NCBI RefSeq assembly: GCF_963921235.1
Contig: NC_086101.1
Coordinates: 20,956,001 to 21,020,000 of the forward strand
Length of the DNA: 64,000 bases
From: Mobula hypostoma
Lineage: Eukaryota
Direction of reading: 5' to 3'
Shown here: positions 1 through 64,000 of the stretch, piece after piece
Numbering within the stretch: position 1 is the first letter of the stretch
Layout of the letters: each line of letters begins with the position of its first letter
Translations under genes and position numbers: made by a program
The notes under the pieces: model-generated
What the model was told of the DNA's origin: nothing
Databases searched by the model: none
What the model saw: only the letters and a program-made list of their open reading frames with translations

Positions 1-224
1 TTCCTTTTATGTTTTCTACTCTGTAACTGGACAAACGCGCACCGAGTATATCGTTTCCTCTTCGCTTGTTTTCCAGTGTCCTGCGCATGCCCAGTAGGAG
101 GAGATTCGCCAAAACCGTTCTAATGTAGGCAGAGATATTTTGAAAAACGCTTAGTGTGTATGCCTATCGTTTTTACTCGAAACCGGCGTTTTCAAAATTA
201 TCCGGCGGAGTGTGGACGTAACCT
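1..224. mobile_element. Right end of a PIF/Harbinger-like non-autonomous DNA element (MITE), cut by the window edge
   Basis: Ends in AGTGTGGACGTAACCT, resembling Harbinger-type TIRs. The interior is CpG-rich with gaaaaacgc/gcgttttcaaaa motifs. The left TIR lies outside the window. Confidence 0.5.
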
Positions 225-405
225 CAGACAAAATGCTGGAAGAGCTTAACGACTCAGCAATATTTATGGAGGGAAATGCACAGTTGACGTTTCAGGTCGA
301 GGCGCTTCATCTGTCCATTCTCCTCCATATATGCTGCCTTACACACTGAGTTCCTCAAGCACTTTATGTGTTCATCCATATTCAAGCATCTGCAGTCTCT
401 TGTCT
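225..405. repeat. Short foldback repeat derived from Penelope termini; related copies near 12010-12150, 24620-24770, 47250-47390, 51890-52015, 62190-62450
   Basis: Arms of the type aaatgctgga(g)gaactcagca ... tgctgagttcctccagca in inverted orientation, recurring across the window. Confidence 0.55.
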
Positions 406-1744
406 CAAAATACAAAGTCCAGACACCCACAAATATATTAGGAAAATGCAAGATTCTGAAAGAAGAGCAGTAATTACAGAGGATCTCACCATAACAGGGT
501 AATTATATGGGGAGAGAAATTCCTCGCAGGTAATCATGGAAATCGTTTCTAAGCAAGTTGCAAGCCTACTTGAAGGAGCAAGAATTATGACAAATTAAGT
601 AAGGTGTGAGAAAAATTGGGACTCCTTTTCTGTGGTGGACACAATTCTGGTGATCATATGTGAGGTGCTCTTTATTGCTACTTGATGTGGGTCTGGCCCC
701 GACCCTGCTCCTCCGCTGTGTCAGGCACCAGATTCTGAGACTGGGTGTCCAATGGGTTACGTGCACAAATCAAAGCCAGACAACTGGAGATGGGTGGAGA
801 GAATGGGGAGGTACCCGATATTGCCTCAAAATGTCTGCACAGTCTGCAAGTTATCTTGACTAGGTGAAAAGGGTGGAAGTGGGGAGCATTGTGGAAGCTG
901 CAATCTTAATTCTTTTGAGGTTATCATAACAATGAGAAAAAACAATGAAGACATATAATTCAAGGTTCAAAATTTAGGATAAGTCTGATTTTACCTGGAC
1001 AGGAACTGATGTTAGATTCAAAACAGAACAGCTGGAGGGAAAATTTTAATTTGACAGTAGAGCAGTGTATTGCATGGTTAAGGTTAACCTTGTGTTTAAT
1101 TAGACAAGTTCAGGAGTGTTCCAGTGGATCAGAGCACTGCTGTACCTCAGAAGGGGGAGTCAGCTCTTCTGACACACAATATACTGTAACTAAAGTAAGA
1201 GCAGAAATTAAGAGGTTGAACTGAAATTCGTTGCAGACAACTGTTTGTAAAGGAAAACTTGTTACAGATTGGCTCAAGAAATCACAGAACTGACTACAGA
1301 CAATGCAATACAATGCAGTAATCTAGTTTAAACCCTCCAGTCTGGAACAGACATTGTCGACTCTTTATTTGTGTTTCAATTTTAGAAACTTCTGCAGGTT
1401 TCTCCTTATCTGGGTGGTTCTCATTCCTGTGGCTTGGCTGAGGACAGCAACAACAGGAAGTACGAGTGTAATCAGAAGCAGAATCAGCTTTAATGTCACT
1501 GGAATATGTCATACAATTTGTTGTTTTGTGGCAGCAGTACATTGCAATACATAATCACTTAAAGTGATAAATTACAATAAAAACTATAAACAAATAAGTA
1601 AGTAGTGCAAAAGAGAGTAAAGTCAAGAAAGAAAAAAAGTGAGGTAGTGTACAGGGGTTTATTGTCCATGTTGGAGGAGAAGAAGCTGTTCTGAAACATT
1701 GAGTTTGTGTCTCCGTTCTCTTCTTGTATCTCCGTCTGGTAACT

Positions 1745-2810
1745 TTCCCCTCCCCCTTCCCTCTTCTTGTAAATATTGATTTCTCCTTTCAGTATTTTTC
1801 CTTCCCCTTTTTTCTTCTTATATTCCCCACTCTGGCCTCTTATCACTTCTCCTACTCTGCCTATCATCTCTCCTGGTGTGCCTCCTTCTTCCCTTCTCCC
1901 ATGGTCCTCTCTCTTTTCCTACCAGAATCCTTTTTCTCCAACCATCTTCCTTTCCAACCCACTTGACCACCCATCACCTTCTAGCTGGTCCTCCTTTACC
2001 TCGACCATCTTTCATTCTGATGTCTTCTCCCTTGCTTTCCAGTCCCAAAGAAGGATCTCATCCTGAAATATTGACTCTATATTCATTTCCATAAATGCTG
2101 CATCTCCATGCAAGAGAGAAATACTACATCTGTCCATTCACCTCCTCCCTTACCTCCATTCAGGGCCACGAACAGTCCTTCTGGTGAGGCGACACCTCAT
2201 TTGTGAATCCGTTGGGTTCATCTATTGTATCTGGTTCTCCAAATGTGGCGTCCCCTACGCTGGTAAGACCCAATGTAAATTGGGGGACAGATTTGTTGAA
2301 CACCTGTACTCCATTTGCCAAAAGCAGGATTTCCTGATTGCCAACGATTTGATTTTTATCCCCATTCCCATTCTGACATGTTGGTGCATGGCCTAATCTT
2401 TTGCCACGATGAGGCCACTTTTAGGGTGGAGGAACAACACCTCATATTCCATCCAGGAAGCTTCCAACGGCATGAAGACCAATTTCTGTTTCCAGTAAAA
2501 TTTTCCCTCCCCCTTCTCTCTTCTTCTATTCCCCACTCTCATCTCTCAACTCTTCTCTTCACTGCACCCACCCTGGTACCCCCTCTTCTTCTCTTTTTCC
2601 TATGCTCCACTGTCTTTTCCTATCAGATTCCTTCTTCTCCAGTCCTTTACCTTTGCCATCTACCTTCGCATATCACCTTCTAGATAGTCCTCCTTAATTT
2701 CTCCCCCATCTTTTTATTCTGGTGCATTCCCCATTCCTTTCCAGTCCTGGAGAAGTGTGTCAGCCCACTGATGCTACCTGACTGGCAGAGTTCCTCCAGC
2801 ACTTTGTATG
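1745..2810 (+). mobile_element. Penelope-like element 3' remnant with a degenerate GIY-YIG endonuclease
   Basis: ORF 2184-2396 reads FIYCIWFSKCGVPYAGKTQCKLGDRFVEHL, matching the PLE VIYCI.C..C...YIGET.R.LG.RF.EH pattern. It is flanked by pyrimidine-rich PLE terminal repeats. Confidence 0.8.
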
Positions 2811-4724
2811 TGTTGCCCTTGTACCTCTTCCTTGTTGGTAGAGATGAGAAGAGGGAGTGTCCTGGTGATGGGGGTCGTTAAAGCTGCCTTCTTGATGTTC
2901 TTGATGGTGGGGAGGCTAGTGAGAAACATCCATCTTTGTTTCAGTATGTGTCCGTAGGGACAGCCTATAAAACAAGTTCCTTGTTCGGTGATGGATTGGG
3001 ATGAACCTCAGCCAAGACCACTTCATCTCTTTATATCCCATAGATCTGTGGGGGCATAGTGAGGCTGAAATTGGAAGGTGAATTTGGCAATCATGGTCAG
3101 ATTAGGTGGAAAGTAAATTTACCAGAATCATTAACAATGTTCCTCACTGCACAGATACTTCTTATATGTGAGCATTTGCTGCATCTTTTGTGTTTACTGT
3201 TTTCTACCTTGTTGTTTGATTCCTTAACATTGTCATAGCTGGAGGAGGTAGCGGGCATAAGCTCCCACTATTAAATGTTCCCAATGACGTGCACCTCAAA
3301 CAGCCTCTGACAACCATGTCTAACTCCTGACCTTCATGTGTGGCTTAGCTACTAAGCCCAGCAGAACCAGATCTACTGACAGGAGAAGGGGCAGGTGGGT
3401 TGCTGGCAACTTAAAACCAGTCGCTTTGGGCCAATGGGTTTCGTCAGCCTTTGCTGGCAGCTTATCGAGGAGCAGGAAAACTCTGATCTCAAACCTCTGC
3501 TACACCCACTCATGTGGAACCCTAAAACTTTGTTGAGTTAGACCATAAGACCATAAGGCACAGGAGCAGAATTAGGCCATTTGGCCCATCAAGTCTACTC
3601 CACCATTCAATCATGGCTGATCCTTTTTCTCTCTCTTCCTCATCCCAATTTCCCGGCCTTCTCCCCATAACCTTTGATGCCATGTCCAACCAAGAACCTA
3701 TCAATCTCTGTCTTAAGTACACTCAATGACCTGGCCTCCACAGTTACATGTGGAAACAAATTCCACAAATTCACTACACTCTGGCTAAAGAAATTTCTCT
3801 GCATCTCTGTTTTGAATGGTCATCCCTCCATCCTGAGGCTGTGCTATCTTGTCCGAGACTCTTCCACGATGGGAAACATCCTTTCCACATCTGCTCTGTC
3901 TAGGCCTTTAAACATCCTCCCCGCCCCCCCACCACCACCCCAATCCTTCTAAATTCCAGCGCGTATAGACCCAAAGCCATCAAACATTCTTCATATGATA
4001 ACCCTTTCATTCCTGGAATCTTGTGAACCTCCTCTGTCCCCCTTCCAATGCCAACACATTTCTTCTAAGATGAGGGGCCCAAAACTGTTCACAATACTGA
4101 AGGTGAAGCCTCACCATTCCCTTATAAAGCCTCAGCATCACAACCTTGCTCTTGTATTTCAGACCTCTTAAAATGAACGCTAACATGGCATTTGCCTTCC
4201 TCACCACCGACTCAACCTATAAGTTAACCTTTAGAGTATTCTGCACAAAGACTCTCAAGTCCCTTCGCATCTCTGATTTTTGGATTTTCTCCACATTTAG
4301 AAAATAGTCCGCACATTTATTTCTACCACCAAAATGCATGACCATGCATTTTCCAACATTATATTTCATTTGCCATTTTCTTGTCCATTCTCCTAATCTG
4401 TCTAAGACATTCTGCATCCTACCTGTTTCCTCAACACTACCTGCCCCTCCACCAATCTTCGTATCATCTGCAAACATGGCAACAAAGCCATCTATTTCAT
4501 CATCTAAACCATTTATGTACAGCATTAAAAGAATTAGTCTGAACACTGACCCCTGCAGAACACCACTAATTACTGGCAGCCAACCAGACAAGGATCCTTT
4601 TATTCCCAATCTCTGCCTTCTTCCAAACTGTTAATGCTCTAACCATGTTAGTAACCTTACTGTAATACCATGGGCTCTTAACTTGGTAAGCAGCTTCCTG
4701 TGTGACGCTTTGTCAAAGACTTTC

Positions 4725-6077
4725 TGTCATGGTCCAGTCCGTGAAGTCCGTGTTCTGGTTCACGGTCTGGTCCGTGGAGTCCGGACTCCAGGTCTTCCGG
4801 CTGTCCCTTGTTTCAGTTGGGCTTAATCATAGACACCTAATGAATGCCTTGGGGCTGGGAATATAAGTGGCCAAGGGTTCACGTGTGGTTGCTGGTTGTC
4901 TCGTCAGTATCCTGTCCTTGCCTCTGTTGGGTAAGCCAGGCCATCTTTGCCATTACCCTGAGGCTGGACTGTTCCCTTCCCTTCCCCTTCCTTCTGGAGC
5001 CTTGCCTGCAGCCTTGTCAAGTTCAACCACCAGAGTTAGACCGGAACCTTACTGTATCAAGATAAGGAACTGTCTATCGTTGAGTTGGAACTGTCTCTGT
5101 GTCCACGCCTTCGCTAGGTAGGTCTGGCCTTTTGCCGCTACCTAGTGTTGGGAACTGTCTCTGTGTCCACACCCTCGCTAGGTAGGTCTGGCTGTTTGCT
5201 GCTACCTAGTGTTGAGAATAACGTCTCGTCATGCTCAGCCATCTGCGTAGAGCCCCGACCCGAAGTCCTGTTCCCAAGGAGGGGTCCTGTCTCTGTGTTC
5301 CTGTCTCTCAAGCCCAAGGCTCCATGTTCCCATGCTCCAGAGCAAGGCTCAGTGCTCCTGTCCTCCGCAAGACCAAAGCTCTGTGTTCTGCGTTCCTGTC
5401 ATCCCAAGTCCAAAGTTCTAAGGTTCCTGTCATCCCAAGTCCAAAGTTCCAAGGTTCCGTTCATCCCAAGTCCAAGGCTTGGCTGTTCCTGAGTACGAAG
5501 TCAAGGCTTCCTGTTCTTGTCCTGTCCATGAGCCTCATCCTGTCCATGTCCCTCATCCGGTCCTGGAGTTCCCTTGCCCTGTCCTGGAGTTCCCTCATCC
5601 TGTCCTGGAGTAGCTCGTTCTGCCCTGTAGCCTCGCCTATTCCTGTCTCCCAAGACCACGTCATGCCTTCGCCTAGTTCCAGAGTCCGAACCCAAGCCTC
5701 AAGGAACCCAAGCCTCGAGGAACCCAAGCCTCGAGGAACCCAAGCCACGAAGAACCCAAGCCTTGAGGAACACAACCCATGTCCAGTCCTGTAGCCATGC
5801 CATGTCCTCGCCTAGTTCGGGGGTCTGAGCCCAAGTCAAGACCCAGATTCTGGGTCCTTGTCCAGTCTCTGGCTCGGAGTCCAAGCCCAGGCTCCTAATT
5901 CCCAGTTCCTTGTCCTGATCCCGCTTGCCTCGCCAATATCCTAGTCCAAGTCTGTGTTCTTGTCCCAGCTCCTGGTCTGCATCCAATCACAACCCTACTC
6001 TTGTCCTAGTTCTGTCCCTAGTACTTCAGTGTCTGTGTCTTGCATTTGGGTCCGCCATCAACGCCCACCTTATGACA
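4725..6077. mobile_element. Solo LTR of 1353 bp, probably Ty3/Gypsy-type, with internal tandem repeats
   Basis: Termini TGTCAT...ATGACA. Perfect 5-bp TSD CTTTC at 4720-4724 and 6078-6082. The CR1 RT sequence resumes across the insertion. TATA-like AATATAAG near 4860. Confidence 0.9.
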
Positions 6078-6747
6078 CTTTCTGAAAGTCCAAATATACA
6101 ACATCCACTGCATCCCCTTTATCTATCCCACTTGTAGTGCCCTCAAAGAATTCCAATATGTTCTTCAGGCAGAATTTTCCCTGAAGGAAACCATGTTGAC
6201 TTTGTCGTATCTTGTCCTGTGTCACCAAGCACTCCATCACCTCATCCTTAGCAATTGACTCAAACATCTTTCCAACCACTGAGGTCAGGCTAAATGGTCT
6301 ATAATTTCCTTTCTGCTGCCCTCCTCCTTTCTTAAAGAATTGAGTTACATCTGCAATTTTTCAGTCCTCTGGCACCATGCCAGAGTCCAATAATTTTTGA
6401 AAGATCATTACTAATGACTCCACAGCCTCTACCGCTAACTCTTTCAGAACAGTGGGTTGCAGTCCCTCTGGTTCAGGTGACTAATGTACCTTTAGGTCTT
6501 TCAGCTTTCTGAGCACCTTCTCCCTTGTAATAGTAACTGCACCCACTTCTCTTCCTTGACCCATTAGCACACTGCTGATGTCTTCCAGAGTGAAGACTGA
6601 TGCAAAATACTCATTTAGTTCATTTGCCATCTGCTAGTCCCCCCTTATTATTTCTCCTGCCTCATTTTCTTGCTGTCCTTTATCCACTCTCAGCTCTTTT
6701 TTTACATACTTGAAAAAAAACATTTACTATCCATTTTGATATTATTT

Positions 6748-7698
6748 AGAAACATAGAAACATAGAAAATCTACAGCACAATACAAGCCCTTCGGCCCAC
6801 AAAGTTGTGCCGAACATGTCCCTACCTTAGAAATTACTAGGCGTACCTATAGCTCTCTATTTCACTAAGCTCTATGTACCTATCTAAATGTCTCTTAAAA
6901 GACCCTATCGTATCTACCTCCACCACCGTTGCCGGCAGCCCATTCCATGCACTGACCACTCTTTGAGTATAAATAATTACCCCTGACATCTCCTCTGTAC
7001 TTACACCCCAGCACCTTTAACCTGTGTCCTCTTGTGGCAACAATCTCAGCCCTGGGAAAAAATCTCTGACTGTCCACATGATCAATGCCTCTCGTCATCA
7101 TATACACCACTATCAGGTCACCTCTCATCCTCCGTCGCTCCAAGGCTGAGTTCACTCAACCTATTCTCATAAGGCATGCTCCCCAATCCAGGCAACATCC
7201 TTGTAAATATCCTCTGCACCCTTTCTATGGCTTGCATATCCTTCCTGTAGTGAGGTGACCAGAACTGAGCACAGTACACCAAGTGGGGTGTGACCAGGGT
7301 CCTATATAGCTGCAACTTTACCTCTCAGCTCCTAATTCAATTCCATGATTGATGAAGGCCAATACACCGTACGCCTTCTTAACCACAGAGTCATCCTGCA
7401 CAGCTGCTTTGAGTGTCCCATGGCTCGGACCCCAAGATTCCTCTAATCCTCCACACTGCCAAGAGCCTTACCATTAATACTATATTCTGCCATCATATTT
7501 GACCTACCAAAATGAACCATTTCATATCTATCTGGGTTGAACTCCATCTGCCACTTCTCAGCCCAGTTTTGCATCCTATAAATGTCCTGCCGTAACCTCT
7601 GACAGCCCTCCACACTATCTATAACACCTCCAACCTTTGTGTCATCAGCAAACTTACTAACCCATCCCTCCACTACCTCATCCAGGCCATTTATAAAA
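6748..7698 (-). mobile_element. 5'-truncated CR1 of a second family, nested in the older CR1
   Basis: agaaacatagaaacatagaaaa tail at 6748. RT C-terminal fragments 6895-7724 (SKFADDTKVGG). The host CR1 resumes near 7699. Confidence 0.85.
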
Positions 7699-9122
7699 CT
7701 TGCTAGCTTGCTTTCATATTTCATCCTTTCCTTTCTAATGATTCTATTAGTTGCTCTCTGTAGGCTTTTATGAACTTCCCAATCATCTATCTTCCCACTA
7801 ATTTTTACTTTGTTGTATGCCCTGTCTGTTTTTTTTTTACATTAGCTTTGACTTCCCTTGCCAGCCACAGTTGGACAATTTTGCCATTTGAGTTTTTCTT
7901 CATTTTTGGAAACCTCATGTTCTGCACCTTCCTAATTATTATCAGAAATGCACGCCACTGCTGCTCTGCTGACATCCCTGCCAGCAGCACCTTCCAATTT
8001 AATTTAGCAAACTCCTCTCTCGTACCACTGTAATTTCCCTTACTCCATTGAAATACTGCTACGTCAGACTTTACTTTCTCCCTATCAAATTTCAAGTTGA
8101 ACTCAATCATAGTGTGATCACTGGTTCCTAAGGGTTATTTTACCTTGAGCTCCCTAATCAGCTCTGGTTTATTATATAACACCCAATCCAGTATAGCTGA
8201 TCCCCTAATAGGCTCAATGACAAACTGCTCTAAAAATGCATCTCTTAGGCATTCAGCAAACTCGCGCTCTTGACATCCATTACCAATCTGCTTTTTCCCA
8301 ATCGACTTGCATGTTAAAATCCTCTATGCCTATTACAACATTGCCCTTTTGACACAACTTTTCTATTTCCTTTCGTAATCTGTGGTCCACCTCCCAGCCA
8401 CCATTGAGAGACCTGTGTATAACTGCCATCATGGTCCTTTTACCCTTGCAGCTTCTTAACTCCAGCCACAAATATTCAACATCTTCCAATCCTATGTCAC
8501 ATCTTTCTACTGATTTGATGCCATTTTTTACCGGTAGAGTCACACTATCCTCTCTGTCTAACTTCTTATCCCTCCAATACAACATGTAACCTTGGACATT
8601 CAGCTCCTAACTACAACCATCCTTCAGACACGATTCAGTGATGGCCACAACATCATACTTGGCAATCTGTAATAGTGCAACAAGATCATCCACCTTATTT
8701 CTTAAACTCCGTGCATTAAGATACAACACTTTGAGTACAGTATTTGCTATCCTTTCTAATTCTATATCCATAATGATTTGATACTCAGTCTGTTGGCTGC
8801 AACTAAAGTCCCATCAGCTGCCTGCCCTTTCTGACAGTCTGACTGCACACTATCTTTACTTTTTTACCATCCATCCAATCCTGAGTCCCATAACTCCAGT
8901 TCCTACCTCCCCTCCCCCGCCAAATTAGTTTAAACCCTCCCCAACAGCTCTAACAACCCTGCCCGTGAGAATATTGGTCCCCCTCGGGTTCAGGAACTTT
9001 TGAACAGGTCATACCTCCCCCAGAAGAGATCCCAATAATCCCAGAATGTGATGCCCTGCCCCTGCTCCAGCTTTTCGATCATACATTTATCTGCAAAATC
9101 ATCCTGTTTACCAACCATGAAC

Positions 9123-9289
9123 ATTTTTAGCCTTGGTTTAATGATAAAAAATGAGCCATACAGTTCGCCAGAGTCGCCAATCTGCAGCTTCAATTGTTGC
9201 TTGGCAATAGTCCAGACTTGAAATATTTCTATTTCCACAGAGGCTGACTGATCTGCATCCACAAATAGTTCATCTGTCTGCTTGCCACA
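9123..9289 (-). repeat. Left copy of a ~166-bp inverted repeat pair (partner 11686-11851)
   Basis: The reverse complement aligns to 11686-11851 with about 6 differences by hand count. Confidence 0.9.
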
Positions 9290-9599
9290 GGGTGACGTGA
9301 GCAGATGCCGTGGATAAACAGAAATTTTGAAATACTGTAGGGAGGTAGCTTCAAGGTGGGAGGGGTTAGAAATTAAAGGAGTTGCATAAAGCATATTTTA
9401 TTTTCTTGCACATGAATTATAGGTGCTCGGAAAATACTGTTCAGGTCCGTCATGGAAGCCGATGTGATAGTAATGTTTAAAAGGCATTTAGAGAAGAAAT
9501 GATTGGGCAGGGAATAGATGATATGGATGATGTGCAGGAGCTGGAATTAATTTAACTTGACTTCATGTGTCGGCAAATGGCCTGATCGCCTGCCGTACT

Positions 9600-10030
9600 G
9601 TTCTGTGGATAAGATGAGACCGACATCCCTGTATTTGTCCCGGTTACTTTCAGTTAGCCATGGCAGACTGATAGCATCATTCAGCTGTCTGAGGCCAGAG
9701 CCCGACAATACAATGTTGCAAACTCTTACATAGAAGGGTATTAACAAGCAGATTAAGAAACATATTATAGGGTGACATCGAAGATATCCCTAGTGATTCC
9801 TGGCAGTCTCTGGCCCGTGATCATATAGTGTGAACGGGCATTCAAGGTGATATTACGAAACTTAAAGAACGAGCTTTCGTGCAAAAGAGCGCGCACTACT
9901 TCACGAAATACTATCAGCCCCATCGGTCCGTTCCTGTTCCGCCAGCGGACGAAAATGCATTTCCCACAATGGCATCATCGGTCCCTTCAGAGCACACAAA
10001 CCAGAGTTCGATGTTCAAGCAAACTTCCGG
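9600..10030 (+). mobile_element. Degenerate RTE-clade LINE 3' remnant
   Basis: Reads IPSDSWQSLARD and SGRKCISHNGIIGPFRAHK, resembling the RTE ORF C-terminus (W..LA.DR..W; C.R.C.S..GL..H.R.H) with stops. Confidence 0.55.
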
Positions 10031-10289
10031 AGAGTAAAAACATCAATTAAGTTGCAGAGAGAGTCGCGTGGAAAGAACAAAGGAATTATTTGCGATTGTA
10101 CACATGAAAAAGACTGAGAAACACAAATGATGTTGGTGCCGGCTGAACGAGGGTTGTGAAGTCTTGTCGATTCCAGTTAATGAGTTAACAGGATGAGAAG
10201 AGTTTGAAAAATTGTCCAGAATCCTGTTAGAAACGTCATTTGGCAGCTCCGCCACTGCGTGGCCTCTTTGAGAACAGCAGGCAAACAAC

Positions 10290-11315
10290 AATTTACAGAG
10301 ACAACGACGGCTCAGGCTGGCGCCTGGAAAAAAACCAACTGCTGCAAGAATTTAGCATGTCGAGCAGCATCCTTAAAGTCGACAGAAGATAGACATGAGA
10401 GCGAGGGATCAGACCGAGTTCTGTTGTAGATAGATGAAGCCGGGTGAGGGCAGGGAGATGGAAGCCTGATAATGGACGGACGAAGCAAGGAGGGAATAGC
10501 GAAAGGAATTTTAGGACGAAGACTGGAAAATAATAGGTGAAGGCATGAACAAGACAGCTGGGGGAAGGAGGTGGAGAGGAGTGGATTGGTGGAGACAAAG
10601 GCTGGGAAGGTGATAAGTGGAGCTAGGTGAAGGAGGGATGATGGGAATGAGAAAGTAGGTAAGCAGAGTATAGGAAAGGTGAAGCAAGGATAACTAAATA
10701 CGGGTAGATCTGTACGTAGGCGATGGGTTGATGGGACAGAGTGGAGGGATGATGAGGAGGAGAGAGGTAGAAAATCAGAAGAACAGGAGAGAGATAATCC
10801 CAGTGGACCAAGGAAGTGGGAAAGGAATACAGGGGAAGTGGGTTACTTAAAATTTGAAAATTCAACGTTCATCCCATTGGATAAAAGCTGAATATGTGGA
10901 GTCATTCTTCTAGTTTTGTGTTTGGCCTCAAGGTGGTAGTGAAGAAGGATGGAGATGAGAGTTCGGCGTGGGACTGAACAGGAAAGTTATAAAGTGCTGT
11001 GCATGCGAAATCTCAAGCTGATAGTGACGGAAAGTGTGCAGTCGCTCTGCAAAAGGGCGTCTTTGTCAATGTTTGGTTTCACCAGTGCAGAGGAGGCCAG
11101 ATTGCGAGCACCAAATTTAATTTACCATGATGGAGGATGTGGAAGTGAAGCTCTTCCTTACCTCGAAGGGCTGTTCAGGTGCCTAGATGATGATGGAGGA
11201 GGCGTATGGGCAAATGTTAAACCTCCCAGGGTTGCAGGGGAAGGGCCAAAATTGGGTGGGAAAGTACGAGTTGAACATTTGTTGAAGCGAATTTTGGAAA
11301 TCAGGAACATCCTTT
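10290..11315 (-). mobile_element. Penelope-like element remnant
   Basis: The minus strand holds the degenerate GIY-YIG region (FPCNPGRFNICPY...) and a purine/pyrimidine-skewed PLE tail. The + ORF 10949-11317 is its antisense shadow. Confidence 0.7.
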
Positions 11316-11354
11316 AAATGCATTGTAAATTAATTATAAAATTCCAGCTTGTAG

Positions 11355-11483
11355 CACAAAAACAAACAAATCGTCCCCTGTGGAAGCGAGCAGGAGGTCG
11401 ACCAGAACACGACAGTGACACTTCTGTTGGAGTCGATACACAGGATAAAACTGCCATACCAAACGTGGAACTGAATTCTGGAA
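11355..11483 (+). CDS. Candidate symmetric phase 1-1 exon of an unidentified gene (AQKQTNRPLWKR...VELNSG)
   Basis: Acceptor ttccagcttgtag, strong donor GAA|gtaagc, 129 nt. Only the phase 1-1 frame is open throughout. No homology recognised. Confidence 0.3.
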
Positions 11484-11685
11484 GTAAGCCAAACTCAAAA
11501 CCATCCTGGCAATCACACCCACTTTCTCCCTAGCTGTCTGCACTAGCTTTCCAGGGACTCTCTGTGTATCTGCTCTGGCTCCAGATTCAGGCGCATGTCG
11601 AAACTTCCTTCATCAGGCTTCTGCAATAAAGCAGGTACAGAGGAGATGTCAGCGGTAAGTTTTTTTGCACAGAGAGTGGTGAGTG

Positions 11686-11851
11686 TGTGGCAAGCAGACA
11701 GATGAAGTATTTGTGGATGCAGATCAGGCAGCCTCTGTGGAAAGAGAAATATTTCAAGTCTGGACTATTGCCAAGCAACATTTGAAGCTGCAGATTGGCG
11801 ACTCTGGCGAACTGTATGGCTCATTTTTAACATTAAACCAAGGCTAAAAAT
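11686..11851 (+). repeat. Right copy of the ~166-bp inverted repeat pair
   Basis: Direct reverse-complement match to 9123-9289. Confidence 0.9.
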
Positions 11852-12284
11852 TTGAGCTGGTGAAGTCCACCCCCCACTGAAAATCTTTGCCCAGATGTCT
11901 GGGAGTCCCTTTGCTCACTTTGGGATTCACTTCATCACACGAATAACTTGCGCTGATCATAATTCACCGTGCGCAAAATTTAAGAGCGTAGGCCTTCGCA
12001 AACCAGATGTACACACGCAAGATATGGAAGGAACTCGGTAGGTAAGGAAACATCTCCGGAAAGGGGTAAATGACTGATGAAGAATCACGGCCGGAAATGT
12101 CAACCAGAGATTCTGCCTGAAACTGCTGAGTTCCTCTGGCATTTTGTGTGTGTTACCCTGGATTTCCAGAAGGGAGTGAAAGGTGTATAAGATGATGAGA
12201 GGCATTGATCGTGTGGATAGTCAGAGGCTTTTTTCCAGGGCTGAAATGGCTAACATGAGAGGGCACAGTTTGAAGGCAGTGTTT

Positions 12285-12651
12285 CAGAAAGGCAGTATCC
12301 ATTACTAGGGACCTCAAGCACCCAGGGCATGCCCTTTTCTCACTGTTACCATCAGGAAGGAGGTACAGAAGCCTCAAGGCACACACTCAGCGATTCAGGA
12401 ACAGCTTCTTCTCCTCTGCCATCTGACTCTTAATTGGACATTGAACCCGTGAACACTATCCCAATTTAAAAATATATATTATTTCTGTTTTTGCATATTT
12501 TTTCATCTATTTAATATATGCATATTGTAATGATTTACTTATTATAATTTTATTTTTTTCTTCTTCTATATTATGTATTGCATTGAGCTGCTGCTGCTAA
12601 GTTAACAAATTTCACGACACACACCGGTGATAATAAACCTGATTCTGATTC
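12285..12651 (+). mobile_element. Rex1/Babar-like LINE 3' end
   Basis: LPSGRRYRSL...RFRNSFFPSA-type terminus, AT-rich 3' UTR, and aataaacctgattctgattctg tail. Confidence 0.7.
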
Positions 12652-12654
12652 TGT

Positions 12655-14235
12655 GTAGGAATTCAATGTCCATTCAGAAATTAGATGGCAGAGGGAACAA
12701 TGCTGTTCCTGAGTCATTGAGTGCGTGCCTTCAGGCTTCTGTACTTCCTTCCTGATGATAACAATAAGAAGAGGGAATGTCCTAGGTGGTGGAGCCCTCA
12801 GTGATCAATGCCGCCTTTCTGAGGCTCTGCTCCTTAAAGACGTCTTGGGTACCATGGAGGCTAGTGCTCATGATGTAGCTGACTAATTCTACAACTCTAT
12901 GCAGATTACTTTAATCCACTGTACTACCATTCCACCCCACATACCAGACGGTGATACAGCCAGTTAGAAGGCTCTCCACAGTGCATCTGTAGAAATTTTT
13001 GAATGTTTTAGGTGATCCATCAAATCTTTCAATCTCCTTCTTTATAGATGCATCAATATGTTGGGGCCAGGTAAGTAACTCAGAGATACTGACACACAGG
13101 AGCTTGAAATTGTTCACTCACTCCACTTCTGATTTCTCTATGAGAGCTGGAGTGTGTTCCCTCGTCTTACCCTTTCTGAAGTCTACGATCAGCTCTTTGG
13201 TCTTACTGATGTTGAGTGCTAAGTTGTTGTGGCACCACAACTCATCCAGCTAGTATATCTCTCTCCTGTACACCCTCTCATCATAAACTGAGTTTCTTCC
13301 AACAATGGTTACATTATCAACAAATTTATAGATGGCATTTGAGCTGCTCATAGGCACTCTGTCATGTGTGTAGAGAGAGTAGAGCAGTGGACTAAGCACA
13401 CATCCCTGAGGCATGCGAGAAGAGATGTTATTTCCAATCTGTACAGACTGTGGTCTTCCTGTTAGGAAGTTGAGGATTCATTTACAGAGGGAGGTACAGA
13501 GGACAGGGATATCGACTATTCTCATCAAGACTGGAGGAATAGTAGTCTTAAGTGCTAAGCTGTAGTCAATAAACAGCATCCTGGCATAGGTATTTGTATT
13601 GTCCAGGTGATCCAAGACCATGTGGAGAGCCAATGAGATTGTGTCCACTGTAGACTATTGTGGTGATAGGAAAATCTCAGTCATTCCAGGTCCTTGCTGA
13701 GGCAGGAGATCATGCGACCATGAGTAACTTCTCAAAGCACTTCACCACCATAGATGTGAGCACTACTGGATGACAGTCATTAAGGCAACTTACACTGTTC
13801 TTCTTTGGCAATTGTTGTGCTTTCAATGTTGTTGGGAACTTTGGACTCTAATAACAAAAGATTGAAAATGTCTTTGAACACACCGACAGTTGGTTGGCAC
13901 AGGTTTTCCGAACCTTACCAGTTACTCCATGGGAGTCTGCTGCTTTGGGATGGTTCACCTTCCTGAAACACAGCCTGATGTCTGCCTCCGAGATAGAGTT
14001 CACAGGGTCACCGGGTGCTGCAGGGCTCCTCATACCTGTACTCTCCCTGTCAAAATCAGCATAAAAGGCATTGAGCTCATGTGGGAGTGAAACATCACAG
14101 CCGTTCATGATGTTGGGTTTCGCTTTGTAGGAAGTAACAGACTGCAAACCCTGTTAGATTTCACGTGTATCTGATGTTGCTTCGAACCTCACTCAGAATG
14201 GTTCCTTAGCTCTTGAAATAGTGTCTATAAGTTTA
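12655..14235 (-). mobile_element. Degenerate Rex1/Babar-like LINE RT region
   Basis: Fragments FYRCTVESLLTGCITVWY (12911-13117) and SLPHELNAFYADFDRE...KAADSHGV (13848-14147). Confidence 0.75.
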
Positions 14236-14437
14236 GAAACAGGGGAGGCAACAATTACAATTCAAAGGGTTGGGACTGTGATGGATGGAGAGACATGATT
14301 GCCCATGCTGAACGGCAAGGCACCTGAATGAATGACGTCATACCAGGTATATTTGTACAGATATTTGTCACCAGACTTGAATGCCACAGATCTAGCTCTC
14401 AGCCGACTATGAATATTCTGGTTCATCCATGGCTTTT

Positions 14438-14572
14438 GATCTGAACTGGATCTTACAACTGGAGAGCCATGTTACTCAGAACCAAACTAAAATGATTTGC
14501 ATTGCTGCATCACATCAGAACGTCCACTTCTTTATGAAGCACGTTGATGAAATGAATCAGCAAATGATGAAC
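14438..14572 (+). repeat. Left arm of a diverged ~135-bp inverted repeat (partner 15162-15292)
   Basis: Aligns to the reverse complement of 15162-15292 at roughly 78% by hand, with one 4-nt indel. Confidence 0.8.
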
Positions 14573-15161
14573 AGTAGTTGTTGCGATGTTCTGATGCAAG
14601 ATTTCTGCCTGAACTATTTGCATTTCTCTTACCTGCATTGGTGCTGTTCACTGTTTGAATTTTGCCAATAAATTAACTGTTCCTCCAGATTCCAAGATCT
14701 GCAGGCTCTTGTGTCGCCATTGTTCGAACAGAACCCCTTTGACACCACGAATAAATATTTAATCCTCAATATTCTCATCACAGTGTTTTGGTGACACAGC
14801 AGGTTTCAACCCTAAGCTTTCACATAACAAGCCAGTTCTATAAGTTTGAGAAATTTTAGGCAACGTGGGTTGACCACAAGATTGAAATTTCACAATCCAT
14901 TGCCCATCCATTGACAGATCTTTTCACTCACTCCTACGCAGGCTCCTCGTGTTACCATTAAAGAATAGGGTTAGGATCAACAAATGTTAGTTATAATTAT
15001 CTGCACAACCGTTGGCACCACCTTCATTCATTGACTGAACACTTTACAACCCACAACCTTTAAGAAATATAAGCCGCATATAATTTCTGCTGTTTTCAAA
15101 GCTGATGTGAACATTTATGTCTTCGCCTCCACACTGTTGTGCAGGGTTTGTTCATAGACCC

Positions 15162-15292
15162 GCTCATCATTTGCTGACCCATGTAGTCAACATGCTTCAG
15201 AAAGAAGGGGACATTCCAATGTGACGCAGTAATGTCAATTGTTTTAGTTTGGTACTGAGTCACGTTTCTTTCCAGTAGATCCAGTTCAGACC
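15162..15292 (-). repeat. Right arm of the diverged inverted repeat
   Basis: The ORF track shows the homology: VTQYQTKTIDITASHWNVPFFLKHVDYMGQQMM vs VTQNQTKMICIAASHQNVHFFMKHVDEMNQQMM. Confidence 0.8.
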
Positions 15293-15611
15293 AGCCTGCA
15301 ACAGGAAAACGAGAATTTACCTTGATGGTCTGTGGAGGGGTAAACTCAGGAATCCCAACAATGCAGATAAAATCCCTACAGGTGCCTGAAAATGGAAAGT
15401 CAAAATGGCATTGAGATGTACCACACATGTGGACTCATTAACCTTATTCATGTTAAATACAAAGCATTTGTGAATAAGTATTCAACTGCAAAATACATTT
15501 CACAAAACGGCTTCGAGTTGATAATTATAGACTATGATAATCTATCAATATAGACCCAAGTGACAGAGCACAGATCAAATGGTGTAAGTCACTGTGTCAT
15601 GGCTGAAAGAT

Positions 15612-16190
15612 TATGATTATGATTATGAAGACACGTAGTCCTCTTTTATTGTCAGTCAGTAATGCATGCATTAAGAAATGATACATTATTTCCTCCGGTG
15701 TGATATCGCAAAACACAAGACAGACCAAGACTGAAAAAACTGACAAAACCACATAATTATAACGTATAGTTACAAACAGTGTAACAATACCATAACTTGA
15801 TGAAGAAGTCCGTGATCACAGTAAAGTTCAAAGTTTCTCAAATGCCCCACATCTCACGCAGACGGGAGAAGGAAGAAAAACTCTCCCTGCCATGCCGACC
15901 ACAATCCGACTCTGAGTCATCCGAAAACTTCGAGCTCTCCGACACCGAGTACTGAGCGCCATCTCTGTCCAAACGATTCAACCTCTTTCTCGGTCGCCAA
16001 AAGCAGGCAAGGCCGGGGATTTTGAGGCCTACCCTCTGAAAGATTCCCGACCGCGCAGTAACGACAGCAGCGAATGGGCGTTTCCTCCAGATGTTCCTCT
16101 GTGCTTTCACGTCCATTCTCCATCAAATCAGAATTGTCCACGGCCCCTAATTAACAGATACGATATCATTTTTCATCGGAGGGCTGTGCA
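15612..16190 (-). mobile_element. Non-autonomous retroelement with a short-tandem-repeat tail; similar elements at about 24110-24400, 32450-32880, 43610-44110
   Basis: (ATGATT)n tail, AT-rich 3' part and CpG-rich head, no ORF homology. The 32450 and 43610 copies share sequence (cccaaagaatgaatgacag). Confidence 0.5.
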
Positions 16191-16579
16191 TAGATCATAG
16201 TTGGGAGATTAACATCAAAGGATATATTTGTATCAAAAGGACAGGCAGGAAGGCAGAGGCGGTGGTGTCGTTCTGTTGGTAAGAGATGGAATTACATCTT
16301 TAGAAAGAGGTAACATACGGTCGGAGAATGTTGAATCTTCATGGATGGAGTTACAAAATTCAAGGGTTAAAAAAACATTATGGGAAACATATGTGGTCCT
16401 CCAACGGTGGGGCTGAGATTGCAAAGGGAGCTGGAAAAGGCATGTAATAAGGGTAATGTCACAATGATAATGAGGAACTTCAATATGCCAGGGGATTGGG
16501 AAAATTGGGTTGGTGTCAGATGGTAAGAGAGGGAATTTGCTGAATGCCTGTGAGATGGCTTTTTAGAGCAGCTTGTGTC

Positions 16580-19500
16580 AGAGTGGGGAAAGCGAAGGTG
16601 AGCAGACAGGTAGTGCAGAGCACCCCTGTAGCCATTCCCCTGAATAATAAGTTTACCATCCTGGATACCGTTGGCGGGGACGACCAACCAGGTGTGAGCC
16701 ACGGTGGCAGGGTCTCTGGCACTGACTCTGACCCTGTGGTGCAGAGGGGTGGGACAGAGAAGAGGAGAGCTGTCGTCATTGGAGACTCTATAGTCAGGGG
16801 AGCAGACAGGAGATTTTGTGGATGTGAGAAGGACACCCACATGGTTTGTTGCCTGCTGGCTGCCAGGGTCCAGGATGTCTCTGACCGGGTGCACGACATC
16901 CTGGTATGAGAGGGAAAGCAACCAGAAGTCATGATACATGTTGGGACCAATGACATAGGCAGGAAGAGGGATGAGGTCCTGAAGTGTGAGTTTCGGGAAT
17001 TAGGCAGAAGGCTGAAGAACAGGACCTCAAGGGTGACGTTCTCAGGATTGCTGCCAGTGCTACGTGACAGAGATGGTAAGAATTGGAGGAGATGGCAGTT
17101 GAATGCGTGGCTGAGGAGTTGGTGCAGGAGGCAGGGTTTTAGATCTTTGGATCATTGGGATCTCTTCTGGGGAAGGTGGGACCTGTACAGATTGGATGGG
17201 TTGCACCTGAACTCGAGGGGGAGCAATATCCTTGCAGGTAGGTTTGCTAGCATGGTTCAGGAGTGTTTAAACTAATTTGAGAGGGGCATGGGACCCAGAG
17301 CGATAGAGCAGTGAAAGAAGTGCATGGAGTAAAGCCAGATCTAACATACAGAGAGGCTTTGAGGAAAGAGAAGCAGAATAAATGGTGTAAAGACAGTAAG
17401 GTAGAAGGGCTGAAATGTGTGTACCTCAATGCAAGAAGCAGCAGAAATAAAGGTGATGAACTGAGAGCTTGGATACATACATGGAATTATGATGTAGCGG
17501 CCATTACAGAGACTTGGCTGGCACCAGGGCAGGGATGGATTCTCAATATCCCTGGATTTCAGTGCTTTAAAAGGGATAGAGAGGGCAGAAAAAGGGGAGG
17601 AGGGGTGGCATTACTGGTCAGGGATACTATTACAGCTACAGAAAGGGTGGGTAATGTAGCAGGATCCTCTTTTGAGTCAATATGGGTGGAAGTCAGGAAC
17701 AGGAAGGGAGCAGTTTCTCTACTGGGGTATTCTATAGGCCCCCTGGTAGCAGCAGAGATACAGAGGAGCAGATTGGGAGGCAGATTTTGGAAAGGTGCAA
17801 AAATAACAAGGTTGTTATCATGGGTGACTTTAACTTCCCTAATATTGATTGGCACCTGATTAGTTCCAAGGGTTTAGATGGGGCAGAATTTGTTAAGTGT
17901 GTCCAGGATGGATGCCTGTCACAGTATGTGGACAGGCCAATCAGGAGGAATGCCATACTAGATCTAGTACTAGGTAATGAACCGGGGCAGGTCACAGATC
18001 TCTCAGTGGGTGAGCATCTGGGGGACAGTGACTACCGCTCCCTGGCCTTTATAACTATCATGGAAAAGGGTAGAATCAAAGAGGACAGGAAAATTTTTAA
18101 TTGGGGAAGGGCAAATTATGAGGCTATAAGGCTAGAACTTGCGGGTGTGAGTTGGGATGATGTTTTTGCAGGGAAATGTACTATGGACATGTGGTCGATG
18201 TTTAGAGATCTCTTGCGGGATGTAAGGGAAAAATTTGTCCCGGTGAGGAAGATAAAGAATGGTAGGGTGAAGGAACCATGGGTGACAAGTGAGGTGGAAA
18301 ATCTAGTCAGGTGGAAGAAGGCAGCATACATGAGGTTTAGGAAGCAAGGATCAGATGGGTCTATTGAGGAATATAGGGAAGCAAGAAAGGAGCTTAAGAA
18401 GGGGCTGAGAAGAGCAAGAAGGGGGCATGAGAAGGCCTTGGCGAGTAGGGTAAAGGAAAACCCCAAGGCATTCTTCAGTTATGTGAAGAAAAAAAGGATG
18501 ACAGGAGTGAAGGTAGGACCGATTAGAGATAAAGGTGGGAAGATGTGCCTGGAGGCTGTGGAAGTGAGCGAGGTCCTCAATGAATACTTCTCTTCGGTAT
18601 TCACCAATGAGAGGGAACTTGATGATGGTGAGGACAATATGAGTGAGGTTGATGTTCTGGAGCATGTTGATATTAAGGGAGAGGAGGTGTTGGAGTTGTT
18701 AAAATACATTAGGACAGATAAGTCCCCAGGGCCTGACGGAATATTCCCCAGGCTGCTCCACGAGGCGAGAGAAGAGATTGCTGAGCCTCTGGCTAGGATC
18801 TTTATGTCCTCGTTGTCCACAGGAATGGTACCGGAGGATTGGAGGGAGGCGAATGTTGTTCCCTTATTCAAAAAAGGTAGTAGGGATAAGCCGGGTAATT
18901 ATAGACCAGTGAGCCTTATGTCTGTGGTGGGAAAGCTGTTGGAAAAGATTTTTAGAGATAGGATCTATAGGCATTTAGAGAATCATGGTCTGATCAGGGA
19001 CAGTCAGCATGGCTTTGTGAAGGGCAGATTGTGTCTAACAAGCCTGATAGAGTTCTTTGAGGGGGTGACCATGCATATAGATGAGGGTAGTGCAGTGGAT
19101 GTGATCTATATTGATTTTAGTAAGGCATTTGACAAGGTTCCACACGGTAGGCTTATTCAGAAAGTTAGAAGGCATGGGATCCAGGGAAGTTTGGCCAGGT
19201 GGATTCAGAATTGGCTCACCTGCAGAAGGCAGAGGGTCGTGGTGGAGGGAGTACATTCAGATTGGAGGATTGTGACTAGTGATGTCCCACAAGGATCTGT
19301 TCTGGGACCTCTACTTTTCGTGATTTTTATTAACGACCTGGATGTGGGGGTAGAAGGGTGGGTTGGCAAGTTTGCAGACGACACAAAGGTTGGTGGTGTT
19401 GTAGATAGTGTAGAGGATTGTCAAAGATTGCAGAAAGACATTGATAGGATGCAGAAGTGGGCTGAGAAGTGGCAGATGGAGTTCAACCTGGAGAAGTGTG

Positions 19501-20225
19501 AGGTGGTACACTTTGGAAGGACAAACTTCAAGGCAGAGTACAAAGTAAATGGAAGGATACTTGGTAATGTGGAGGAGCAGAGGGATCTCGGGGTATATGT
19601 CCACAGATCCCTGAAAGTTGCCTCACAGGTGCATAGGGTAGTTAAGAAAGCTTATGGGGTGTTAGAGTCGTGATGTAATGATGCAGCGCTATAAAACTCT
19701 GGTTAGGCCACACTTGAAGTACTGTGTCCAGTTCTGATCACCTCACTATGGGAAGGATGTGGAAGCATTGGAAAGGGTACAGAGGAGATTTACCAGGATG
19801 CTGCCTGGTTTAGAGAGTATGCATTATGATCAGAGATTAAGGGAGCTAGGGCTTTACTCTTTGGAGAGAAGGAGGATGAGAGGAGACATGATAGAGGTGT
19901 ACAAGATAATAAGAGGAATAGATAGAGTGGATAGCCAGCGCCTCTTCCCCAGGGCACCACTGCTCAATACAAGAGGACATAGCTTTAAGGTAAGGGGTGG
20001 GAAGTTCAAGGGGAATATTAGAGGCAGGTTTTTCACTCAGAGAGTGGTTGGTGCGTGGAATGCACTGCCTGAGTCAGTGGTGGAGGCAGATACACTAGTG
20101 AAGTTTAAGAGACTACTAGACAGGTATATGGAGGAATCTAAGGTGGGGGCTTATATGGGAGGCTGGGTTTGAGGGTCGGCACAACATTGTGGGCTGAAGG
20201 GCCTGTATTGTGCTGTACTATTCTA
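16580..20225 (+). mobile_element. Near-full-length CR1 LINE: ORF1 SGNH esterase (16580-17275) and ORF2 APE+RT (17311-20172), inactivated
   Basis: GDSIVRG...HVGTND...DGLHLN esterase; YLNARS...AITETW and MGDFN APE motifs; KFADDTK RT. Frameshift near 17725, short deletion near 19660. Tail tgtgctgtactattctat. Confidence 0.95.
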
Positions 20226-22087
20226 TAAGCCTACTCGGGCAAAGGCTATTTAAGATTGGGTGTTGTATAATAACCCAGATCTTATTTGGGAGCCTAACGT
20301 GAAGGAAGCCTAAGGAGCAGTGATGATAATATGATTGAAATCACACTACAGTACAATTCGAAAGGGAGAAGAATAAGTCTCATGTATCAGTATCACAATG
20401 GAATAAAGGAAGTTACAGAGCCATGAGAGAGAAACTTGCTAAGGTGGATTGGAGCAGGATACTGGTGGGAATCAGGGCAGAGTAGAGAAGGCTGACGTTT
20501 CTGGAAATATTTCACAAGGTGCAGGATAGATATGTCCCACCGAGGAAGAAGTTCTCAAATGGCAGGGGTAGGCAACCGTGGCTGGCAAGGGAAGTTAAGG
20601 ACTGCATAAAAGTGAAAGAAACAGCAAATAAGGTAGCGAAAGTGAGTGGGAAGTTGGATAATTGGGAAGTTTTTAGAATCCAACAAAAGGCACCTTAAAA
20701 ATCTATAAAAAGGGAAAAGGTGAAATATGAGGGCCAATAATATGAAGGTTTTTCAGTTAAAAGGGAGGTGAGAGTTGATATTGATCCACTGGAAAATGAT
20801 GCTGGTGAGGTAGTAAAGGCGGACAAAGAAATGACAGATGAACTTATTGAGTACTTTGCATCAGTCTTCATTGTGGAGGACACTAGCAGTATGCCAGAGG
20901 TCGTGAGTGTCAGGGAACGGGAGTGTGTGCCATTGCGATTACAAAGGAATATGTGCGAGGCAAACTTAAAGGTCTAAAGGTCGATGTCAGCTCGATCAGG
21001 TGGACTACACACCAGAGACCTGAGAGAGGTTGCTGAAGAGATAACGGATGCATCGGTCATGATCTTTCAAGAATTACTTGATTCTGGTGGGGTCATGTAG
21101 TACTGGAAAATTGCAAATGTTACTCCACTCTTTAAGAAGGGAGGAAGGCAAAAGAAATAACCTCAGTGGTTGGGAAAGTGTTGGAGTGTATTATTAAGGA
21201 TGAGTTTTCAGGGTACTTGGAGACTAATGATAAAATAAGTGGAAGTCTGTATGGTTTCTGTGGAGGAAATTCTTGCCTGACAAATCTGCTATAGTTCATC
21301 GAGGAGGTAACAAGCAGAGTGGACAAAGGAGAGTCAGTGATGTCAGTTCTTCAGATTTTTAGAAGGTATTTGATAAGGTGCCACACATGAGTCTGCTCAG
21401 CAAAATTAACTCCTGTGGCATTACAGGAAAGATACTGGCAATGACAGAATAATGGCAGACAGGCAGAAGGCAGTGAGTGGCTGCCAGTGACTCGTGGTGT
21501 TCCCCGGAGGTCAGTATTGAGACCACTACTTTTTACATTGTTTTTCAATGATTTAGCTAATGGAATTGATGGCTTTGTGGCAAGGTTTGTGGATGACACT
21601 AAGATAGGCAGAGGGGTAGGTGGTACTGAGGAAGCAATACAATTGCAGCCGGACTTAGATAAATTGAAAGAATGGGCAAAAAAGTGGCAGATAGAATGGA
21701 GTGATGGGTATGATAACGCATTTTGGTAAAAGGAACAGTAGTGCAGCTTATTGCCTAAATTGGGAGAAAATTCCAACATCAGAGGGACAGAAGTACTTCG
21801 GAGTCCTTGTGTAAGACTCCCAGAGTGTTAATTTACAGGTTGAGTCTGCGGTAAACAGGACAAATGCAATGTTACCATTTATTTCAAGGAGAATAGAATA
21901 TAAAAGCAAGGGTTGAGGCTTTATAAGACACAAGTCAGGCTGCACTTGGAGTATTTGTTATTGAGTAGCTCGCTGAGCTGGCTTGTTAGCTTGCAGACGT
22001 TTTGTTACCCAGCCAGGCAACATCATCAGTGCTACCTCGAATGCAATGTAAGTGATCTACATTGTACGTGCTTTATGGGTCCTGTGA

Positions 22088-22091
<4 letters not shown>

Positions 22092-22125
<34 letters not shown>
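22092..22125. repeat. (TG)n microsatellite
   Basis: About 17 uninterrupted TG units. Confidence 0.95.
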
Positions 22126-22127
<2 letters not shown>

Positions 22128-23539
22128 CGCCGCCATTGCTATTGGTTACTGATTGTGTAATCCGCGATTGGTTCATTAAGGAGCCAGTCTAAGGTGTGGC
22201 ATCCTCAACCCTTGCTACAAATCTTTTCCAACAACTTGGAGTATTTTCAACAGTTTTGGGTCCTATATCTAAGAAAATATGTGTTGTCATTGGAGAGATT
22301 TCAGAGGACGATCACGAAGATGATTCCAGGAATTAGGGGGTTAACATATGAGGAGTGTTTGGCAACTTTGGGCCTGAATGTACCAGAATTTAGAAGAATG
22401 CGTGGGGATTTCATTGAAACCTACCGAATGTTGAAAGGACTAGATAAGGTGGATGTGGGGGTATCCAAAACTAGAGGGCACAACCTCAAAATTGATGGGC
22501 GAATTTATAGGACGGGGTAAGAAAGATTTTTTTTTAGCACGAGAGTAATGAATCTGTGGAATGCTCTGCCACAGACTGTGGCGGAGGCCACGTCGGTGGG
22601 TGTATTTAAGGTGGAAGCTGATTGTTTCCTGATTTGTCAGGGCATTAAAGCCTATGGCGAGAAGGCAGGTGTATGGGGTTGATTGGAATCAGGCATCAGC
22701 CATGATTGAATGGCAGAGAGGCTCGATGGCCTGAATGGTCTAATTCTGCTCCTATAACTTACTATCTAAGTCTGGTTGAAATAACAGAGGTATACAAAAA
22801 AAAGATGACGTATTTGCAAGATAAAATAATTATAAAATGCACGCGACAAGAATTAATTCATCATCAATTATTCTGGGTTGCATTTAACCGATAACATTGC
22901 ACCGCAATAAAGGAGTTCAAATTGAAACTTACTATTTTACATTGTAATTAAACGGGATCAGACTCCGATCAGAGACTTGAGATTTTCATTTACAAGTTTC
23001 GAATATGAATAATGAATTCAGATTGCAAAATAACAGATTACAATGAAATCGGGCATTTTCTATTCCATTCAGAAGTTAGGTTGAGTTACAGTATTGCGCT
23101 TCAACAGAAGTCGCACTGTATCGGCGATATAAGACTGCATTCAAAGATGTAAATGATAAACAATGGATTTAAGTTACAATTAAGCAGCATTCAGACGTTT
23201 CTTTCACTTTACTTTTAGTGGTTTATTAGCGAAACTAAGAGGAAGGTGGAATTCAAGACCACAAACGAACGCACATACGCCTGAAAACAGATTAATATTC
23301 CTTGACCAATATTTCACTCTGCAATCTTTTGAGGGTTTCAACTACTGAACACGGCACTTCCCTTTGTCAAGTTCATGACGGTTTCCATTTCCCCTGTACA
23401 TTCAATACATATAATATAAAGCATATCTTTAAATATATTTTATAATTGGCCCACTAATCAAAAACAGATTTTACATGACATACATGCAGGAATTGTAATA
23501 AAATTAGCATGTTTTTTTCCCTCTCTCTCATTCTTGCAG

Positions 23540-23690
23540 TAGCTGCTATGTTTATCAAGGACGAACGATCAAGAATCAACTTTTTTTGACAAATTCCTGC
23601 AAATCAGGAATTTGCTGTGGTGTGTGTTAGTGTGACACAAAAAGAAACATTCGATTATAAAGAATAAATTGAAGTAAAATAATATAGTCT
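23540..23690 (+). other. Candidate terminal exon with poly(A) signal; gene unidentified
   Basis: Strong acceptor ttttttccctctctctcattcttgcag, AATAAA at 23663-23668, GT/T-rich downstream element. The phase-2 frame gives SCYVYQGRTIKNQLFLTNSCKSGICCGVC* (stop ends at 23630). Confidence 0.3.
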
Positions 23691-23769
23691 TTCGTGGTTC
23701 GTGCATAATTTATATTAATTTGCGTTTATGTTAACTGATGTTTTGTAAAGAGCTGTCCTGCAGCTACAA

Positions 23770-24070
23770 AAAGCCAGATTTCATGGCATTTATACACTGT
23801 TTAACTCCAGCATGGATGGTCCCAAGACCGGTTGTGAAAGGAGGAGAGTTGGGAATGTGGCTACCAATCCCATCCTGTAAATGCCCAGAGCTACAGAAAC
23901 GTGAATGATGCCCCAAAGATCTCATCCCTGGGATAAGAAGAATTTTCGAAGATGGATTACACCAAGGGATAACTTGAAAACCAGGCACAGGACAGAGGAC
24001 TCTGGCGAACTGCTGTCCGCGGCCTCTGTCCCAGTAGCGGCGATGGGCTCGGTAAATAAGTAAGTAAGTA
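23770..24070 (+). mobile_element. RTE-like 3' fragment with (TAAG)n tail
   Basis: ggactctggcga... RTE-type terminal region followed by taaataagtaagtaagta. Confidence 0.5.
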
Positions 24071-24774
24071 TCCGCTGTTAATAAAGTTAAACTACTTTTT
24101 TCAATTCAATTCAATACAATTCAACCATATCTGAGTACTCGTGAATACAGCCAAACGAGACAGCTTTACTCGGGTTCCAAGGTGCAAAACACAGTACTAA
24201 CAGTCACACACAGCACAAAACACACATAGCACGTATAAGATAGCAAATACATAAAAGTGTCAATAAGATACAGCCACGCAATAAAAAAGTCCAAACTCGA
24301 GCCACCCTGATCTACAGAAATCTGCAGTCACACAAAACCCTTTGTCTTCTGCCGAGCGAACACTGGGGGGCAGCACTGACTCCAGCCTGAACACCGCGCC
24401 GCACCTCCCCTATTTGCATAACTTTTTGTGCATTAATTTTACCAACGGATCAGCGCACACTCTTACAGCTCAGCTTGTGATTCATCTGTAACTAGTATGC
24501 CCAGAAAATGTTTGACAGGCTGTAACACATGGCCCAGCTCATCAATATCCATGCCAACATTTACGTGGAACAGCTCACGCCTTTCCTCATCTATCAGTGC
24601 CCAACCTTTGTAATGAGACTACAAATGCTGGAATGTGAATCGACAGACAAATCGCTGGAGGAACTCAGCATGTCACGACAAATGGAAAGTGTACCTGAAA
24701 CATCGAATATCCATTTCTGTTCACAAATGTTTCCTGACCCACTGATTTCCTCCAGCGTTTGGTCTGTCGCCTGA

Positions 24775-25890
24775 ACTAATGGAGCAGGTCAGACGGACCG
24801 TCATGCACAAGTTCCTGGACAATGGGGGCAAGAACGTCCCCAACGTCGCCCTCACTCTGATGGCCAGCTTCGTGTGTGGCTGTATCAGGTTGTGTGTAGA
24901 ACCCAGGTATGTAGGCACCAAGTACCACTATGTGCCCAGGTTCTACCTGTCGCCCTGGCTACGAAGGATGGGTCTGGCCCCACTCCCGCGCAACGCCCCA
25001 GTCAGCTGGTCGTTGCCGCCATACCTGTCCTTCGTAGAAAAGTTCTTCCAGGAGAACGCCTTTGACCACAGGGCCATCAGGCAATGGTCGGCACATAATG
25101 CCCTGCAGGCACTGCAGGAGAAGGACGAGATGGGCACAGTGGGGTGGTTCCTTGAGCAGACCGTCCAGTTCATCTGGCAAAATGCCTCATCGCCAGACCT
25201 CACCAACAGGCACCAGGACATCGCCTGGCTGGCGGTGAGAAGGGCCCTGCCAGTCAGATCCCTCCTGTACACCCGGAACGTCGCCTCCACACCCCACTGC
25301 CCACGGGAGGACTGCAGTGAGGAGGAGTCTGTGACCCACCTCTTTGCACACTGTCAGTTCGCAGAGAGGGTGTGGAGGAGGATGGACGGGCTAGTTTCAC
25401 GGTTTATCCCCAGCAGCTGCGTAACAGAGGATTCTCTGATCTACGGGCTGTTCCCGGGGACACACACGGAGACCAACATCCGGTGCTGCTGGCAGATCAT
25501 CAACTCGGTGAAGGATGCTCTTTGGTCGGCCCGAAACTTGATGATCTACCAGCACATGGAGATGTTCGTGGGAGAAAGCTGCCGACTGGCACATTCTCGG
25601 CTGCAGGAGTACGTGCGGGACGCACTGAAACTTGGTGCAGCCACCGCAAGGGCCCGGTGGGGAAGGACCACGGTATAGGTTTCTCCACCCGTGGGAGTGG
25701 GAGGGGTCGGTGGGCGAGGAGTATACCCCTCAACAATAGTGTGGTAGGGTGAACAACTGGAGTGCCACGTGGGTGGCCAAAAGTATGGATATATACAGAC
25801 CATAATGGAAACGTATGTAAAGGATGGAACGTTATTGAATGGTTTACTGTATACAATTTTATTTTCGAATAATGTATATTTTGAAATTTG
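24775..25890 (+). mobile_element. 5'-truncated L1/Tx1-clade LINE; the ORF2 C-terminal 299 aa (24779-25678) are uninterrupted
   Basis: zf-RVT-like CPREDCSEEESVTHLFAHC, terminus DALKLGAATARARWGRTTV, AT-rich 3' UTR ending in an A-run. Confidence 0.88.
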
Positions 25891-26471
25891 AAAAACTGTA
25901 TTTTTTCGTTAGGATTCTCGTCTTCCCATTCGTCCGGTCTGTGGACGAAACAGGATAACAAACCCGGGCTTTCTGAACTTTCCAAAGAGCGGCAGTTTCC
26001 CAATCGCTTGCAATGATCCATTTCATCTCTTGGTTTAAAGCAACGATTCACAAACGCGGACACACCAGTCAAAATGCATTTGGAGTCCATAAAAATAATC
26101 AAAAACAATTAAAATGGTACAATAAACTCGAAATAACTTCAAGGACACCAGCGACAGAATAATAAATGTTTATGGATCTGTGATTTGCTTCTTAATCGTG
26201 CTTGAGTTTCTTATGTTTCCTTCTTTGACAGAGCTTTGTAACCTTGTGGACAACTTCTGAAAGGCAATTTCGAGTTAGCCCTTTCATTGCCTGATCCGCT
26301 TTGAGTTCCTCTGATCCTGGCCCCCGCATTTAATACATTCAAAGAATTATATAAATAAGACTTCAAGGAGCAAACTGAATGAAATTTCGTTCGCGCTTGC
26401 GCTTGCGAATGACTTATTTTTGCGAGACCAGGTAAGTAGATTTGAAGTAGTAATACAGTAGTAATACAGTA

Positions 26472-29400
26472 CAGACATCCCACCCGGTCAGAGACATCCT
26501 GGACCCTGGCACCCTGCAAAGACTCATTTCAGGGAGATAGCACCACCATTTCAGGGAGCTAGCACCCCCGCCCCCCGCAACCCCATATCCAACCGCCCCC
26601 GCCCCCGTCGACTTCCAAGGGTGCAAGTATACAAGACATTTAATTATGAAAGAACAGAACAATTTATTTGACGCATATTGAAAGTATTTACACACACACA
26701 ATATGAGTATATATATTGTATATATATTCCTTGTTGAGTATTTTGTTGGCAATCTCAATGCGAATGCAAATAGCTTTTCTAGTTCTTTTGCAAACTTTCC
26801 TTGTACTGTGATGTGGTTCTGCTGAAAAGAACTGTGAAATACTTGAGCAGCCTTCCCTGCGATTAGCCTCCCTAATATGTTGTGGTCCCTAAAAGAAATA
26901 AAAGCATAAGGTGTATCCTTATTATATTGTCTTATGTAATACTTTGTTTAGTGATTTTACCTAATCTGTAAACCAATCTGTAATCTGTAAACCGGGTATA
27001 TGCAGAAACATAGAAACATAGAAAATAGGTGCAGGAGTAGGCCATTCGGCCTTTTGAGCCTGCACCGCCATTTATTATGATCATGGCTGATCATCCAACT
27101 CAGAACCCCGCCCCAGCCTTCCCTCCATACCCCCTGATCCCCGTAGCCACAAGGGCCATATCTAACTCTCTCTTAAATATAGCCAATGAACTGGCCTCAA
27201 CTGTTTCCTGTGGCAGAGAATTCCACAGATTCACCACTCTCTGTGTGAAGAAGTTATTCCTAATCTCGGTCCTAAAAGGCTTCCCTTTATCCTCAGACTG
27301 TGACCCCTCGTTCTGGACTTCCCCAACATCGGGAACAATATTCCTGCATCTAGCCTGTCCAATCCCTTTAGGATTTTATGCGTTTCAATCAGATCCCCCC
27401 TCAATCTTCTAAATTCCAACGAGTACAAGCCCAGTTCATCCAGTCTTTCTTCATATGAAAGTCCTGCCATCCCAGGAATCAATCTGGTGAACCTTCTTTG
27501 TGCTCCCTCTATGGCAAGGATGTCTTTCCTCAGATTAGGGGACCAAAACTGCACACAATACTCCAGGTGTGGTCTCACCAAGGCCTTGTACAACTGCAGT
27601 AGTACCTCCCTGCTCCTGTACTCGAATCTTCTCGCTATAAATGCCAGCATACCATTCGCCTTTTTCACCGCCTGCTGTACCTGCATGCCCACTTTCAATG
27701 ACTGGTGTATAATGACACCCAGGTCTCGTTGCACCTCCCCTTTTCCTAATCGGCCACCATTCAGATAATAATCTGTTTTCCTATTTTTGCCACCAAAGTG
27801 GATAACTTCACATTTATCCACATTAAATTGCATCTGCCATGAATTTGCCCACTCACCCAACCTATCCAAGTCACTCTGCATCCTCTTAGCATCCTCCTCA
27901 CAGCTAACACTGCCACCCAGCTTCGTGTCATCCGCAAACTTGGAGATGCTGCATTTAATTCCCTCATCCAAGTCATTAATATATATTGTAAACAACTGGG
28001 GTCCCAGCACTGAGCCTTGCGGTACCCCACTAGTCACCGCCTGCCATTCTGAAAAGGTCCCGTTTATTCCCACTCTTTGCTTCCTGTCTGCTAACCAATT
28101 CTCCATCCACATCAATACCTTACCCCCAATACCGTGTGCTTTAAGTTTGCACACTAATCTCCTGTGTGGGACCTTGTCAAAAGCCTTTTGAAAATCCAAA
28201 TATACCACATCCACTGGTTCTCCCCTATCCACTCTACTAGTTACATCCTCAAAAAATTCTGAGATTCGTCAGACATGATTTTCCTTTCACAAATCCATGC
28301 TGACTTCGTCTGATGAATTCACCGCTTTCCAAATGTGCTGTTATCACATCTTTGATAACTGACTCCAGCAGTTTCCCCACCACCGACGTTAGGCTAACTG
28401 GTCTATAATTCCCCGGTTTCTCTCTCCCTCCTTTTTTAAAACGTGGGGTTACATTAGCCACCCTCCAATCCTCAGGAACTAGTCCAGAATCTAACGAGTT
28501 TTGAAAAATTATCACTAATGCATCCACTATTTCTTGGGCTACTTCCTTAAGCACTCTAGGATGCAGACCATCTGGCCCTGGGGATTTATCTGCCTTCAAT
28601 CCCTTCAATTTACCTAACACCACTTCCCTACTAACACGTATTTCTCTCAGTTCCTCCATCTCACTGGACCCTCTGTGCCCTACTATTTCTGGAAGATTAT
28701 TTATGTCCTCCTTAGTGAAGACAGAACCAAAGTAATTATTCAATTGGTCTGCCATGTCCTTGCTCCCCATAATCAATTCACCTGTTTCTGTTTGTAGGGG
28801 ACCTACATTTGTCTTTACCAGTCTTTTCCTTTTTACATATCTATAAAAGCTTTTACAGTCAGTTTTTATGTTCCCTGCCAGTTATCTCTCATAATCTTTT
28901 TTCCCCTTCCTAATTAAGCCCTTTGTCCTCCTCTGCTGAACTCTGAATTTCTCCCAGTCCTCAGGTGAGCCACTTTCTCTGGCTAATTTGTATGCTTCTT
29001 CTTTGGAATTGATACTATCCCTAATTTCTCTTGTCAGCCACGGGTGCACTACCTTCCTTGATTTATTCTTTTGCCAAACTGGGATGAACAATTGTTGTAG
29101 TTCATCCATGCAACCTTTAAATGCTTGCCATTGCATATCCACCGTCAATCCTTTAAGTGTCATTTGCCAGTCTATCTTAGCTAATTCACGTCTCATACCT
29201 TCAAAGTTACCCCTCTTTAAGTTCAGAACCTTTGTTTCTGAATTAACTATGTCACTCTCCATCTTAATGAAGAATTCCACCATATTATGGTCACTTTTAC
29301 CCAAGGGGCCTCTCACGACAAGATCGCTAATTAACCCTTCCTCATTGCTCAAAACCCAGTCCAGAATAGCCTGCTCTCTAGTTGGTTCCTCGACATGTTG

Positions 29401-30210
29401 GTTCAAAAAACCATCCCGCATACATTCCAAGAAATCCTCTTCCTCAGCACCTTTACCAATTTGGTTCACCCAATCTACATGTCGATTGAAGTCACCCGTT
29501 ATAACTGCTGTTCCTTTATTGCACACATTTCTAATTTCCTGTTTAATACCATCTCCGACCTCACTACTACTGTTAGGTGACCTGTACACAACTCCCACCA
29601 GCGTCCTCTGCCCCTTAGTGACATTAAAATATTATCATGGAGTCGCTTTTTAATTCTATTACAACTTTAAGCATGTCTGCAGGGAGTTTGGCCTCATCTC
29701 GTAGGATATCAATAGAGTAGCTCCTTAGCAGCTGGCCAGTTAGTTTAAATAACGTTAGCTATGCTAGTGAACGAATGACACCTGTTAAACTCACCTCAAC
29801 ATGTCTTTTACAGTCCTAACACACAATGGGCAATAGAAGAGTCACTGTTGCAAACAGTGCAGCGACCAACACTGTCATTATTTTTGACCCCTATTGGGCA
29901 GGGGTACAGTTTAGTGTAATCTGGGCTGAAGTGCGTTTTATATTTTCTTTCTTTTGCGCGACACGAAACTGAACTGATGGAGAGACACAGGTCGACTGTA
30001 AAGCCCGCCCACAGAGAAAACTGATAGGTCTACTTAGCATAAAGAGAGACCAATCAGGATGCTCGCTCTCGCTCCCGTTCTCCCTCTCCCTCTCCCTCTC
30101 CCTCTCCCTCTCATTGCCGGGATATTGTATATAATTTGCGGGCGTCAGGGAGCTGCTATTAATATGCGGGAGACTCCCGGAAGAAATTTTCGGGAGAGGT
30201 GGGATGTTTG
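26472..30210. mobile_element. Possible non-autonomous DNA element delimited by a 13-bp inverted repeat, with a CR1 inside
   Basis: CAGACATCCCACC at 26472 and GGTGGGATGTTTG ending near 30210 (1 mismatch). No TSD seen. Confidence 0.3.
27003..29610 (-). mobile_element. Young 5'-truncated CR1 (part of APE, RT, 3' tail); same family as 55156-58890
   Basis: ORFs 27231-28232 (KFADDTKLGG), 28249-28776 and 28882-29598; agaaacatagaaacatagaaaatagg tail. Confidence 0.95.
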
Positions 30211-31309
30211 GTAATATTGATAGAGGAATGCGGTGAAAGAGTTTCCCTGTAAAGATAAAGAAGAGAATGAGAAAGAACCCCATGTTGAACGCGTGAAGAA
30301 ATCGCTGGGAGAGACCTTAGTGCCACCAAGCTCGCTGGAGATAAGTTATGGCTGGAAACAGGAGATACCAGGCATGTGATTCCTTTCATGGTTGGACACA
30401 AGGACGGTGGCCTATGGGTGCTCTTTTGATTGAAGGAAAATTTAACATTTTAAACAAGAAACTGGTAGTTGTGACGGAGATACTACCTGAGAGTATGATT
30501 ATTCGATGACGTGTTTTAATTTATGCACTTTGCTTTGTTTACTTGTGCGCAATTCGTTGGTAGATTTTATTCTTACTTTAATAAGCTGTTGCATGTTATG
30601 AGAGTGGAGTATTGCCTCTGTGTTTTACACCTTGGTTCGGGGAGGAGTTGTTTCGTTCGGCAGTGCGCATGTGTGTAGTTGAATGACAGTGGACTTGATA
30701 CGAATATGTGGCTGGAGGTCGCCAAGCGACATCAATCTCCGAAACAAAAAAAAAGACCAAACGACTTCCAAACAAAAGAAAAGGGAGGTGTCTCAAGGGT
30801 TAGCCCCGTTGGGTAGTCTAAAACAGCCCAAGCCTATCCCGGATTCTCTTAACATTAAATCTTCTGTAGACGTTTTAATGTTAACAGAAGCTAGACGACA
30901 GAATCAAAGAGCCCGACCCCGATTTATAATGCTCGGCAACCAAAGCCGACGAGCAGGAGAGGGGCGTGCTTTAAACCAAAGAATTATCCAGGAAAGATGA
31001 GCTCATTTTCACGGTCCTTTCTGCACCGGAGAAGGTTAAAGTTATGTTCCGTCACCATCAGTATTCACTCAGCCTTCCGCCTGACGACATCCGAACAGCA
31101 CAAGCGCGGGTCGACGCAGCGGCATTGTCATGCAGGAAAAGGAAGGAACACACATACGATCACACAACAATGTTTTACCCGGGAATATCAACACCCCCCC
31201 CCCACCCCCGAGAGTATATGAAACCTGCTTGATTTGTTTGCAAAACAATAGTAAAACAACAGCAAAGTTCGATCCTTTATCAATACCCAGAGAACCCTTC
31301 AATTGCTTA

Positions 31310-31500
31310 CAGATCTCTGTAAGGGAACGCTACAGGCTGCAATCTCCAGGATGCAGAAGTATGTGATGAGGGTTGCGCTGTAGCTTGGTGCCGCCAATGC
31401 AAATGCTGCAGGGGTACGGACCACGGTACAGGGTGCTTCCACTGCTGTACATGGAGGGGCTGAGTACAACACTGAAATGTTGTATCAGGGGGCCACATGA
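31310..31500 (+). mobile_element. Tx1-clade LINE 3' remnant
   Basis: SRMQKYVMRVAL*LGAANANAAGVRTTV aligns with the end of ORF 24779-25678. Confidence 0.55.
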
Positions 31501-34500
31501 GTAACAATGGTTTGATGTTTAAAATAGTAAGGTAACACTGCTGAATATATTGACCATGGATGTAAACAGTTTGCGGCTCTTTATTTAAATAAGTTCATGT
31601 GCCGTGTGCATGAGGACAAAGGATCAATTTCCCTGCCCTTGAGCTCTCACTCCAAGTGCCATTCTGGTGCAAACTTCATGTTGAGTTGAATTTCACCCAT
31701 AAGAATTGTATCAAATTTATCAAGATAATTGCAGTACATAGAATTCACTTAAACATTTTGTAGTTAAGGCACAAAGGACAATTGTGTGCAGTTCTGGTCA
31801 CCTACCAACAGGAAAGGTGTCAATAAGATGGGACAGTGCAGTGAAAATTTACAAGGATGCTGCCAGGATTTGAGCACCTGAGTTAAATGGTAGTGTTGAA
31901 TAGATTAGAACTTTATTACATAGAGTGTTAAAGAATGGGGGGGGGGATTTGATAAAGGTTACAAAATCATGTGGGGTGTACTTGGGGTAAATGTAAGCAT
32001 TTTTTTTCCATTGAGAGTGGGAGGAGATACTGGAACAAGAGGTTATTGGTTAAGAGTGAAAGTTGAAATGTTCAAGAGGAGCATGAGGGAGTACTTCTTC
32101 AGTCGGTGGTAATGAGAGTGTAGAATGGGTTACCAGCAGAAGTGATGGATGCTGGTTCATTTTCAACATTCAAGAGAAATTTGGAGAGGTCCATGGATGG
32201 GAGGGGCGTGGAGGGTTCTGGTCGAAGTACACAGCAATGGGACAAACAGATAAATAGTTCGGCACAGACTAGATAGGCCAAAGGGCACGTTTCTATCCTG
32301 TAGAATACTATCACTTTTGGTCTCTATGATTTTTTTTTTCTGGGTTTGTAGCAGACTGCTGATTTTAATCACCAGAGGCTGTGTTCTCAAATCTTTCAAC
32401 ACAAGCTTTGGAACCCTCATTTAAATGCTTTTGGGAAAGATATTTCAAAGTCAAAGGTCAAAGGTCCAATTTAATGTCAGAGAAATGTATACAATATACA
32501 TCCTGAAATGCTTTTTCTTCGCAACCATCCACGAAAGCAGAGGAGTGCCCAAAGAATGAATGACAGTTACGTGTTAGAACCTCAAAGCACCCCCCCCCCA
32601 GCTCCCCTCCCTCTCGAGCCTAAGCGGCAGCAAGCAACAATACCCCCTGCCCCCACTGGCCGAAAATGCATCGGCACCCACCACCGAGCACTCAAGCATA
32701 AACAAAGCAATAGCAAAGACACAGACTTGCAGTTGCTCCAAAGACTTCGCGTTTCACCCGGTGTACGACATACCACAGACTCTTTCCCTCCCTAACGAGG
32801 GAGAAAGAGGTTTCCCCGTTTTCCCAGTGAGCAGGGAGACATAACAAACAACTCACTGGTTTACAATGTTAAAACTCTGTTACAGTCCCTCTTTATACTG
32901 GAAACTAGTTTAACATGATTAGATAGGGGAGTCTCCAATGATAGGCAGGCTTCATTTGCATTTGGCGTGACATCTCAGGCTTGCAGATATAGAAATAATG
33001 TAAGTACAGAGCCAACAAAATGAAAATTACTGAAAATCCCCTGTAAGTTTACAAACAGGTGATTAAACAAACACGCAAGTAAACATAAAGAAAGTTGAGC
33101 GAAAGGAAAAATAACACTTTACATAGCAATTTAAACCCTAATCCAACACTGTCGTACCAGCTGAGTGTCCCCTGAATTTGTGTAACTCTTATACTGTTAT
33201 AGATGTTAAATAAGTGCCTGATCCCTATCTGATAAGATTGCTAATCACAGTATTTCAATGGAAATGATTGGAAACCTTTCTGGTCGAGAGCCATCATTCA
33301 ACCAACATCGCTAAAGTTGCCTAATCTCTATTTGCTATATTTGTGACAGTTGTTTCAAAGTAATGAGTGGTCAGATACTTCAGTCAAAGATAAGGTTATT
33401 CTTTTCTTTGGGTCTTTGGAACTCCATTTATTAAATCATTTAAAAATATTTTTAAGGCAAAGATAGCTCAATTCTTGATGAGCAAGAGGATGGAAGGTTT
33501 TTGGATAAACAAGAACATTAGAGTTGAAGTTACACTTAGATTATTCCCTACTTTACTGGGCACCAAAGCAGACTTGTGGTCCAAGGGTGTAGCCTATACT
33601 ATTAATACAAGCATTTGCCTGTTAAATGAGACCTCAAAATTGGCTATTCAGCTTGAGTGCAGATCAGACTCATTCACTAAGTTACACTGTAGCCTAGTGA
33701 TGTCTTTAGAGAAAGAAGATATTGCATCTTACTTCTTTCCGATGGGAGTGTTTTAAATGTCTTTGCAGTTCTCCAATTTTGGAGGGAAAAAGTTGGCCAG
33801 GATTCACATCCCTCATGTAAACTGCCACAAAAGACACTGAATGAGGCAAATGGAACTGAATTTTAAAACCACATTACAGGGAAGTATTTATAAATGGTCT
33901 CAGCCCAAGCGACGATTTTTTTCAGTCATCATGCTAAAATCAAAGCAATCTTTAATTGTTTTGTGACTAAGAAATAGAAATAAAAGTAAGCTCCTCAATC
34001 TTTCTCTGATATTCAACATAATTTTTGCTAATTATCTACTTTTACTGCAATCTTCCCATATCCAGTGATTAATTTAATACACAGAGATCGATTGAACTTT
34101 TCTTGAAATTGAACTTGCAGATTGAGATCCCACAGATTCCTTATCTCAGTACTAAATGGCATGTTGCTTATTGTGTGACTGTGACCTGGTTTTAAATTCC
34201 CTTATTTGGTGGAAATGATCAGCTGTCTATCTACACTGTGAAGCACTGTAAGAACTTTGTGAATTTCAGTGAGATCACCGTCCATTCTTCCAAATTCTAC
34301 AGAATACAGGCCTAGAAGACACAGACTCACATTTTGCTACAAACTGAAACCAGCTCAGTGAAATCGCTCTGTATAAAATCATACTACATATCCCACTGGT
34401 CACAGCATGCTGGTCTGAGAAAGCAGAATTTCTTTTCATCACTTTTTGCTTTATTCAGTTGTCGGCCACATCAACATATTACCATGAACTGCATGTAATA

Positions 34501-36950
34501 TGTAGTTATTGCATGCAGTTATTACACTTTGTTGACCAGCTACCTATATGGAGCATCATTCCAAGCCTTCTGAGAAACATACAAGGCACATTCACTGGTT
34601 CCCCTTTATCCTTTCTGTTGATCACATTCTCAGAAGATCAGTCAAGGTACTTCTTGTTTCATAAATCCATGTTTACTGTGTTGAATCCTGTTTCATGATG
34701 TTCTATTATCAAATTGTAAATTCTAGCAATTTTTCTGCTATTAACATCAAGCAAATGTGTCAGTAGATCTCTGCTTCATCTCTCCCTCCTTTAGAGGGTT
34801 TACAGTCTGCAGAACAACTCTAGAATCCATGGAATTTTAGAAGACTCTAAGAAAACATTTCCTTTCTCAACCACAGGCTATTTAAAAAAATCAGTGATGC
34901 AGATTCTCAGAATTTATCACCAACTTCCCTATTTCATTTCCTTCAGTTTTCTTTCCCGTGATGCCCTTTGTTCTTTAGTATTTGTCGCAGTTGATTACAA
35001 ACTCTCCACTCTGCCTGCTTGTGCAAGAAACCCCTATTTGCTGTCCTTTAGCTGAAAGTGGAAGACAGAATAAAACTCTGTGGTTCTCAATATTTTAGTT
35101 GTCAAAAATTTCAGTAGTACAATACCATGCTCCTTTCTTTTCAATGTTACGTGATAAAAGATGAATTTAATCTTTGTGCACACAATTGCCAGGAACTGTA
35201 CTATTAATCTGTGAGACATAATGCTCATGGTCTTGGGCTATATGTGTTTTTTTGTGCAACAATGATTTTTTGCTCATGATTATGTACGTACTGTGTATGC
35301 TTTGCACCTTGGCCCAGAGGAATGCTGTTTTGTTCGGCTGTAGTCATGTATGGTTGAATGATGGTTAAACTTGATTTGATCTGAGAGTTGTAAATTCCCA
35401 AGTTTTATTTTCAATGATAAATCATACCAGTCCTAAAATATAACAAGGCCCTTCCTTTCTTTCATGATTTTCCATTATGAACTCTATGTGATGTTTGAAG
35501 CACATGACAGGAAGCTTAGACTGTTCTCTGAGCTGCTCCTTCACCCAACATGAAACCAGTGACTTACCATCAAGGCTTTTTATCATCATCTCAGACGTTT
35601 TTTGACCAAATGACAGTTGTCCCATCATCCCTTGGTCCTCTGTTCCACATATATCAGTCACCAACCCCTGTCTCACTCCTCCTCCTCTCCTCTTCATGCC
35701 AGCTATCTTCCCTCTCCTGATGCAATGTCTTGTCCCAAAGCTTTGACAATCTTTTTGTTGCCCCCCACCCTTTCTAATCAGATGCTCCCTGAACCACCGT
35801 GTTTCTGCAGCAGATTGTTTGTTTTTTTTTTGCTGCAGGTCATTCCACTGCTCTTTCACTATTCCGGTGCTTTACTCCTTTAAGGGACGCTGGAATTTCT
35901 AGGTCAGTGTTGGCCCTTTCTGTGCCAGACCACCGAGGCACATTTTGTTGAAAGCCACAACAATTCCAAATGCTTGTGTTTGCAAAGAGCAAGCGTATCA
36001 CCTTCACACAGGGAAATGCATACCATAAATAAAGTTAAAGGCTTAGTTTACTAATAAAATAAAATACAAAATGACATGCCAGAATGATACCCGTACCAAA
36101 CAGGAAATGATGAAAATACACTGTGGATGACAGACCATGCACAACACTTACCATTCTTAGATACCTACAATCTCTGCCATACCAGATTATATGTAGGCAG
36201 AGGCAATAATTTTCTTTGAGATGTAGCATAGACTAGTTGCAGACTAAAATACACAATGATTCAGTCTCCAAAAATTCCAAATCTTTACAATCCCCTGAGG
36301 AGAAACTCTATTTCATTGCCAGCTTAAACTCTGACATTTTCTGTAAATACACTTTTGAATTCTAGATTCTCCACTAGGAGAAACATCACCTCAGCATCAA
36401 TCTTGATTTGACATCTACCCAGAATGTTAATCTTCTGCATGGTCAGCAGTTAACCATATACCCTTTGATCAGCTTAGATTCAACCTGCTCAACCTTTCCT
36501 TATAAGATAACCCTTTGACCCCATGAACAAACCAAATGAGTCTTTCCTGATCTGCCTCCAATGCAAGCTATTAGTGCATCACACTTCTCCACAACTCAAC
36601 AACCAGATATAAACCACACCCTCACCTCTCGGTCTCTCATTCACTCCAATTTCCCTCCTTAGGACTGATCACCTTGCTGTGTACTTCCAACATTTCTCAT
36701 TTGGGGTTCCCCAGCTTGTCTCCCAGTCCTTCCGAACCACACTCTCAGTGGAAACCTGTTCCAACACCTGATCCGCTCTCCCAATGTGCAAGTCAGTGGT
36801 ATCAGCTGTAGGCAGTGCAAGAATTAGCTGAGCAAAAAAAAATTGCTGGGATTAAAGGGCACTTCAATTTCAAGCTTATATTTCCTATGGTGGAGGATCA
36901 ACAGAGTGTTGAACTCCTCTCTTCCATGTTTGTTGCTGCCAATGTTGTGT

Positions 36951-37040
36951 TCACATCAGGATTGTGTCATCGTATATCGTCGTGAGCTCTGCCCTCGGAT
37001 TTTGCCGTCCTTTGTTGGCATCCAGTTGATGTAAATGTCT
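36951..37040 (-). CDS. Candidate terminal cytoplasmic exon of the CD2/SLAM-like gene
   Basis: Strong acceptor tacttttttttcaaaccacag. Phase 0 gives RHLHQLDANKGRQNPRAELTTIYDDTILM*; phase 2 gives DIYINWMPTKDGKIRGQSSRRYTMTQS*. Locally CpG-rich. Confidence 0.5.
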   Translation of the reverse strand, partial: RHLHQLDANKGRQNPRAELTTIYDDTILM

Positions 37041-37463
37041 CTGTGGTTTGAAAAAAAAAGTAATTTCAATGATCCATGTGTTTAGACTTTGTGATTATCT
37101 GACTTGTTCTGGAAACACAATGTCCACGGAGAGAACGCAGAAGACTGTTTAAAGGGAATTGAATACAAGATAGTTTTCATACTTTAGCACTGATAAATCA
37201 AAGAATTGAAAAAAAATCAGTATAATTTTTGAAGTATAGGGCGGAATAGAGAGATTTTATATCATAACATAAAGTAAAATGTGTTTTCTAATTGTTAGGC
37301 ATCTTTACACTGTGGGCTACTGAGAACTGGCTGCAGAGTTCTGCTTTCTATGATAATTTCCATCCCTCTATCTCTGCAAAGGGAGTACTTTACAGTAGTG
37401 TGGAGGTTTTAACTGCGGAGAAAGCTTCATGCTATAAGACATGGAAAGGAATGGAGACATTAC

Positions 37464-37558
37464 CCTGCTATGGAGTGTCTTTCCCAATGCCTTGTGGAAT
37501 ATTGCAGGGGCAGCTCTAATGTAAAGAGTCACATACTCTTCCACTTCAAACACAAAAA
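37464..37558 (-). CDS. Candidate internal cytoplasmic exon (two possible acceptors, 37558 or 37515)
   Basis: Donor AGG|gtaatg; acceptors tttcacctgcttttgactcag and ctctttacattag. The frames link the TM exon to the 37040 exon without stops. Confidence 0.4.
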
Positions 37559-38019
37559 CTGAGTCAAAAGCAGGTGAAACCATACATGTTATCAGCTTAT
37601 CAGGATTGTACAAATATAATGTGCTACCTTTAGTACTAACCTCTCTCTTACCCTCTCCATCTCCATCTCTCTCTCTCTCCTGTTTCTTGTTCCAGTCCTA
37701 CCTGTTATCCGATTACTCATCTGTATTTTTATTCAGACCCATGGTGTGTGACCATTTTCTGCAGTCAGCATCCACACCACATTGAGCTCCACAACTTCTA
37801 CATTTCCTAGCCAACAGGACAAATTTTATTGATAATTTAAAAAAATATATATTTTTTGTTCTCCCATAGACTTGCCCCTTCCCAGCAGCAATCGCTCTGA
37901 GTAATATAATCCTCTAAAAAAACTTCACCTTGTCACTGAAGGAATGCAACAAACTGATTGGATAGCTGCATCTAATCAGTTGTAAAATTCTAAAACAATA
38001 AAATCCCTCTCTAATCATA

Positions 38020-40410
38020 TCATAGAAACATAGAAAACCTACAGCACAATAGAGGCCCTTCTGCCCACAAAGCTGTGCGAACATGTCCTTACCTTAGACA
38101 TTACCTAGGGTTACACATAGCACTATATTTCTCTAACAAATATTCCACTCTCCCCTCCTACCCCTCCTCACAGTCCCCCACCCTGCTCTCATGACCATAC
38201 CCCTCCCCCACACGAAACCACCACGGTGGGCTTCACAGCTGAACAGGTGAGAAGACAGCTGAAACGTCTCAACCCAAACAAGGCTGCGGAACCGGATGGT
38301 GTCAGTACCAGGGTGTTCAAAGCCTGTGCCCCTCAGCTATGTGGAGTACTTCGCCATGTATTGAGCCTGAGGCTCCGGAGGGTTCCTGTACTGTGGAAGA
38401 CGTCCTGCCTCATCCCTGTGCCGAAGATACCGCGCCCCAGCGGCCTCAGTGACTACAGACCAGTGCATTGACCTCCCACATCATGAAGACCCTGGAGAGA
38501 CTTGTTCTGGAGCTGCTCCGGCCTATGGTCAGGCCACACTTAGATCCCTTCCAGTTTGCCTACCAGCCCCGAATAGGAGTTGAGGATGCCATCGTCTTCC
38601 TGCTGAACCGTGTCTACGCCCTCCTGGACAAGCCAGCGAGCACTGTGAGGGTCATGTTTTTTGACTTCTTCAGTGCGTTCAACACCATCTGCCCTGCTCT
38701 GCTGGGGGAGAAGCTGACAGCGATGCAGGTGGATGCTTCCCTGGTATCATGGATTCTTGATTACCTGACTGGCAGACCACAGTACATGTGCTTGCAACAC
38801 TGCGTTTCCGACAGAGTGATCAGCAGCACTGGGGCTCCACAGGGGACTGTCTTGTCTCCCTTTCTCTTCACCATTTACACCTCGGACTTCAACTACTGCA
38901 CGGAGTCTTGTCATCTTCAGAAGTTTTCAGATGACTCTGCCATAGTTGGATGCATCAGCAAGGGAGATGAGGCTGAGTACAGGGCTACGGTAGGAAACTT
39001 TGTCACATGGTGTGAGCAGAATTATCTGCAGCTTAATGTGAAAAATACTAAGGAGCTGGTGGTAGACCTGAGGAGAGCTAAGGTACCGGTGACCCCTGTT
39101 TCCATCCAGGGGGTCAGTGTGGACATGGTAGAGGATTACAAATACCTGGGGATACGAATTGACAATAAACTGGACTGGTCAAAGAACACTGAGGCTGTCT
39201 ACAAGAAGGGGCAGAGCCGTCTCTATTTCCTGAGGAGACTGAGGTCCTTTAACATCTGCCGGATGATGCTGAGGATGTTCTCCGAGTCTGTGGTGGCCAG
39301 TGCTATCATGTTTGCTGCTGTGTGTTGGGGCAGCAGGCTGAGGGTGGCAGACACCAACAGAATCAACAAACTCATTCATAAGGCCAGTGATGTTGTGGGG
39401 ATGGAACTGGACTCTCTCACGGTGGTGTCTGAAGAGAGGATGCTGTCTAAGTTGCATGCCACCTTGGTCAATGTCTCCCATCCACTACATAATGTGCTGG
39501 GTGGGCACAGGAATACATTCAGCCAGAGACTCATTCCACCGAGATGCAGCACTGAGCGTCATAGGAAATCATTCCCGCCTGTGGCCATCAAACTTTACAA
39601 CTCCTCCCTTGGAGGATCAGACACCCTGAGCCAACAGGCTGGTCCTGGACTTATTTCATAATTTACTGGCATAATTTACATATTACTATTTATGGTTCTA
39701 TTACTATTTACTATTTATGGAGCAACTGTAACAAAAAGCAATTTCCCCCAGGATTAATAAAGTATGACTATGACTATAAGCTTCAAGTACCTATCCAGGA
39801 GTCTCTTAAGAGACGCTATCATATCCGCCTGCACCACTGCCGCCGGCAGCCCATTCCACACACTCACCACTCTCTACATAAAAACTTACCCCTGACATCT
39901 CCTCCGTACCTGCTTCCAAGCACTTTAAAACTATACCCTCTCATGCTTGCCATTTCAGCCCGAGGAAAAAGCCTCTGACTATCCACATGATCAATGCCTC
40001 TCATCATCTTATACACCTCTATCAGGTCATCCTCTCATTCTCCATCGCTCCAAGGAGAAAAGGCGGAGTTCATTCAACCTATTCTCATAAGGCATGCTCC
40101 CCAATCCAGGCAACATCCTTGTAAATCTCCTCTGCACCCTTTCTATGGTTTCCACGTCCTTCCTGTAGTGAAGCGACCAGAAATGAGCACTGTACACCAA
40201 GTGGGGTTTGACTAGGGTCCGAAATAGCTGCAACACTACCTCTCAGCTCTTAAACTCAATCCCACGATTGATGAAGGCCAATGCACCGTACACCCTCTTA
40301 ACCACAGAGTCAATCTGCGCAGCTGCTTTGAGTGTCCTATGGACTCGGACCCCAAGATCCCTCTGATCCTCCACGCTGCCAAGAGTCTTAACCATTAATG
40401 CTATATTCTG
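38020..40410 (-). mobile_element. CR1 3' fragment split by a nested Rex1/Babar element
   Basis: catagaaacatagaaaacc tail at ~38020; the sequence resumes at ~39780; RT C-terminus at 40027-40236. Confidence 0.8.
38136..39778 (+). mobile_element. 5'-truncated Rex1/Babar LINE, RT largely intact (ORFs 38226-38471 and 38468-39661, one frameshift)
   Basis: DYRPV|TSHIMKTLERL, QFAYQP, GAPQGTVLSPFLF, QKFSDDSAIVG, RLYFLRRL; tail tatgactatgactat. Confidence 0.92.
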
Positions 40411-40866
40411 TTATATTGTATTTTTCTGCCTCTGTAAAACTAACTGACTGAGCTTCTGGCTGTCTGGCTTCAGTTTTTGTTAACTGCAGTGTGCCAATTC
40501 TAGATCATTAACATTTGATGTGCCGTATTCTAAAATCTTGCAGATGGAGCTGGAGAGGATTTGTTATTGGTAGCTCTGTTTGGATGGCGTGGGTGCAATA
40601 TGCTGAGCGAGATGAACTGTAACATTGTGACATACAGTAATCAAATTGCAATTCTCTTGTGCAAAGCAAGAGGCCTTTATCAAATGGAACCATCCCACAG
40701 CATCAGACAGAAGATGAAAGTTCAGGCAGAGAAAGAAGGAAACTGATCAGGGTGTGAACAAGTTTGTTCTTGTTGAAAGTATCACTGGTTATTTGGTACT
40801 GAAACTGAGAAAAATGGAGAGAATATGAGAGCATAAATCCAACAAACATTTGCAGCTTGTACTAAC

Positions 40867-40891
40867 CTGGTCCCTGGCAATGCTTGTTCTC
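40867..40891 (-). CDS. Candidate 25-nt cytoplasmic micro-exon (GEQALPGT), phase 1 to 2
   Basis: Donor CAG|gttagt; modest acceptor ttgtgatcag; in frame with the TM exon. Confidence 0.25.
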
Positions 40892-42943
40892 CTGATCACA
40901 ACATAAGCACTGATTTATTTCTCCTTTCAGTGTCAGAAGCTTTAAATTAAAAAAAAACATGCTGTTGAAACCATTTCTGGATGCTCCTTCTGTTTTGTTT
41001 TCAGAAAATATTTTCTCTAAATATCTTTTCCCTTAAAGATTACCTGTGCTCAATCCTTCCACCAGCCATAACTTCTCCATTCAAAAACCTGACTGACTGC
41101 ACAACCACAAGGGCATCTTAGAGAAGTCTGATCCTATCCTTAATGTGCACACTGTGGGCATTTCCTTTCACTGACCTACCCAGCTGCCATCCAGCCCCAT
41201 TAGGAACTTTCACTAGGAATGAAGAATCCAGTTATTTCTCATTGGTATCAAGGCTGTACAGTAGACTTTGGACCAGGGAAAATCATAAACTCTCACCCTC
41301 AGAGGAAAAAATAAATAACCAAGGTGGAATTCCATTCTTCATTGTCAAGTGAACTGGGAGTACTCTTCACAGCCAATACAATTTAAGAAAACACCTGTGC
41401 CCAGTCTAGGTGAACTGACATTTACATCATGATGTTGGTCACCCCTGAATCTTCCGTTGAAAGGATGAGTTGGTCATCCCCAATTGTCTCCAGTTTCCAC
41501 AATACGAACAGTGTTCTGTGCTAAAGGATAAAAAACTGCCTAATCAGACAGACTTCATGAAGTTAATGGTGAATCCTGTGGGCAATGTTCCCAATGCTTG
41601 GCTGTCCCTGCTTTCCCTTGTCCTTTGCTTCAGCCACTGAAATGCAGATAGTGTAGGGGCAGGAGCAGGAAACCAAGCAGGTTACTCCCATTATCATTAC
41701 TTTACTCACAGACTGGAATTTCACTTTTGCAACATAAAACCATTCCTTCCATTCTGGCTGTCTGGATGGTTCTTCAGACTGTCCAATTCATAACCATTTT
41801 AATCACCTTTAATCTCCATTGAAAAATTCCCAGCTTGATTTATTTATTTGTCTACAGCACCTTCTCAAATAATGATTGTGTGCTGCACTCTCTTTGTTTC
41901 CTCAGCCTCCACCCTCAGTGTACAACATCCAAGAAACATTTGCTGTTAATAATGAAACCCATGCAGCACAGTTATGAAGTTACATTATCTGTAAACTAGT
42001 TTAAATGGAATGCAGATATATAAACATCACTAAAACTTTTAAGAGCAGATTGTATTACATGGCACTTCGGAGCAACAGGCATTGGTTTTCTGCAATGTAC
42101 CACTGTTAGGAATGAAATAACTTGGATCCATTCAATACTGAACTTGCTTTTGTGAACTGAGCTAGCTCCCAATTGTGGTTCACACTTTGGCCCTGCATAT
42201 TCTTAGATCCCATAAGGGGTACACAGATGGTTGCTGAACAGCAGGGAAATCCACACCCCCGGCAATGGAGAGTATGCAAAGCAAGACTGTTCCTTTATGT
42301 GTTGGATTACAAAGAGGAAATTGGGGTCCGTTGTGTTGGGGTGGAGAGATGTTTGAGATTTGTAGCTGGGGGAGAGGTTTTCTAGTCAGGTGGGTACCTC
42401 CAATCAGGAGATGGCAGAGAGCTTGTCCGGTGTTGTGGGTTGGAACCATGGGGGAGAAAATAGTGTGTGGTGCAAGACCTGACTGACAGGCACTGCAAAA
42501 GCTTTCTTCTGTAGTGACAGGCCGAGAAATGGTGATGGCCATTCCGAAGTGAAGGAAAATCCCAGGGATAGTGCGCGTTGAGGGCCACTGCACTTTCCTG
42601 GGATGCTCTTTGTCAAGCTGCAAAAGGGATCAGAACTGGAGTCACACGCACCACATTTTATAGTCACCAAATTTCATTAAACATGCGGCACACATGGTGG
42701 AACATGTGGTGAGTTATCCCCTCAGTTCAAGGACTTATTGTATTTGTTTTCCTACTCAGGATGTGGTATACCCTCACTCCACTAATAATTGCATGGTGAT
42801 GATCACTAGTTTAGTGAGACCATACACGATGGGAACTAAAGCAAGAGATCCCATTAATAAGGACTAACTTGAAGCCAACTATTGTGATGGGCATTACCAG
42901 GGGTACACAATCTGACTTAATAAGAATACTCTAGAGTACTTGC

Positions 42944-43060
42944 CTTTATTGATCTTGAGTTCTCTCTTCCAATACAAAGTGAAAACAATAGCCGTGATGA
43001 AAGCTATCAGAGTAATGGTAGTAATTAAACAAATGTGGAATGGCCCCAGTAGTTTCTCAC
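42944..43060 (-). CDS. Transmembrane exon of the CD2/SLAM-family receptor
   Basis: Acceptor cccttttcag; 117 nt, phase 1-1. Encodes GEKLLGPFHICLITTITLIAFITAIVFTLYWKRELKINK (hydrophobic run plus basic stop-transfer). Donor AAG|GCAAGT, a GC donor. Confidence 0.85.
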
Positions 43061-44499
43061 CTGAAAAGGGATGGACATTCATCTGTGATTCTCTCAACAT
43101 TTAAGTTAAACTTGCTTTAAAATAGGAAATACAACAGACTGGTGAAGCTGAGATCAAGAGGAGAGCTGATACAGAGTGTGACATTAACATTCAGTGAAGG
43201 AACAAAATGATTTTAATGGTCAATTATTTCCTGTAACATGCTTGTGATGACACACGCGTGAAGCTGCAGTACCAGGAATCCCTACACCACAGAAGGAAGC
43301 TAGCCACCAATTCCAGCATTCCCTCTCCCTTGGTCTTTCCACACAGCCCAGATTGATTGTTTCCACCGATCCTACATGTGGTTGATTGCACACCACAACC
43401 ACTCCATTCAAAAGCATATTCCCTCCCTTGTGCCTTTTGCTCAGTATCTGTGGCATGTAGCCATGGAAACATCTGCTAATGGAAAAACATCAAGGATACA
43501 TCAAGATGTATAAAATGATAAGACTGGAGAGACATTCAAATAAGGCTAATATAAGAGGGCATAATTATATAGTGATTGGATAATAGTATAGGGGGTTCAA
43601 TCATTCAGAGGTTCAGTGGTTCCAGAGAATGTCTGCAGTATACAACCTGAAAATCTTACTCTCTGCAGACAGCCTTGAAACAGAAGAAAAATCCCAAAGA
43701 ATGAATGACAGAAAAGATGTAAGAACCCCAAAGCCCCTTGTCCCCTCCCACACACAAGCAACAGCAAGCAGCATTAACCCTCTCCCCACTTATTCTGGCA
43801 GAGCGCATCAGCACTCCCACCAGCCATTATGCAAGAAACAGCAAAGGGCCAAAGAGAGAGCATGGTCTACAGTCCATAAAAAACTACTGTTCAACATCCC
43901 TCAGGCTCTCTCTCTCAGCTAAGCAGAGACGGATATCACTCCTTCCACAGTAAGAGGGACACACAGTCGCTGTTTCGATGTTACAGTCCGTAGCACTACT
44001 TTTATTTGAGTTTCCCCCAACTCGAGAATCAGCAGCAACCTCTCACTCACCATCGAGACAGAGAGAGAGCGGTCACCCGAGTGGAGAGGCCTCTGACAGT
44101 CTCGAGAGAAGGCAACTAACAAAGTCATTAAGAAGGAAAAGATGGAATATGAAAGTAAGCTGGTTAATAATATTAAAGAGGATACAAAAAGTTTCTTCAG
44201 ATACATAAAGTGTAAAAGAGAGGTGAGAGTGGATATCGGACCATTGGAAAATGATGCTGGAGAGGTAGTATTGGGGGACAAGGAATTGGCAGACAAACTG
44301 AATAAGTATTTTGCATCAGATTTTACTGTGGAAAACACTGGCAGTACGGTGTAAGTTCCAGAGTGTCAAGGGTCATGAAACGTGTGAAATTGCCATTACG
44401 AAGGAGAAGGTTTATGGGAAACTGAAAGCTCTGAAGGTAAGTCACCTAGACCAGATGGTGTACACCCCAGGTTTCTTAAAGAAGTAGCTGAAGGGATTG

Positions 44500-45200
44500 T
44501 TTTTATTTTTACACCCCAATTAACTCTGGCCACACCCCCCATAAAACCGCAGCCACTACACTACCCTATCCACCAAAGCCCTATATGCTCACCACACAAA
44601 ACTTCACAACCTGTTCTCTCCCAACCCATTCTCTCCCAACCCAACATATACATCCACCATCCCTACCCTCAAACCTAATCTTAATGTCCAAGGGGGCACA
44701 TACCCCCCACTAACCCTAGGCACAACCTCACAAATGCAATGACTTGTGTAGGAGGGGGGGAAAGATCCAATAAAGGCAAGTGTTGGACCTGGTTAATGAA
44801 GGCATGGGCCAGATCAATGTGGCAGGGTTGTGTGACACAGAATCTCAAGTGACAAGATCAAGAAGCACAAGAGAGCTGATTCACCCACTGCCCGAATAAT
44901 CTCAATCCGTCTCGTTGTCTCAATGTTTCGGCTTCCCATGATGCTACAGTTTGTGATGCCGGCGAAAAATCAGCTCAACAAGACCATACAAGGTCACGAC
45001 CTGAAGGAGCTTCCTTCCAGGCCTCGCCTGGAGATATTGAAAACACAGCCAATTGGCAAGCCCTAAGAACGTGAACACGCTGCCGTCAAGCTCTTTGCAG
45101 TCAAGCTCTGACTGGCCCATAGATGGGGCCAGAATGAATAGGGCAGCAAAGTTAAGTCTGGAGTTTATGCTCAGGCTGCACATTCCTAAAACTCACCGAT
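44500..45200 (-). mobile_element. Degenerate L1-like 3' remnant
   Basis: HNPATLIWPMPSL resembles the fish L1 ORF2 C-terminal ...PATLIHMFW.CP.L; followed by an A/C-rich tail. Confidence 0.4.
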
Positions 45201-45315
45201 CTATCTCAGACCTGACTAATCCATTGTATGGGTATTGAAATTAGAATAGAAAGGAAATAAATAACTGTCAGTATTTGAGAAAAGTTTACGGGTGTTGAAG
45301 AAGTAATGCACCAAC

Positions 45316-45603
45316 CTTCAGTGTCTGGACAGAGGTTTCTGAGATCCACACTCATAGTTGCCTCACTGACAGGGTTCCTCACTGTGCAGTTGTACACTCT
45401 GTTATCACTCGGCCTTAAGGACAATTCCAGACTTCTCCCTTCGTCAGTCAGTACATGAGACTCATCGGTCGTGACCTTATCATCTCCTGTCCACCAAGAG
45501 TAAACTGGCTTCGTGCCACGTTCCAGTAAACAGTCCAAGCTAATGTTACATAGCTCATTTGAGACAAATTGGCTGCTAGTTATTACGGGTGTTGATACAC
45601 GTT
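45316..45603 (-). CDS. Ig C2-set exon of the CD2/SLAM-family receptor (intact copy 1)
   Basis: Acceptor ttttcttataaacag; 288 nt, phase 1-1. ERVSTPVIT...CNISLDC...YSW...YNCTVRNPVSE...LRNLC carries the CD2/SLAM C2 signature with two Cys pairs. Donor AG|gttggt. Confidence 0.92.
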
Positions 45604-46603
45604 CTGTTTATAAGAAAAACAAAAAAAAGATAATGGTTTGTCAACAAGAGATATTAATTGTGAGCCTGTCTCAAGAACTTTGATATAGGGCTAAGAGAAG
45701 CCTGTTCAGCCATTCATCAATCTCATTTTTATCCTATCCTAAATTCCTTTTATATACAAAAGATCTATCTACTTTAGTATTGATTGACCTTAATAATTAA
45801 GTCTCCCCAGTCTTCTAGAGTAGTCCTACCCCTTACTCTGACTCTAGCCTTCTCAGGCTGGGCAGATATCCACCAAGCATCCACTCTATTAGGACCTATG
45901 AGATTTGTTTCTTAAGTTTTGGTGAGATTACCTTTCATTCTTCTGAACTTTTAGGAATACAGGTGTACACTACTCAGTCTGTTGTATGGAAACCTATCCA
46001 TCCCAGGAACTGTACTGCTGACATTTAGTTAGAACTCCCATGTATGTCACGTTTTAAATAAGGAGACTGAAATGGAACTTGTATGAACAGCTTTGAGAGT
46101 ACTAGAACATTTCTTGTCCATATTATCTCTGTTCCACGTGGATTTTCAGTTAGCAAGCTCAATAGTCTAGTAGCTTCCACTCCTGTTCTTCACTTTCACG
46201 TCTCTTCTGCACTGTACAATTCTCCTTCCAAATAGTAAGGAGGAGAGGTAAATGCTGCTGTCGTACCCTCTCACCACTGAACATTGTGGTTTCTGGGACA
46301 ATAGGATGAGGATGCAGGTGGCAGCAAGTATTTATTGTAAGAGATCATACTGTCAGATGACTTAGTGTTCCCTTCTGGAAGGGAACCATCCAATTTTTTT
46401 GCCAGCAGTATGTACAGTAAACAGACAGTGCTTCGGACCGGGTCCTTCACAAAAGCAGGTGCTGCATCTGAGCAGTGTTTCAGTGTTCCCTCTGCCTTGT
46501 GTATCCCACAGGCTTCGGCTCGACCGCAAACATCTCCCCTTTCATCTTTAATTACTCTAAAAATGTCAGACCAGAATATATGTTATAATGAAAGTAATAT
46601 TAC

Positions 46604-46933
46604 CATAAATTCGCAGTTCCATCACTTCATGATGGACATCTGCATCGGTCCTTGCATTTATTTCATACAGGCCTTCATCACTGTATGTTAGGTTCTGTAT
46701 TTCCAGGCTATAGTCCTTCAAGTTTAATGTTACCCTCTCTCTCTTACAATTTGTTGGATTGTTTGTATATTTCACACATAATTGAATCTTTTTTTGATGA
46801 GATGAATTTGTGTAGTCCCAAGCAATGAATGAAATGTTTTCTCCTGACACATTTCCTGGCAAAGTGACTGACTGTCCCAGTGTCCCATTCACCACACAAC
46901 GAGTAGCCGGGTTCCCATTGGTCCCTGCCAGAA
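46604..46933 (-). CDS. Ig V-set N-terminal exon of the CD2/SLAM-family receptor (copy 1)
   Basis: Acceptor ccttctgtttcag, donor TG|gtaata; 330 nt, phase 1-1. NGTLGQSVTLP...W...SLEIQNLTYSDEGLYE lacks the canonical V-set disulfide, as in CD2/SLAM N-domains. Confidence 0.93.
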
Positions 46934-47660
46934 CTGAAACAGAAGGACATGTCATTAGAGTCATTAGTCTCAGTGTGTTGGTGTCCACATTTCCACAGCA
47001 TGGCAACTCTAGCAGGGTCCCAAATCTGAGGGACAAGAGGAAGCAGGCAGATGAGAACACCACCACATGTTGGGACGATGCCCTTTTACCTCAGTGGCAC
47101 ACATGCTATCTAATGACCATGGAGGAAAACAATTAAAACACAAAAGTGGTTTCTGATAGAACAGCTATGCTCCACGCAAGGCTGTGAATACACAATGCAT
47201 TTTTGTTTGTGACACGGGAGACTACAGTTGCTGGTACATAGAAATAATCTGCTGGAGGAGATCAGCATTTCAAACTGCTTCTATGGTGGGGGGGGGTGGT
47301 CGATTAATGTTTTGGGTAGAAATCCTGCATCATTACTTACCCTCACAGATGCTGCCTGACCTGCTGAGTTCCTCCAGCAGTTTATGTTTTTTGCCACAGT
47401 TTAATTGCATTGGCACAACATTTATTTTTGCTGGCTCTAAACCCTAGAACATCCTCCCCAACACCATTGTGCGGGCATCTTCCCCAGAAGGACTTAAACT
47501 GTTCCAGAAGGCAGCTTACCAGCACTTCTCAAGGGCAGTTTGTGATGAGCAGTAATGGTGACCTTGACAGCAAAGTACAGGGTGGAGAAGGGAAATGGTG
47601 GGAGAACGATCTGGTCCCATAAACTACAATAGGCACACTCAGTCATCACTTTATTCAGTT

Positions 47661-50005
47661 CATAGAATCATAGAACCATAGACCCATAGAATATTACAGC
47701 ACAGAAACAGGGTTTTTGGCCATTCTTGGCTGTGTCGAACCTTTTTTCTGCCTAGTCCCACTGACCTGCTCCTGGACCATATCCCTCCATACACCTCTCA
47801 TCCATATACCTGTCCAACTTTTTCTTAAATGTTAAAAGTCAGCCCGCATTTACCATTTCACATGGCAGCTCATTCCACACTCCCACCACTCTGTGTGAAG
47901 AAGCCCCCCCACTAATGTTCCCTTTAAACTTTTCCCCCTTCACCCTTAACCCATGTCCTCTGGTTTTTTTTTCTCCCCTAACCTCAGTGGAAAAAGCCTG
48001 CTTGCATTCATCCTATCTATACCCATCTTAATTTTATATACATCTATCAAATCTCCCCTCATTCTTCTACGCTCCAGGGAATAAAGTCCTAACCTATTCA
48101 ACCTTTCTCTGTAACTCAGTTTCTCAAGTCCTGGCAACGTCCTTGTAAACCTTCTCTGCACTCTTTCAACCTTATTAATATCCTTCCTGTAATTTGGTGA
48201 CCAAAACTGCACACAATACCCCAAATTCGGCCTCACCAATGCTTTATGCAACCTCACCATAACATTCCAACTTTTATACTCAATACTTTGACTTATAAAG
48301 GCCAATGTACCAAAAGCTCTCTTTACGACCCTATCTACCTGTGGCGCCACTTTTAGGGAATTTTGTATCTGTATTCCCAGATCCCTCTGTTCTACTGCAC
48401 TCCTCAATGCCTTACCATTAACCCTGTATGTTCTACCTTGGTTTGTCCTTCCAAAGTGCAATACCTCACACTTGTCTGTATTAAGCTTCATCTGCCATTG
48501 TTCAGCTCAGTTTTCCAGCTGGTCCAAATCCCTTTGCAAGCTTTGAAAACCTTCCTCACTGTTCACTACACCTCCAATCTTTGTATCATCAGCAAATTTG
48601 CTGATCCAATTTACCACATTATCATTGAGATCATTGATATAGATGACAAATAACAATGGACCCAGCAGTGATCCCTGTGGCACACCATTAGTCACAGGCC
48701 TCCACTCAGAAAAACAATCCTCCACTACCACTCTCTGGCTTCTTCCATTGAGCCAATGTCTATTCCAATTTACTACCTCTCCATGTATACCTAGCGACTG
48801 AATCTTCCCAACTAATGTCCCATGCAGGACCTTGTCAAAGGCCTTACTGAAGTTCATGTAGACAACATCCACTGCCTTCCCTTCATCCACTTTCCTGGTA
48901 ACCTCCTCGAAAAACTCTAATAGATTTCTTAAACATGACCTACCATGCACATGACTCTCCCTAATAAGTCCCTGTCTATTCAATTACTTGTAGATTCTAT
49001 CTCTTAGTACTCCTTCCAATAACTTACCTACTACCGACGTCAAATTTACTGGCTTATAATTTCCCGGGTTACTTTTAAAGCCTTTTTTAAACAACGGAAC
49101 AAGATGAGCTATCCGCCAATCCTCCGGCACCTCACCCGTAGATACCGACATTTTAAATATATCTGCCAGGGCCCCTGCAATTTCAACAGCAGTCTCCTTC
49201 AAGGTCCGAGGGAATACCCTGTCAGGTCCTGGGGATTTATCTACTCTGATTTGCCTAAAGATAGCAAGCACCTCCTCCTCTTCAATCTGTATAGGTTCCA
49301 TGACATCACTACTTGTTTGCCTTATTTCCATTGATTCCATGCCAATTTCCTTAGTAAATACAGACGCAAAAAACCCATTTAAGATCTCCCCCATTTCTTT
49401 TGGTTGCACTCTGATCTTCAGGAGGACTAATTTTATCCCTTGCTATCCTTTTGCTCTTAATATACCAGTGGAAGCTCTTTGGATTATCCTTCACCTTGAC
49501 TGCCAAAGCAACCGCATGTCATCTTTTAGCCCTCCTGATTTCTTTCTTAAGTATTTTTTCGCACTTTTTATACTCCTCAAGCACCTAATTTGCTCTCTGT
49601 TTCCTATACATGTCATACATCTCTCTCTTCTTCTTTATCAGAGTTGCAATATCCCTTGAGAACCAAGAGTCCTTATTCCTATTCACTTTGCCTTTAATCC
49701 TGACAGGAGCATACAAGCTCTGCACTCTCAAAATTTCTCCTTTGAAGGCCTCCCACTTACCGATCACATCCTTGCCAGAGAACAACCTGTCCCAATCCAC
49801 GCTTTTTAGATCCTTTCTCGTTTCTTCAAGTTTGGCCTTTTTCCAGTTTAGAACCTTAACCCGAGGACCAGATCTATCCTTGTCCATGATCAAGTTGAAA
49901 CTAATGGTGTTATGATCACTGGAACCAAAGTGCTCCCCTACACAGACTTCCATCACCTGTCCTAACTCATTTCCTAACAGGAGAGCCAATATTGCAGCCT
50001 CTCTA
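47661..50005 (-). mobile_element. 5'-truncated CR1 LINE separating the two V-C2 cassettes and fused to the copy-2 C2 exon
   Basis: catagaatcatagaacc tail at 47661; RT ORFs 47946-49409 (SKFADDTKIGG); APE C-terminus AILALLLGNELGQV...SDHNTI from 50005. Confidence 0.93.
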
Positions 50006-50252
50006 GCCTCACTGACAGGGTTTGTCACTATGCAGTTGTACACTGTGTTGTTATCACTCGGCCTTAAGAACAATTCCAGTCTTCTCCGTCCATCAGTCAG
50101 TACATGAGACTCATCGGTCGTGACTTCATCATCTTCTGTCCACCAATTGAAAACTGGCTTCGTGCCATGTTCCAGTAAACAGTCCAAGCTAATGTTACAT
50201 ATCTCATCTGAGTCAAATTGGCTGCTATTTATTACAGGTGTTGATACATCTT
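50006..50252 (-). pseudogene. Ig C2 exon copy 2, truncated after NPVSEA by the CR1; native donor lost
   Basis: EDVSTPVIN...CNISLDC...YNCIVTNPVSEA reads directly into CR1 ORF2 (ORF 49585-50187). The acceptor atgaacag is intact. Confidence 0.88.
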
Positions 50253-51237
50253 CTGTTCATAAGAAAAATACAAATAATGATAATGGTTTGTCAATGACAG
50301 ATATTAGTTATAAACATGTCACAAGATCTTTGATATATAGCTAGGAGAAGCTTGCTCTGCCATTCATCAATCACATTTTTACCCTATCCTAAATTCCTCT
50401 TATATACAAAAGATCTATCTACTTCAATAATTAAGTCTCCCCAGTTTTCTAGAGTAGTCACATCCCTTAGTTTGACTCTAGCCTTCTCAGGTTGGGCAGA
50501 TGTTCCCCAAGCATCCACTCTATTAGGACCTATGAGATATGTTTCTTAAGTTTTGGCACAATTACCTTTCATTCTTCTGAACTTTTAGTGCACAGGTGTA
50601 CACTACTCAGTCTCTTGAATGGAAACCCATCCATCCCAGGAACTGTACTGCTGACATTTAGTTAGAACTCCCAGGTATGTCTCGTTTAAGATAAAGAGAC
50701 ATAAATGGAACTTGTATCAACCGCTTTGAGAGTACTAGGAATATTCCTTCCCCATGTTATCTCTGTTCCATCTGGATTCTCTGAAATGAAGCTCAGTAGA
50801 CCAGCACCTTTGTCTCCTGTCCTTCACTTTCACTTCTGTTCTGCACTGTACAATTTTCCTTCCAAATAGTAAGGAGGAGAAGTAAATGCTGCTGTCGTAC
50901 CCACTCACCAGTGAGCAATGTGGTTTCTGGGACAATAGGATGAGGACGCAGGTGGCAGCAAGAATTTATTGTGAGAGATCATACTGTCAGATGGCTTAGT
51001 GTTCCCTCCCAGAAAGGAACCATCCAATTTTTTTGCCAGCAGTATGTACAGTAAACAGACAGTGCTTCAGACCGGGTCCTTCACAAAAGCAGGTGCTGCA
51101 TCTGAGCAGTGTTTCAGTGTTCCCTCTGCCTTGTGTATCCCACAGACTTCAGCTCAGACCAAAACATCTCCCCTTTCATCTTTAATTACTCTAAAAATGT
51201 CAGACCAGAAAATATATTATAATTAAAATAATATTAC

Positions 51238-51567
51238 CATAAATTCGCAGTTCCATCACTTCTTGATGGCGATCTGTATCGGTCCTTGCATTTATTTCAT
51301 AGAAACCTTCATCACTGTCTGTTAGGTTCTGTATTTCCAGGCTACAGTCCTTCAGTTTTAACGTCATCCTCTCTCTGTTACAAGTTGTTGGGCTGTTTTT
51401 ATATTTCACACATAATTGAACCATTTTTTGATGAGATGAATTTGCATAGTCCCAAGTAACGACTGAAATGCTTTCTCCTGACACATTTCCTGGCAAAACG
51501 ACTGACTGTCCCAGTGCCCCATTCACCACACGATAAGTAGCCAGACTCCCATCAGTCTCTGCCAGAA
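51238..51567 (-). CDS. Ig V-set exon, copy 2 (open frame, intact splice sites)
   Basis: 330 nt, phase 1-1, same acceptor and donor as copy 1; about 75% aa identity to copy 1 by hand count. Confidence 0.9.
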
Positions 51568-52289
51568 CTGAAACAGAAAGACAAACCATTAGTCCCAGTG
51601 TATTGGTGTACACATTTCCATAGCATGGTCACTCAGCAGCGTTCCAAACTCAAGGGACAAGAGGAAGCAGGCAGATGAGGACACCACCTCATGATAAGGG
51701 GATGCTCTTTTACCTCAGTGGCACACGGGGTGTCTAATGACAATGGAGGAAGACAATTGAAACACAGAAGTGGATTTCTGATAGAACAACTGTGCTCAAT
51801 ACAAGGCTGTGAATACACAGAGCATTTTTGTTGGTGATACACGAGACTGCAGTTACTGATACATAGAACAAAAATAATCTGCTGGAGGAGATCAGCATTT
51901 CAAACAGCTTCTCTGGCGGGGGTGGGGGTGCTGCTATTAATGTTTTGAGTAGAAACCATACATTACTTACCCTCACAGAGGCTGCTTGACCTACTGAGTT
52001 CCTCCAGCATTTTGTGAGGGGCAGAAATAGGCCATTTGGCCCATGGAGTCTGCTCCACCATTCCATCAGGGCTATAAAAAGTTTTTCCCTTTCAACTCCT
52101 TTCTCCCGTATTCTTGCGTGTCGCTTGACACCCTTACTAATCAAGGACCTATTGACCTCCATTTTAATTATACCCAATGGCTTCACCACCCTCATTCAGC
52201 ATTCAGTCCATCTCTCCATCACTGCTCTTATTATTGATAATTTTTCTGACCACCTCATTTATTGAAATTTTGGGGCAGATTACCGAAGT

Positions 52290-52510
52290 GATTAGTGTTA
52301 ACGCTATTAGAGTGGCAGCAACCCAGGTTCATTCTCCAATGCTGTCTGTAGGGAGTTTGTACGTTCTCCACTTGACTGCATAGGTTTTCTCCGGGTGCCC
52401 TGGTTTCCTCCCACATTCCAAAAATGCCTCGTTTAGTAAGATAATTGGTCACATGGGTGTAATTGAGCATCAGGGCTCAGTTGGACCGGAATCGGCTCTT
52501 ACCCTGCTGT
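52290..52510 (+). mobile_element. V-SINE/HE1-type SINE
   Basis: Core gggagtttgtacgttctcc...ggttttctccgggtgccctggtttcctcccaca. Confidence 0.7.
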
Positions 52511-52729
52511 ATCTCACCATAAATTTAAATCTTAATTGTTTCCTATTATTAATAATTAACTTCACATATTTTTACTGTCAAATTCAAGGCGATCAAAACT
52601 AAAATGCTGCATATGAACAATTAAGCATTGAAAAGTATCAGTGGGTTAATTATTAATATTTTATTTCAACCTAGGATCAAACCCAGAGTAAAATAAAGCC
52701 ATTTGTTTGAAATGCAGTACTAGATAAGT

Positions 52730-53800
52730 GGCTAACACAAGCAAAAAAAAACGTGGACACAGTCAAAAGGGGTTTCCAAAAGAGAAATGTTACATACTGT
52801 TGGTTGCAGATCATAACCAGTCCACACAATGAACCCTCCTATTGCTTGTGACTTTTGCCCAGTATCCCTGGCTTGGTTCAAGCATCTGATGGCTGAGATG
52901 TAATAACTGTCTCTGAACCTGAGGCTCCTGTACCTTCTTCTTGATGGCAGCATCAAAAAGAGAGCATGGCCTAGATGGTGGGGGTCCTTGAAGAAAGATG
53001 CTGATTTCCTGCAACAACACTCTGTGTAAATGTGTGTAATGGTGGGGAGAGCATTACCCATGATGGACTGAGCTGTATCCACTACTTCGCAGGCATTTCC
53101 ATTCAAGGGCATTGCATTGGAAGTTCCATATCAAGCCATGACATGAGCAACCAATATAATCTCGACGCACATCTATGGAAGTTTGTCCAGTTTGGATGCC
53201 ATGCCGAATCTTCACAAACTTCTAAAAGAGTAGTGGAGCTGCCGAAATTTCTTTGTAATAGCACTTGCGTGTTGCACCCAGGACAGATCTTCTGAAATGA
53301 TCACACCAAAGAATTTAAAGTTGCTGTCCTCTGATACCTCGATGTGGACTGGCTGATGGATCCCCGGTTTCCTCCCCCTGTGGTCAATAGTCAGCTCCTT
53401 GGTCTTGGTGACTCCTATATTCTGACTTACCATCACCTTTGATTCAGCCAATGACAGTGGTGAAGTCGGCAAAATTAAATAGGCATTGGAGCTGAGCTTA
53501 GCTCCACAGATATAAACATAAAGCGAGTTGAGAAAATCTCTAAATACACAGTTATATGTTGTTGCCAATCCGAATTGACTGGGGCGGCAAATAAGGAAAA
53601 CATCAATCTAGTTGCACAAGGAGACATTAAGGTCTAGATCTTGGAGCTTAGTGATTAGTTTTTTTCGAGGATGATAATGTTGAATGCCAAACAATAGTCA
53701 ATGTAGGGCATCCTGTCATACGAATCTTCGCTGCCCAGATGTTCCAGGGTTGAATGAAGAGCCAATGAAACGGCATCTGCTGTTGACCTGTTGCGACAGT
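52730..53800 (-). mobile_element. Degenerate Rex1/Babar-like fragments
   Basis: LPSRRRYRSL (52732-53112); KTKELTID and FKFFGVIISEDLSW (53212-53568). Confidence 0.7.
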
Positions 53801-53989
53801 AAGCAAATTAGAATGGACCCAAGTGGATCCCCCTTCTTAGCGTCATCTATAAATTTGCTAATCCCATTTACCACATTATCATACAGGTCATTGATGTCCA
53901 CGTAATTAACTGACTGAGCACCAGTCCCTGTGGCACAGGCCTCGAGTCAGCAAGGCAGCTATCAACTATTGATCTCTGGCTTTGCTCAA

Positions 53990-54840
53990 AAGTCCATTGT
54001 CTAATCCAATTTACTCCTATCATGTGTTTTAATATTTCTGTACTAATTAAGTAATATTGTAAATATATTGTTTGATTAAGCATTCTTGATCATTTAAATA
54101 ATTCATATGCATGAAGTAGATGAATGTTATGTGTGTGTGCCTCACCTAAAGTTAAAACCTTACACATTTTTATCTCCTAGCTCCCTTATTTTCCTTTCAA
54201 TTAGTTTTTTATGTTTTGCAGTTGCAAGATATAACAGTGTGATGAGGAAGATTTAAATGAACCCAAAACCACTACATACCCGTTGAAGCGCAGCAAGATG
54301 TTCAAGTAAAAAAAAACACAAAGCAAAATATTCAAGTTTTTTAAAAGCGCAGTAAGAAATAGACCAATGAAGAAAACAGACATGGTTGAGTTTTAAAAAA
54401 GGCAGAAAACAGACAAATTCACAAATTCATAAACAGTGAGTATATGTGATATTAATCATAAAAGAAAGCTAAAATGGCTGGCTCCATCAGAAAGATAAAC
54501 AATGGGATTTTGTACACTGAGCAAATTTAACCAATGAGAACTGAGTGCCAATTTTGTTAAGTGCATTGGAGTTTAAAGCATCCAATTTACTTTGAAGTTT
54601 TACTACTCCAAATAAACCGGCCAAAATGAACTTTGCTGATATGAAAATAATGTGGGGACGTTTAAAACCAAAGCTATTGCTGATTGCAGAATAATTTAGC
54701 CATCGTAAGTGGAATCAACAGGAAGGGGAGTCCATTTTATTATGTTGCTGAATTTCAGAAGTTGCCTGAGCATTGTCAGTTCAATGATGGTCGTATTGAT
54801 GCATTTAGAGATTGTTTAGTTTGTGGAATGTTTGGGAAAT
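53990..54840 (+). mobile_element. Gypsy LTR-retrotransposon remnant (LTR-like region plus decayed gag)
   Basis: Decayed gag: MAG...VPILLSAL...KPAKMNFAD...KPKLLLIAE...NQQEGES...HCQFNDG...RDCLVCG, with stops and frameshifts. Confidence 0.7.
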
Positions 54841-54956
54841 GGAGAACTTAACTACAAACAGAATTGTGATTACACTGAAAGGAACTTCTCATTGTCAAGG
54901 CAACCACACAAACTAAAGTGCCTGTGTGCTCCTCACCCTGAGACAGATTAACTTAC

Positions 54957-55003
54957 TGAGCTGTGCCCCTGCCCACACAGCAGCCACTGACAACCTGTTT
55001 CAT
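54957..55003 (-). other. Candidate leader (signal peptide) exon of the CD2/SLAM-like gene, one base out of frame
   Basis: Kozak-like gaccATG and strong donor CA|gtaagt. The ATG-to-donor length is 47 nt, but 46 is needed for phase 1. Removing one A of ATGAAAC gives MNRLSVAAVWAGAQL joined to ILAETDG. Confidence 0.3.
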
Positions 55004-55155
55004 GGTCTCAGAGTCGTAACTCTACAACTCTACTACATGTCATGAATAATGTGTTAATCTGCTGGCAGAAATAGTCTGTGCCTAAAGCATAACCCAAAAG
55101 GGGAGCTGAAGATAACAAAATGGTGTAATATTCAAGTAGCTCCTGCAAAAGAGGA

Positions 55156-58100
55156 TAGAAAACATAGAAAACATACAAAATAGGTGCAGGAGTAGGCCAT
55201 TCGGCCCTTCGAGCCTGCACCGCCATTCAGTATGATCATGGCTGATCATCCAACTCAGAACCCTGTACCAGCCTTCCCTCCATATCCCCTGATCCCTTTA
55301 GCCACAAGGGCCATATCTAACTCCCTCTTAAATATAGCCAATGAACTGGCCTCAACTGTTTCCTGTGGCAGAGAATTCCACAGATTCACCACTCTCTGTG
55401 TGAAGAAGTTTTTCCTAATCTCAGTCCTAAAAGGCTTCCCCTTTATCCTCAAACTGTGACCCCTTGTTCTGGACTTCCCCAACATCGCGAACAATCTTCC
55501 TGCATCTAGCCTGTCCAATCCCTTTAGGATTTTATACGTTTCAAAAAGATCCCCCTCAATCTTCTAAATTCCAACAAGTATAAGCCTAGTTCATCCAGTC
55601 TTTCATCATATGAAAGTCCTGCCATCCCAGGAATCAACCTGCTGAACCTTCTTTGTACTCCCCCTATGGCAAGGATGTCTTTCCTCAGATTAGGGGACCA
55701 AAACTGCACACAATACTCCAGGTGTGATCTCACCAAGGCCTTGTACAACTGCAGTAGTACCTCCTTGCTCCTGTACTCGAATCCTCTTGCTATAAATGCC
55801 AGCATACCATTTGCCTTTTTCACCGTCTGCTGTACCTGCATGCCCACTTTCAATGACTGGTGTATAATGACACCTTGGTCTCGTTGCACCTCCCTTTTTC
55901 CTATTTGGCCACCATTCAGATAATAATCTGTTTTCCTGTTTTTGCCACCAAAGTGGATAACTTCACATTTATCCACATTAAATTGCATCTGCCATGAATT
56001 TGCCCACTCACCTAACCTATCCAAGTCACCCTGCATCCTCTTAGCATCCTCCTCACAGCTAACACTGCCGCCCAGCTTCGTGTCATCCGCAAACTTGGAG
56101 ATGCTGCATTTAATTACCTCATCCAAGTCATTAATATATATTGTAAACAACTGGGGTCCCAGCACTGAGCCTTGCGGTACCCCACTAGTCATTGCCTGCC
56201 ATTCTGAAAAGGTCCCGTTTATTCCCACTCTTTGCTTCCTGTCTGCCAACCAATTCTCTATCCGCATCAATACCTTACCCCCAATACTCTGTGCTTTAAG
56301 TGTGCACACTAATCTCCTGTGTGGGACCTTGACAAAAGCCTTTTGAAAATCCAAATATACCATATCCACTGGTTCTCCCCTGTCCACTATACTAGTTACA
56401 TCCTCAAAAAATTCTATGAGATTCGTCAGACATGATTTTCCTTTCACAAATCCATGCTGACTTTGTCAGATGATTTCACCGCTTTCCAAATGTGCTGTTA
56501 TCACATCCTTGATAACTGACTCTAGCAGTTTCCCCACCACCGATGTTAGGCTAACTGGTCTATAATTCCCTGGTTTCTCTTCCCCACCTTTTTTAAAAAG
56601 TGGGGTTACATTAGCCACCCTCTAATCCTCAGGAACTAGTCCAGAATCTGAAGAGTTTTGAAAAATTATCACTAATGCATCCAGTATTTCTTGGGCTACT
56701 TCCTTAAGCACTCTGGGATGCAGCCCACCTGGCCCTGGGGATTTATCTGCCTTTAATCCCTTCAATTTACCTAACACCACTTCCCTACTAACATATATTT
56801 CCCTCAGTTCTTCCATCTCACTGGACCCTCTGTCCCCTACTATTTCCGGAAGATTATCTATGTCCTCCTTAGTGAAGACAGAACCAAAGTAATTATTCAA
56901 TTGGTCTGCCATGTCCTTGCTCCCCATAATCAATTCACCTGTTTCTGTCTGTAGGGGACCTACATTTGTCTTAACCAATCTTTTTCTTTTCACATATCTA
57001 TAAAAGCTTTTACAGTCAGTTTTTATTATCCCTGCTAGTTTTCTCTCAATCTTTTTTCCCCTTCCTAATTAAGCCCTTTGTCCTCCTATGCTGAACTCTG
57101 AATTTCTCCCAGTCCTCAGGTGAGCCACTTTTTCTGGCTAATTTGTATGCTTCTTCTTTGGAATTGATACTATCCCTAATTTCCCTTGTCAGCCACTGGT
57201 GCACTACCTTCCTTGATTTATTCTTTTGCCAAACTGGGATGAACAATTGTTGTAGTTCATCCATGCGATCTTTAAATGCTTGCCATTGCATATCCACCGT
57301 CAACCCTTTAAGTGTCATTTGCCAGTCTATCTTAGCTAATTCATGTCTCATACCTTCAAAGTTACCCTTCTTTAAGTTCAGAACCTTTGTTTCTGAATTA
57401 ACTATGTCACTCTCCATCTTAATGAAGAATTCCACCATATTATGGTCACTCTTACCCAAGGGCCCTCTCACGACAAGATTGCTAATTAACCCTTCCTCAT
57501 TGCTCAATACCCAGTCTAGAATAGCCTGCTCTCTAGTTGGTTCCTCGACATGTTGGTTCAAAAAACCATCCCGCATACATTCCAAGAAATCCTCTTCCTC
57601 AGCACCCTTACCAATTTGGTTCACCCAATCTATATGTAGATTGAAGTCACCCATTATAACTGCTGTTCCTTTATTGCACACATTTCTAGTTTCCTGTTTA
57701 ATACCACCCCCAACCTCACTACTACTGTTAGGTGGCCTGTACACAACTCCCACCAGCGTTTTCTGCCCCTTAGTGTTATGCAGCTCTACCCATATCGATT
57801 CCACATCCTCCCGGCTTATGTCCTTTCTTTCTATTGCGTTAATCTCCTCTCTAACCAGCAATGCTACCCCACCTCCTTTTCTTTCATGTCTATCCCTCCT
57901 GAATATTGAATATCCCTGAATGTTGAGCTCCCATCCTTGGTCACCCTGGAGCCATGTCTCTGTGATCCCAACTATATCATATTCATTAATAACAATCTGC
58001 ACTTTTAATTCATCCACCTTGTTACGAATGCTCCTTGCATTGACACACAAAACCTTCAGGCGGGCTTTTACAACTCTCTTAGCCCTTATACAATTATGTT

Positions 58101-58890
58101 GAAAAGTGGCCCTTTTTGATGCTTGCCCTGGATTTGGTCGGCCTGCCACTTTTACTTTTCACCTTATTACTTTTTGCTTCTACCCTCATTTTACACCCCT
58201 CTGTCTCTCTGGTTCCCATCCCCCTGTTGTGAACTAACCGCCTCTTGCCTAGCCTCTTTAATTTGATTCCCACCCCCCAACCATTCTAGTTTAAAATCAC
58301 CTCAGTAGCCCTCGCTAATCTCCCTGCCAGGATATTGGTCCCCCTAGGATTCAAGTGTAACCAGTCCCTTTTGTACAGGTCACGCCTGCGCCAAAAGAGG
58401 TCCCAATGATCCAAAAACTTGAATCCCTGCCCCCTGCTCCAATCCCTCAGCCACGCATTTATCCTCCACGTCATTGCATTCCTACTCTCACTGTCGCGTG
58501 GCACAGGCAGTAATCCCAAGATTACTACCTTTGCGGTCCTTTTTCTCAACTCCCTTCCCAGCTCCCTATATTCTCCTTTCAGGACCTCTTCCCTTTTCCT
58601 ACCTATGTCATTGGTACCTATATGTACCATGACCTCTGGCTTCTCACCCTCTCACTTCAGGATATCTTGGACACGACCAGAAATATCCCGGACCCTGGCA
58701 CCAGGGAAGCAAACTACCATCCGGGTCTCTGGACTGCGTCCACTGAATCGCCCATCTGACCCCCTTACTATTGAGTCCCCTATTACAACTGCCCTCCTCT
58801 TCCTTTCCCTACCCTTCTGAGCTACAGGGCTGGAATCTGTGCCAGAGGCACGGCCACTGTCGCTTCCCTCAGGTAAGCTGTCCCCCCCAA
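55156..58890 (-). mobile_element. Near-full-length CR1 LINE (ORF1 esterase ~58286-58860; ORF2 APE 57046-58149; RT 55255-56993) with stops and frameshifts
   Basis: HIGTND...DWLHLN; LCVNARS...ITETW; MGDFN; KFADDTKLGG; tagaaaacatagaaaacata tail. Confidence 0.95.
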
Positions 58891-58909
58891 CACCCAGGAT
58901 GTGGTCAAC

Positions 58910-59700
58910 ACCCAGAGAAACATAGTAACACTATGAATGTTAGCTTCGAGATATTTGAAATTGGATTTATTTACGTCCGTTCCACAATGTGAGTAAAAAT
59001 CTTTGCATTATGACTCCGTTGCAATGTACAGACATGTGAATTTATGTCTAATGGCGTGTAGAAAGAAGCTGTCCCATAGCCTGTAGGTCCTGGCCTTAAT
59101 GCAGCGGTACCATTTTCCAGATGGAAGCAGCTGAAAAGTTTTGGTTGGGGTGATTGGTGTCCCCGATGATCTTCCAGACCTTCTTAATGCACCTGCTGCT
59201 GTAAATGTCCTCAATTGAAGGAACTTCACATGAACAGATGTGCTCGGTGATCAAGGTTGGTGCAGTTCCCATACCAGGTGGTGACACAGCCAGTCAGGAT
59301 GCTCTTAATGGTGCCACTGTCGAAGGTCTTGTGGATTTGAGGGCTCATGCTGAACTTCTTTAGTTGCCTGAGGTGGAAGAGACACTGTTGTGCTTTTTTT
59401 TTGCCACACAGCCAGTGTGTACAGTCCAGGTGAGATCTTTGGTGACGTATAACTGAGGAACTTGAAACTGGTCATCGTATCAACTGCAGTCTCATTGATG
59501 TTGATCAGGATGAGTCTGTCTCCATTCCTCATGTAATCCATGATCAGTCTTTTGTTTTTTGGACATTGATGGAAAGGTTGATATCTTGACACCACTGTGT
59601 TACTATTTCCCTGCATTCTTATAGAAAGCCATTTAGGGACAGTAGTGAGTATGGATGCAGGTCCACATGCGGATGAGCTTTTGTATCGGCTGAGGATTTG
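58910..59700 (-). mobile_element. Degenerate Rex1/Babar-like 3' fragment
   Basis: LLPSGKWYRCIKARTYRLWDSFF (59008-59229) and TSFKFL upstream. Confidence 0.7.
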
Positions 59701-62700
59701 CAATGATCCATAGTGAAGGGTCTTTGCTGCCCTATTAACCTCGAAGCCACACCACCCAATCCCTAGTTTGATCTTCCTAGGACAGATTTCTGTTCACTGT
59801 GGGGTCTGTGAGGACAAAGCAGCTGTTATCAAAGTATGAAGTTTGTGATGCAGAAGCATAGCCATTACCACTGCGAACCATGATTCATTCCATATGTATC
59901 TGCCAAATTACAGACATCAGGGCCGTGTTAATGGACCTGCATCAAAACAGGCATTGGACCTGTTCAGCAATGCAATCAATAATTGGCATTTGTGTACCTA
60001 GAGTCAGCCACACAGCACTAATGTCCAGTGTCTTGGGTATCTTTCCTCAGCAGCTTTTACCATCCAGATTAAATCCCTTGACCCAACAAAGGTAGGTGAA
60101 TATTCCAAGCGGTCTTGTCAGTTACGATGTGGTCCCATTGTAAATGTGTCTTTCAACAAAAGTATTTCTCTGCAAACTATCAAAATAAAATTATATTTAA
60201 TCTAACTAATGTTATTTTTGCTCTTGGGAGTATAAAGACAATGTACTGTGAATTTCAGGAGACCCTACTGCAAGATTCTTCTAGGCCCCCTCTTGAATGT
60301 CTGCAGTGGTAAAGATGATCTTTAGCTTTGATCTAAAGCTTAGATCTCCAATTATCTTCACAGACAGAATATTCCAGGCCTGGGATGTCTTGAAGCAGAG
60401 TGCACAGTCTCCAAAGTAAAGGATGGACCATTCTATTCAGGGATGTTAGAAATTTATTATTTGAATGGGTGGCTAATCTTTGCAAATCTTGAGAACTGTG
60501 TGTTTGAGTCATTAAGTGCAAGCAAGACAAAGATTAATAGCTCAAAATTCTAGTGCAGAAAAGCCAGCAGAGATAACCGATCAAGCATGAAGCTATTTGG
60601 ATGTGGATAAGGAAAAAGGAGCCAATGGTCTATTTCTGCTTGAACCTCTCCTATTGCTTTGTTCAGGGGCAAGGTTGGAGACATTATTGTGGCATGACAA
60701 AACAAATTAGATTAGTGGCAAATGTTGAGAACAAATTTCTCTGTGGTCATCGTTCACCACTGGTTTAATTTCAGCACAGAATAACCAAGAAACAGTGTCT
60801 GTATCTCATAGCTCACTGCAAAACCTCTAGCCTCCTTCATTCACACACAAACATGCAAGTGAGAACACAAAAATTGGCTCTGCAGGATGGATTTTATGCT
60901 AAATCTTTTTCAGAACATTCGAAGTTTTGTAGAGCCTTGTTTGTCTGCAAACTGTTTCTGCCCGGGTTTGGTGTAAGATTCAAGTTCACCTCCTGCTGTG
61001 CCTTAAGGAGTGTGTCATGGGTTACCTACGCCTGACTTTGTTGAGCACTTCATTATAATATTCACTTCCAGGTCTCATGTTTTATAGAATTACAGAAGAC
61101 TGGAGGTGAGTCTATAGCAGTAGATATATAAAGAAGCCTGAAAATAGTTGGGAAGTCAGGCAGCACCTGCAAAGAGACGGACAGAATAGGGTTCTACAGG
61201 TAACAGTATTTGCATCATGTCCTTTCATTAGCACAAAGCTTAAAGCTGAAGGTACCATTTCACATACCCCGTTAAGAACCAGCAGAAATGGAAAATACCT
61301 TTTGAGTCTGGTATTGCTGTTAACTAATGCTCGTTTATTAGTAACTACGCAATGCAGTAATATAAATTCAGATATATCAAACAGGTTAGCAAAGTTCTTG
61401 CATATATAAGTGTGGAAATATAAAAACCAAGCTTCACCAAGTCTAGGGGATAAATAGATACAGTCTTACGGTGATGGGTAAATGAAATCAGTTCAGTTCA
61501 TGATATTGAGTTGAGTAGTGATGTAGAGAGAGGTGTCTAGTTCTTCAGGTGAGCTGATGCCGTTGATCTTTCCATTGTCCTCCGAAGCTTCCAAGTTAGC
61601 CAAACTTGACCAACTGAAGAGCACCGTCTTCAAGTGATGGTCTACCAACCCAGGCAAAGGTTAGACACACTGGTAAACCCCACAGGGTCGCTCTTTCACG
61701 CACTAGAAATCACAGATCGATACCTCGTAATCGATGTTCGGTCCCACACTTGTGGGCACCTGAACAGGATAGTGGTAATTTCACCACATCTTAGTGTGTC
61801 TGTGTGTCCTGTGAAACAGGCAATGACGCTGGTTTAAATACTGCTGTGCTGAACACCAGCTGTCCATCAAGTAGCTCCTCCCTCATCAAGTAGGAACTCA
61901 GAAGCTGGTAGTGTCCTTGCAGAAATTCCAAACAATCTTTGGGCAGTCTTCGCCTCTCTCTCTCAATAACAAGTTGTTTGTGCTGTACAGCTGCATGCTC
62001 TCTCTCTCTCTTTTTAAAAGCACAGTCCATAATGAATAACTCAGGATAATGTCACAATTGATTGTGTTGTATTTAAACAGATACAGGAACCATATGCTAC
62101 ATTTAAACAGGAAACAATGGCCGTTCCGACATTAACAAATAATAGAACTTTAAAGGAGATGCAAGCACAGACATACTTGAGAAAAATCTACCCAAGTCCT
62201 TGGAGGAAGCAGACATGCTCAGAGGGCTGACCCAAAGGCCTGACTTCATGTTGGTGGTGTGCTGATGCAGTGGGTGGTACTGCTGCCTCATAGATCCAGC
62301 TACCCAGTCCTGCCAAAGGGTCTCGGCCCTAAGCATCAACTGTACTTTTTTCCATTGATGCTGCCTGGCCTGCTGAGTGAGTGTTGTGAGTGTTATTTGG
62401 ATTTTGTGAGTGTTGTTTGGATTTCCAGCATCTACAGATCTTTTCTTGTTTTCATCCACCCAATTTTGGTCTTGTCCCCTGGTCATTAACTGCTGTAAGT
62501 TACCTCCAGTGTGTAGCTGGCTGGTGAAAGAATCCAGAGTGTTTATGAACCTATGAGGGAAAACAAATCAAAGGGAAAATAGAGGAGGATTGTGCATAAT
62601 GAGTTTTCTCTTCGTGCTGGCATAGACTCAATGGGCTGTATGACTATTTTCTGTGTCATTTCAAAATATGAAAAATGAATTAGGATACAGAAGCTAAGGA

Positions 62701-64000
62701 ATAATGCTGAATTTTTACAAAGCACAAGTTATGTCCCAGCCAGAGTGTGGCGGATGCAGCCCTTGAGCACAGATTTCAGAGTCCATGACATCTTCTGGGA
62801 CCTGGGATGAACCACTTCCATTACCTGGTTCGTTGTTGGAGTGGAGAAGCTTGAGGAAATGTGAATGAGGTACCGAAAATGTTTTGGTTGGGGTCTCATC
62901 ACATTTAAAATGGTGTATTGTCAGTTAGCAAGTGTAACATTCCCTCTTCTCAACCTTTGGCCATAAAGAAACAAGACATGTAGCCTGACACATTATTTCA
63001 CATTAAATAGATCGAAACCGGTACTGAAATTTAGGAAGTTCAAACCATGGTCATGTTATCACCAATCCAGACAGTGGCTTATTATATTACTTGTGTAGAG
63101 AATAGAACACTTTGTTTCTAGACTTTCAATGGGTTGGATATTAGTTTCTTCACCTCCATGACAGAAGATACAAAATAGACTTGCAATTGACTAAAGAGTA
63201 AATTGTTGCCAGATGCAGATAAACTGAAATATATTGGTGGTTTTATGGATGTGGAGAAGACAGCGCGTGGGTCATGCCTAGTAGCTAATATTTCAGTGAC
63301 GTCTGAATCAAACCACACCTTGCTGAGCAATAGAAAATCCACACCATGTTGGCAGCACCAGGCAACTAAATAATACAAGCTGTGTACTTATACAGGCTGT
63401 AACACATTGGCAAATAATACTATAGTTGCTGTGTCATAGGTTTCCATGAAAAGGGGAGAGCAACTTAGGGGCTTCAGATATCGGGGCACAGTAGTAAATA
63501 CAATTACACCTCTTCATATTACAGATCCAGTTGCAGAGCATTCCACATGTGCATCAAAATGCCAATCTTGTGGGATATATTTTATTAATTGCTGATTTAT
63601 TTGTAGCAATATTACTTTATGTGTTGCTTCCGAGTTGTATGTACCATGTTGTGCAACTTGCAACATTTTTTCTTTTCACAGTATAAATGTATACAGTTGA
63701 ATAACAATAAATTTGAACTTGAACTTGAATGATCTGCAAGTTAATGAATAAATGAAGGGTATTTATAGAACTGCTTTACACATTATTAATAGAATGTATT
63801 CATTCTCCCTCTCTGTAAGCTGGGCATAAGATACCAGATAGTAGTAATGTGCAGGAGTGGTATTTCTCCCCATTATCTGGGACACTTCTTTCTCCTGGTC
63901 AGAAATGGGTTGTACTGGGCTCTTGTTATGCACACATCAATGCAGTATGGCCTACATTGTGACTACACTTCAGTAGTAATTACATCAAAAGCATAGGGAT

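Follow-up and report, generated by a model that had tools for sequence, protein, structure and literature searches.

A SLAM-family receptor gene in the devil ray Mobula hypostoma, probably of V-V-C2 architecture and without an ITSM

A receptor gene on the minus strand of the Mobula hypostoma window

The window analysed here, a stretch of 64,000 nucleotides (nt), very probably carries a SLAM-family (CD2 superfamily) gene for a type I membrane receptor, one copy of a tandem SLAM-like cluster, with a V-V-C2 ectodomain and a lost ITSM in its frame-A tail. Its source, Mobula hypostoma, bears out a sequence-only reading of the same DNA, which had pointed to a probable elasmobranch. The gene was previously annotated and named in RefSeq (XP_062905755.1, "SLAM family member 5-like", GCA_963921235.1), and as a gene discovery our analysis adds little; the model has the same splice coordinates, is 100% identical over the window exons and encodes a 421-amino-acid product with a V-V-C2 ectodomain. 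Starting from a leader that falls outside the window, the locus runs through V-B, a broken C2-B, a LINE, V-A, C2-A, the transmembrane (TM) exon, a frameshifted middle tail exon and the terminal exon:

51238..51567, minus strand: V-B exon, encoding RefSeq residues 33-142 (the model's first V domain); phase 1-1; ORF intact; tblastn of P0001 100%
50006..50252, minus strand: C2-B exon remnant, 81 codons from the start of a second C2; acceptor intact, no donor; tblastn 79% to C2-A; Pfam Ig_3
47660..50005, minus strand: CR1-like LINE, 5′-truncated, between the two cassettes; RT ORFs with frameshifts; RVT_1 match at 48507-48983
47387..47659, minus strand: unique spacer from the LINE 3′ end to cassette A; sensitive blastn matches itself only; no counterpart upstream of cassette B
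45360..47386, minus strand: cassette A, comprising upstream flank, V-A, intron and the first 244 nt of C2-A; partner 50006-52016, blastn 87% identity
46604..46933, minus strand: V-A exon, encoding RefSeq residues 143-252 (the model's second V domain); phase 1-1; Pfam V-set E 5.6e-12
45316..45603, minus strand: C2-A exon; phase 1-1; four cysteines and NPVSE
42930..43060, minus strand: transmembrane exon; three candidate donors, after 42944 (GC), after 42940 (GT) and after 42930 (RefSeq)
40867..40939, minus strand: middle cytoplasmic exon, ASDTERRNKSVL / YVVIRRTSIARDQ; splice sites intact; 1-nt deletion; tblastn matches in two frames
36951..37040, minus strand: terminal coding exon; readable in two frames, A and B

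The V-B, V-A, C2-A and TM exons are all open with intact splice sites. With the C2-B donor lost to the LINE, leader-V-B-V-A-C2-A-TM is the one full-length product that stays in frame. The phase 1-1 exons that the sequence-only reading had placed on the minus strand have their boundaries exactly at 46604/45603 and 45316/43060, in agreement with the RefSeq model, and its domain assignments held as well: the V domain said to lack the canonical disulfide is a V-set domain by Pfam with Cys absent from the B strand (SVTLPG) and the F strand (GLYEI), the C2 domain with NPVS is an Ig_3 domain (E 2e-8) with four cysteines and NPVSE, and the TM segment consists of 23 hydrophobic residues followed by KRELK. 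The proposed Tyr-bearing tail exons stood in part, in that the last exon has TTIYDD, with a stop codon ending at 36951, but the middle exon (40867-40939) is frameshifted. The gene is indeed hidden among LINEs, the remainder of the window being mostly LINE debris (RVT_1, Exo_endo_phos); an Rfam search of the window gave no match.

The gene span of 35,692 nt places the start near window coordinate 72,600 and the leader exon approximately 8.6 kb past the window. No 6-residue word of the model leader was found anywhere in the window, and the model leader is similar to paralogue leaders. The upper limit of 55003 proposed earlier has to be abandoned: the stretch begun by the ATG at that position is 47 nt long, finishes in phase 2, is non-hydrophobic and is absent from the RefSeq model, which rules out this ATG as the start codon. 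An ORF-internal leader immediately upstream of each V exon was likewise ruled out, there being no ATG with a hydrophobic core. The start of paralogue P0084, which lies in the stretch equivalent to the V-exon upstream region, looks mis-annotated.

The gene belongs to the CD2/SLAM family

Sequence searches, homologue names and fold comparison all agree with the CD2/SLAM membership claimed from the sequence, and every family test supported it. Pfam V-set and Ig_3 domains were assigned, V-A (E 5.6e-12) and V-B (8e-11, plus weak SLAM and Receptor_2B4 matches) both being V-set domains without the B-F disulfide, and the best matches carry SLAM names rather than those of another IgSF group. HMMER was run exhaustively against 1.84 billion representatives; its top matches were NCBI-named SLAM/SLAMF5/6/7/9/Ly-9-like proteins of rays, sharks and chimaera, and the close homologues are all "SLAM-like" proteins, from 15 or more cartilaginous fishes. 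The best mammalian HMMER match, a camel CD84+SLAMF6 model, shares 30% identity over V+C2 by BLASTP (E 9e-20) with the four C2 cysteines and NPVS aligned, and a profile match to SLAMF6 extends across both domains (70 bits). The four cysteines (C129, C135, C183 and C202) are conserved without exception in 22 homologues, and all align with the camel CD84+SLAMF6 C2. An AlphaFold (AF2) model (pLDDT 77.7 overall, >85 over most of both Ig domains; helix 213-243) gave NTB-A/SLAMF6 as its best Foldseek match (2if7, TM 0.80-0.82, rmsd 2.8-3.0), followed by CD2, CD48 and CD58 (1hng, 2dru, 1ccz).

It is highly improbable that the gene belongs to the CEACAM family instead, a disfavoured reading that draws on the high scores of the ray-family profile against CEA (1e-23) and CEACAM1 (3e-16) and on the disulfide-less N domain and C2 NPVS common to CEACAM and CD2/SLAM. 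Those matches, however, are limited to the V end and C2 and are inflated by repeated domains, whereas the V domain alone, compared with PDB sequences, has SLAMF6 (1.1e-7) and SLAMF5 (5.7e-4) on top and no CEACAM N domain among the listed matches. By fold, NTB-A, CD2, CD48 and CD58 outrank CEACAM1b, which comes only at rank 25; the four conserved C2 cysteines align with CD84/SLAMF6, whereas a C2 of the CEACAM kind has a single disulfide; and paralogue tails carry TIYDEI.

Orthology to any single mammalian SLAMF cannot be set from these sequences, in line with the earlier description of a lineage-specific member: the tree groups the ray copies in an unresolved clade of their own, the myliobatiform ones being a lineage-specific cluster, and NCBI names vary among near-identical paralogues. 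The paralogues P0081 and P0084 share the 199-Mb contig of the gene, which is thereby one member of a tandem cluster. In Mobula birostris the highest annotated protein identity found is ≤71%, and the gene may therefore be young, fast-evolving or decaying.

Two V/C2 cassettes separated by a LINE

The V-B exon and the truncated C2-B exon are additions to the sequence-only reading. The two V/C2 cassettes are 87% identical, with 85.9% in the upstream part, 88.2% in the V exon, 89.4% in the intron and 90.6% in the C2 part. Homology of C2-B ends where the LINE starts, and C2-B reads in frame into a LINE ORF. The LINE (47660..50005), whose 3′ end bears ATTCTATG-type repeats near 47650-47700, matches other LINE copies in the window at only 65-72%.

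An origin of the cassettes by LINE insertion with a 2-kb target-site duplication is unsupported as stated, given the 273 nt of unique sequence between the LINE 3′ end and cassette A. Tandem duplication of a LINE-containing unit is also unsupported, since an 87% LINE copy is absent upstream of cassette B. Cassettes A and B are at least as close to other paralogues as to one another, and it is possible that they arose by a deletion fusing two neighbouring paralogues. Between V-A and V-B, dN/dS is 1.03 and exon identity equals intron identity; this is compatible with relaxed constraint and with diversifying selection alike. Neither V ORF is interrupted, though the chance of this under neutrality, predicted from non-coding divergence, is approximately 4%.

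One terminal exon, two tails

The immunoreceptor tail motif of the family, ITSM, has the consensus TxYxx(V/I/L) (PMC3958483), and the paralogues carry it in canonical form as TIYDEI. In related genes the terminal exon is reached by two routes. A GC donor and the middle exon lead to frame A, with the ITIM-like SVLYAVI and the ITSM TTIYDEI, whereas a GT donor lying 4 nt downstream bypasses the middle exon and leads to frame B (...RDIYVNWMP...RYTMR). Isoform pairs with both tails occur in Pristis, Scyliorhinus, Heptranchias and Callorhinchus; the elephant-shark cDNA-derived V9K9E0 reads through after the middle exon, and tail B was not seen in it.

Both tail frames are recognisable in the Mobula window. 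In the TM exon the GC donor after 42944 is the ancestral one, leading to the middle exon, and the GT donor after 42940, whose position -1 in Mobula is A rather than G, leads to tail B; GC and GT donors are likewise 4 nt apart at the Pristis locus L001. The GC donor was ruled out as a lesion of its own, as Pristis has and uses the same one. The RefSeq model takes the donor after 42930, which is GT in Mobula only of the two species compared (Mobula and Pristis), and continues in frame A.

Three small lesions all strike frame A. A 1-nt deletion between 40906 and 40905, directly before the Tyr codon, leaves the middle exon with 73 nt versus 74 nt in Pristis, and its inclusion leads to a stop after ...SVLML. 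The ancestral acceptor AG of the terminal exon is now AA (37048-37047), and a substitute AG 6 nt downstream keeps frame B. A 7-nt deletion between 36968 and 36967 turns TIYDEI into TIYDDT, followed by an early stop, so that the cytoplasmic ITSM of SAP-coupled SLAM receptors is lacking; in frame B it alters only the last residue and adds three residues. Frame A of the terminal exon thus reads RHLHQLDANKGRQNPRAELTTIYDDTILM (stop 36953-36951). Frame B reads DIYINWMPTKDGKIRGQSSRRYTMTQS (stop 36958-36956), the conserved alternative tail (DIYINW...), and stays open because the substitute acceptor keeps the frame and the 7-nt deletion touches only its end.

Transcript coverage

The sequencing runs were only guessed to be RNA, and we therefore call their contigs RNA-like. 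Such contigs cover the V-B, V-A and C2-A exons, as exon coverage without readable junctions and at a very low depth of 1-5. The V-B 3′ end is covered in X11, X24 and X25, and over V-A the depth ends at approximately 46933. One X11 contig, 365 nt long, matches 45531-45314 and then continues for 147 nt without a match to the intron; most of the V-A/C2-A intron (45710-46509) has no RNA-like contig in X11, and the sampled part of C2-B (50110-50309) has none. X24 has V-B without V-A and X20 has V-A without V-B, at a depth too low to trust. Among transcript-derived protein fragments spanning C2-TM-tail, none is from Mobula.

Alternative readings of the locus

The locus could instead be a decaying paralogue in a fast-turnover cluster, transcribed but functionless or nearly so, with the V-V-C2 model being an ORF-salvaging prediction. 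The destruction of C2-B by the LINE would fit, as would the frameshifted middle exon, the lost acceptor and the 7-nt deletion within the ITSM, a dN/dS of approximately 1 between the V copies, the very low RNA-like depth and the lack of a close annotated M. birostris orthologue. Yet V-B, V-A, C2-A and TM are open with intact splice sites, the two V ORFs would seldom both survive under neutrality, frame B is open despite all tail lesions, and the exons are present in RNA-like contigs of several samples; we regard decay as doubtful, if a serious possibility. Use of V-B and V-A as alternative exons, mutually exclusive or skippable, would yield two receptors of the canonical V-C2 form that differ in their binding head; since the two exons share phase 1-1 and have near-identical splice sites, every combination is in frame. 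The contigs of X24 and X20 would match such usage, but they show presence, not absence, the RefSeq model joins V-B to V-A, and nothing is known to enforce mutual exclusion, which makes this arrangement unlikely.

Just as unlikely, in our estimate, is that the RefSeq C-terminus is real and that SAP-like adaptors can still dock at the phosphotyrosine of TIYDDT. The RefSeq model itself gives this end, the -2 Thr and the Tyr are retained, and SAP can use the -2 Thr. Against it, the weak donor AGA/GTATTC is absent in Pristis and the ancestral route to frame A crosses the now-frameshifted exon. The residue at +3 is Thr rather than V/I/L, which departs from the ITSM consensus (PMC3958483). We return, then, to a V-V-C2 receptor that has lost its ITSM. 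The fuller proposition is tentative: that cartilaginous-fish SLAM genes (chimaera, sharks, rays) read one terminal exon in two frames via 5′ splice sites 4 nt apart, GC for the ITSM tail and GT for the YxN tail, and that the devil-ray copy, as a natural experiment, lost the ITSM, kept the other frame and gained a V domain by a cassette duplication associated with the LINE to become a V-V-C2 switch-less receptor.

Discussion

The closest mammalian likenesses are the self-ligand receptors SLAMF6 (NTB-A/Ly108) and SLAMF5 (CD84), which share the disulfide-less V, the four-Cys C2 with NPVS, the single TM and one domain per phase-1 exon, give the best sequence and fold matches, and have the TxYxxI found in the paralogues. 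Unlike them, the devil-ray copy has tandem V domains and a tail that fails the ITSM consensus, with an alternative tail from the same exon in the other frame; identity is only 24-30%, with no clear one-to-one orthology. As in LY9 (SLAMF3; V-C2-V-C2), the ectodomain was enlarged by V/C2 cassette duplication, the devil-ray locus being V-C2(part)-V-C2; unlike LY9, its first C2 is cut by the LINE at codon 81, lacks a donor and is not seen in the RNA-like contigs, leaving a V-V-C2 model that arose independently within rays. SLAMF8, SLAMF9 and CD48 also keep the family ectodomain without the canonical switch motif, but the devil-ray ITSM loss is recent and traceable to the three lesions, and a conserved YxN tail is still encodable. 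The neighbouring Mobula hypostoma genes (Ly-9-like and SLAM-like; P0081, P0084) and the SLAM-like genes of rays, sharks and chimaera are 66-75% identical and have the same exon plan, GC/GT donor pair and terminal exon; in contrast to the devil-ray copy, they carry one V only, and both their middle exon and their TIYDEI are intact.

By family, the protein would be expected on leukocytes, and its outer V domain, like that of mammalian SLAM receptors, may serve homophilic binding or binding to a relative from the cluster. Coupling to SAP/EAT-2-type SH2 adaptors via the ITSM has probably been lost, to judge from the tail, and signalling, if any, would run through the frame-B tail (YxN, a Grb2-type motif). 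Alternatively, the protein may act in adhesion or as a decoy without an ITSM, in the manner of SLAMF8/9.

As a SLAM-family member the gene is ordinary; its doubled outer domain and the loss of the usual signalling motif are what is distinctive. Mammalian SLAM receptors tune lymphocyte and NK-cell activation via the ITSM-SAP switch, and cartilaginous fishes are the oldest living jawed vertebrates; our literature search found almost nothing published on their SLAM receptors. The SLAM family, ITSM included, is present and expanded in rays, and its members can alter their architecture via cassette duplication and LINE insertion, the tail being built, unusually, from one exon read in two frames. 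Should RNA data bear this out, the two-frame exon would be a compact switch of one receptor between two signalling outputs, and the early evolution of the SAP switch would become testable.

Exon structure and RefSeq annotation

The sequence-only reading had proposed a CD2/SLAM-family gene on the minus strand at 36951-55003, with phase 1-1 exons for a V domain, a C2 domain and a transmembrane (TM) segment. Their junctions read exactly as proposed, and tblastn with peptides of the window added a second V exon and part of a second C2 exon, so that the exons form two similar cassettes, A and B:

46933-46604, minus: V-A exon, phase 1-1 (acceptor ...ctgtttcag/TT, donor TATG/gtaata)
45603-45316, minus: C2-A exon, phase 1-1
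start 43060, minus: TM exon, phase 1-1
51567-51238, minus: V-B exon, 75% identical to V-A in protein
50252-50006, minus: first 81 codons of C2-B exon

No further V- or C2-like exons were found elsewhere in the window by tblastn with the exon peptides. The window has no N runs, and LINE debris (RVT_1 and endonuclease ORFs) makes up most of it outside the SLAM-like gene. In an exhaustive HMMER search, V-A retrieved a 421-aa Mobula hypostoma protein, XP_062905755.1 ("SLAM family member 5-like"; GCA_963921235.1, 199-Mb contig), to which the window exons are 100% identical and which runs leader, V-B, V-A, C2-A, TM, last exon. The stop codon of its last exon lies at 36953-36951, in agreement with the proposed lower limit. 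Its leader, MAKIGSGIVSGLTIIYLLLSDSG, resembles the leaders of paralogues and shares no 6-residue word with the window; as the gene spans 35,692 nt, the leader lies approximately 8.6 kb past the window end, and the leader-V intron in Pristis is 33 kb. The ATG at 55003 was rejected as the gene start, since it opens a 47-nt, phase-2, non-hydrophobic stretch outside the gene. The earlier observation is thus correct except for its upper limit.

Outside the window, the M. hypostoma paralogue P0084 carries an annotated N terminus, MLELPCCGDVDTNTLGLKTLMVCLSVLVLAETDG, that corresponds to intron sequence immediately before the V exon, as at 46934-47010 in the window; this model probably lacks the true leader exon.

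Placement in the CD2/SLAM family

Pfam assigned V-A and V-B to V-set and C2 to Ig_3, with sub-threshold matches to SLAM and 2B4. The CEACAM family was considered as a rival, because C2 searched alone matches generic Ig and CEA domains and a profile of 22 cartilaginous-fish homologues matches CEA/CEACAM1. However, that profile match is confined to the end of V plus C2 and is boosted by the repeats of CEA, whereas the same profile matches SLAMF6 across both domains with 70 bits. When V-A was searched against all PDB sequences, the top matches were SLAMF6 (1.1e-7) and then SLAMF5 (5.7e-4), and no CEACAM N domain was among them. The top mammalian match among 1.84 billion representatives was a camel model fusing CD84 and SLAMF6, with 30% BLASTP identity over V+C2 and with NPVS and 4/4 C2 cysteines aligned. 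An AlphaFold model of V-A-C2-TM (mean pLDDT 77.7; Ig domains mostly >85; helix at 213-243) matched the fold of NTB-A/SLAMF6 first (TM 0.80-0.82), followed by CD2, CD48 and CD58, while CEACAM1b ranked only 25. The close homologues all come from rays, sharks and chimaera and are named SLAM-, SLAMF5/6/7/9-, Ly-9- or CD48-like by NCBI. The PDB, profile, camel, fold and homologue results support a CD2/SLAM-family gene, as proposed, and leave CEACAM membership a weak rival. The myliobatiform copies group in a single well-supported clade (100/100) of a maximum-likelihood tree, with a polytomy inside it; one-to-one orthology to a given mammalian SLAMF member is therefore not resolvable, which bears out the caution of the sequence-only reading.

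Two cassettes around a LINE

The cassettes, at 45360-47386 and 50006-52016, are 87% identical across 2 kb, with homology taking in flank, V exon, intron and the first 244 nt of C2. In cassette B, homology stops exactly at the start of a LINE:

50005 to ~47660, minus (same strand as the gene): 5′-truncated CR1-like LINE

After the LINE, 273 nt of unique sequence precede cassette A. As the homology ends at the LINE start, C2-B keeps its acceptor and has no donor. C2-B reads in frame for 137 codons into the LINE ORF2 remnant, giving a 200-aa ORF (49585-50252, minus); this is a 1-in-3 event and by itself has no meaning.

Exon identity between the cassettes (88-91%) is similar to that of introns and non-coding sequence (86-89%), and V-A compared with V-B gives a dN/dS of 1.03. 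Both V ORFs are nevertheless open, which has a neutral probability of ~0.04 in a simulation using non-coding substitution and indel rates. Protein identity is 75-79% between A and B and 70-82% between either and other Mobula or stingray paralogues. Since the two cassettes resemble paralogues as much as they resemble each other, they may represent an old intragenic duplication, or they may be remnants of two adjacent genes fused by a LINE-associated deletion.

At the upstream edge of both cassettes (47348-47379 and 51978-52009, minus) lies a 32-nt motif, TGCTGGAGGAACTCAGCAGGTCAGGCAGCATC, without a match among Rfam families. Its depth in RNA-like contigs exceeds 20,000 (bin 47310-47509), which marks it as the central part of a highly abundant repeat of this genome that is transcribed.

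Contig depth over the exons

Contigs from four M. hypostoma sequencing runs, guessed to be RNA, were placed on 45310-51300. LINE depth was in the thousands. Depths of 0.3-4 per 200-nt bin were seen on V-A (X11, X20, X25), C2-A (X11, X25) and the 3′ end of V-B (X11, X24, X25); depth was zero at 50110-50309, which takes in most of C2-B, and zero in X11 at 45710-46509, in the V-A/C2-A intron. The X11 bin 46910-47109 had the depth expected if a contig stopped at the V-A acceptor. One 365-nt X11 contig aligns from 45531 to 45314 and has 147 nt more beyond that point. Position 45314 corresponds to the C2-A donor with GT added, two letters present both in the intron and at the start of the TM exon. 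The pattern, seen as depth in runs guessed to be RNA, is that of spliced RNA; the joint table, swamped by LINE contigs, yielded no junction.

Run X24, which lacks depth on both V-A and C2-A, does have it in the V-A/C2-A intron (46310-46509). The signal overlaps a plus-strand ORF (46365-46691; duplicate counterpart 50999-51226) and could come from an antisense transcript or from one derived from a repeat. In one X11 contig, A>G and C>T changes at 46898-46900 turn ...TRCVV... of V-A into ...THRVV..., nearer to ...TYRVV... of V-B; the variant could be an allele, a gene conversion between cassettes or an assembly-graph chimera.

A terminal exon probably read in two frames

The terminal exon of cartilaginous-fish SLAM-like genes (36951-37048, minus, in the window; 48576-48746 in L001, a SLAM-like locus of Pristis pectinata) would be read in two frames. 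Frame A gives the ITSM tail of paralogues, ...K(F)NK / A.NTERRSESVLYAVI..ARDQ / (PQ)RHLHQLDA.EG.QNPRAQLTTIYDEIKYNPD..., and frame B the tail of alternative isoforms, ...NEG SHRDIYVNWMP...RYTMR. In Pristis, the TM exon has a GC donor (G/GCAGGT), from which splicing passes through a 74-nt middle exon and enters the last exon in frame A. A GT donor lying 4 nt beyond it (GGCAG/GTACTC) splices straight to the last exon in frame B; with this arrangement the same DNA encodes both tails. The two donors would choose between a TTIYDEI tail and a DIYxNW...YTMR tail. Pristis, Scyliorhinus, Heptranchias and Callorhinchus each have a single gene annotated with isoforms for both tails, all of them Gnomon models, and Heptranchias additionally has a third-frame tail. 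No cDNA of tail B was seen.

In Mobula both frames are recognisable at 37048-36968, with these lesions relative to Pristis:

between 40906 and 40905, minus: 1-nt deletion in the middle exon, immediately preceding the Tyr codon
37048-37047, minus: acceptor AG to AA, with the next AG 6 nt downstream
between 36968 and 36967, minus: 7-nt deletion in the last exon

The replacement AG keeps the frame. In frame A, TIYDEIKYNPD becomes TIYDDTILM-stop, which does not match the ITSM consensus TxYxxV/I/L (PMC3958483). The frame-B tail is altered at its end alone: it finishes ...YTMTQS-stop, where Pristis has ...YMMR-stop and most other species have YTMR/K-stop. The candidate junctions give:

GT donor 42940 to 37040: C terminus ...KINKGKDIYINWMPTKDGKIRGQSSRRYTMTQS, frame B
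GC donor 42944 to middle exon: translation ends in ...SVLML
GC donor 42944 to last exon: tail in a third frame, as in isoform X4 of Heptranchias
RefSeq donor 42930 (AGA/GTATTC; not present in Pristis) to 37040: broken motif in frame A

Some annotated isoforms of the homologues P0080 (Hemitrygon akajei) and P0092 (Amblyraja radiata) read through the TM-exon donor (G-R-T-N-T-R-F-L..., G-R-Y-S-T-I...), and read-through at 42894-42944 would end GKYSRVFLLSQIVYPW-stop. Ray SLAM-like genes may repeatedly yield a read-through isoform with a short tail.

In the literature searched, no study dealt with cartilaginous-fish SLAM genes, and no study connected SLAM genes with dual-coding exons. Since the gene had been annotated before this analysis, it is ordinary as a discovery. 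Its less ordinary features would be a V-V-C2 arrangement that, on the RefSeq gene model, arose around a LINE; a two-frame terminal exon that, as Gnomon models and sequence suggest, is common to cartilaginous fishes; and an apparently selective loss of the ITSM reading in the Mobula copy.

Follow-up and report, generated by a model that had tools for sequence, protein, structure and literature searches.

Receptors of the SLAM/CD2 family use the outermost V domain to recognize one another, and the addition of a second V domain could therefore change what a cell binds. In mammals, the ectodomain of LY9/CD229 (SLAMF3) has the layout V-C2-V-C2, made of two complete V-C2 units, and the receptor carries ITSM motifs, while SLAMF8 and SLAMF9 are tail-less members of the same family. 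A literature search on cartilaginous-fish SLAM genes returned nothing relevant. Ray annotations do contain V-V-C2-like models, in which a single C2-type match comes after two or three V-set matches (Pristis pectinata P0018/P0104 and the Hemitrygon "Ly-9-like" P0011), but these share only ~33–35% identity with the V domain studied here and are different, older genes.

We analyzed a gene that lies on the minus strand of a 64,000-nt window from the devil ray Mobula hypostoma (the window is the whole stretch of DNA under study and is without any N). Like LY9, it encodes a SLAM-family receptor whose ectodomain has been enlarged by repeated Ig units, but its first C2 is a fragment lacking a splice donor, its predicted product is V-V-C2, and both of its tyrosine motifs are broken. 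Comparisons across species were made at the protein level throughout. The best full-length relative is Hemitrygon akajei P0074 (XP model, 304 aa, 75% identity), which shares with the devil ray gene a MAK-type leader (also found in H. akajei P0080) and a similar transmembrane (TM) segment (also found in Hypanus sabinus P0082), and whose tail is short and carries no switch motif. A deletion in C2, referred to here by its product DNR-V, is common to the devil ray gene, P0074, P0080, P0082, and H. sabinus P0084. Unlike the devil ray gene, these four stingray genes are modeled with one V domain and no second block.

Exons and predicted product

The V-V-C2 product is already public as an automatic RefSeq prediction, XP_062905755.1 (P0001, 421 aa, "SLAM family member 5-like"), a model of the same gene with the architecture leader-V2-V1-C2-TM-short tail. 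The gene spans 35.7 kb, and its leader exon lies ~8.6 kb past the end of the window. The V2, V1, and C2 segments of the model match exons in the window at 100%, and its TM segment agrees with the window up to the splice point that the model uses. The model carries no information on the LINE junctions or on the broken C2 copy described below.

The two V exons, V2 (51238..51567) and V1 (46604..46933), are both 330 nt long, phase 1-1, and open. They match residues 33–142 and 143–252 of the RefSeq model, respectively, at 100% and are recognized by Pfam as V-set domains (E = 8.2e-11 and E = 5.6e-12). Their splice contexts are identical and canonical (acceptor ...TTTCAG/TT, donor TATG/GTAATATT). Both lack the B- and F-strand cysteines, that is, they are SLAM-type V domains without the canonical B-F disulfide, and the best solved relatives of V1 are SLAMF6 2if7 (E = 1.1e-07) and SLAMF5 2pkd. 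The complete C2 exon (45316..45603, 288 nt, Pfam Ig_3 E = 2.1e-08, 100% match to the RefSeq model) is of the DNR-V form and shows the family pattern of four cysteines for a two-disulfide membrane-proximal C2; 29 SLAM models from rays and sharks align along its length. A remnant of a second C2 exon, C2′ (50006..50252), retains an intact acceptor and 81 open codons and has no donor; its reading frame continues for 139 codons into a LINE. Since the last ~14 residues, comprising the G strand and the fourth cysteine, are missing, C2′ lacks the two-disulfide feature of the family. Paralogues M. hypostoma P0076 and P0081 are located on the same 199-Mb record, as expected of a clustered family.

Splicing would bypass the donor-less C2′ and give a leader-V2-V1-C2-TM transcript, as RefSeq predicts. 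An earlier note on this DNA had proposed exactly this in-frame V2-V1-C2-TM product, which now coincides with the architecture of the public prediction. The same note had described both V exons as intact and all exons as phase 1-1, and the open frames, the identical splice sites, and the phases of the Ig exons agree with this. It had also seen no convincing signal-peptide exon between the copies, where a tblastn search with four family leaders likewise recovered no leader-like exon. An Rfam scan of 45000–52400 yielded zero matches.

Downstream of the Ig exons the gene is damaged. The TM exon (42930..43060, within ORF 42894–43100) has GC at the donor used by the paralogues (after 42944); the RefSeq model takes a non-family donor, the GT after 42930, and read-through of the exon ends 11 codons on. 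The first cytoplasmic exon, which encodes the SVLYAV motif in paralogues, survives as a remnant (40867..40939) with its splice sites kept and a 1-nt deletion in the Leu-Tyr codons; this frameshifted exon is omitted from the RefSeq model. In the last coding exon (36951..37040), a 7-nt deletion relative to the paralogues changes TIYDEI... to TIYDDTILM-stop. These two frame-breaking deletions remove both tyrosine motifs, leaving no cytoplasmic switch motif of the form TxYxx(V/I). Some mammalian SLAM members also lack switch motifs, so their loss does not exclude membership in the family. Any product made would probably be a two-V molecule of an adhesion or decoy type that has no tail; if none is made, the gene is presumably decaying.

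The duplicated block and its LINE junctions

V2 and V1 lie in two copies of one block: self-BLAST aligns 45360–47386 with 50006–52016 at 86.9% identity over 2,042 aligned nt (E = 0), introns included. Copy 2 (50006..52016), which consists of an intron piece, the V2 exon, an intron, and the first 247 nt of a C2 exon, is continuous with the upstream flank, and copy 1 (45360..47386) runs unbroken into the remainder of the complete C2 exon. A duplication of about 45330–47395 at 50006–52015 had been reported in the earlier note; it is real and does include the introns, but the limit at 45330 overshoots by ~30 nt, since homology extends no further than 45360, within the C2 exon. The copies differ by 13% at the nucleotide level, roughly evenly along the block with the exception of one near-identical 135-nt intron stretch. 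This divergence, together with a different element at each outer flank, rules out an assembly or haplotype artifact.

The gap between the copies is occupied by a CR1-like LINE and 274 nt of unique sequence. The LINE (about 47661..50005, similar to the window's other LINE copies over 47666–49996) is 5′-truncated at the end of the endonuclease domain, so that its ORF begins in the last part of this domain directly after C2′. Its reverse-transcriptase ORF contains at least three frame changes and two in-frame stops, and its 3′ end is a ATTCTATG-type octamer microsatellite that stops at ~47661. Between this tail and copy 1, the 274-nt sequence (47387..47660) contains AATAAA (47426–47421) 28 nt ahead of an A6 run (47392–47387) that touches copy 1, and it has the appearance of a 3′ transduced flank that includes a poly(A) site. 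A second copy of it was not found in the window. At the outer end of copy 2 lies a 3′ fragment of another CR1-like element (52017..52190), which lacks the octamer tail present in other copies. The LINE, the 274-nt sequence, and this fragment are all oriented on the minus strand, like the gene.

The inner ends of both copies are thus the two ends of one retro-insert, and C2′ stops exactly at the CR1 5′ junction. We did not find the missing end of C2′ nearby in the locus, and the 274-nt sequence shows no similarity to the missing C2 end, to its intron, or to the flank of copy 2. A simple insertion of the CR1 into a complete C2′ is therefore excluded. Unequal crossing-over between flanking LINEs was also rejected, since the remainder of the exon, not a LINE, comes after copy 1 and the LINE itself is not duplicated, as was 3′ transduction of the block by the outer CR1-like fragment, which has no tail and does not precede copy 1, where the 274-nt sequence is found instead. 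On its outer side, copy 2 is bounded by the tail-less 3′ end of this fragment, which no model accounts for unless the same site is taken to have been used twice.

Known retrotransposon insertions offer partial likenesses. As in a target-site duplication, repeats flank a 5′-truncated element exactly, but here the repeat is 2,030 nt long compared with the usual ~21 bp (median 21 bp, PMC12350158), and the stretch between the CR1 tail and the downstream repeat comprises 274 nt and contains a poly(A) signal. Retrotransposon insertion-associated deletions are documented from base pairs to 1 Mb (PMC4229983). In the human L1/Alu/SVA cases, a 5′-truncated retro-insert with a transduced 3′ flank likewise sits exactly at the rearrangement junction (PMC4229983), whereas the element in the devil ray is a CR1 rather than an L1 or one of its passengers, and deletion and duplication are not separable at this locus.

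Age of the copies and signatures of selection

At the protein level, neither copy has the other as its closest relative, and the tree has a star-like shape: the copies are 76.8% identical to each other and up to 79.5% identical to V-C2 units of other ray genes. In a free tree, copy 2 pairs with M. birostris P0077 (83/93) rather than with copy 1, although an AU test does not reject sister status of the two copies (p = 0.27). The C2 of copy 1 has the DNR-V deletion of the stingray genes, and C2′ retains DNNTV. DNNTV is the ancestral state and the one-codon deletion a lineage marker, by which the two blocks parted before the split between devil rays and stingrays. Hemitrygon P0074 represents the gene type to which the leader, the C2, and the TM all belong, and C2′ has VTTDESH and RPSD in common with that type. 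Among M. birostris candidates of 231–737 aa, no protein exceeds 82% identity to any exon of the gene. The intact and the broken copy sit on terminal branches of equal length.

Pairwise dN/dS is 1.03 for V1 versus V2 and 1.34 for C2 versus C2′, values that are uninformative about the use of V2. No purifying selection of either copy against the other was seen (pairwise dN/dS ~1), exons are no better conserved than introns between the copies, and neither the V dN/dS nor the exon–intron comparison gives a selection signal favoring V2 use. By rough estimates, the open frame of V2 would survive under neutrality with a chance of ~0.15–0.2, and V2 and C2′ would both stay intact under neutral decay with P ~0.04–0.07. 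The ectodomain exons of copy 1 contain zero lesions, compared with ~4 roughly estimated under full neutrality, which argues that the gene is not simply dead. Furthermore, no stop or frameshift occurs in V2, V1, C2, and TM (~1,080 nt) or in C2′ (247 nt), while the ~170 nt of tail exons contain two lesions. The LINE between the copies has ~5–6 disruptions compared with ~10 expected at the age of the copies' split, a rough Poisson estimate that neither separates nor equates the two ages.

Origin of the arrangement and state of the gene

Taken as a whole, the explanation that we favor, with moderate confidence, is that two old V+C2 blocks were joined by one LINE-associated rearrangement and that C2′ is skipped to give a V-V-C2 product. 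The LINE-associated rearrangement itself was most likely either a fusion or capture of parts of old paralogues or a kilobase-scale target-site duplication. Because the blocks parted before the devil ray–stingray split, joining or capture of parts from two old paralogue lineages is probably a better account than a recent cassette duplication, and the indel marker and the trees lend indirect support to an insertion-associated deletion that would have joined tandem paralogues. In such an event, the upper block would have become linked at its downstream end, within the C2 exon, to the 5′ end of the truncated CR1, while the A-rich 3′ end of this retro-insert (the CR1 plus its 274-nt flank) would have become linked to the lower block at its upstream end. 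The upper C2 copy would have lost its last strand and splice donor in that event, or never had them. Several observations count against this explanation. The leader, C2, and TM of one gene type fit a duplication within a gene better than a simple fusion of two different genes, C2′ carries the two motifs of the P0074 type, the AU test is compatible with sister copies, XP_062905755.1 is a prediction only, and the outer end of copy 2 calls for a site used twice.

The first three of these observations favor an intragenic duplication, in which one CR1 retrotransposition generated a 2-kb target-site duplication and C2′ was truncated from birth. This course of events, which we consider rather unlikely, would have involved a nick in the intron just before the block, a second-strand nick 2.03 kb downstream in the C2 exon, and fill-in, all of it earlier than the DNR-V deletion, in the ancestor of this gene type. 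It accounts well for two copies that directly flank one sense-orientation retro-insert and for the unbroken transitions from copy 1 into the remaining C2 exon and from copy 2 into the upstream flank, and the decay of the LINE is roughly compatible with the age of the copies. However, the duplication would be ~100x the usual size (median 21 bp, PMC12350158), the free tree places copy 2 with M. birostris P0077, and by the deletion marker the split predates the divergence of Mobula and stingrays, yet the stingray genes are modeled as single-V. A V-C2-V-C2 stage is not indicated. The earlier note had suggested that a whole V+C2 unit was duplicated in tandem to form an ancestrally V-C2-V-C2, LY9-like receptor, whose first C2 was broken by a later CR1 insertion, and had taken the 3-nt indel (DNR-V versus DNNTV) as a sign that both C2 copies were once translated. 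The indel is present, but as a lineage marker it is not evidence of translation. Although C2′ is open across its 81 codons with an in-frame indel only, and V2 and C2′ are somewhat better kept than neutral decay predicts, the gene does not hold two complete V-C2 units in one frame: C2′ is cut at 50006, and neither its remainder nor its intron is present beyond the CR1. On either side, the homology breaks off precisely where the retro-insert begins, so a once complete C2′ needs an extra, unseen deletion of exact extent. Together with the dN/dS of the C2 pair, this makes the LY9-like history very improbable.

Whether the gene still makes a protein is a separate matter. The whole locus could be the wreck of a pseudogene, with the 421-aa model an annotation artifact enabled by phase-1 Ig exons and no stable protein produced, and we treat this as a serious possibility even though on balance we doubt it. 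The two tail deletions, the GC at the usual TM-exon donor, dN/dS of ~1 for both exon pairs, the equal terminal branches, and the lack of a close M. birostris protein are all consistent with decay. Conversely, the stops and frameshifts are confined to the tail exons, the V exons keep their canonical splice sites, and a missing tail has precedents in mammalian SLAMF8 and SLAMF9 and in the short, motif-less tail of P0074. That CR1-associated shuffling of an old paralogue's V exon ahead of another has produced an expressed, tail-less V-V-C2 protein found only in devil rays, with two different SLAM-type binding domains, is in our judgment unlikely; if true, it would be a natural case of LINE-driven exon shuffling making a new immune-receptor architecture.

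The weight of the locus is limited by a product that is predicted only, by the broken signaling tail, and by the multi-V SLAM-like models already common in ray annotations. It nevertheless shows at nucleotide resolution how a two-V change can arise: because all Ig exons are phase 1, one LINE-associated rearrangement that places a V exon in the first intron of another gene would yield an in-frame two-V protein at once. In addition, the DNR-V deletion provides a dated marker for sorting the fast-turnover SLAM cluster of rays.

Duplicated exons and the predicted receptor

The duplication of a V+C2 block with its introns, proposed in an earlier note, is borne out by window self-comparison, which aligns 45360-47386 (copy 1, downstream) with 50006-52016 (copy 2, upstream) at 86.9% identity over 2,042 aligned positions; a repeat finder and global alignment recover both blocks in register. 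The gene lies on the minus strand. In each block, about 450 nt of intron lead to a V exon of 330 nt, which an intron of 1 kb separates from the beginning of a C2 exon. Divergence of 13% and zero N in the window rule out an assembly artefact as the source of the duplication. Both V exons, V2 (51567-51238, minus) in copy 2 and V1 (46933-46604, minus) in copy 1, are intact as previously claimed, being open, in phase 1 at both ends and identical in acceptor and donor contexts. The complete C2 exon (45603-45316, minus) encodes a C2-type Ig domain with four cysteines. Its upstream copy, C2′ (50252-50006, minus), keeps an intact acceptor at 50252, while homology ends after residues NPVSEA and the last strand, fourth cysteine and donor are all absent. 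The 3-nt indel reported between the C2 copies is present.

V1 and V2 each match Pfam V-set, and the top solved relatives of V1 are SLAMF6 and SLAMF5. Both lack the canonical disulfide, as do V domains of the CD2/SLAM family. An exhaustive protein search with V1 as query returned a 421-aa Mobula hypostoma protein with two matched stretches, XP_062905755.1 ("SLAM family member 5-like"), ordered as leader, V2, V1, C2, transmembrane segment and 30-residue tail. Its V2, V1 and C2 agree 100% with the window exons, and its transmembrane segment agrees until the model's splice point; the gene span of 35.7 kb places the leader outside the window, about 8.6 kb past position 64000. The V-V-C2 product that the note had inferred thus equals this public model, itself a prediction. 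Identical V splice sites, together with a C2′ that has no donor and so is not definable as an exon, favour predicted leader-V2-V1-C2 splicing. The V-V-C2 model is already public. The present analysis adds a description of the junctions at nucleotide level, the rejection of a V-C2-V-C2 stage, the tail lesions and a deletion marker that dates the copies.

Sawfish and stingray annotations also hold V-V-C2-like models, so the architecture is one further variant in a very plastic family. In two Hypanus sabinus SLAM-family models, P0002 and P0082, a C2 or transmembrane exon runs directly into a transposase-like domain (Pfam DUF4371, ZBED5-type RNase-like), and both models begin in the intron ahead of the V exon; the likely cause is either mis-joining of the models or disruption of the genes by a DNA transposon.

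A retro-insert between the copies

The gap between the copies is filled by a CR1-like LINE (LINE-B, 50005 to ~47661, minus, in the same orientation as the gene) and 274 nt following its tail (Z, 47660-47387), so the inner homology ends of the two copies are the two ends of a single retro-insert. LINE-B resembles the window's other LINE copies from 49996 to 47666, and its reading frame opens within the final part of the endonuclease domain, directly after C2′. The reverse-transcriptase frame of LINE-B shifts at least three times and is interrupted by two in-frame stops. CR1 tails are typically an octamer microsatellite, and the LINE-B 3′ end is one. Z occurs once in the window and carries AATAAA 28 nt ahead of an A6 run that adjoins the first base of copy 1; compared with the missing C2 end, its intron and the copy 2 flank, Z shows no resemblance. 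By its sequence, LINE-B plus Z looks like a read-through LINE transcript carrying a transduced flank. On its outer side, copy 2 stops where another LINE ends: it adjoins LINE-A, a 3′ fragment of a CR1-like element without the octamer tail that its relatives carry.

These junctions bear on the LY9-like V-C2-V-C2 ancestor envisaged earlier. Had the CR1 inserted into a complete second C2 exon, the remainder of the exon would sit past the element, but it is absent there. A V-C2-V-C2 stage would therefore need an extra deletion of precisely the right extent, and we consider its existence very improbable.

The first ~145 nt of each block (47243-47386 and 51870-52016) are a 5′-truncated interspersed repeat that also has diverged copies at ~284-394 and 2766-2817; both retroelement 3′ ends sit at the point where it is truncated. 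On the minus strand (49588-50252) the C2′ frame stays open through 139 codons of the CR1 ORF2, so that Ig and LINE sequence form one in-frame chimera of 221 codons; its translation would require both inclusion of C2′ and a transcript end within the LINE. Two further CR1-like copies (27006-29620 and 55160-57775), 95% identical over 2.6 kb, are much younger than LINE-B; one retains a 307-codon open reverse-transcriptase piece, and their family may have been recently active.

Age and origin of the copies

Identity along the block is roughly uniform (83–92% per 100 nt, except for two 100-nt intervals, with 78% and 99%), and exons are no more conserved between the copies than introns. As proteins, the two V-C2 units share 76.8% identity and are no nearer each other than to units from other genes: copy 1 reaches 79.5% identity with M. 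birostris P0075, and copy 2 reaches 78.0% with the M. hypostoma paralogue P0076. Among the candidates searched, no M. birostris protein exceeds 82% identity to any exon of the gene. The ray-sequence tree is a star; the free tree groups copy 2 with M. birostris P0077, and a tree constrained to unite both copies is not rejected (p = 0.27).

The C2 indel provides a marker. Its long form, found in sharks, skates and most ray genes, is ancestral; the short form, DNR-V, is common to the gene's complete C2, Hemitrygon akajei P0074 and P0080, and H. sabinus P0082 and P0084. Because stingrays have DNR-V, C2′ retains DNNTV and no identity dip along the block marks later conversion, the copies separated before the DNR-V deletion, which itself predates the devil ray/stingray split. 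The stingray genes with this deletion have single-V models, which favours a devil-ray-specific rearrangement joining parts of two old lineages. A simple fusion of one gene to another is argued against by the leader, complete C2 and transmembrane exon, all of the same type as P0074, and by some C2′ residues common to that type. These same features leave the devil-ray-specific rearrangement with a serious rival, an old duplication within the gene that would formally be a target-site duplication of 2 kb. Ordinary target-site duplications are ~21 bp (PMC12350158). Insertion-associated deletions, from base pairs up to a megabase, are well documented (PMC4229983).

Within the V-to-C2 intron, a 135-nt stretch beginning ~90 nt past the V donor (46382-46516 and 51016-51150) has at most two differences between the copies against a 13% background (corrected P ~0.006) and no Rfam match. 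Gene conversion could account for this stretch, or it could be a conserved intronic element that serves V1 and V2 alike.

Selection and the cytoplasmic tail

We found no sign of selection for V2 (V1 versus V2 dN/dS 1.03), and dN/dS between C2 and C2′ is 1.34. By our rough Poisson estimates of expected lesions, drawn from divergence and gap counts, V2 would have a 15–20% chance of staying open under neutral decay. No lesions occur in ~1,080 nt of V2, V1, C2 and transmembrane exons or in the 247-nt C2′ remnant. The cytoplasmic part, in contrast, is damaged: a 1-nt deletion disrupts the exon that in paralogues encodes SVLYAV, the last exon has a deletion of 7 nt that abolishes the TIYDEI motif, and the transmembrane exon's usual donor (within 42921-42947) is GC. 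The locus is accordingly either a predicted tail-less receptor or a gene starting to decay from its tail. The Hemitrygon counterpart P0074 is seemingly tail-less too. Read-through past the transmembrane exon yields a short tail like that of P0074, which suggests that this gene type lost its spliced signalling tail before the devil ray/stingray split.
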